From contig CBDCCZ010000028.1 of NCBI GenBank assembly GCA_965215005.1, positions 1 through 35,823 of the forward strand: a DNA stretch of 35,823 nucleotides. The letters run 5' to 3'. Source of the DNA: Kofleriaceae bacterium (GTDB lineage Bacteria > Myxococcota_A > Polyangia > Haliangiales > Haliangiaceae). The notes under the pieces are model-generated. The model was given only the letters and a program-made list of their open reading frames with translations, searched no databases and was not told where the DNA came from. Shown here one piece after another: positions 1-35,823 of the stretch. Numbering within the stretch: the first letter of the stretch is position 1; every line of letters starts with the position of its first letter. A program made the translations under genes and the position numbers.

Positions 1-78
1 CGTGAGGGTGACGATCGCCAACGCCGCATCGTAGATCGCCAACGCCCACCAAACCAGCAAAGCGCGCCGAATAGCCAC
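1..78 (-). CDS. N-terminus of a probable membrane protein (partial, runs off the window)
   Basis: Reverse strand from GTG at 78 reads VAIRRALLVWWALAIYDAALAIVTLT, open to the window edge. It is basic then hydrophobic and divergent from scoA. Confidence 0.45.
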   Translation of the reverse strand, partial: MAIRRALLVWWALAIYDAALAIVTLT

Positions 79-95
79 GGCACCGCCGCGGTGGT

Positions 96-125
96 TTGAC
101 ACGACCGCAGCGCTACTCCCATGAT
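96..125 (+). promoter_or_regulatory. Putative sigma70 promoter of scoAB
   Basis: Perfect TTGACA (96-101), 18-nt spacer, CATGAT (120-125), ending 8 nt before the ATG at 134. Confidence 0.5.
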
Positions 126-133
126 GCCCGCCG

Positions 134-829
134 ATGGACAAGGTCTACTCAAGCGCCCGCGACGCGCTCGCTGAGATCGGCGACGGCGCGGTGGTCATGT
201 CCGGCGGCTTCGGCTTGTGCGGGAATCCCGAGAACTGCATTCGCGAGCTCGCGCGCCGCGGCGTCAAGGACCTCACGATCATCTCGAACAACTGCGGAAC
301 CACCGACAAGGGCCTCGGCGTGCTCCTCGCCGGGGGCCAGGTCAAGAAGATGATTGCCTCGTACGTTGGCGAGAACAAGATTTTCGAGAAGCTGTTCCTT
401 TCCGGTGAGCTCGAGGTCGAGCTCAACCCGCAGGGGACGCTCGCCGAGCGAATACGCGCCGGCGGCGCCGGCATCGAGGCGTTTTACACGCCGACAGGCT
501 ACGGCACCAAGGTCGCCGAAGGCAAAGAAACCCGGGAAATCGGCGGCCGCATGTGCGTGCTCGAGCACGCGCTGCGCGCCGACGTCGCGATCATCAAAGC
601 GTGGCGCGGCGATCGCTGGGGCAACCTGCAGTTTCGCAAGACCGCGCGCAACTTCAACAGCATGATGGCCACCGCCGCCACGGTCACCGTGGCCGAGGTC
701 GAAGAGCTCGTCGACGTCGGCGAGCTCGACCCCGATCAAATCCACACGCCTTCGATTTACGTGCAGCGCGTGTTCGTGGGCAGCGACTACGAAAAGCCCA
801 TCGAGCAGCGCACGGTGAGGTCGCGATGA
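134..829 (+). CDS. scoA: 3-oxoacid CoA-transferase subunit A
   Basis: Motifs [40 protein letters not shown] and IHTPSIYV. Confidence 0.95.
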
Positions 830-1488
830 TGGCCAAGCTCAGTCGAGAACAGATCGCCCAGCGCGCCGCGCGCGAGCTCCGCGACGGCTTTTACGTCAAC
901 CTCGGCATCGGCATGCCGACGCTGGTTCCCAACTACGTCCCGGCAGGCGTGCAGGTGGTCTTGCAGTCGGAGAACGGCATGCTCGGCATCGGTCCGTTTC
1001 CCTACGAAGGCGATGAGGACCCCGATCTCATCAACGCTGGCAAGCAAACCGTAACCGCGCTGCCGGGAACCGTGTTCTTCGACTCTGCGGAGAGCTTCGC
1101 GATGATTCGCGGCGGCCACATCGATATGGCGATCCTGGGAGCGATGCAGGTGTCGGCGCGCGGCGATTTGGCCAACTGGATGATTCCGGGCAAGATGATC
1201 AAAGGCATGGGCGGTGCGATGGATCTCGTCGCCGGCGCCCGCAGGGTCATCGTGATGATGGACCACGTTGCTCGCTCCGGTGAGCCGAAGATTCTGAGCG
1301 ACTGCAACCTGCCACTGACCGGCGTGGGCTGCGTGGATCGCATCATCACCGACATGGCGGTGCTCGATGTGACCGCCGAAGGACTCGTGTTGCGCGAGGT
1401 AGCGCCAGGAATCGAGCCTGCCGAGGTGCAGGCGGCGACCGAGCCGCGCCTGGTGGTGGCATCCGATCTGCGCGTCATGCTCGGCTAG
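826..1488 (+). CDS. scoB: 3-oxoacid CoA-transferase subunit B
   Basis: Motifs NLGIGMPT, catalytic SENG, DLINAGK and [12 protein letters not shown] at 826 overlaps the scoA stop (ATGA); the ORF-track start at 553 is too far upstream. Confidence 0.95.
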
Positions 1489-1607
1489 CGTGCCCGGCTT
1501 CGCCTTTGCGGCGGCGGAGCGATTGCTACCGGGACAGAGTCTGCGGGTCAGAGTCCAGAAATACGGCGGCACCGGCCTACCATGCCGTCAGCTTCGTCCG
1601 TAGAACC

Positions 1608-1637
1608 TTGATTTCCCTAGGAAACGCCGCTTAGACT
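1608..1637 (+). promoter_or_regulatory. Putative sigma70 promoter of the IHF/HU gene
   Basis: TTGATT (1608-1613), 18-nt spacer, TAGACT (1632-1637), followed by a GGGGAG RBS before the ATG at 1663. Confidence 0.5.
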
Positions 1638-1662
1638 CGAGCACGTAGCAGGGGGAGCCCTC

Positions 1663-2010
1663 ATGGCGGTGACCAAAAGCGACCTCGTTGAGCAGCTATC
1701 CGAACAGTTGAAGCTGCCCAAGGGGAAAGCCGAAGCAGTCGTGAACATCATGTTCGACTGCATGATCTCGGCACTACAACAAGAAGAGCGCATCGAGATT
1801 CGCGGCTTTGGCAGCTTCGAGGTGCGACACTACAAAGCCTACGAAGGGCGCAATCCGCGCACCGGCGATGCCGTGCACGTTGCGCCCAAGAAGCTGCCGT
1901 TCTTCAAGGTGGGCAAAGAGCTGCGCGAACGCGTCAACGGCGGCACCGGTCCGATCGAAGACGGCGATGACGACGGCGACGACGAGGACTCCGCCGACAG
2001 CGCGGCGTAA
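1663..2010 (+). CDS. ihfB: Integration host factor beta-like / HU-family DNA-binding protein
   Basis: Motifs TKSDL, RIEIRGFGSF, GRNPRTG and PFFKVGKELRERVN; acidic C-terminal tail. Confidence 0.88.
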   Translation: MAVTKSDLVEQLSEQLKLPKGKAEAVVNIMFDCMISALQQEERIEIRGFGSFEVRHYKAYEGRNPRTGDAVHVAPKKLPFFKVGKELRERVNGGTGPIEDGDDDGDDEDSADSAA

Positions 2011-2016
2011 GCGCGC

Positions 2017-4408
2017 CTAGAAGAAGACGCGCGCGGTTACCATTGCGTTGAGGGGGCGTCCCGGGGGTGAAGTGGACGTCTTCGCAACCGGCGAAGTTGC
2101 CGTCGTCATCGAGCGCAGCACGCGTCGCTGCAGGACAGGCTTGGGCAGCAGGCGGCGCAGCCGTCGCCGGATCACCCGCGACGCGGGAGGCGGTCGCGAA
2201 CTGCGCCTCACGCCAATCGCTGGCGAGCAGGTTGTCGATCGACACGACGAGCTCCCAGGCGCCCGTGCGATAGCCGGCGCCAACGTCCAGGAGCGTAAAC
2301 CCCTCCGCCTGCAGGAATCCATCTTCGGTGAGCGGACGATCGCTGATGCTGCGCAGCCCGAGGCGACCGAAGAAACCGCGCGGGTGGAGCGCCGATAGCC
2401 CCGCGGTGAGCGTTGCGCGCGGCGCGAGCGGAATCTCATCTTCATCGGCGGGCGCGTCGCGAAATCGCCCCCGCGACACGGTCAGGTCAACGTCGGCAAA
2501 TAGCCACGAGAGGAGCGCCGCGCGCGCCTCGAGGTCAAGCCCCAGCCGGCGCGTCGGACCGCGGGCCTCGGTGACACCTTCATCGCCCACCCAGACGATC
2601 TCGCTGTCGAGATCGAGCAGCCACAGCGAGCCGGCGAGGTCGACTCGCTCGAGCAGCTGCGTGCGGGCCCCCAAATCGTACCCCGTTGCGACTGCCAGCG
2701 GTGTGCCGGGGTTGGGTCGCGAAACCACCGCCCGGGCGTCGTTGGAGTGAAAGCCGCGGCCGGCGTTGAGGTAAATCTCCAACGAGTCTGCCGTTCGGAG
2801 CGGCGTTAGAACCAGCGACGCTTTTGGGCTGGCGATGGCTTTCTCCCGCACCCCCGAGCCGGTGACGCCGTCGGCGTTGAGCTCTTCGAGCACATCGGTG
2901 ACGCGGAAGCCGATGTAGTCCAGGCGTGCGCCGATGACGGTGCGCAGCCAGGAGGTCCAGCGGGTGTCCTCTTGCGCGTAGAGTCCAATCGACGTCTGGT
3001 GGATGGTGGCGTCGACTCGCTTGGCGAAGCGCTCGCGCCGGCTCGTTCGATACAGCGCATTGTCAATGGCGTCGGCGCGCACGGAGCTACCCAAGGTGGT
3101 GTCAAACACCATCCCGGCCCAGCGCCGGCGAAACCGATACCGCGCGGCGGTGCCGGTCACCACGCGATCGTCGATTTGCTCGATTTGATCGCCATTTAGG
3201 GGGTCTTCGAGGAGAAAGGTGAAGTTTGAATACAACGTGAAGCCGTAGCGAATCGCGTACGCCAGCAGCTCGAGCTCGCTCTGCTCATCGGGCTGCACGC
3301 GATATCGCGCGTAGGCGCTGTGGCGCGAGGAGTTGCCGCCTTCGCTCGCATCAAGACTGCCAAAACGCGCCAGTCGCCCTGCCTCGACCTCGCGCAGCGG
3401 CAACTGGCCCGAGCCGTTCCAGCCGCCGCCGTAACTCGTGATGGTCAGTGAAAGGGACGCGCGCGGCGCCTGGTGCGTAGCGCGCGCGAAGGTGTTGTAA
3501 CGCAGATAGCCCTCGCCATTGTCGAAGGGACCGTTGGTGAAGTACGCCTCACCGGCGAGCAGCGATGACCATGACTCGGTGGGCGCGGGGCTCAGGATAC
3601 CCAGCAGTCGGTAGGTGTCGAAGCGGCCAACGGTGAGCGAGAGCGATGAGGAGTCCATGCTTCGATGGGTGAGAAAATCGACCGCGCCAGCGGTGGCAAA
3701 GTCGCCTTCGGCGGCAGCATACGGCCCCTTGACGATGTCGATTCGCTCGACCAGCTCGGGGATTACGAAGTTGAGGTCGGCATAGCCTTGCCCATGGCCG
3801 TGGCTCACCATGTTGACTGGCACACCATCGACGCTCAACGCGATGTCGGTACCGTGGTCGGCATCAAAACCGCGCAGGAAATACTGATTGGCCTTGCCGC
3901 CACCGGAGTGCTGATTGACGAACATTCCCGGCACCACGCGCAAGATGTCGGCGGGGCGCGGGTGGGGCCGCAGCAAGAAGTCGCGGTCGCGAACGCTCTG
4001 CGAGGCGACCGGCACATACGGCGCCTCGCCCTCCAGCGAGATGACCTCTCCCGCGAGCTCTTCGTCTTGCAGCGGTGGTATCGCCATCGCCGCTGCGGTT
4101 TCCGGCGGCGGGGCTGGCTCGATAGCTAGTACGCCGCCGCGGGCTTGATGACGCAGAAATCCGCCGCCCCGATGCGGGGCAAGGGCGGCCGATTTCTGCT
4201 GCTCAGGCGCCCCCTTCGGCGTCTCCCCAAGCGATTGTTGTTTTTCTAGCGGTTCACGACTTCCGCCGTGAACCGCTAGCGGCGAAGGTGGCAGCGAGGC
4301 AGCGGGAGGCTCTAGAGGCACGGCGGCCGGTGCCGGCTCCGCGCGCACGAATCGACAATTAACAGCGATGGCCAGCACCGCGGCGCTGACGGAACAGAGG
4401 GCATGCAT
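2017..4408 (-). CDS. TonB-dependent outer membrane receptor (His-rich plug), frameshifted near the C-terminus
   Basis: Signal peptide from ATG 4408 (GAGGAAG RBS; GTG 4423 is an alternative). Plug motifs NQHSGGGKANQYFLRGFDADHGTD, SHGHGQGYADL and ERIDIVKGPY, then a beta-barrel. The expected terminal strand LNAMVTARVFF* lies in another frame and ends at 2017. Confidence 0.9.
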
Positions 4409-4415
4409 CGAGTTC

Positions 4416-4521
4416 TTCCTCACTGCACCGGCGCGCGGAGGAACGTGCTATCGCGCCTCATCGCCGCGATGAGCGGTTCTATGGGCGCGCGCGTTCCTCG
4501 CGCAGGCAATCGCGCCGGCGC
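4416..4521 (-). promoter_or_regulatory. Structured 5' leader with alternative stem-loops next to the receptor RBS
   Basis: Nested inverted repeats 4425-4435/4511-4521, 4438-4448/4489-4499 and 4457-4463/4467-4473. The TTCCTC arm can instead pair with the RBS GAGGAA (4421-4416). Confidence 0.55.
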
Positions 4522-4661
4522 GTTGCTAACGGTTGATGCCCGAGTCTCGGCCCGGGTCGTAGTTCTAGGTTCTAGGCGCAAACGCTCGTCGGGGCGGCAG
4601 CGCGCACGTTGTGCACCCGCCTCGCTCACTCGCACGAGCTCTGACTTTCGCTATTGCGATT

Positions 4662-5252
4662 TCAAACAGGCGGCCCACGCACCCGAACGGTGGCAATCCG
4701 TTGCGACGCGGGATATGCAGCGGGTCCGCGTGGCTCGAGCACGAGCTCGAGGCACGCGACGCCTCGGGGCAGCGGCGGCGATACCGGAGCCAATAGCGCC
4801 AAGCCGTAGTGGGCAAGGCTGCCGCTGCCATGGAGCGGATCGCCGGGCGACGGATCGCCATCGGCAGGCTTGGGCTCATGTCGATGCCGGTGAGGCAACG
4901 GGTCGTGGCCAACCGGCAGTGCGGCGGCGTGACGATGCCGCGGCTGTCCCTCACGATGCGCATGCCAGCTACCGCCGGCGACCAGCTCGCGCTGCGCGGC
5001 GCTTGGAGTGACAGGAACGCGCGCGGCCGGTTTGGTGCGAGGAGCGCTTGCCTCGATGCGCGGCGAGCCAAAGGAGCCGCGGCGGTCGGCGCGCAGCGTA
5101 GTAACCGAACGTATGCCGTGCTCGTGCGCTGGCAGCCGCGCATGGGTGGCTAGGTGCAACGCCGGCCCGAATTCGAGCCCCAGCACCCACACCAAGACGC
5201 ACCAGCGCGCTAGTCGCTGCCTACGCCTCCGTGTTCGCTGCGCGCCGCTCAC
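4662..5252 (-). CDS. His-rich exported leader protein with C-terminal RGPP (DUF2946/CruR-like arrest peptide candidate)
   Basis: Basic N-terminus plus hydrophobic segment, 14 His, Pro-rich distal part, ends VRVRGPPV*. It lies directly upstream of and co-oriented with the TonB receptor. Confidence 0.75.
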   Translation of the reverse strand: MSGAQRTRRRRQRLARWCVLVWVLGLEFGPALHLATHARLPAHEHGIRSVTTLRADRRGSFGSPRIEASAPRTKPAARVPVTPSAAQRELVAGGSWHAHREGQPRHRHAAALPVGHDPLPHRHRHEPKPADGDPSPGDPLHGSGSLAHYGLALLAPVSPPLPRGVACLELVLEPRGPAAYPASQRIATVRVRGPPV

Positions 5253-5354
5253 GTCCCCCAGCCACTATCACCGCGACGCCGCTCGCTGCCTAGAGCCAGC
5301 GCCCACGATTGTGCAACGCGCGCTCGTCGCTACGCCGCCGCGCTCGTCGCGTTA

Positions 5355-6050
5355 TCAGAGGCTCGCGGTCGCAGCAATTCGCACCGCAACCTGCAACCGC
5401 CCGCTTGGTAGCGCATCACCAGCGGTGAGCTCGAGGTTGGCGCCGACGAGGAGATTGAACGGGGTGGAAGCGTCCGTGAGCACCTCGGCGAGGTATGCAC
5501 GGGCCTCTCCATCGAGATCGAGCTCAGTGCTCGGTTGCCGAGTGCCGGCAGCAATCGACGGAATCGTACCGATGAGGCGCGCTTGCGGATCGCTGGGGCT
5601 CATCACCGTGGCGGGCGCGACGTAGACCATCAATGGCGGGCTAGCTACGCTGAGCGAGTTGTCGCTGATCTCGTAGCTAGCGACGTGGACGGTAACCGCG
5701 ACCACCGGGTCGAGGTTGGCCAGCTCGGGATGCTCGGCGAGCAAATCGACCTCGGTGGACAGCGCGATGCGCAGCGAGGCGCTGCAGTACATGCCGTCGC
5801 AGGTGCCTTCACACAGCTCCGAGCCGCATTGCGAAGCGATGACGTCGGCGCAAACGGTGGGCTGCTCATCGCACCGCACCTCGCGCAAGCTCGGCTCGGG
5901 CTGCAGCTCCCACTGCGCCGCATCGATGGTGAAGGTCTTGTCGGGAATCGATAAATCGACGACGGTGAGATCGCTGCTAATGAGGCCGCAGCCACCCACC
6001 GCGCACGAGGCGACGACGGCCCCCGCCGTGCGAATGGCCAATTGAAACAT
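5355..6050 (-). CDS. Hypothetical lipoprotein with Cys-rich insert
   Basis: GGAGG RBS, signal ending GGC-GLIS, six-Cys segment CDEQPTVC...CGSELCEGTCDGMYC. Confidence 0.75.
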   Translation of the reverse strand: MFQLAIRTAGAVVASCAVGGCGLISSDLTVVDLSIPDKTFTIDAAQWELQPEPSLREVRCDEQPTVCADVIASQCGSELCEGTCDGMYCSASLRIALSTEVDLLAEHPELANLDPVVAVTVHVASYEISDNSLSVASPPLMVYVAPATVMSPSDPQARLIGTIPSIAAGTRQPSTELDLDGEARAYLAEVLTDASTPFNLLVGANLELTAGDALPSGRLQVAVRIAATASL

Positions 6051-6148
6051 GTAAGCTAGCCTCCTACAACTTCACGAATAAGCGAGCTTTCAAGGTAGCA
6101 CGCCTCGCTCGCTAGGCGCTGCGCGAACCCCCGCGGCCCAGCGAGCAA

Positions 6149-6176
6149 GCCAGTCGGAAAGACAACCGACCCTGGC
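6149..6176 (-). terminator. Possible terminator or stabilising hairpin after the acyl-CoA operon
   Basis: GCCAG-GG-TCGG...CCGA-CTGGC stem about 30 nt past the stop at 6206; only a weak U tract. Confidence 0.35.
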
Positions 6177-6205
6177 AAGCAAGTAGTACGGCCGCTACGG
6201 CACCG

Positions 6206-7441
6206 CTACGGCGACGGCGGCTTGAAGCGCTGCTCGGGTCCGGCCGGCGTATAAAACTGCAGCGCCATCACGCCACTGGAGCCGGCGGTGAAGCTGTGCT
6301 CGATTCCCGCGGGAATCTGAATGGCCATGTCGGCCGTCACCGGATAGGCCTCGCCGTCGATGGTCATGGTGCCGCCGCCTTCGCGCACGAAGAGCAGCTC
6401 CGTCGATGGGTGGGTGTGCGGCGCGATCGCCATGTCGGCAATCGCTTGCAGCTGTCCCGCCGCGATCCGGTCATCGCCAGCACTGGCAGCGTCGAAGAAC
6501 TGGCGCACGGAAGCTTGGCCACCCGCCAGCGGATACACCGGCGCCTTGGCGTGCGTGATCACCATGGGACCGCCGACTCCCTCGCGAGCCAGTTTTCTGG
6601 CTTGCTCCACGCTGACCTCCGTGGTGCCGCGGGCTTCCTTGGGGTCTTCGTAGCGCTGCTCGGGCCCGCCGGGCGCATACACCTGCACCGCCGTCACAGG
6701 GCCCTTCGTGACCTCGAAGCCGGCAGCCACGCCGGCGGCGATGTAGATCGCGTCGCCGGCGCTCACCTTGCGGCCCGCTCGCTTGCCGCGCGCGCCGTAC
6801 ACCACGCCGCTGCCGCTTTCCAGATACCAAACCGTGGCCGCATCGTGCAGCTGCAGCGGCACCACCGCCTTGGGAGCCAAGGTGAGAACGCTGAGCGAGG
6901 CGGCCTGATTGCCGGTGCTCTTGGCATCGAGCAGCACTTGCACGCGCACCGAGCCTTCGCCGTGCACGGGGACGTAGTCGCGGTGCACGGTGAATTGCGC
7001 CGTCGCCGGCGCGAACGCAAACGGCAGCTCGATGCCGATCCCCGGCTCCCAAACCGCCGGCCATTCGTAGTTCTGATACAGCTCGACCAGACATTGGCCA
7101 AGCGCTGGCTCATTGGTCTGATCCGACAGCACCGCCACCTGCCCCGCGGCCGTGGCGCTGGCGAACTCGATCGCTAGCACCACGGTGCCGCTGACTCGAT
7201 AGTTGTTCGCCGCGGCGCGCTCCCAACAGCGGTGCTGCGCCGCCTGATTGTCGTTGACTGCCTTTTCGATGGCAGCGATACGCAGCGCATCCAGCGTCGG
7301 CTCCTGCGACTGCTCGGGCTGCTCGGGCTGCTCAGGCGCAGCGGCTGCGGGCGCTTCTGGCGGCGCCGCGGGCGCGGGCTCTTGCGACCCTCCACAAGCG
7401 GCGAACGTCAGCGCCACCCACGCCGCTCGCCCAAGCATCAT
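6206..7441 (-). CDS. Lipoprotein: AgmX/PglI C-terminal-like domain fused to two cupin domains
   Basis: Lipobox FAAC; HRCWE...GTVVLAIEF...GQCLVE...IELPFAF; two cupin repeats each ending YxPxGPEQR (second has HTH...E...H). ATGA overlap with the upstream gene. Confidence 0.8.
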   Translation of the reverse strand: MMLGRAAWVALTFAACGGSQEPAPAAPPEAPAAAAPEQPEQPEQSQEPTLDALRIAAIEKAVNDNQAAQHRCWERAAANNYRVSGTVVLAIEFASATAAGQVAVLSDQTNEPALGQCLVELYQNYEWPAVWEPGIGIELPFAFAPATAQFTVHRDYVPVHGEGSVRVQVLLDAKSTGNQAASLSVLTLAPKAVVPLQLHDAATVWYLESGSGVVYGARGKRAGRKVSAGDAIYIAAGVAAGFEVTKGPVTAVQVYAPGGPEQRYEDPKEARGTTEVSVEQARKLAREGVGGPMVITHAKAPVYPLAGGQASVRQFFDAASAGDDRIAAGQLQAIADMAIAPHTHPSTELLFVREGGGTMTIDGEAYPVTADMAIQIPAGIEHSFTAGSSGVMALQFYTPAGPEQRFKPPSP

Positions 7442-8586
7442 GCCGCTCCCTTGAGAAGCTCGCGGGCGATCACGATGCGCTGAATCTCGCTGGTGCCTTC
7501 GTAGATGCGGGTCACGCGCACGTCGCGGTAGGCCCGCTCTACTGGATAGTCGTGCGTGTAACCGTAGCCGCCATGGACCTGCAGCGCGATGTCGCAGATG
7601 CGGCCAGCGTGCTCGGTGGCAAACAGCTTCGCCATCGACGCCTCGCGCGTGAAGCGCTTGCCGGATTCCTTGAGCGCAGCGGCGCGCAGCACCATGAGCG
7701 TGGCGGCTTCGAGCCAGGTCGCGGCATCGGCGAGCTGATTGCCGATGCCTTGGTGGCGCAGAATCGGTTGGCCGAACTGCTCACGCTCAGCGGCGTATCG
7801 CACCGCCGCGTCGAGCGCCATCCGTGCGATGCCCACCGCTTGCGAGGCGATGCCGATGCGACCGCCGTCGAGCGCCATCATCGCCAGCTTGAAGCCATCG
7901 CCCACCTGCCCCAGCACCGCGTCATCGCCCACCTCCACGCCCTCGAGCACCAGCTGCACGGTGGTCGAGCCGTGCAGCCCCATCTTGTCCTCGGCGCGCC
8001 CCACGGTGAGCCCCTTGGCACCACCAGCGACCAGGAACGCGGTGATGCCGCGGTGGCCGGCAGCGGCGTCGGTGAGCGCCCACACCACCACCAAGCCCGC
8101 GCGGTCGCCGCTGGTGATCCACTGCTTGGTGCCATCGAGTCGCCAGCCCGAGGAGGTCTTGGTCGCGGTGGTGCGCATCGCTGCCGGATCAGAGCCCGCC
8201 TGCGGCTCCGACAACGCGAAGCTGCCAGCAATGAACTCACCGGCTACCAGTGGCTTGACGAAGCGTTGCTTCTGCGGCTCGCTGCCCATCGCGCAGATGA
8301 GCTCGGCCACCATGTTGTTGACCGACACCGCCACCGACACCGAGGCATCCGCGTACGCTAGTTCTTGCAGCGCCAATGAATAGGCGATAACGCCCGCCTC
8401 GGCGCCACCCCACGCCTCCGGCACGTTGACGCCAAATAGCCCGAGCGCCGCGAGCGCGCGCAGCTCTTCTTCGGGGAAGGTGCCGCGAAGATCGCGCTCC
8501 GCCGCACGCGGCACCAGCACCTTCTGCGCGTAGTCGCGCGCCGTCCGCTGGACCATCTTCTGCTCATCGGTGAGCTCGAGCTGCAT
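7438..8586 (-). CDS. Acyl-CoA dehydrogenase
   Basis: Motifs FALSEPQAGSD, GTKQWIT, KMGLHGS, LDGGRIGIA, QVHGGYGY and IYEGTSEIQR. Confidence 0.95.
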   Translation of the reverse strand: MQLELTDEQKMVQRTARDYAQKVLVPRAAERDLRGTFPEEELRALAALGLFGVNVPEAWGGAEAGVIAYSLALQELAYADASVSVAVSVNNMVAELICAMGSEPQKQRFVKPLVAGEFIAGSFALSEPQAGSDPAAMRTTATKTSSGWRLDGTKQWITSGDRAGLVVVWALTDAAAGHRGITAFLVAGGAKGLTVGRAEDKMGLHGSTTVQLVLEGVEVGDDAVLGQVGDGFKLAMMALDGGRIGIASQAVGIARMALDAAVRYAAEREQFGQPILRHQGIGNQLADAATWLEAATLMVLRAAALKESGKRFTREASMAKLFATEHAGRICDIALQVHGGYGYTHDYPVERAYRDVRVTRIYEGTSEIQRIVIARELLKGAA

Positions 8587-8589
8587 CGT

Positions 8590-9333
8590 TTACTCCGGGT
8601 TGTACGTAAAACTCGTTTTAGTGACCGCGCCGAGTGGATCGCTGAGCGTCCAGCTGCCGATGCGTTCGGCCGCGCAATCTTTCCAGGCATCGGCCACCGG
8701 CTCGGCTCCCAGGGACGCAAACCCCACCGACTGCACCTGCCCGCGCGCGCCCACGTAGAGGGTGACTTCCACCGGTGCCGACTCGGCCATCTCGGCGCAC
8801 TCCGCGAGCTCGCCCGTGAGCTCAGCGACCTCCTCCAGGCCGCGGTCGGCGTACCACTGGCTGGCGCGCCGCGCGCTAAACTCGAGCGGCAGGGTGAAAT
8901 CGGCCTCGCCCCCTTGCGGCTCGACGAAGCGCATCGTGCGCGCCGTCTCCAGCAGGCACTTCTCGACCGGCCACGCCCCTAGATCGCTGCGCACCAGCTG
9001 CACCCAGCGCACGCTTCCATCCCGCGCCAGCTCGTATTTCAGCTCGACGTTGCCGCCGATGAAGCGCTTCTTGCCGACGTTGCGGTTGTAACAGGCCTCG
9101 AGCGCGCGCGCGTGAGGTCGTACGCCCTCTTGAATGTCGTAGGCAGAGATGCGGCCGCGTAGCCCGGCGACCTCGACGCCGTCGTCGGAGTCTTCATCCA
9201 TGTCCGGCACCGCCGCGCGCCGCGACATTGGCAGCTCGCCCGGCTCGATGCCGTCATCGGCCTGCCGCGCCGCTGGCTTATCCGCGCCGCCGCACGCCGC
9301 CGCCATTGCCGCGACAACCGCCATGCGGTGCAT
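8590..9333 (-). CDS. Lipoprotein with two AgmX/PglI C-terminal-like (TonB-C-like) domains
   Basis: Lipobox AAAC; LEACY...GNVELKY...VEKCL...FTLPLEF, then a second Cys-paired copy ending TSFTY. Confidence 0.8.
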   Translation of the reverse strand: MHRMAVVAAMAAACGGADKPAARQADDGIEPGELPMSRRAAVPDMDEDSDDGVEVAGLRGRISAYDIQEGVRPHARALEACYNRNVGKKRFIGGNVELKYELARDGSVRWVQLVRSDLGAWPVEKCLLETARTMRFVEPQGGEADFTLPLEFSARRASQWYADRGLEEVAELTGELAECAEMAESAPVEVTLYVGARGQVQSVGFASLGAEPVADAWKDCAAERIGSWTLSDPLGAVTKTSFTYNPE

Positions 9334-9801
9334 CTACAGCCTCTCGAAGCCGAAGGTGTAAGAGTACTCGAGCGGCCTGGGCAGCTCGGTGATCGTCCAA
9401 CTACGCACGCGCTCGAGCACGCAGTTCTCGAGCATCTCCGAGCGCGGCTCGGCTCCGGCGACGGTTACCTTTTGCGGCTGTCCCGCCGGCGAAATGATCA
9501 TATTGACCGTGATGGTGCCTTCTGCCTCTGCAGGCACCGCCTCCGCTTCGAGCGCATCGGCCCAGCAGCGGGCGACGATGCTGCGTTTGCGATCGAAGAA
9601 CGCCGCGACCTCGTCGAGCTTCTCGGCTGGCAACATCTCCGGCTGGATGGGCGTCTCGGACTCGGGCGGCGCATCCGGCAGCGGCTCGCCCTCTTCCACC
9701 AGCAGCGGCTCGGGGCCCTTGGGGCGGTCGTCGTGCCCGCCGCAGCCTTGCGCCATACAGCCAAGCAACCCAATACCCAATGCCCATCGAGCTACACGCA
9801 T
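9334..9801 (-). CDS. Lipoprotein with AgmX/PglI C-terminal-like domain
   Basis: Signal ending QGC; VARCW...GTITVNMIISPAG...LENCVLERVRSW...YSYTFGF; AAGGAG RBS. Confidence 0.8.
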   Translation of the reverse strand: MRVARWALGIGLLGCMAQGCGGHDDRPKGPEPLLVEEGEPLPDAPPESETPIQPEMLPAEKLDEVAAFFDRKRSIVARCWADALEAEAVPAEAEGTITVNMIISPAGQPQKVTVAGAEPRSEMLENCVLERVRSWTITELPRPLEYSYTFGFERL

Positions 9802-9819
9802 AACGCTCCTTTTACGGCC

Positions 9820-10968
<1,149 letters not shown>

Positions 10969-11006
10969 AGATCTACCTCGATGAAAACAGTGGGAGCGCG
11001 AGGGGC

Positions 11007-11789
11007 TTACTTGCCCTCAAATTTCGCCGGGCGCTTGGCGAGGAAGGCGGCCATGCCTTCCTTTTGATCAACCGTGGCAAACAGCCCGCCGAAGGCGCGC
11101 TGCTCGAGCAAGATGGCCGACTCGAGACTCATCGACTGGCCAACGTGAATCAGCCGCTTGGCCTCGGCCACCGCCAACGGTCCATTGGCCGCGATCGCGT
11201 TGGTGGTCTCGCGAACCTTGTCCATCAGCGCCGCGGGCTCGAGCACCGCGTCAACGAGCCCGATGCGCAGCGCCTCGGCAGCGTCGATGATCGAACCGGT
11301 GACGCATAGCTCTTTGGCCTTGGCCACGCCGACCCGGCGCGCCAGCCGCTGGGTGCCGCCAAAGCCGGGGATGACGCCGAGCTTGACCTCGGGCTGGCCT
11401 AGCTTGGCCCGGCTCGAGGCATAGATGAAGTCGCACGCCAGCGCCAGCTCACAGCCGCCGCCGAGGGCAAAGCCGTTGACCGCTGCGATGTAGACCTTGG
11501 CCGAGCTTTCGATGGCGGTGCCGAGATTGCCGCCCATCTCCGCCAGCGCTTGCGCCGCCAGCGGATCGAGCTCGCGCATCTCGGCGATATCGGCGCCAGC
11601 GACAAAGGCTTTGTCGCCGGCCCCGGTGACCGCCACCACCCGCACCTCATCGGAGAGCTCGAGCTCGGCGACGGCGTTGGTGAGCTCCGCCAAGACGCCG
11701 CTGCCCAGCGCATTGAGCGCCTTTTCGCGCGCGACCGTGAGAATGGCCAGCGGTCCGCTCAGCTCGACGGTGATGTATTGGTACTCCAC
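11007..11789 (-). CDS. crt: Enoyl-CoA hydratase (crotonase)
   Basis: Motifs KAFVAGADI, AVNGFALGGGCELALACD and GQPEVKLGVIPGFGGTQRL. The likely start is GTG 11789, just after the hbd stop. Confidence 0.92.
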   Translation of the reverse strand: MEYQYITVELSGPLAILTVAREKALNALGSGVLAELTNAVAELELSDEVRVVAVTGAGDKAFVAGADIAEMRELDPLAAQALAEMGGNLGTAIESSAKVYIAAVNGFALGGGCELALACDFIYASSRAKLGQPEVKLGVIPGFGGTQRLARRVGVAKAKELCVTGSIIDAAEALRIGLVDAVLEPAALMDKVRETTNAIAANGPLAVAEAKRLIHVGQSMSLESAILLEQRAFGGLFATVDQKEGMAAFLAKRPAKFEGK

Positions 11790-11790
11790 C

Positions 11791-12681
11791 TCAGGCCTTC
11801 TTTCCCTGCGGGTCGTACTTGTAGAAGCCGCGTCCGGCCTTGCGCCCGAGCCACCCGGCTGCCACGTGCTGGCGCAGCAGCGGACATGGCCGATACTTGT
11901 CGTCGCCGAGCTCGTCATGAAGCACTTCGGCGATCGCCAGGCAGGTATCGAGGCCGATGAGGTCGGCGAGCTCGAGCGGCCCCATCGGGTGATTGAGCCC
12001 GAGCTTGACGCCGGTATCGATGTCCTCGACGGTGCCGAGACCTTCATAAAGGGCGTAACAAGCTTCATTGAGCAGCGGAATCAACACCCGGTTGACGATG
12101 AAGCCGGGGATGTCGCGGGCCGCGATGGTGGTCTTGCCGAAGCGCTGCGCCAGCGCCACCGTGGTGTCGTAGGTTTCTTGGTCCGTTGGCAGCCCGCGCA
12201 CCACCTCGACCAGCTTCATCAGCGGCACCGGATTCATGAAATGCATGCCGATGACTTTTTCCGGACGCGAGGTCGTAGCGCCGAGCTTGGTGATGGAGAT
12301 CGACGAGGTGTTCGAAGCCAAGATCGCCTCGGGCGCGGTCACCTCGTTGAGGCGCCGAAAGATGCTCGTCTTGAGCGCTTCGGCTTCCGGCGCGGCTTCG
12401 ATCACGAAGTCGCAGCCGGCCAGCGACTCGTAGCCGTCGGCAGCACGAATGCGCGCGATGGCCTCATCCCGCTCGCCACTTCCGAGCTTGCTCTTCTCGA
12501 CCAAGCGATCGAGCACCTTGGAGATGGAACCCACCGCTTTCTTGGCGTCCGCCGGGCTCGCGTCGAGGATGACCACGCTCAGACCCGACTGCGCAGCCAC
12601 CTGCGCAATGCCGCGGCCCATTTGCCCGCCGCCGACGACACCCAAGCTCTTCACCGGGGCCGTGCCGCTCGCCGCGGCCAT
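11791..12681 (-). CDS. hbd: 3-hydroxybutyryl-CoA / 3-hydroxyacyl-CoA dehydrogenase
   Basis: Motifs GGGQMGRGIA, ASNTSSISIT, GMHFMNPVP, PGFIVNR and NHPMGPLELADLIGLD. Confidence 0.95.
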   Translation of the reverse strand: MAAASGTAPVKSLGVVGGGQMGRGIAQVAAQSGLSVVILDASPADAKKAVGSISKVLDRLVEKSKLGSGERDEAIARIRAADGYESLAGCDFVIEAAPEAEALKTSIFRRLNEVTAPEAILASNTSSISITKLGATTSRPEKVIGMHFMNPVPLMKLVEVVRGLPTDQETYDTTVALAQRFGKTTIAARDIPGFIVNRVLIPLLNEACYALYEGLGTVEDIDTGVKLGLNHPMGPLELADLIGLDTCLAIAEVLHDELGDDKYRPCPLLRQHVAAGWLGRKAGRGFYKYDPQGKKA

Positions 12682-13856
12682 CAGGCGCGCTCCACGAGCA
12701 AGGCGATGCCCTCGCCGCCGCCGATGCAGAGCGAAGCGCCGCCGGTGCGCGCCCCCCGTCGCTCCATCGCATAGAGCAGGGTCGTTAGGATGCGCGCGCC
12801 CGAAGCGCCGATCGGATGCCCAAGCGCCACCGCCCCGCCATCGACGTTGACCTTGGCGGCATCGAGCCCGAGCATCTGGTTGTTGGCGAGCGAGACCACC
12901 GCGAAGGCTTCATTGATCTCCCAGAGATCGACCTCCTTGGGGTCCCAGCCGGCCTTCTTGCAGGCCTTCTCGATTGCCGCGGCGGGCGCGGTGGTGAACC
13001 ACTCCGGCGCCTGGGCATGCTGCGCATAGCCCCGCACGCGAGCCAGAATCTTGGCCCCGCGGCGCTTGGCCATATCGGCGCTCATGATCACCACAGCGGC
13101 GGCGCCATCGTTGAGCGAGGACGCATTGCCGGCGGTGACGGTGCCGTCTTTCTGAAATGCGGTACGCAGCTCGGGCAGCTTGCCGATGTTGCCGCGCCCG
13201 GGCTCTTCGTCGCTCTCGACCACCACGTTCCCTTTGCGGGTGGTGACGGTGACCGGCGCAATCTCTTTTTTGAAGGTGCCGCTCTCGATGGCGGCCTGCG
13301 CGCGGCGATAACTCTCGGAGGCAAACGCATCTTGCGCGGCGCGGTCGACCTTCTTCTCGCGCGCGCACAGCTCGGCGCAGTTGCCCATATGCTGGTCGTT
13401 ATAGACGTCCCAGAGGCCATCGTGGATCATCGAGTCGATGGCTTGCACGTGGCCCATCTTGACCCCTTCCCGCAGCCGCGGCAGCAAGTGCGGCGCGCCG
13501 CTCATCGACTCCATGCCGCCGGCGACGACGATCTCGGAATCGCCTAGCGCCACCGCCTGCACCGCCGCGATCACGGTCTTGAGACCCGAGCCACACACTT
13601 TATTAACGGTGGTACATGGCACGCTCTGGGGCAGCCCCGCGGCCAGCGCCGCCTGCCGCGCCGGAGCTTGGCCGAGCCCCGCTGGCAACACGCAGCCCAT
13701 GAGCACCTCGTCGACCTCATCGCCGCTAACGCCACTGCGCTCGAGCGCAGCTTTGATGGCCACCGCGCCGAGCGCGGTAGCGGACACTGACGACAACGCG
13801 CCGAGAAAGCTGCCAATGGGAGTACGTGCGGCTCCTACGATGACCACGTCACGCAT
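12681..13856 (-). CDS. atoB: Acetyl-CoA C-acetyltransferase (thiolase)
   Basis: Motifs RTPIG, NKVCGSG, NEAF, GHPIGASG and CIGGG; GGAGAG RBS. Confidence 0.93.
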   Translation of the reverse strand: MRDVVIVGAARTPIGSFLGALSSVSATALGAVAIKAALERSGVSGDEVDEVLMGCVLPAGLGQAPARQAALAAGLPQSVPCTTVNKVCGSGLKTVIAAVQAVALGDSEIVVAGGMESMSGAPHLLPRLREGVKMGHVQAIDSMIHDGLWDVYNDQHMGNCAELCAREKKVDRAAQDAFASESYRRAQAAIESGTFKKEIAPVTVTTRKGNVVVESDEEPGRGNIGKLPELRTAFQKDGTVTAGNASSLNDGAAAVVIMSADMAKRRGAKILARVRGYAQHAQAPEWFTTAPAAAIEKACKKAGWDPKEVDLWEINEAFAVVSLANNQMLGLDAAKVNVDGGAVALGHPIGASGARILTTLLYAMERRGARTGGASLCIGGGEGIALLVERA

Positions 13857-14046
13857 GATTTGCTCTCCTTGCTCGCGACCCGCGACACCTGCGAGGATTC
13901 GGCTGCGCCCGATTGGCCGCGCATAAACATAGAGCCGGCTCGGATGGTTCCGCGCCGAAGCGCAACTGCGAACTCAAATGATGCAAATAGCTTCGAAGTC
14001 CGCGCCGGCCCCCAAAGGATGGCGCATGGATAGCCCACCGCTCGCG

Positions 14047-15795
14047 ATGGTGTCAAGCCGCCCGCGGCGTCGGCTGACCAGCGTTTACTGCTTTTGTTTC
14101 GCAATCTTGGCCGTCCTCGGCTGCGGCGACGAGCCGCTCACCAGCGTCACCTATCGCGCGATTGCGCCTGCCGCCCCACTGGATACCGGCGGCTGCCCCG
14201 ACCAAGGCGGCAGCGCGCCCCTGGCCCTCGATGACGCCACCCACGTCCGCCTCACCTATCGGGCCACGGGCGGCGGTCCGCTGCGCTGCGACGCGTTGCT
14301 CGATCGCTCCGCGCCGCCGGCCGCGGTGGCCGTGCCTGCAGGCGGCGCCCTCGACGTCACGGTGGAATATCTTCGCGCCATCCCCGCCGGCGGCTATCGC
14401 ACCGTCGGCGTCGGCAGCGCTCGCGGCGTCGACCTCGCCGCGACCGATGTGGTCGAGCTGGTCGTCACGCCGCGTGATGGCTTCTCGTGCGGCGCGGCCG
14501 ATCTCGCCGTGCCGCGGGCGTTTCACACCGCCACCGCGTTGCCAGACGGAGCGGTGCTGGTGACCGGCGGCATCGGTGGCAGCGGCGTCATCGACCTTGG
14601 CCAAGGCCTGCGCGGCGCCGCCGGAATCGAGCTCCTGGACCCAGCGACTGGCAGCTGGCGGCAGGTGGAGGTGCCGGAGCTAGTGCCGCGCGCCATGCAT
14701 CGCGCCGTGACGCTGGTGACCGAGGCCGACCGCGTGGTGATCGCGCTCGTCGGCGGCATCACGGTGGCCGAGCCGGCGGTCAACCCGCTGCTGGTGCCGG
14801 GCGGGCCGTATCGCTTGTTGCCAGCGCCCGCAGCCACCGGTGCGCCGACCGAGCTGCTCACGTACACACCCTCGACCGGCGCGGTGGTGCGCGAGCTGAT
14901 CCCGCCGGAGCTCGATATCGTGCCGCGGCAGAGTGCCGCCGTTGCCGCAACGGCCCGCCCCGTCATCGTCGGCGGCACCACCGATGGCGTGACCCCCGAT
15001 CCCACCTTTCAAGTGCTGCGCGCTGACGGCGCCGGCGCGCAAGCCACCGCCAACCTCGCCACCCCGCGGATCGGTGCCAGCGCCACTGCGCTCGACCCCG
15101 CCACGGCGTTGGTTTGGGGCGGCGTGGTGAGCGAGCCGCCGGGGCCGATCGGCGAGCGGCTCATGGGCCTCGAGCCGGGGGCGGTGCCGAGCTCGACCGC
15201 GCTGTCGTTCGTTGGCGACCCGCCGACCCCGCGCGCGCATCACGCCGCCGCGGCCGCCGGCGACGGCAGCGTCATCGTCGCTGGCGGCTTCGCGCCGTCT
15301 GCGGCCGAGCCAGTGCTCGCGCCGGTGCTCGCGCAGCGGATTGTGCTGAGCGAGCCGCCCGCGGTGCAGAATCTCGCCGTCGTCGGCGGCAACGGCGCCG
15401 TGCCCCTGGCCTACCCCAGCGCCACCGCCGTCCTCGGCGGCGATGTCGTCATCGCGGGCGGCAACCCGGCACTCGGCACCGAGGGCTGCAGCGGCGCGAG
15501 CGGCGGCCTGGTGTGCGCCACCGGACGTGGCTATCGCTTCCAGCTCGCCCAGCTGGTGCTCGCCGAGGTGGGCCAGCTCATCGTGCCGCGCTACGGCCAT
15601 CAGCTCACCGCGGTGGCCGACGGCACGGTGCTGGTGACCGGAGGTCTTACGGCGACCGGCGAGGAGCTGCGGTTCGTCGGCGACGTCGAGCGTTTCGATC
15701 CACGCGACGAGAGCTACGATCCGATTGCCGATCTCGCGCCGGAGGTGACGCGGGCATCGGGGGAAACCGCCGCGCCGTGCGTGCTCGTCGAGTAA
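14047..15795 (+). CDS. Kelch-repeat (beta-propeller) lipoprotein
   Basis: Lipobox VLGC; repeats PRAFHTATALPDGAVLVTGG, PRAHHAAA..GDGSVIVAGG and PRYGHQLTAVADGTVLVTGG. The start is uncertain (13978, 14026 or 14047). Confidence 0.85.
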   Translation: MVSSRPRRRLTSVYCFCFAILAVLGCGDEPLTSVTYRAIAPAAPLDTGGCPDQGGSAPLALDDATHVRLTYRATGGGPLRCDALLDRSAPPAAVAVPAGGALDVTVEYLRAIPAGGYRTVGVGSARGVDLAATDVVELVVTPRDGFSCGAADLAVPRAFHTATALPDGAVLVTGGIGGSGVIDLGQGLRGAAGIELLDPATGSWRQVEVPELVPRAMHRAVTLVTEADRVVIALVGGITVAEPAVNPLLVPGGPYRLLPAPAATGAPTELLTYTPSTGAVVRELIPPELDIVPRQSAAVAATARPVIVGGTTDGVTPDPTFQVLRADGAGAQATANLATPRIGASATALDPATALVWGGVVSEPPGPIGERLMGLEPGAVPSSTALSFVGDPPTPRAHHAAAAAGDGSVIVAGGFAPSAAEPVLAPVLAQRIVLSEPPAVQNLAVVGGNGAVPLAYPSATAVLGGDVVIAGGNPALGTEGCSGASGGLVCATGRGYRFQLAQLVLAEVGQLIVPRYGHQLTAVADGTVLVTGGLTATGEELRFVGDVERFDPRDESYDPIADLAPEVTRASGETAAPCVLVE

Positions 15796-15830
15796 GCACG
15801 AGCGAGGCTCTTTCGACGCCGCACAAGGGC

Positions 15831-17759
15831 TCACTGCCAAGGGTTATCGATATCAAGCTCCGGGCGCTCACGCGCGGCAGGCTCCGGCGCGGTCATCGGC
15901 TCAGGGCGCGCGGCGGGTTGCGCGCGCGGCGGCGCCGGCGAAGCCTTGGCGGCGGGACTGGGCTGGGAAGCGGCGCGCGTGGCCTTTGGCGGCCGTGGAG
16001 CCGGCGCGGGATGCGCGCGAGGGCGCGTGGGCACGGCCTCCACTGGCTCGAGCATGAGCACCACCGCCCGCTCATCGGCGCCAACGATGCGCTCCTCCGT
16101 GGCGTAGCCGGCAGCGCTCGCGCGTATCGTGTGAACGCCGCCATCGACCGTCACGGTCGCGGGGTTGGCGGGCAGCCGCTCTTCATCGATGAAGATGGCA
16201 GCGTGCGCAGGCATGGCTCGCACGATGAGATACGAAGCGGCCGGTGTTGCCGCGGACTCCGCCTCGGCAAGCGACGGCGCGACGTTGGCGGGCGCAACGA
16301 TCGGCGGCGTATCGGCTTGCGCCGGCAAAAGCTCGGTCCTATCGACCACCGGCGGGTCGAGCTGCAGCGGGCCATCGCTTCGACGACCGATGACCAAGGC
16401 GGCCACCACCGCGACCGCGACGAAGCCGACCGCGAAGCCCGCGCTCAGCAGCTTGCGACGCGATTTCTTGCGGCTTCTGCGTCTCTCGGCAGCCAAGCTC
16501 GCCGGCACCTCGGCGCGGGTCTCGGCTTCTGCCGCAGCTGGCGATGAAGGCACGGAGGTTGGCGGGCGCAACGCGGTCGGTGCGTCTTCGATGGGCTCCC
16601 GAGGCTCGATGACGGGCAGCTCGGCGAGCTGCGCCGCCACCACCTCCTGCGTCTGGGTTCGTTCCTTGGCAAAGAGAATCGCCACGAGTTGGCCCACGTC
16701 GACGCTCATCGCTGGAGCCCCAAGCCCTGCAAGGCTCTCCTCGAGCTCCAGCTTGAGGGCTCGCGCCGTCGGCGGACGATTCGCGGGGTCCCGCGCCAGG
16801 GCGCGATGGATCAGCTCCGCCAGCAGCGGCGGCACATCCTTGGCAACGTAGCGCAGCGGTGGAAGCTGGCCGCGCACCGAACGATCCATGATCTCGTAGT
16901 CGGAGGCTCCGGCGGGCCATAGTCGGCGACCAGCCACCGCCTCCCACAACAGCACGCCCATCGAATAGAGGTCCGAGCGCCGATCTTGCGGCTTGCAGAG
17001 AATGCCCTCTGGCGCCATGTAGCGAATCGTTCCCTTGAGGATCCCGGTTCGCGTCTGATAGGACCGTCCTGCCGCCTTGGCGATGCCGAAGTCCAGGAGC
17101 TTTACGCGGCCGTCGTAGGTGAGAAAGATGTTGGCGGCTGACACGTCACGGTGCACCAGGTGCAGCGGCGTGCCGTCGTAGTTGGCGAGCTCGTGGGCAT
17201 AGTGCAGTGCGTCCAGGACGTCGGCAAGGATGCGCAGATGCAACGACAGCGGCAGCCGCGCGCCGGTGCGACTCACGCGCGATCGCACGTGGTTGAGCGA
17301 GTGACCTTCGAGGTGCTCCATGACCAAGAAGTGGGTGTCGCCGACGTGATCGGTCTCGAAGGTCTGAACGATGTTGGGATGATTGAGCCGCGCCGCGAGC
17401 TGGGCCTCGCTCAAGAACATCGCGATGGTCTCGGGATTCGTCGCCAACGACGCGCGCAAGACTTTCAACACCAAGAGCTTGCGGAACTGCCCCGGACCTT
17501 GCGCCACGGCCAGGTACACGCGCGCCATGCCGCCGGCCCCGAGCGGCGTCAGGATTCGATAGCGACCAAGGATGGCACCTGGAGCAAGCGGCGGGTCGAG
17601 CTCGACTTGCTCGCGCACGTCCGCTACTGCAGGCTCGGCACTGGAAGGCGCCGTCGCAGGCGAATCGCTCGAATCGGAATAACTGGTGGCGCGCTTGGCC
17701 ACCTCTTCAGGATGAACCGCGCCGAGGTGACGGGTCAAGCGCAACCATCCTGGCGCCAA
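15831..17759 (-). CDS. Membrane Ser/Thr protein kinase with periplasmic PEGA domain
   Basis: Motifs LGAGGMA, VLK, HRDVSAAN, DFG and YMAPE; TM segment FAVGFVAVAVVAALVI; PEGA-like AMPAHAAIFID...HTIRASAAGY; Pro/Ala tail ending LDIDNPWQ. The start is uncertain. Confidence 0.93.
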   Translation of the reverse strand: MAPGWLRLTRHLGAVHPEEVAKRATSYSDSSDSPATAPSSAEPAVADVREQVELDPPLAPGAILGRYRILTPLGAGGMARVYLAVAQGPGQFRKLLVLKVLRASLATNPETIAMFLSEAQLAARLNHPNIVQTFETDHVGDTHFLVMEHLEGHSLNHVRSRVSRTGARLPLSLHLRILADVLDALHYAHELANYDGTPLHLVHRDVSAANIFLTYDGRVKLLDFGIAKAAGRSYQTRTGILKGTIRYMAPEGILCKPQDRRSDLYSMGVLLWEAVAGRRLWPAGASDYEIMDRSVRGQLPPLRYVAKDVPPLLAELIHRALARDPANRPPTARALKLELEESLAGLGAPAMSVDVGQLVAILFAKERTQTQEVVAAQLAELPVIEPREPIEDAPTALRPPTSVPSSPAAAEAETRAEVPASLAAERRRSRKKSRRKLLSAGFAVGFVAVAVVAALVIGRRSDGPLQLDPPVVDRTELLPAQADTPPIVAPANVAPSLAEAESAATPAASYLIVRAMPAHAAIFIDEERLPANPATVTVDGGVHTIRASAAGYATEERIVGADERAVVLMLEPVEAVPTRPRAHPAPAPRPPKATRAASQPSPAAKASPAPPRAQPAARPEPMTAPEPAARERPELDIDNPWQ

Positions 17760-17784
17760 GCCTGCGACATGTGCGTATAAGCGC

Positions 17785-18783
17785 TCACGGTGCCAAGCGA
17801 CTCTGTGGCCACGTCAGCCCCCACGTGAAGTAGCCCGGGCGGCTCACCAACGTCGCCCGAGCGACCTCCACCGATTCTCCGGCCACGGTGAGATACGCGA
17901 CGGCCTCGACCACGCCAGGCGGCAAGTTCACCAAGGCGATGAGCGGAAACTCAGTGCTGCGAATGGTCTCCACCCGCAACTGCCGATTCAAATAGAGGAT
18001 CTGGGTCTCTGGCAGTGAGGGCGCGAGCTCGACGCGCAGCCCTTCGTAGCCAACGTCTGCAGGTCCGCGGAGAACATCGGCGCAGTTCCTTAGCCACAAC
18101 ATCCCGTGACTACCCTCGATGGGCATCTTCACGTCGTTGTTGGTCTCAAGTACGCTTATTAGCTCCTCGGTTGCCGCCTGAAAGGCATAGCCGAAGCCGT
18201 TCTCGGCCGCCACGGCGTTGCCAGGGACCCCCACGCTCACGATCGTCGGCCGCGTTCCGGGGGCTTCGATTTCAAAGAAGGTGAGCAGGTTCGGGGGCAG
18301 AAGGAAGCGCGTCTCGCCGCTCTCATCTAGAACATCGTCGACGATCGCCAGCGGCGAGGTGCACTCGGGATCGGCGAGCTCGCAGAGCTTGGCAGTACCG
18401 CCGGTCGGCGGCAGACCCCCATATTGGTCGTAGAACTTCACATACAGCGGGATAGGCGCGGTTGTGTCCGGGATTTCGTAGCGGCGATGGCAGCTCCAAA
18501 GATCCCCCACGTCACGGCATACGTTGCTCAGGCACACGTAGTCGCCACACTGCTCATCGCTGTCGCAGCGAGCGCTGAGGTTCTCCAAGCGACAAAGCCC
18601 TTCGAAGCAGACTCCCCCGAGACTGCACTCGGCGTTCGTGCGGCACTGCTCTTGATCCGCCGAATACAGGAAAGAACAGCCGCTGAGCGCAGCACTGAAC
18701 GAGACGACGAGACTCAGCAGCCAATATCGCCGCGACTCACGCAACAGGAGGTGCGCCGTGGGCGCTCGGCTCACTCGAATCAC
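17785..18783 (-). CDS. Cys-rich lipoprotein, paralog 1
   Basis: Lipobox LSGC, two C-x5-C-x3/4-C-x4-C repeats, then a beta-rich body; GGAGG before the GTG. Confidence 0.8.
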   Translation of the reverse strand: MIRVSRAPTAHLLLRESRRYWLLSLVVSFSAALSGCSFLYSADQEQCRTNAECSLGGVCFEGLCRLENLSARCDSDEQCGDYVCLSNVCRDVGDLWSCHRRYEIPDTTAPIPLYVKFYDQYGGLPPTGGTAKLCELADPECTSPLAIVDDVLDESGETRFLLPPNLLTFFEIEAPGTRPTIVSVGVPGNAVAAENGFGYAFQAATEELISVLETNNDVKMPIEGSHGMLWLRNCADVLRGPADVGYEGLRVELAPSLPETQILYLNRQLRVETIRSTEFPLIALVNLPPGVVEAVAYLTVAGESVEVARATLVSRPGYFTWGLTWPQSRLAP

Positions 18784-18802
18784 GCATGCCTCCGCATGTA
18801 AA

Positions 18803-19828
18803 CTACGGCGCCTCGCGACTCTGCGGCCACAACATGCCCCAAGTGAAGTATCCAGGTCGGCTCACGAACGTTCCCTGCGCCACCTCCACCTCCTGACCGT
18901 CAACATCGATGTAGGCGGTGGCGGTAAAGGCTCCTGGCGGCAGGTTCACCACCCCCACGTAGCCCTCCGAATTCGTTCGATCCCGGGAACCGACCAGATC
19001 ATTGTTGAAGTAAAGAATCTTCGTGTCGCTCGCCACAGCGGAAAGCTCGATTCGCACCCCTTCGTAGCTCGTGCCCGGCATAAACCCATCAAAGAAGTCG
19101 CGACAGTTATTTAGCCACAAAATCCCGTGACTGCCTGCGGGCGGAATGTCGATGGTATTGCGCGTTGCGAGCTCTTGCAGTAGCTCGTCGCTACCGTAAA
19201 ACAGTGGGAAACGAATGATATTCCCATCGGAGAGAGCCAACGCATTGGCGGTAAGCCCCGGGCTGACGAGCTGCGGCCTGAGAGACTCGAGCTCGAGGTC
19301 CATATACACCTGACGGTTGGGCGGAAGCAAAAAGGACACTTCCCCTTCCGCGTTCAGCGCATTGTCGACCATCGAGAGCGGCGAACTACACGTCGGATCC
19401 GTGGTGTCGCATAGCTTGGCCTGCCCTCCTGTGGGCAACGGCTCATCGAAGAAGTTATAGAGGCTAACCTCGAAGGACTCACTGCTCGTAGGCTGGATCG
19501 CCTCATAACGCCGATGACAGCTCCATTCCGGGCCAATGTCACGACAGAAGCCTGACAAGCAGCGATAGTCGCCGCATTGGTCATCGGTGTCGCAGGGGGC
19601 GGCGAGACTATCAACGCGGCACAAACCATCGTAGCAGACGCCCACCGCGCAGTCCGCGTTCACGGAACACTGCTCTTGGTCGGCGGTGAGCAGCAGCGAG
19701 CAGCCAGCCAAGCTCAGAGCCATCGCAATGCCCACAACCAAGAACATTCCTCGCTCACGCGAGCGCGCGAATTCCCTTCTCAAGCGGTGGTGGTGGTTCG
19801 TTAGGAGCATTCGCCGCATAGACTTCAT
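18803..19828 (-). CDS. Cys-rich lipoprotein, paralog 2
   Basis: Lipobox LAGC; colinear with paralog 1 (ADQEQC, DQCGDY, WSCHRRYE, SRPGYFTWG). The start may be as late as 19747. Confidence 0.8.
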   Translation of the reverse strand: MKSMRRMLLTNHHHRLRREFARSRERGMFLVVGIAMALSLAGCSLLLTADQEQCSVNADCAVGVCYDGLCRVDSLAAPCDTDDQCGDYRCLSGFCRDIGPEWSCHRRYEAIQPTSSESFEVSLYNFFDEPLPTGGQAKLCDTTDPTCSSPLSMVDNALNAEGEVSFLLPPNRQVYMDLELESLRPQLVSPGLTANALALSDGNIIRFPLFYGSDELLQELATRNTIDIPPAGSHGILWLNNCRDFFDGFMPGTSYEGVRIELSAVASDTKILYFNNDLVGSRDRTNSEGYVGVVNLPPGAFTATAYIDVDGQEVEVAQGTFVSRPGYFTWGMLWPQSREAP

Positions 19829-19847
19829 TGTCGTAGATTGCGCCTAA

Positions 19848-20828
19848 TCAGAAGACACCGCCGAGCACGAGCGCGTTGGGTCCAACGTGCAAGCTCGTGC
19901 TCACACGCTGCTCGCTCTTGGGGTCGTCTCGTGACCACAGATACCAACTGACCGCTCCTGATGCCAACGCTGCCACGGTAAAGATATCGGCTGTGAGAGC
20001 GAACGTGCGCACCCTGCCGCGCGTGCTAGCGACCTCTCCGGGACTCGGCGCCGGCCGTGCCAGCTGAACGTCGAGGTCGCGGTTGCCGTCCCACGCCAGA
20101 TATCCGGTCACACCAGCCCCCGCGACCAACGCCACGGTGAAACCCGTTGCGATCCAAGCACTGGTCTTGCGCGCCTCTCGCTTCGACGAGGTGGTCAAAT
20201 CGGTGCGCAAGTCGTTGATGAGCGGCAGCGCCTCGAGTGACTTCTCCATTAGGGCAATCTGCAGCTCGCGATGCTCGCCTGCGGCCAGCTGCACGGTCTG
20301 CGAGACGGGCTGATACCCGTCGGCGGTAACCCGCACCTGACGCTCGCCCATACTAACTACCACCCGTTCTTGCACCGCCGCGGGCGACTGCGCGACCCCG
20401 TCGATCTCCACGACCGCGTTTGGCACATTCACCTGCACCGCGACGGAAGCGAGGCGCTCGCTGAGCCGCTCGACCTCATGATGAACCAGCGCGATCGTCT
20501 TGCCATCTACCTTGGGATTGGCGCCTTCGAGGTAGCGCTCGAACTCCGCGATCGCCTCGACATATTTATGCATGCGCGACAGCGCGATCGCGATGTTGTA
20601 GTGAAGACGATAGTTTGGCGCGAGCGCGAACGCGCGGCGAAACTCCGACAAAGCTGCATTGAAGTCTTTGTCCTGGTAGAGCTCGATGCCGCGCTCGAAG
20701 TGCACGGTTGCCCTCGCTACGGCGTCATCTTCGGCCGCGGCTAGCCTAGGACACGCCAACGCGCACAAGCTCATAATGGCCAAGACGAGGAATCGCCGGT
20801 AACGTCTCGGTCGCAGTGCGTCCATCAT
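19848..20828 (-). CDS. Exported TPR + PEGA domain protein with C-terminal hydrophobic hairpin
   Basis: Signal peptide, TPR (HFERGIELY...AALSEFRRAF...YNIA...FERYL), PEGA (NVPNAVVEIDG...ADGY), two hydrophobic segments, ends LGGVF; GGAGG RBS. Confidence 0.88.
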   Translation of the reverse strand: MMDALRPRRYRRFLVLAIMSLCALACPRLAAAEDDAVARATVHFERGIELYQDKDFNAALSEFRRAFALAPNYRLHYNIAIALSRMHKYVEAIAEFERYLEGANPKVDGKTIALVHHEVERLSERLASVAVQVNVPNAVVEIDGVAQSPAAVQERVVVSMGERQVRVTADGYQPVSQTVQLAAGEHRELQIALMEKSLEALPLINDLRTDLTTSSKREARKTSAWIATGFTVALVAGAGVTGYLAWDGNRDLDVQLARPAPSPGEVASTRGRVRTFALTADIFTVAALASGAVSWYLWSRDDPKSEQRVSTSLHVGPNALVLGGVF

Positions 20829-21061
20829 TGCCTCCAGGCGCGGTCAAAGCGCTCGACGGCGTCTGCGCGCCTCGCGCCGATGCGGACGAGCGCTAGAGCT
20901 CCTGCAGCGCGTTCCAGATAGCGACATTGCCGTGCTGCCATCATACCCCCGCCGCAAAGATGGAGGACGAGTACCGCGCGCGGGTGACGGATGGGGTACG
21001 CCCCAGCCGCGGCGCACCTTCTTCGTGAGCGTGTTACAGACTTGTAGGCGAGAGTGCGCCG

Positions 21062-22924
21062 GTGCCTTCCACCGCATCCGCGTCTATAGTTGAGTCGATG
21101 ATTCGCGGCACCGATAACGGAAGCATCGCCTGTCCGTTGTGCGGTGAGACCGCGACCTGCGGAATCCTCTGCGGAGCCCATGCGGCCGAGCTCGGTGTTG
21201 ACGAGCTCCTCCCAGAGCGGGTCATTGCCACCGCGGCACCGTCGGCCGTGGCGTACCTGATAGATGGCTGGGGCCGCCAGCATCCCATCGCGACGCATTG
21301 CAGCATCGGTCGTGCCGCGGGCAATCGCTTGCAGCTCGTCGATGCCTCGGTGGAGGCGCATCACGCGCGCATCGAGGCTGACCCGAGCCACGCGCACCGA
21401 ATCATCGATCTCAGCGGCCGCACCGGTACGTTCGTCAACGGCGAGCGGCGAGCGGAGCGCGTCCTTCTGCACGGCGATCGGCTGCAGCTGGGGCGCGTTT
21501 CGCTCTATTACTGCGAGCTTGCCGACGCGGCGGCCGGAACGTCGTGGGGCTGCGGGACGCCTTTGGAACCAGCAGGCTCGCGATTCGTCACTCGCTCGGT
21601 GGTGCTGCGCAGTGCTGCCTCTCCGAGCGAGCCGCTCGTTTTGCTCGAGCCGGCCGGAGGAGGCGGCGGGGTCATCCGCTGGGGCAACGTCCACTTGCAG
21701 CTCTCGATGCACCAGTATCAGCTCCTCGCCGCGCTTCTCGAGCAATCCGAGCGCGACGATGAAAGCGGCGGCTTCATCGCTACCGAAGCGCTGCTGGCGC
21801 GGATTTCCTGGAACACCGCCTGGCCAACCCACAACAACCTCAAACAGCTCGTGTGTCGCCTGCGACGCACGCTGCGCGACGTGGGTCTGCAGCCCTTGCT
21901 GGCAATCGAGTGGTCCGCCGGCGCCGGCTATTGTCTGGTGATTCACGGCGAAGGCCGCAGCTCTCCGACGCAACCACCCGAGACACCGATACCGCGCTCG
22001 GCGCTTCCGCCCTCGCCTGCCCCGCAGCAGGACGCGAGAGCGGCGGCTCACGACGGCAGCGGCATGAAGCAGTCTCGTGGGCAGCACGCCCCGCCACAGG
22101 GGCACGCGCTGGTGCCCGCTAACGCCCCGCAACCTGCAGGACCGGGGTGCGTCGCATGCGGCGCACCCGCGGCGGCTCTGCTGTGCAGCAGCCACCGCGC
22201 TCGCATCGCGGCTCCCACCAGCTTGCGTCGCGAGCAGGTTTCGTTCCCGAGCTGCCCGCAGCCGCGCGCGCAGCTCATCGATCCGTGGGAGCGCGGTCAT
22301 CCCATCGGCGAAGAGCTCACCATCGGTCGCCGCCGTCGCGACGATCAGGCTGGCATCTTCGAGGCGTCCGTGTCGCGCGCCCACGCGCGCCTATGGCGGG
22401 ACGCAGCGGGGCAGTGGTGGATCGACGACCTCGGCAGCACCAATGGAACCATGGTCGAGGACGAACGGGTAGGCGCATCGACGGCGCTTGGCGTCGGCAC
22501 GGTCATCGCAATCGGCAACGTCAAGCTGCTCTTCGCCGCGATTGCGCCGCCTGCATCACCGGTCGAGGAGAGCCTCTCGATCCCGGCGCTGCCCATGACG
22601 CTCGAGCCCATCGATGACAGCGGCGACATCGTCATCGGTGGAGCGCGCCTGCCGCTGGCCGCCTCGCAGCTCCAGCTCCTGCAGGTGCTGGCGGAACGCA
22701 TGTGGACCGAGGAACACCAACCGGGGCCGGTGCGCGGGTTCGTTCGCTGTAGCGAGCTCTTGGCCTGCTTATCCTGGGCGACGTCGGGGCCCAGCGAGAA
22801 TCACCTCAAGCAGCGGGTGCGACGGCTGCGACAGTCGCTCGCACGAGCCGGCATTGGCGACCTGATCGAGGCGCGGCATCGCCTCGGGTACCGCCTAAAG
22901 GTCGTGCCAGTGGCGGCTAGCTAG
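21062..22924 (+). CDS. Tandem (CxxC..CxxH - FHA - OmpR-type winged helix) x2 transcription regulator
   Basis: Two colinear modules. FHA motifs IGR/SRAH/STNGT in module 2; wHTH motifs NNLKQLVCRLRRTL..GAGYCL and NHLKQRVRRLRQSL..RLGYRL. Confidence 0.85.
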   Translation: MPSTASASIVESMIRGTDNGSIACPLCGETATCGILCGAHAAELGVDELLPERVIATAAPSAVAYLIDGWGRQHPIATHCSIGRAAGNRLQLVDASVEAHHARIEADPSHAHRIIDLSGRTGTFVNGERRAERVLLHGDRLQLGRVSLYYCELADAAAGTSWGCGTPLEPAGSRFVTRSVVLRSAASPSEPLVLLEPAGGGGGVIRWGNVHLQLSMHQYQLLAALLEQSERDDESGGFIATEALLARISWNTAWPTHNNLKQLVCRLRRTLRDVGLQPLLAIEWSAGAGYCLVIHGEGRSSPTQPPETPIPRSALPPSPAPQQDARAAAHDGSGMKQSRGQHAPPQGHALVPANAPQPAGPGCVACGAPAAALLCSSHRARIAAPTSLRREQVSFPSCPQPRAQLIDPWERGHPIGEELTIGRRRRDDQAGIFEASVSRAHARLWRDAAGQWWIDDLGSTNGTMVEDERVGASTALGVGTVIAIGNVKLLFAAIAPPASPVEESLSIPALPMTLEPIDDSGDIVIGGARLPLAASQLQLLQVLAERMWTEEHQPGPVRGFVRCSELLACLSWATSGPSENHLKQRVRRLRQSLARAGIGDLIEARHRLGYRLKVVPVAAS

Positions 22925-23008
22925 CAAACTTCGAGCGCCCTACCCCATTGGTAACTGCACTCGAGGCGCCGCGGAGGTGAACATAGAGGCTCTCGCGGAT
23001 GAGCAGCC

Positions 23009-23533
23009 ATGCCCGCAACCTCCGAGCCAGCCATGAAGCCCACACGATTCGCGTTCCTTTTCACCACCTCCTCGCTGCTGGCGCTCGGCTGCGGCAGCAG
23101 CGGCGATGACGGAACCGCGCCGCCCGCTGCGGAGCGTGCCAACGCAGCCATCGTGCAACCCGTGGCGCCCGTCGAGCCGCCCCCCCGGATGGAGGCCGCC
23201 GCGCCTGGCGGCGTCACAGCCGAGGGTGCCGTTGCAGCAGCGACTGTGGAGCCAGCAGCAGCGCCCTCGGTAACCGCCGAGTCAAGACCACGTCGCCGAC
23301 AACCGCGCCGTGGAATGGCTTTGAGGAGAAAGGCGCCACCTCTGGCCGCACCTGGTAATCGCCGGCCTGCGGCGCAGGTGGAGTTGGAACCGGACGATGA
23401 GCCGCTGCCGCTCCTCGAGCCGAGCAATCGCCAGCCGCCGCTACAGATCGATCAGCGAGTTCCATGGACGGGCGAGCGCTCCTCGTCTCCGCCCATCGAT
23501 GCCGATGATCCGTGGCACGAGGACGGATCGTAG
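23009..23533 (+). CDS. Small Pro/Ala-rich disordered lipoprotein
   Basis: Signal MKPTRFAFLFTTSSLLALGC (start possibly 23033); ends IDQRVPW...IDADDPWHEDGS. Confidence 0.7.
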   Translation: MPATSEPAMKPTRFAFLFTTSSLLALGCGSSGDDGTAPPAAERANAAIVQPVAPVEPPPRMEAAAPGGVTAEGAVAAATVEPAAAPSVTAESRPRRRQPRRGMALRRKAPPLAAPGNRRPAAQVELEPDDEPLPLLEPSNRQPPLQIDQRVPWTGERSSSPPIDADDPWHEDGS

Positions 23534-23568
23534 AGGATCAGGTGGCTACCGCATGAGATCATCGTTGC

Positions 23569-24969
23569 ATGACTCATCCGTGGGCGCTTTTTGAAAGGTT
23601 TCGTGTGCCGTTGCCCCACCATGTCTACAGCCAGCGTTTGCTAGCGACCACCGCCCTGTGCGCGGCGTTTTGCTGTGGATGTGTCGGCGGAGCAGCGCGC
23701 GACGAGACCGCCCGCCCGGTTGTCGGCGGCGAGCTGACCGCGGAGCACGAGGAGGTTGGCCTGGCCGTGATCGGCAGCTCCCTGTGCTCTACCGTTGCCA
23801 TCACACCTCGCGTGATGCTGACGGCAGGACACTGTGTGCAGTTTCTCGGCGGAGAAGGCGACTCCGTGTACTTCGGCACCACGATTCGCGGTGATGAGGA
23901 GGATCCGGGATTCCTCGAGCAGATCCCGATTGTGGATTGGGTCGCGTACGACTCGAGCAATGACCCCGACCTCGGATTGCTGCTGCTGGAGCGCGAGCTG
24001 AGTGTGGCCCCTGCACGTTTCAATCGCACCCCGCTCACCAACGCGCACGTCGGACAGCCGATTGAGCTGATCGGCTGGGGCGATACCGCGCTCGATGCCA
24101 AAGACCTTGGCGCCAAGCGCGAGATCGTAACGTCGCTCGCGGCGCTCGACCGGACCGAGCTAATCGTCGACAGCATCTGTCACGGCGACTCTGGCGGGCC
24201 GCTCTTCATGGATTTCGGCGCCGGCGCGGTGGTGGTTGCCATTGCAGTAGACACTTCCTCACCGGTTGGCTGCAGCGGCGAGGGCCGCGCCACGCAAATT
24301 GCCCCATGGATCGATTGGATCGACGGGCACCTCGCGACCATCCAACAATGGACGCCGCCTCGAGTGACGATTCGAGCCCCGTATCCCGGACAGACAGTGG
24401 GATCGACGTTCCGAGTCGCTGCAGAAGCCAGTGACAATGCTGCAGTCAAGCGCGTCATCTTGAACATCGACGGAGACGCCGCGGACCAGCGCATGGAAGA
24501 ACCGTTCGAGTTCGACATAAGCGGCCTCGCGCTCGGTGGTCATCGTATTGAAGTCGTGGCAGAGGACAATGTTGGCGCGCAGAGCTCGCGAACGATAGAA
24601 GTCTACGTTGCGCCGCCTTGCCAGAACGACGCCGACTGTACGATGGGCGATCAATGCGTCGAGATGCTCTGCACGCAAGCCGAATCCGACTTCGGCCAGT
24701 CTTGCTTGGCAGATGCCGATTGCGCCTCGGGCCACTGCATTGACAGCGACGAGCGCTATTGCACACAGCTCTGCGGGGACGGAGCCACGTGTCCTAGCGG
24801 CTATACGTGTCAACAGGGTGAACAGAGCGCATCCTTATGTATGCGTGACAACAGGGAGGGTGGCTGCCGGAGCTCGCGCTCAGGAGGCGCGGGCTTGTGG
24901 CTTGTGGTGACGTGCGTTGCTTTGACGCTGCGTCGCGGCCGCCGAACGGCGCACGCTAGTCACTCCTGA
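23569..24969 (+). CDS. S1-family serine protease + Ig-like domain + Cys-rich repeats + MYXO-CTERM-like anchor
   Basis: VVGG mature N-terminus, TAGHC, DLGLL, CHGDSGGP; Ig-like ASDNAAVKRV...VAEDNVG; C-terminus GGC...GLWLVVTCVALTLRRGRR. Confidence 0.9.
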   Translation: MTHPWALFERFRVPLPHHVYSQRLLATTALCAAFCCGCVGGAARDETARPVVGGELTAEHEEVGLAVIGSSLCSTVAITPRVMLTAGHCVQFLGGEGDSVYFGTTIRGDEEDPGFLEQIPIVDWVAYDSSNDPDLGLLLLERELSVAPARFNRTPLTNAHVGQPIELIGWGDTALDAKDLGAKREIVTSLAALDRTELIVDSICHGDSGGPLFMDFGAGAVVVAIAVDTSSPVGCSGEGRATQIAPWIDWIDGHLATIQQWTPPRVTIRAPYPGQTVGSTFRVAAEASDNAAVKRVILNIDGDAADQRMEEPFEFDISGLALGGHRIEVVAEDNVGAQSSRTIEVYVAPPCQNDADCTMGDQCVEMLCTQAESDFGQSCLADADCASGHCIDSDERYCTQLCGDGATCPSGYTCQQGEQSASLCMRDNREGGCRSSRSGGAGLWLVVTCVALTLRRGRRTAHASHS

Positions 24970-25307
24970 GCCTCGCGCTACTCCTCCAGGCAATGGGCGC
25001 TGAGCGACCTGAGCGAACGCCGGTCTCCATGCGCCAAATGATTCGTCGCAAGACAGCATTCTGCTGTGCGGCAGCAACGCGTCCACACAACAGATCCAGC
25101 GACAGAACGATGGTCTTTAAGAAAGTATCGGATACGACTGTCAACTGGACTACCAGCGCATATTCTCCACCTCTCAACTGTGAATTAGCCAGCCTGATGG
25201 TGACATCGACCCACAACGTGAGACTAAAGTCGCCGCAGTCAGACAAGCACGAGTCCAGGAAACGGCCGTAATCCAGCTCTCGCTGTTGCGCCTCACCTAA
25301 ACCTACA

Positions 25308-25324
25308 ACGGCGCATGCTTTGCA
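25308..25324 (+). promoter_or_regulatory. Possible sigma54 -24/-12 promoter
   Basis: ACGGCGCATGCTTTGCA has GG-N10-GC spacing with TTGCA and sits just upstream of the ATG at 25337. Confidence 0.3.
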
Positions 25325-25336
25325 AAAGAGAATAGG

Positions 25337-26245
25337 ATGACTTCGCAACGACGTTTTCCGGGAACGCTTACGAGTCTCGGTGCCGCGCTCGTTGGTCGCT
25401 CACGCGAGACGCGAGCGGTTGCCGCGGCGCTCGAAGAGAGTTTAGAGAGCAACCTCGAGGCCGCTACCCAACTGATCGAAGCGAGCATCGATTGGCAAGG
25501 AGCCCCATCCGATAGCGCGCATCATTGGCAAGCGCTGATTGGCCGCGGCATCCTCGGCTTGCTGAGCGGCAAAATCGAAGGGGCGCTCGCCGAGCTCGTG
25601 GCGGCCCTCGAACGCTGCAAGCCGAGCGACAGCAGTCGCGAAGGTGCCGTTGCAGCCGGATTTCTGGCGATCGGCGAGTCGCTGGCATCCCGTCCACAAC
25701 CCGCGTGGCCAGCGCCAGCGTGTGCGCGAGCAGAGGCAGCGCGTGAAACCAGCGCGGAGCTCCGCCGTCTTCTTCGCGCGGTCGAGCACTACCTCGGGAT
25801 CGTCAAGGCAGGAGCCGCCGAGGAGCCGCGGTTGCTTGCAGAGCAATCGGATCACCGAGGAGCAAACAGACAAGCAGCACCAGGCGCGGCACGCCGGGTT
25901 GCCACTCTCGACGCCGAGCTCGCCTGGATCGATCCGCCCGGCGGCAAGCGCGTGAGCCTGCACCGGCGGCCGGTGCTTCAGCGTCTACTCAGGGCGCTGC
26001 TCGCTGCACGACAGAGCGCCCCTGGAGCCGGAGTGAGCACGGCAGAGCTGATAACCGAAGTCTGGCCCGGCGACCGAAGCGTATTTGGTGCGCAGACCAA
26101 CCGCCTTTGGGTGGCGCTCTCGACGCTGCGCAAGCTCGGGCTCGAGTCGCTGCTGCTGCGCGACGCCGACGGCTACTTCCTCGACCCTACCGTCGAGCTG
26201 CGCTGGGCGGGCGCGGGCGAAGCCGAGGCCAGTCCAACGCCGTGA
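25337..26245 (+). CDS. Putative transcription regulator (helical/TPR-like N-half, C-terminal winged helix)
   Basis: C-terminal LQRLLRALL...ELITEVWPG...NRLWVALSTLRKLGL..LLLRDADGYFLDP, typical of myxobacterial ATPase/TPR-wHTH regulators. Confidence 0.75.
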   Translation: MTSQRRFPGTLTSLGAALVGRSRETRAVAAALEESLESNLEAATQLIEASIDWQGAPSDSAHHWQALIGRGILGLLSGKIEGALAELVAALERCKPSDSSREGAVAAGFLAIGESLASRPQPAWPAPACARAEAARETSAELRRLLRAVEHYLGIVKAGAAEEPRLLAEQSDHRGANRQAAPGAARRVATLDAELAWIDPPGGKRVSLHRRPVLQRLLRALLAARQSAPGAGVSTAELITEVWPGDRSVFGAQTNRLWVALSTLRKLGLESLLLRDADGYFLDPTVELRWAGAGEAEASPTP

Positions 26246-26253
26246 CCGCACCG

Positions 26254-27396
26254 TTAGCGAAACGCACGTGCCCGCTCGAGGATCGCGGGCAACAGCTCGA
26301 GCACGTGCTCGACCTCCGCAGCGCTCGAGCCGCGGCCGAGACTGAATCGCACCACCTCGACGGCCCGCGCTGGCTCGACCCCCAATGCCAATAGCACTGG
26401 CGAGGGCGCCACGGTGCCCGAGCTGCATGCGGCGCCGGTCGACGCTGCGACGCCATGCAGATCGAGAGCTTGCACCACTACCTCACCAAGAGCGCCCGGA
26501 AACCCCGCGAGCACGGTATTGCCAACGCGCGGAGCACTAGCGCCATACACGACCGCACCCAATCCCACCAAACCACGCTCGAGCGCTGCGGTGAGCGCCG
26601 TGATTCGCTTGCCATCGTCGGCGGCATGCTCGCGCGCCAAGCGCGCCGCAACGCCAAATCCGGCAATGGCGGCAACGGCCTCGGTGCCAGGCCGACGCTC
26701 TCGCTCCTGATGACCGGCTGGCAACAGCGGCGGCACGTCGAGGCCGCGGCGCACCCAGAGCGCGCCGATGCCTTTGGGGCCGTAAAGCTTGTGCGCCGAC
26801 ACCGCGAGCGCATCGACTCCGAGCGCGGTCACGTCCATGGGGTGCTTGCCGGCCAGCTGAACTGCATCGCAATGCACCAGCGCGCCGCGTTCATGAGCGA
26901 TGGCGACCGCCTCTGCGACCGGCTGCATGATGCCGAGCTCATGATTGGCGGCGGCCAGCGCCACCACCGCGACACCGCCTGCAAGCTGCGCGGCGAGGTC
27001 GCCGAGCTCGATCCGACCGGCACTATCGACCGCCACGTCTCGAACGGCAAAGCCGCGCGCGGCGAGCAGCGCGGCGGCACCACGCACCGCCGGATGCTCG
27101 ATGGCCAAGGTGAGCACCCGCGCTGGGCGTCCTGCGCTGCGCGCCCTTTCTGCCAACCCGCACAACCCCAACGCGTCGGCCTCGGTGCCGCCACTGGTGA
27201 AGATGATCTCCTCGGCATCGCCGCCGACCAGCGCGGCGACCTCGTGGCGCGCCGCTTCGAGAGCTCCACGCGCCCGCCTGCCCTCTGCGTGCACGCTGGA
27301 GGGGTTGCCCCAGCAATCGCGCATGGCGGCCGTAACAGCCGCGGCGACCTCGTCCGCAAGCGGAGTGGTCGCGTTATGATCGAGATAGATCCGCAC
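26254..27396 (-). CDS. iscS: Cysteine desulfurase, IscS/NifS group I
   Basis: Motifs YLDHNATT, GNPSS, FTSGGTE, HCDAVQ, PLP lysine SAHKLYGPKG and catalytic STGAACSSG. Confidence 0.9.
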   Translation of the reverse strand: MRIYLDHNATTPLADEVAAAVTAAMRDCWGNPSSVHAEGRRARGALEAARHEVAALVGGDAEEIIFTSGGTEADALGLCGLAERARSAGRPARVLTLAIEHPAVRGAAALLAARGFAVRDVAVDSAGRIELGDLAAQLAGGVAVVALAAANHELGIMQPVAEAVAIAHERGALVHCDAVQLAGKHPMDVTALGVDALAVSAHKLYGPKGIGALWVRRGLDVPPLLPAGHQERERRPGTEAVAAIAGFGVAARLAREHAADDGKRITALTAALERGLVGLGAVVYGASAPRVGNTVLAGFPGALGEVVVQALDLHGVAASTGAACSSGTVAPSPVLLALGVEPARAVEVVRFSLGRGSSAAEVEHVLELLPAILERARAFR

Positions 27397-27517
27397 GGGT
27401 TTCTGCAGCTGAGATTGACAGCATCGACACCACCTTCGATGATCGAGGCAGCCACGTCCGCGATGCGAGCCACTTCACCGATTCATCTTGTCCGCTGCAT
27501 ATCACACCGGAGCCGGA

Positions 27518-29578
27518 GTGGCTGAAGACGCCAGCGCCTTGCTAGCACGCGCCGGCCTCATCAGTGAGGCCCAGCTCCAGGCGGCTCGTCGCGCGTGCGC
27601 GGAGACCGGCGGCACGGTCGGCGAGCACCTGGTGTTGGCGGGTGCCATCGCCGACGAGGATCTGGCCGCATTCTATCGCGATCGCCTGTTGGTACCGCAG
27701 ATCGACCCCAATCGGCTCGCGCGCATCCCACCAGCGCTCATCGAGGTCCTGCCCTTGGACATGGCGGTGGAGCTTCGCTGCGTTCCGGTGGCCTACGATC
27801 GCGAGCGCCATCTGCTGCTGGCCATGGCCGATCCCAGCGCGACTCGCGCGGTCGACGAAATCGGCTTCTTCACCGGCGAATCGGTCGTGCGAACGGTGGC
27901 GACGCAGACGCAAATCGCCTGGTGCCTTGCGCATTATTACGACACGCTCACCGAGCTCGGCCGAACACTGCTGCGGCCAGATGCGCCAATGCCGCCGGCG
28001 GCGTCCACAGCCCCCGAAGCGCGTCCTGCGACGCATCGACGTCGCACCGAGCGCCCAACCAATGAGGAGCTCGAGGGGCGGGTGGCGGTGCGCATTCGCG
28101 CGCTGCCAATGTCGGCCGAAGGGCAGATAATCTCGTTTGGGCGCGAAGACACGTCGCCGACCGGCCCGGTCAAGAAGCGGCCCGCATCGGTGCCGCCGGT
28201 GAACCCGCCCGAGCTGGTGCCGCGTTACGGCGAGGTTGCGGTGCGCGAGGCGCGGGAGGAATCGGGCCGGGCGCCGCTGCCTACCGTGGTCGTCGAGGTC
28301 GAGCCGGCGGACGCCGACGCCTCCGCGGAGATCCTCCTCGACCAAGTGCGACGCGCGGCTCCGCAGGCGTTTGCACCCGAGCCCGGCGACACGGCCGCAA
28401 GCGAGCGCGACGGTGCTCGGCCAGCCATCGCGGAGGATCCGGTTGCGGCCGATCCCTTTGCCGATTACGACACCCCCGAGGGCATCGAACCCGTCGAAGA
28501 ACCGGCTGCAACCGCGCAACAGCCAGACGACGTGGTCCTGCTCGAGACCCGCAAACCGGAGCGCCGTCGCTCGGTGAAGCCGACCCGCCTGGGCATGGCC
28601 GTAGGTAGCGCGACGCAGGCGCCCGTGGCCGCTCGCGCGTCGTCTACCGAGGCCGCCACGCAACGGGTTCCCGTCATCAGCGGCCCGGCGGCACCAACGC
28701 AGCGCTACCCCGAGCCGCCCAACGCCGCGCACGCTCTGGCGCCCACGTCTGAGCCGCCGCAAGCCGGTGGCCCTGGCGCCGCGCCATCGACGGCTCTCGC
28801 CGCCAAAGATGACCAGCCGACTCGCGCTCTGGGCGGCAGGCAACCCGAGCCCCACCCCGGCGCACCGACCGCTATCGGCGACGAGATCACCACGGCGTAC
28901 CAGCGGCCAAGCACCGCCGAGCTCGATGCGCAGTGGGGCGAGGACGGTCCGCCGGGAACCACGATTCCGCCCAGCTATCTCGGTGCCTCGCCCACTGCCT
29001 TAGACGAAGAGCTAGGCGATGACGCACCAACTCCGGTCACCGTGGAGAGCGCGCCACCGACGGCGAGCACTCTAACGCCCGCCGATCACCGCGACCTCGA
29101 AGACGACGCGCTGGTGCTCGTCGACCTGGTGCGCAAGCTCGATCGCGCGAGTCGCCGCGACGAGATCATCGACGCCATGCTCGAGCACCTCGCTAGCAGT
29201 CACGAGCGCGTCGCGTTCTTCGTGGTGGGAGCAGGCGAATTGCGCTGCTTTGCGCGTCGCGGCCATGATCCGGCGTCGAGTGCTCCCCACGCGCGGCTGT
29301 CGCTAGAGACGTCCTCGACGTTCCAAGACATCGTCGGCACGCGTCTGCCGTTCCGCGGGCCCGTGGCGGATCCACCCTCACAGCAGCTCGTGGGCGATGT
29401 CCTCGGGGCGGCGCCGCAACACATGCTCGGCCTGCCCGTGGCAGTCCGCGGCCGCGTGGTCGGCGTGCTCTACGCCGATCGACCTCGGCGACGTGTATTC
29501 GACGCCCAGCTCGCCGTCATGACTCGTGCCGCCGGCGTCGCCTTCGAGCGCATTCTGCAGGCAAAGAAGAGCGGCTGA
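27518..29578 (+). CDS. MshEN/GspE-N domain protein with long disordered linker and C-terminal GAF-like domain
   Basis: LARAGLISEAQL...VGEHLVLAGAI..L and LLLAMADP at the N-terminus; ERVAFF..LPVAVRGRVVGVLYAD at the C-terminus; no ATPase. GTG 27518 follows GGAG. Confidence 0.8.
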   Translation: MAEDASALLARAGLISEAQLQAARRACAETGGTVGEHLVLAGAIADEDLAAFYRDRLLVPQIDPNRLARIPPALIEVLPLDMAVELRCVPVAYDRERHLLLAMADPSATRAVDEIGFFTGESVVRTVATQTQIAWCLAHYYDTLTELGRTLLRPDAPMPPAASTAPEARPATHRRRTERPTNEELEGRVAVRIRALPMSAEGQIISFGREDTSPTGPVKKRPASVPPVNPPELVPRYGEVAVREAREESGRAPLPTVVVEVEPADADASAEILLDQVRRAAPQAFAPEPGDTAASERDGARPAIAEDPVAADPFADYDTPEGIEPVEEPAATAQQPDDVVLLETRKPERRRSVKPTRLGMAVGSATQAPVAARASSTEAATQRVPVISGPAAPTQRYPEPPNAAHALAPTSEPPQAGGPGAAPSTALAAKDDQPTRALGGRQPEPHPGAPTAIGDEITTAYQRPSTAELDAQWGEDGPPGTTIPPSYLGASPTALDEELGDDAPTPVTVESAPPTASTLTPADHRDLEDDALVLVDLVRKLDRASRRDEIIDAMLEHLASSHERVAFFVVGAGELRCFARRGHDPASSAPHARLSLETSSTFQDIVGTRLPFRGPVADPPSQQLVGDVLGAAPQHMLGLPVAVRGRVVGVLYADRPRRRVFDAQLAVMTRAAGVAFERILQAKKSG

Positions 29579-29592
29579 GGAAGCCGCCGTCT

Positions 29593-31533
29593 TCACACCA
29601 AGCTGGTCTGCCCCGTCACCAACTCGCTGGTTGCGAGGCGCCGGCGATGCGCCTCACGCCGGACCTCGTCCCACAGCACCGGATGACGCGACACCACGTC
29701 GTAGAACTCGCGTGGCGGCAACATCGCGAGCTCGGTAGGCCCGGTGACGGTTACGGTCGCGCTGGCCACGCCACCGGCGAGCAATGACATCTCGCCAAAG
29801 TACGCGCCTTCCCCCAGGGTCGCGAGCAACACCGCGCGTTGCTCAGCGACCCGCTTGGTGATCTCCACGGCTCCGAGCACGATCAAGAAAAATCCTCCTG
29901 CGGGCGCTCCCTCGGTAACGATCACCTGGCCCGACTCGCAGCGTATCGGCACGAAGCGCTCGAGGAGCGCGCCGCGCCGCTCGGCCGCTAGCGGTGCAAA
30001 GAAGGAGGCGGTGGCCAACAGCGTGGCGAGCAATCGCTGGCGATACACGCTCTCGAGAATCGGACCGACCGCGGCGTGCGAGGCGGCAAGCTCGCGCAGC
30101 ACGCGCCGCGGGATCTCGAAGATGTCGGAGTCGCAGGTGGCTTCAACCGTGGCGTGGCGACGGCGGTCTGCGAGCAAGGCGAACTCGCCAAACAACGCGC
30201 CGTCACTGAGGCGAGCGACCTCGATGAGCTCGTCGCCGGCGAAGGGATCACGCTTGCGCACGCTCACCTCGCCGGTCGCGATGACGTAGCAGGCCTCGCC
30301 CACGTCGCCTTCACAGACGATGCGTTGGCCGGCGCGAAAGCGAATGAGACGCATCCGCTGCGCGAGCTCCTCGAGTGCCGCAACCGGCATCGCGGCGAAG
30401 GCGGCAAGCGGCGGGTCGACGGCGGTGCCATCCGGCGCCAAGGCACGCACGGTCTCGGCGAAGGGAGCGGCAAAGGCCCGCTCGAGCTCCATTCCCGAAT
30501 CTTGGGGCGCCCGCACAAAACCGCGTCGCGACGCTGCAGAGCTTGGCAGCTCTTGGGGCGAGGTTGAAGGCCGCCCCGGATTGGTCGGCGAGTCTTCGAA
30601 GGGCTCCCTGGCAGTATGGCCAGCGGGTGAGGCGACCGCAGACCGCGTTGGCAAGCGCTGCTCACGACCCGCCGTTTGAGACATCGCCGGCCGCGGATCG
30701 TCATCGGCCAGCCGCGTGGGCGCCTCATCGAACACCGACTCCAGGGAGCCGATCTCCTCGGCGAAGTCATCGGCGACGATGGTCGGCTCACTCGCAGGCG
30801 CCGGGTTTCGCCGCATTTCTGAGGCGAGCGGTAAACTCGCTGCATGCTCAACGGGCGGCAGCGGCGCAGGTAATCGCGGGATGATCTGCGGGGGCGCGGA
30901 ATCTCGTCGGGCTCGTGCCAACGACGGGACCCTGGGCGCATCGAAGCCGCGCGAGGTCTCCCGCACGAGGGAGGGCGCACGTGCCAATCGCGGCGCTTGC
31001 CGCGACTCGTGCAGTGGCGGCTGGCTCGAGGTGCGCGAGCGCAAGGGCCGAGTCGGCCGCGCTGCGTCGAAGGGCGCTAGCGCCGGGTCACCATGCGGGG
31101 TGAGGCCCGAGTGCTGACCGAACTCTGAGCTGCGCTTGCCCAGGGCGCGCGCCGGACCCGGCGGAGGCGGCGGCACGACGCGATGCACGCTCGACGAGGA
31201 GGTCTGGGGCCGAACCAGCAGCGGACGCCGCGGGTCCGCCACCTTGGTCGTCGCGTGCTCTTCGACGCTTTGCATCACCTCGAGCTCAGCGAGCAGCTGC
31301 AGGGTCTCCGTCTGCCCCGGTTCCAGCTCGACCACGCTCCGACACACGGCAGTGGCCTGCGCCAGCCTTCCTTGTGCGTGATACGCCACCGCGACGCTGC
31401 GATACAGCTCGACGGCCTCACGCACTCGCCCCAGCTCCCGATAGGCGCCCGCCAGCTTGACGCGCACCACGAGGTTTTGTGGGGTCTTGCGGAGCTGCTT
31501 CTCAAGCTCCTTGATGCCTCGCTTGCTTCTCAT
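29593..31533 (-). CDS. TPR + two cyclic-nucleotide-binding domain protein
   Basis: N-terminal TPR, Pro/Arg linker, then EGDVG..CYVIATGEV..FGEFALL..RHATV and EGAP..FFLIVLGAV..FGEMSLL. Confidence 0.88.
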   Translation of the reverse strand: MRSKRGIKELEKQLRKTPQNLVVRVKLAGAYRELGRVREAVELYRSVAVAYHAQGRLAQATAVCRSVVELEPGQTETLQLLAELEVMQSVEEHATTKVADPRRPLLVRPQTSSSSVHRVVPPPPPGPARALGKRSSEFGQHSGLTPHGDPALAPFDAARPTRPLRSRTSSQPPLHESRQAPRLARAPSLVRETSRGFDAPRVPSLARARRDSAPPQIIPRLPAPLPPVEHAASLPLASEMRRNPAPASEPTIVADDFAEEIGSLESVFDEAPTRLADDDPRPAMSQTAGREQRLPTRSAVASPAGHTAREPFEDSPTNPGRPSTSPQELPSSAASRRGFVRAPQDSGMELERAFAAPFAETVRALAPDGTAVDPPLAAFAAMPVAALEELAQRMRLIRFRAGQRIVCEGDVGEACYVIATGEVSVRKRDPFAGDELIEVARLSDGALFGEFALLADRRRHATVEATCDSDIFEIPRRVLRELAASHAAVGPILESVYRQRLLATLLATASFFAPLAAERRGALLERFVPIRCESGQVIVTEGAPAGGFFLIVLGAVEITKRVAEQRAVLLATLGEGAYFGEMSLLAGGVASATVTVTGPTELAMLPPREFYDVVSRHPVLWDEVRREAHRRRLATSELVTGQTSLV

Positions 31534-31619
31534 CCCCCGCGCCGATCGCGCTCCCTAGTAGAGACGCGAGCGGCAATCATACCCTGAGCCGAGGGGGAAG
31601 GCGCGCCGAGGGTGCGCAG

Positions 31620-32192
31620 CTACTGCGGCGTGAGCGTCACCGGCGCCTGGAACGCGACGCTGCGCGGCGGCGCCGGGACCGACCATTTCGCGGTGACGGC
31701 GCGCATGCATTCATCGAAGCTCGAGGAGATCTGCGGCGCGAACGACGAACCCGCCGCCTTTCCTGCGGTGCTAAACCGGACGTTGACGTTGAGCGTGACG
31801 GTGCGCGCCTGCAGCGATGCGTTGTTCTTCAGCGCTTGCTGGTAGCATTTTTTGATCGCGCCACGGGAGCCATTCACGTTGCTCAAAAAGGCCTCGTAAA
31901 GGGCTTTGTCGTCGACCGCCGCCGTCCCGGTGCCAGCCCGACCGCTCGGACCTTTGCCGGTGATCTCAAAGGCATCGCCCTCGATGCGCACCACCACGTC
32001 GCCATCGAGCGCGCCGGTCTCGAGCTTGCGCACCCGCTCGTCGAGCTCGGCTTTGCGCTGCTCGAGCTCTTTCATGTTGTTGCGACAGATCTCGAGCGCC
32101 TTGAGAGTCTCAGGGCTGTCGCGATACTTCGTTTCGCCTTTGCACCCCGACGCGACCAAGACGAGTGCCACCATTGCCAACCAGCGATTCAT
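31620..32192 (-). CDS. Lipoprotein with coiled coil and AgmX/PglI C-terminal-like domain
   Basis: Lipobox ASGC, coiled coil, IKKCYQQALKNNASL...FDECMRAVTAKW...FQAPVTL; GAGGA RBS. Confidence 0.82.
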   Translation of the reverse strand: MNRWLAMVALVLVASGCKGETKYRDSPETLKALEICRNNMKELEQRKAELDERVRKLETGALDGDVVVRIEGDAFEITGKGPSGRAGTGTAAVDDKALYEAFLSNVNGSRGAIKKCYQQALKNNASLQARTVTLNVNVRFSTAGKAAGSSFAPQISSSFDECMRAVTAKWSVPAPPRSVAFQAPVTLTPQ

Positions 32193-32225
32193 AGGGTCCT
32201 CTCTCGAAAAGCGGAGCGTAGAAGC

Positions 32226-32714
32226 TCAGGCGTTGGAGTCGATGCTAGAGGCACCGGCTGCCGCGTCTCCCTCGCTACCATCGGCCGATTCCGTCTCATC
32301 TTCAGCGGTCGGACGAGTCGCGGCCGAAGCGCTCGTGGGCGAGTGAATGAGCCTGCGGACGACTCTGCCACCAAGGATGTGCTGATCGACCACGGTCGCC
32401 ACCTCCTCGACAGCAAGAAAATTATACAACGCGCTGCGGCCAACGCGCCGCGTTGGCGGCGTGGCAAAGAGAAAGCGCGCCGTCGCCTCGTCCCCCGGAG
32501 GGAGCTCGCGGACCAGCACGTTCGGTCCCATCGTGCACCGTCCAAAGCAACTGTGCCAGGCTATTTCCACGCGTCCTGTTGCCCGCCGGTCCGCGAGCAC
32601 TCTGCCGAGCTCACGGTGAAGTGCCGCCGAGTCGCGCTGGCCACCGCACTCCGGCCCGCGACACACCAGCACACGATATTTCCGCAGCACGGGCACCAAC
32701 GATGATGATCGCAT
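32226..32714 (-). CDS. Thioredoxin-like (2Fe-2S) ferredoxin domain protein
   Basis: VLVCRGPEC...SCFGRCTMGPNVLV...LY..L...VVDQHILGGRVVRRL. The start is 32714 or 32696. Confidence 0.85.
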   Translation of the reverse strand: MRSSSLVPVLRKYRVLVCRGPECGGQRDSAALHRELGRVLADRRATGRVEIAWHSCFGRCTMGPNVLVRELPPGDEATARFLFATPPTRRVGRSALYNFLAVEEVATVVDQHILGGRVVRRLIHSPTSASAATRPTAEDETESADGSEGDAAAGASSIDSNA

Positions 32715-32932
32715 AGGAGCCGCCGGCGTCCACACCGGTCGATGAAAAATCCGCCGGGCCATCCGGTGCTGTCCGGTGCAAACGTGCGCGAAACACCGCC
32801 ATTGGCTCAAGCGCCCGCAGCCAGGAAACCAGCCGCTAGCAACCATGGCAAGTGCGCGGGGTTTGCACGAGGACGCCGCGGCCGAGACTGTGGCGGCGTT
32901 CAGCCGGCGACACCGTGGCGGCCGTGGAGTGT

Positions 32933-33478
32933 CTAGTCGTCGTCGCTAGTGGACGGCGACTCCTCGGTGAAGTCCACCTTTCCAGAGTAGCGTTCGGCCT
33001 CACCGAGGATCTTGAACTTCCCCGATGCGAGCACCTTGCCGCGATTCTCCACCGTCATCAGCAGGTGGCGATTGACGCCAAACTTCTCGCGGTCGAGCTT
33101 GAGGAACGAAATGATGCTGGTCTGGCCGCGCCCATCCAAGTACTGCTCGAAGGAGGTGACCATCTGTCGGGTGCCCCCGGAGACATCGAAGATCTTGATG
33201 GTTACCTCCAGGTCGTTCAGTGGCCGCGCGAAGAAGGCACCAAACCTCACCTTCCAGCGCTTGTTGTCCTTGTCCTCCCAGAACGTGTCCTTGGATACCT
33301 TGCGGACCTTGCGCACGTAGTCGACCTTGCTCTTGGCCTGGGTCGGAAACTTCTTCTCGGCGAACACGATCTTGCCGTGAAAGGGCCGCGGCGCCGGCGC
33401 GTCGGCGTAGGCCGCCCCCGTGACGGTGAGGAGCGCGACAGCGACTCCAAAGACTGCGGTGCGAAGAGCTAAATACAT
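32933..33478 (-). CDS. Hypothetical exported protein
   Basis: AGGAG RBS, signal peptide ending AAYA, Lys-rich beta-type body, strongly GC3-biased codons. Confidence 0.8.
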   Translation of the reverse strand: MYLALRTAVFGVAVALLTVTGAAYADAPAPRPFHGKIVFAEKKFPTQAKSKVDYVRKVRKVSKDTFWEDKDNKRWKVRFGAFFARPLNDLEVTIKIFDVSGGTRQMVTSFEQYLDGRGQTSIISFLKLDREKFGVNRHLLMTVENRGKVLASGKFKILGEAERYSGKVDFTEESPSTSDDD

Positions 33479-33629
33479 ACGGCAGACATCTCCTGGTGCA
33501 TCGTCGACCCCTCCCCTGGGACCGGACTCCTGCGCCTTGGACGTCACTTTAGGCGGTCTATGCAGACCCACACAAGCACACCGACTTAACCGCTCCTCAC
33601 GCGCAAGCCGTCATGGTCATACGGCATCG

Positions 33630-33645
33630 GCATCGCGCGAGCCAA
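33630..33645 (-). promoter_or_regulatory. Possible sigma54 -24/-12 promoter
   Basis: Minus strand TTGGCTCGCGCGATGC (TGGC..., GG-N10-GC) in the intergenic gap upstream of 33478. Confidence 0.35.
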
Positions 33646-33680
33646 CGAATTGGAGACGCTGCCGTCTCGCCGGCCTCCGG

Positions 33681-34613
33681 CTATCGCTCTGCGCCCGCGA
33701 TACCGCGTGGCTTTGCGACTGCCGAGCTCGCACTCGCAGAGTGAAGGAGTCGCTCGATGGCGTCGAGCTGCTCCGACGGAGCCGTCTGAGCGCGCCTGGC
33801 GATCAGGAGCGCCCGCTGAGCGAGGATACAATAGAGCTCGCTGGCGCTGCTCCCACCGAGGGCCTCGAGATGACGCGCAACGGTCCCGGCATCGCCCCGG
33901 CGCAGTGGTCCAGTGAGACCGCCATCGATGCCACTGGCCTCGATGTTGTCGAGCGCGCCGCGGGCCAGTGGCAGCAACGCGCCGAGCAGCGCTTCTCCTT
34001 CGACACCTGCGGTGGCCAACGCCGCAGACGCAGCGTCGATCAGCGCGACGACGTAATTGGAGGCCAGCGCCGCCGCGGCGTGATAGGCGGCCATCTGCGC
34101 GCCGGACAACTCCAGCGGTGTGCCACCGATTGCTTGCACCAGCGCCAAGGCGGCCGCCTTGCCGCGCGCGGTACCTTCGACACCAAAGACGGCCCCCGGC
34201 AGGGCGCGGATGCCACTGCGACCATCTGCGATGGCGCGCAGCGGGTGCATGGTGCCGACACCGGCCACACGATCGGCAACCGACGAAAACGCCTCTTCGG
34301 CCGAACACGCACCAGAGCAGTGCAACAAGGTGTGCGTGGCGCCGAGCAGCCCAGTGCCGCAAAGCATCTCGGCCACGTCTGCGATGGCCTCATCACGCAC
34401 GGCGACCAACACGACATCGGCCTCGAGCAGTAGATCCGGGGGCGCCGCGGAGTACGCAGCCACACCTGCCATGGCTCCGGCCACGCGGGCCGCCGCGGGC
34501 CGCCTCGCCCACAGCCCCAGCACTGGAACGCCGCCGCGGCGGAGCGCACCTGCGAGCGCTGTCGCCACCGGACCCGCGCCGACGACGAAGGTATTAGGAG
34601 TTCGTTCTGTCAC
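33681..34613 (-). CDS. Rossmann-like + DUF2520 oxidoreductase (PanG-like)
   Basis: Motifs VVGAGPVA, AVRD, HCSGA, MHPL, YHAAAALASNY and LTGPLRRGDAGTVARHL; GTGA overlap with nadD. Confidence 0.88.
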   Translation of the reverse strand: MTERTPNTFVVGAGPVATALAGALRRGGVPVLGLWARRPAAARVAGAMAGVAAYSAAPPDLLLEADVVLVAVRDEAIADVAEMLCGTGLLGATHTLLHCSGACSAEEAFSSVADRVAGVGTMHPLRAIADGRSGIRALPGAVFGVEGTARGKAAALALVQAIGGTPLELSGAQMAAYHAAAALASNYVVALIDAASAALATAGVEGEALLGALLPLARGALDNIEASGIDGGLTGPLRRGDAGTVARHLEALGGSSASELYCILAQRALLIARRAQTAPSEQLDAIERLLHSASASSAVAKPRGIAGAER

Positions 34614-35161
34614 CGATAGAGCCCTGCCTGGCCGATATATTCGATCACGGCGCGCGACACCAGTCCCTCGACACGTTGACCGGCTCGCAGTCGCTTGCGC
34701 ACGTCGCTCGACGATAGCGCGGGCATCTCCAGGCCGGCGACTGCGTGATGGGAATACCCGCTTCGCCCTACGACGATGGGCGGCGCGGCGCGCTCGACCT
34801 CGTGCCAGCGATACCAGCGGTGGGTGTCTTGCAGAATGTCGGCTCCGATGACGAGGCGAAACCGGGTCTCCGGGTGGCGTCGCTGCAGCTCGAAAATTGT
34901 TTCCAGCATGCGGCTCTCGCCCGCATCGAGCTCCGCTTCGACCTCAGAAACACCCACGCGGCCGCCAAATCCTTGCGCGACGCGCTCGCACATCCTCACG
35001 CGGTCTGAAAACGGCGCGAGGTCCTTTTCAAACACGTGACGGTACGTAGGCACCATCCACAACGCGTCCACTGGAGCCGTCTCGAGAACGTACAAGCACA
35101 CGAGCGCGTGAGCTAGGTGCGGCGGATCAAAGCTGCCGCCATACAGGGCGATCGTCGGCAT
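34610..35161 (-). CDS. nadD: Nicotinate-nucleotide adenylyltransferase
   Basis: Motifs YGGSFDPPHLAH, LVIGAD..W..W and LSSSDVR. Confidence 0.92.
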   Translation of the reverse strand: MPTIALYGGSFDPPHLAHALVCLYVLETAPVDALWMVPTYRHVFEKDLAPFSDRVRMCERVAQGFGGRVGVSEVEAELDAGESRMLETIFELQRRHPETRFRLVIGADILQDTHRWYRWHEVERAAPPIVVGRSGYSHHAVAGLEMPALSSSDVRKRLRAGQRVEGLVSRAVIEYIGQAGLYR

Positions 35162-35228
35162 CAAACGGCTCGCCACCGGTTCGGGTTGAACCTCGCGGTC
35201 CTCTCACGCCCGCTCAAGAACGCTTCTA

Positions 35229-35823
35229 TCAGCGATAGAGCAGCCATCCGCGACGCTCCTCGCAAAACGCGACCTCGTCGGCCTTCCAGGTGTGGGCTAG
35301 CTCCTCAAGGCCCTGTCCCGCCGCGATACCCTCGCGAATACTCGCGGAGCCGGTCAGGAGATCGAAGGCCGCGATGTCATCGACGAACTCATAAGCCCGC
35401 GTACGCCACGCGAACGCCTCTGACCACCGCCGATAGATCGCTCGCACCAACGCGACGCCGCTGAGATAGGAGCAGAATCGCTCGCGATCCGTCACGTGGA
35501 GCTGGACACCGCCACACGGCTGTGCGGCGTGCTTTTGGAACATGGGCGTGAACGTCATCGGTCGCCATTGCACCCCAGGGAGCGACTCCGCGGCGAGATC
35601 GCGAGCAAGTTCGTGACCGTCTACGAACGGCGCACCTACATATTCGAACGGTCGCGTCGTCCCGCGGCCTTCGCTAAGCTCCGTTCCCTCCACCAGGCAC
35701 ATTCCTGGGTACACCAGCGCGGTGTCCTGCGTGGGCATATTGGGCGACGGCGCGACCCATGGCAGGCCGGTGGCGTCGTAGTACATGGCGCGCGACCAGC
35801 CGCGCATCTCGACCACCTGTAAC
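35229..35823 (-). CDS. DUF1343 / NamZ-family exo-beta-N-acetylmuramidase, C-terminal part (partial)
   Basis: Motifs WVAPSPNMPT..ALVYPG.C..EGT.LSEGRGTTRPFE, CGGVQLHV and FDLLTG; ends LLYR. Confidence 0.9.
   Translation of the reverse strand, partial: LQVVEMRGWSRAMYYDATGLPWVAPSPNMPTQDTALVYPGMCLVEGTELSEGRGTTRPFEYVGAPFVDGHELARDLAAESLPGVQWRPMTFTPMFQKHAAQPCGGVQLHVTDRERFCSYLSGVALVRAIYRRWSEAFAWRTRAYEFVDDIAAFDLLTGSASIREGIAAGQGLEELAHTWKADEVAFCEERRGWLLYR

Follow-up and report, generated by a model that had tools for sequence, protein, structure and literature searches.

The open reading frame of 196 codons that runs from 5252 to 4662 on the minus strand of the window, as we call the whole analysed stretch of 35,823 nucleotides from a Kofleriaceae bacterium, is very probably the conserved leader gene of the TonB-dependent receptor encoded behind it, acting in cis by ribosome arrest. 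With less assurance, and judging from sequence comparison, we propose that it is a switch in which the arrest is likely released by a metal, most likely nickel or cobalt. The leader is conserved among homologous loci, keeps its position before the receptor gene, maintains a fixed spacing between a His pair and its C-terminus, lacks a CxxC motif and precedes a receptor with a recurrent gene context. The initial annotation had read this frame as a His-type metal-sensing arrest leader, and the overall reading is supported by the comparative test, by the histidines in the position of CxxC and by the nickel/cobalt context of the receptor.

The leader starts with GTG and ends in RGPPV-TGA, and the co-oriented TonB-dependent receptor (Pfam Plug and TonB barrel) lies 253 nt downstream, as had been described. 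Its N-terminal part comprises an Arg-rich n-region and a hydrophobic helix, a predicted signal or signal anchor (aa 7-36, 5145..5234, minus strand as for all parts below), with W..G.E..P.LH conserved in subfamily A1. The signal or membrane segment claimed earlier corresponds to this Arg-rich N-terminus and the stretch behind it, which is moderately hydrophobic (best 19-aa Kyte-Doolittle mean of 1.57). The AlphaFold model predicts a helix at residues 3-39 (pLDDT 86-98); as a whole it is of low confidence (pLDDT 61.6, pTM 0.32) and no metal site is visible in it. Right behind the hydrophobic segment lies a proximal His cluster (H33, H37, H43 and H45, 5118..5156), in which H33 is invariant in all 28 A1 sequences and which is found anywhere from 77 to 236 residues ahead of the stall motif. 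The His-rich middle (aa 46-140, 4833..5117) is variable, gappy in the A1 alignment and predicted to be disordered (pLDDT 40-60). It is followed by the distal His pair HGSGSLAH (H141 and H148, 4809..4832), invariant in A1 and fixed in its spacing, and by a Pro-rich, His-poor linker of 43 residues (4680..4808), fixed in length and variable in sequence. The RGPP motif (aa 192-195, 4668..4679) stalls ribosomes in other proteins (PMC12992588, PMC10987492). The intergenic region of 253 nt (4409..4661) contains the Shine-Dalgarno sequence GAGGAAG of the receptor at 4415-4421.

The 14 histidines counted in the first reading were confirmed, with HEH (aa 43), HAH (97), HRH (106), HRHRH (121) and HGSGSLAH (141-148), as were the Pro-rich end (9 Pro in aa 153-196) and the lack of CxxC, the only Cys being two isolated residues at 18 and 167. 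The genome of the window has a size of 6.2 Mb, a GC content of 65% and a completeness of 92.8%. At this GC content, RGPP occurs within the last 16 residues of 35 of the 59,967 six-frame ORFs of at least 60 codons, and therefore a terminal RGPP alone weighs little. Pfam and NCBIfam gave no match for the leader, a homolog search with the single sequence returned nothing at E values up to 1, and the family surfaced only via the neighbourhood of receptor homologs. Against the profile of its own family, the leader matches with an E value of 4e-31 and is the only strong match in the genome, the query being a member of that alignment. The overlapping ORFs at 4565-5143 (minus) and 4403-5011 (plus) have no Pfam match, no Rfam family was found in window positions 1-9000, and neither a sigma-70 promoter nor an intrinsic terminator pattern was detected in 4380-5400.

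The conservation check suggested by the initial annotation was performed with the receptor as query, which yielded 72 loci, 59 of them with enough upstream DNA. As the loci were collected via the receptor, the conservation found is independent of the leader sequence. A sense ORF of at least 80 codons ending in R[AG]PP was found within 800 nt at 36 of the 59 loci, compared with 1/59 for A[AG]PP, 1/59 for antisense R[AG]PP and 0/53 further upstream. This comparison (36/59 against controls of 0-1) excludes chance. Four more loci carry the same leader family with another end, namely Q[AG]P-stop in L003, L011 and L017 and a lost motif in L071; at the other 19 of the 59, no leader was detectable. 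Two short R[AG]PP ORFs at L013 and L065, included in a first count of 38/59, were discarded as spurious. The leaders fall into two subfamilies, whose mutual alignment is weak (probability 65%, N-terminus only). Subfamily A1 consists of 28 sequences including that of the window, with W..G.E..P.LH...H...HxH followed by HGxxSLAH; A2 consists of 12 sequences, of the Binatia type and other lineages, with HxHxGG..HxH followed by HxH. As anticipated, either HGxxSLAH (H-x6-H) or HxH accompanies the R[AG]PP end in leaders preceding homologous receptors. H33, H141 and H148 are invariant in A1, and H37, H43 and H45 are common. Searching 1.84 billion 50%-identity representatives with the A1 profile retrieved 703 proteins at an E value of 0.001, and the R[AG]PP end is present in 142 of the best 150, a share biased by the profile itself.

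The position right before a co-oriented receptor gene is conserved, as in the class of upstream ORFs (uORFs), and R[AG]PP lies a few residues from the C-terminus of a small protein, as in RAPP/RGPP uORFs. That the frame is non-functional, or that its product is exported and serves in trans as a His-rich metal chaperone, is very improbable. Such a chaperone would fit the 14 histidines and the predicted export signal; however, a free protein would need neither a terminal R[AG]PP nor a linker whose length never varies. Myxococcota proteomes strongly avoid RGPP (mean bias of 0.29, PMC12992588 supplement), and the conservation described above excludes a chance ORF.

The alignment-free count shows the distal His pair as a ruler: in 33 of 37 leaders a His is separated from the Arg by exactly 43 residues, in 21 of 37 there is a second His at 50, and at positions 0-41 His never occurs in more than 5 of the 37. 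Subfamily A2, which can barely be aligned with A1 and has a different motif (HxH), retains His at 45/43. In two DUF2946 proteins the Cys pair is located at 49/46 and 46/43, respectively, a third having no R[AG]PP end. Judged by position in the sequence, the His pair of the leader stands where the Cys pair stands in CruR and DUF2946 proteins. The distal histidines thus occupy the CruR CxxC position, in line with the claim that His clusters replace CxxC; only about 5 of the 14 histidines are conserved.

CruR (Bp2923, DUF2946/PF11162) of Bordetella pertussis is the leader of the TonB-dependent receptor BfrG (PMC9426467; arrest in PMC12992588). Similar to CruR, the window leader is a short ORF with an export signal (predicted here) and a C-terminal RAPP-type motif, with ligands fixed 43-49 residues from the Arg and a long gap to a TonB-dependent receptor gene. 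The ligands are CxxC in CruR, whereas they would be His in the window family (H-x6-H or HxH). Unlike CruR, the window family has a conserved His cluster behind the signal helix, its receptor family is associated with nickel/cobalt, it occurs partly in genomes where Rho was not found, and one clade ends in Q[AG]P-stop. In CruR, 45 residues separate CxxC from RAPP and control is lost when five are added (PMC9426467). CutF of Rhodobacter capsulatus is a Sec-targeted nascent sensor in which the metal motif and a Pro-rich stall site are about 45 residues apart (PMC9973294; bioRxiv 10.1101/2025.02.05.636593), a spacing that has been argued to put the motif into the SecY vestibule on the periplasmic side (PMC9973294). 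By analogy with this geometry, periplasmic sensing by the leader is plausible, although CruR is still regulated without its signal segment (PMC9426467). CutF differs from the window leader in having CxxxC and PPP (PMC9973294). In addition, copper promotes stalling in CutF and opens a Shine-Dalgarno hairpin, turning on a detoxifying oxidase, whereas no such hairpin effect is predicted in the window.

Two alternatives concern what the leader senses. It could resemble SecM in monitoring export or the state of the envelope, with the histidines serving folding or targeting instead of metal sensing. It was as Sec/YidC monitors that RAPP/RGPP peptides bearing export signals were originally defined (PMC10987492, PMC12992588), and any pulling element could yield a fixed spacing. 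This is improbable, since the downstream gene encodes a metal-type importer and not a Sec protein, and what stays constant is a pair of His, found within two distinct sequence contexts (H-x6-H and HxH). The leader could also be a copper switch like CruR with His as copper ligands. His can bind Cu(II), the architecture and spacing are those of CruR and CutF, and language-model features of the leader resemble a DUF2946 cluster at 0.94. However, CxxC was absent from all 41 leaders, each cut back so as to start 12 residues ahead of the hydrophobic segment, and any CxxC was present in only 3 of the best 150 A1-profile matches. Moreover, neither the leader nor the receptor has a conserved Met or Cys, and no copper-system family was found in the 108 neighbouring ORFs scanned save one outer-membrane efflux protein. 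In one plasmid region, a copper-binding protein is encoded 3.5 kb from the receptor homolog. We therefore regard copper, too, as improbable.

The assignment to DUF2946/CruR itself was rejected, as the PF11162, CxxC and copper-operon features are lacking and only the ligand spacing is shared. The window leader has no PF11162 match; among the 28 A1 sequences one matches at an E value of 0.86, and among 88 further members one at 0.096, with 13.9 bits against a cut-off of 23.7. A comparison of the A1 profile with three DUF2946 proteins, a thin alignment, gave a probability of 10% for the N-terminal helix only. We suggest from the sequence comparison that the leader works like CruR, as a His-type variant of the RAPP/RGPP metal-leader class outside DUF2946.

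The Q[AG]P-stop loci above, L003, L011 and L017, are three of a larger group of 20. L017 is the same as L191 (genome G253, unpublished), counts as one of the 28 A1 rows and one of the 59 loci, and bears on no conclusion. In the family of locus L011 (Archangium), for which the name Myxococcaceae is inferred, the receptor was found in 46 of 121 genomes and 30 loci were fetched. The Q[AG]P-stop end is present at 20 of these 30 loci (18 TAG and 2 TGA), compared with none of 747 antisense control ORFs. In these leaders, the last Pro is preceded by His at a distance of 46 residues in 20/20 and of 53 residues in 19/20. The same distances of 46 and 53 separate H148 and H141 of the window leader from the first Pro of RGPP (Pro194), the predicted P-site residue. 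In all RQH-type peptides, toeprinting located the third motif residue in the P site; in the case of NAP-stop and NSP-stop peptides, the A site of the stalled ribosome contains the stop codon (PMC10987492). The first Pro of RAPP in CruR is likewise in the P site (PMC12992588). Since RGPP and Q[AG]P-stop leaders share one and the same His-to-Pro distance, the simplest reading of the sequences is that a stop codon has replaced the A-site Pro in Myxococcaceae while the ruler was kept. This form escapes any search for RAPP/RGPP or terminal PP, and it offers a natural comparison of metal-dependent force release from an A-site Pro and from a stop codon.

The metal is suggested by the genes around the receptor, and nickel/cobalt is our best guess on these sequence grounds. 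Among plasmids, 54 records carry receptor homologs (33-41% identity to the window receptor among the 40 matches listed), and 17 plasmid regions were picked by hand, 12 annotated and 5 unannotated. Genes for NikR, HoxN, HupE/UreJ, hydrogenase or cobalamin functions were found in 10 of the 17 (9/12 annotated, 1/5 unannotated) and nikR in 5; such a nickel/cobalt neighbour is absent from 7, and an R[AGS]PP leader was found in none. In Nitrospira, the receptor homolog sits directly behind nikR. NikR is a nickel-dependent repressor of uptake genes. In a sample of 251 genomes of the phylum, the receptor was found in 43 and NikR in 55. A leader precedes the receptor in ten of these 43, all of them genomes without NikR; of the 33 genomes with a leaderless receptor, 17 have NikR, adjoining the receptor in 4, and in 16 it was not found. 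Five further leader loci, found without receptor selection, have a diverged sister receptor (four) or a lipoprotein (one) as the next gene, and their genomes also lack NikR, giving 0/15 leader-bearing genomes in the sample. In a tree of 114 sequences, the four nikR-adjacent receptors belong to a clade nested among the leader-bearing ones, with moderate support of 0.72-0.85 at the deeper nodes. In Myxococcaceae, NikR was found in only 2 of 121 genomes, whether the leader is present or not. Therefore, in view of this and of the 16/33 leaderless receptor genomes without NikR, the exclusion between leader and NikR follows lineage.

A real rival is the same arrest switch with zinc, or several divalent metals, as the sensed and imported species, which we consider rather unlikely. 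His-only sites bind zinc well and would suit it. No Fur/Zur-family protein was found in the window genome (a Fur-family control was positive in 13 of 14 reference genomes), so that zinc uptake may need another regulator there. The window genome, 92.8% complete as noted, also revealed no NiFe hydrogenase, urease, Ni-SOD or CobN, which speaks against nickel, and no NikR; it has HupE-like and CobW-like genes. An ABC-3 transporter (Zn/Mn type) lies directly upstream of one distant homolog, L120, TldD genes lie behind three homologs, and a zinc ABC operon is near one plasmid copy. Against zinc, the recurrent adjacent regulator is NikR, along with HoxN, hydrogenase and cobalamin genes, and the nikR-linked receptors nest among the leader-linked ones with the same invariant His/Asp set. 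Hydrogenase or Ni-SOD occurs in 9 of the 15 leader genomes, 7 of these 9 belonging to one genus, and neither occurs in 6; once kinship is counted, this co-occurrence of nickel enzymes with the leader is weak.

Other regulators accompany the receptor family as well. At L145, L147, L148 and L149 (G237, G051, G227 and G157), three of which were covered by Pfam, a BlaI/CopY-type repressor and an M56 (BlaR1-like) peptidase are encoded upstream of the receptor. The peptidase in this receptor clade ends in a His-rich tail, and the pair represents a third regulator type for the family. The leaderless receptor homolog at L065:1772-3541 lies behind a NicO-type transporter, an ECF sigma factor and an anti-sigma factor. 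At L159 (G209:C1 near 3314351), the gene behind the leader encodes a lipoprotein with AHPGHY, and a receptor homolog is divergent upstream.

Based on these comparisons, we propose a working cycle for the leader as a nickel/cobalt switch, each step of which is conditional. The N-terminal hydrophobic segment would target the nascent leader to the Sec translocon, and the ribosome would stall with Pro194 of RGPP in the P site, or, in the Q[AG]P-stop form of Myxococcaceae, with the stop codon in the A site. By virtue of the 43-residue linker, H141 and H148 would then be kept at a distance of 46-53 residues from the peptidyl-transferase centre. There, at the periplasmic opening of SecY or close to it, the pair and the His cluster that follows the signal helix may together make up a metal site. 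Upon metal binding, the folding driven by it would pull the chain and release the stall. Under metal shortage, the stalled ribosome would keep the receptor gene on, and release would turn it off. This direction is taken from CruR and from the role of NikR as a nickel-dependent repressor. In the window genome, the last step might most simply proceed by Rho-dependent termination, as for CruR.

Several observations bear on the coupling of leader to receptor. Between the Arg and the receptor start, 49 loci show a median distance of 93 nt, compared with 271 nt in the window. The intergenic RNA folds no better than shuffled sequences (z -1.1), and opening the ribosome-binding site of the window receptor costs 12.2 kcal/mol with a stalled ribosome and 12.2 kcal/mol with none. 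A stall eases opening by more than 1 kcal/mol at 16 of 47 loci, compared with 15 of 47 for a control position. A paired test over the 47 loci gave a nominal p of 0.007 with a median relief of 0.4 kcal/mol, the related loci not being independent and the control position lying farther from the site; start codons were picked by script, and two loci with wrong picks were dropped. An anti-Shine-Dalgarno model was thus rejected as unsupported in the window and not general. The 3' half of the leader is C-rich at 42-45 of 47 loci, as a Rho site would be, a bias that His and Pro codons produce equally. Rho is present in the window genome and was found in 24 of 33 other leader genomes. In the remaining nine (G169, G179, G159, G204, G084, G199, G234, G249 and G209), which are 95-100% complete and seven of which belong to one genus, the Rho RNA-binding domain was not found. 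Therefore, Rho-dependent termination cannot be a family-wide rule, and the coupling step probably differs among lineages.

Much of the general framework is already known. RAPP/RGPP uORFs before TonB-dependent receptors are a class defined in silico across Gram-negative phyla (Fujiwara 2025, PMC12992588), and the window ORF fits the "TonB-related RGPP uORF" class, which the text of that paper does not divide by family or ligand. His-only CutF-like clusters, 14 and 17, have been proposed as nickel/cobalt sensors (Ozturk 2023, PMC9973294), so His-only nickel/cobalt sensing is a published prediction. Like the window leader, these proteins are short, bear a signal (predicted here), end in PP and have only His-rich motifs. 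The clusters precede HupE/UreJ genes, whereas a TonB-dependent receptor gene directly follows the leader in the window and at the loci examined, which were selected by receptor. The Ozturk list is limited to 150 aa, which excludes the window protein and many relatives, and the two groups are set apart here by the descriptions in the text, so that they may overlap (PMC9973294). QAPP (Myxococcales) and X-A/S-P-stop arrest motifs have been demonstrated experimentally (PMC12992588, PMC10987492); the Q- and stop-type peptides tested in PMC10987492 precede sec genes and not metal importers. In the literature searched, metal-sensing arrest peptides are proven only for copper, with CruR and CutF (PMC9426467, PMC12992588, PMC9973294, bioRxiv 10.1101/2025.02.05.636593).

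The initial annotation knew of no described myxobacterial example, and this was borne out: the literature search found no description of the family, the His ruler or the Q[AG]P-stop form, although supplements may list sequences, and the text available from PMC11247825, PMC11658791 and PMC11672702 contains nothing on this leader family. What is fresh is the precision of the register, the way in which leader and NikR replace each other, and the form that arrests at termination. We put forward, tentatively and as something short of probable, that these leaders are the first nickel/cobalt-sensing arrest switches and stand in for NikR in those myxobacterial lineages that lack it, reading metal where the translocon opens, with the His pair set exactly 46 residues from the P site, rewired to termination arrest in Myxococcaceae with the ruler unchanged, and working with and without Rho. 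A register of exactly 46 residues, unchanged between two unrelated His motifs and between two arrest types, predicts the stall codon and the key residues. His-type leaders before an importer that is elsewhere placed under NikR provide a concrete test of nickel/cobalt sensing by a nascent chain, and they offer a regulator-based route to the substrates of an uncharacterised receptor family.

The window receptor (2017..4408, minus strand) belongs to this nickel/cobalt-associated family, matches the Pfam Plug and TonB barrel above the cut-offs and has its closest relatives in Myxococcota and related deltaproteobacteria. Its likely start is the ATG at 4408, 6 nt downstream of GAGGAAG. As assembled, the gene shifts frame at a run of five C at 2052-2056, about 12 codons before the normal end, and runs on to 1934, which removes the C-terminal strand, a point missing from the initial annotation. 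Sixteen homologs end about ten residues after FTPG-P, and the usual ending of the window receptor is present in the next frame. Among the sequencing runs listed for the window there is none of RNA; one run, possibly from the source sample, contains part of the window but has no reads across 2052-2056. The shift may be an assembly error or a recent inactivation, so that this copy is possibly mis-assembled or dead. A dispersed palindromic repeat of about 159 bp (4125..4283, no strand assigned) lies in frame within the N-terminal extension of the receptor and outside the switch; BLAST gave 97 hits, 58 of at least 130 nt, on 33 contigs and in places in tandem.

A fold search with the predicted model of the receptor returned TonB-dependent barrels, the best being PqqU/YncD at 18-19% identity, and no solved relative exceeded 19%. 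Four His and five Asp/Glu residues are invariant in 50/50 leader-linked and 8/8 nikR-linked receptors, and no Met or Cys is conserved among them. The predicted mature N-terminus starts with His (AHP, AHE or AHD) in the leader-linked receptors of L021, L042, L048, L058, L034, L005 and L023, where it is possibly an extra metal site. At L045:5812-8481, another leader-receptor unit lies in tandem behind the first. Elsewhere in the window, the genes for a CoA-transferase (134-1488, plus strand) and a hydroxyacyl-CoA dehydrogenase/enoyl-CoA hydratase (11007-12681, minus strand) each overlap a neighbour by about 280 nt if the first possible start codon is used, and later starts are the likely explanation of these overlaps.
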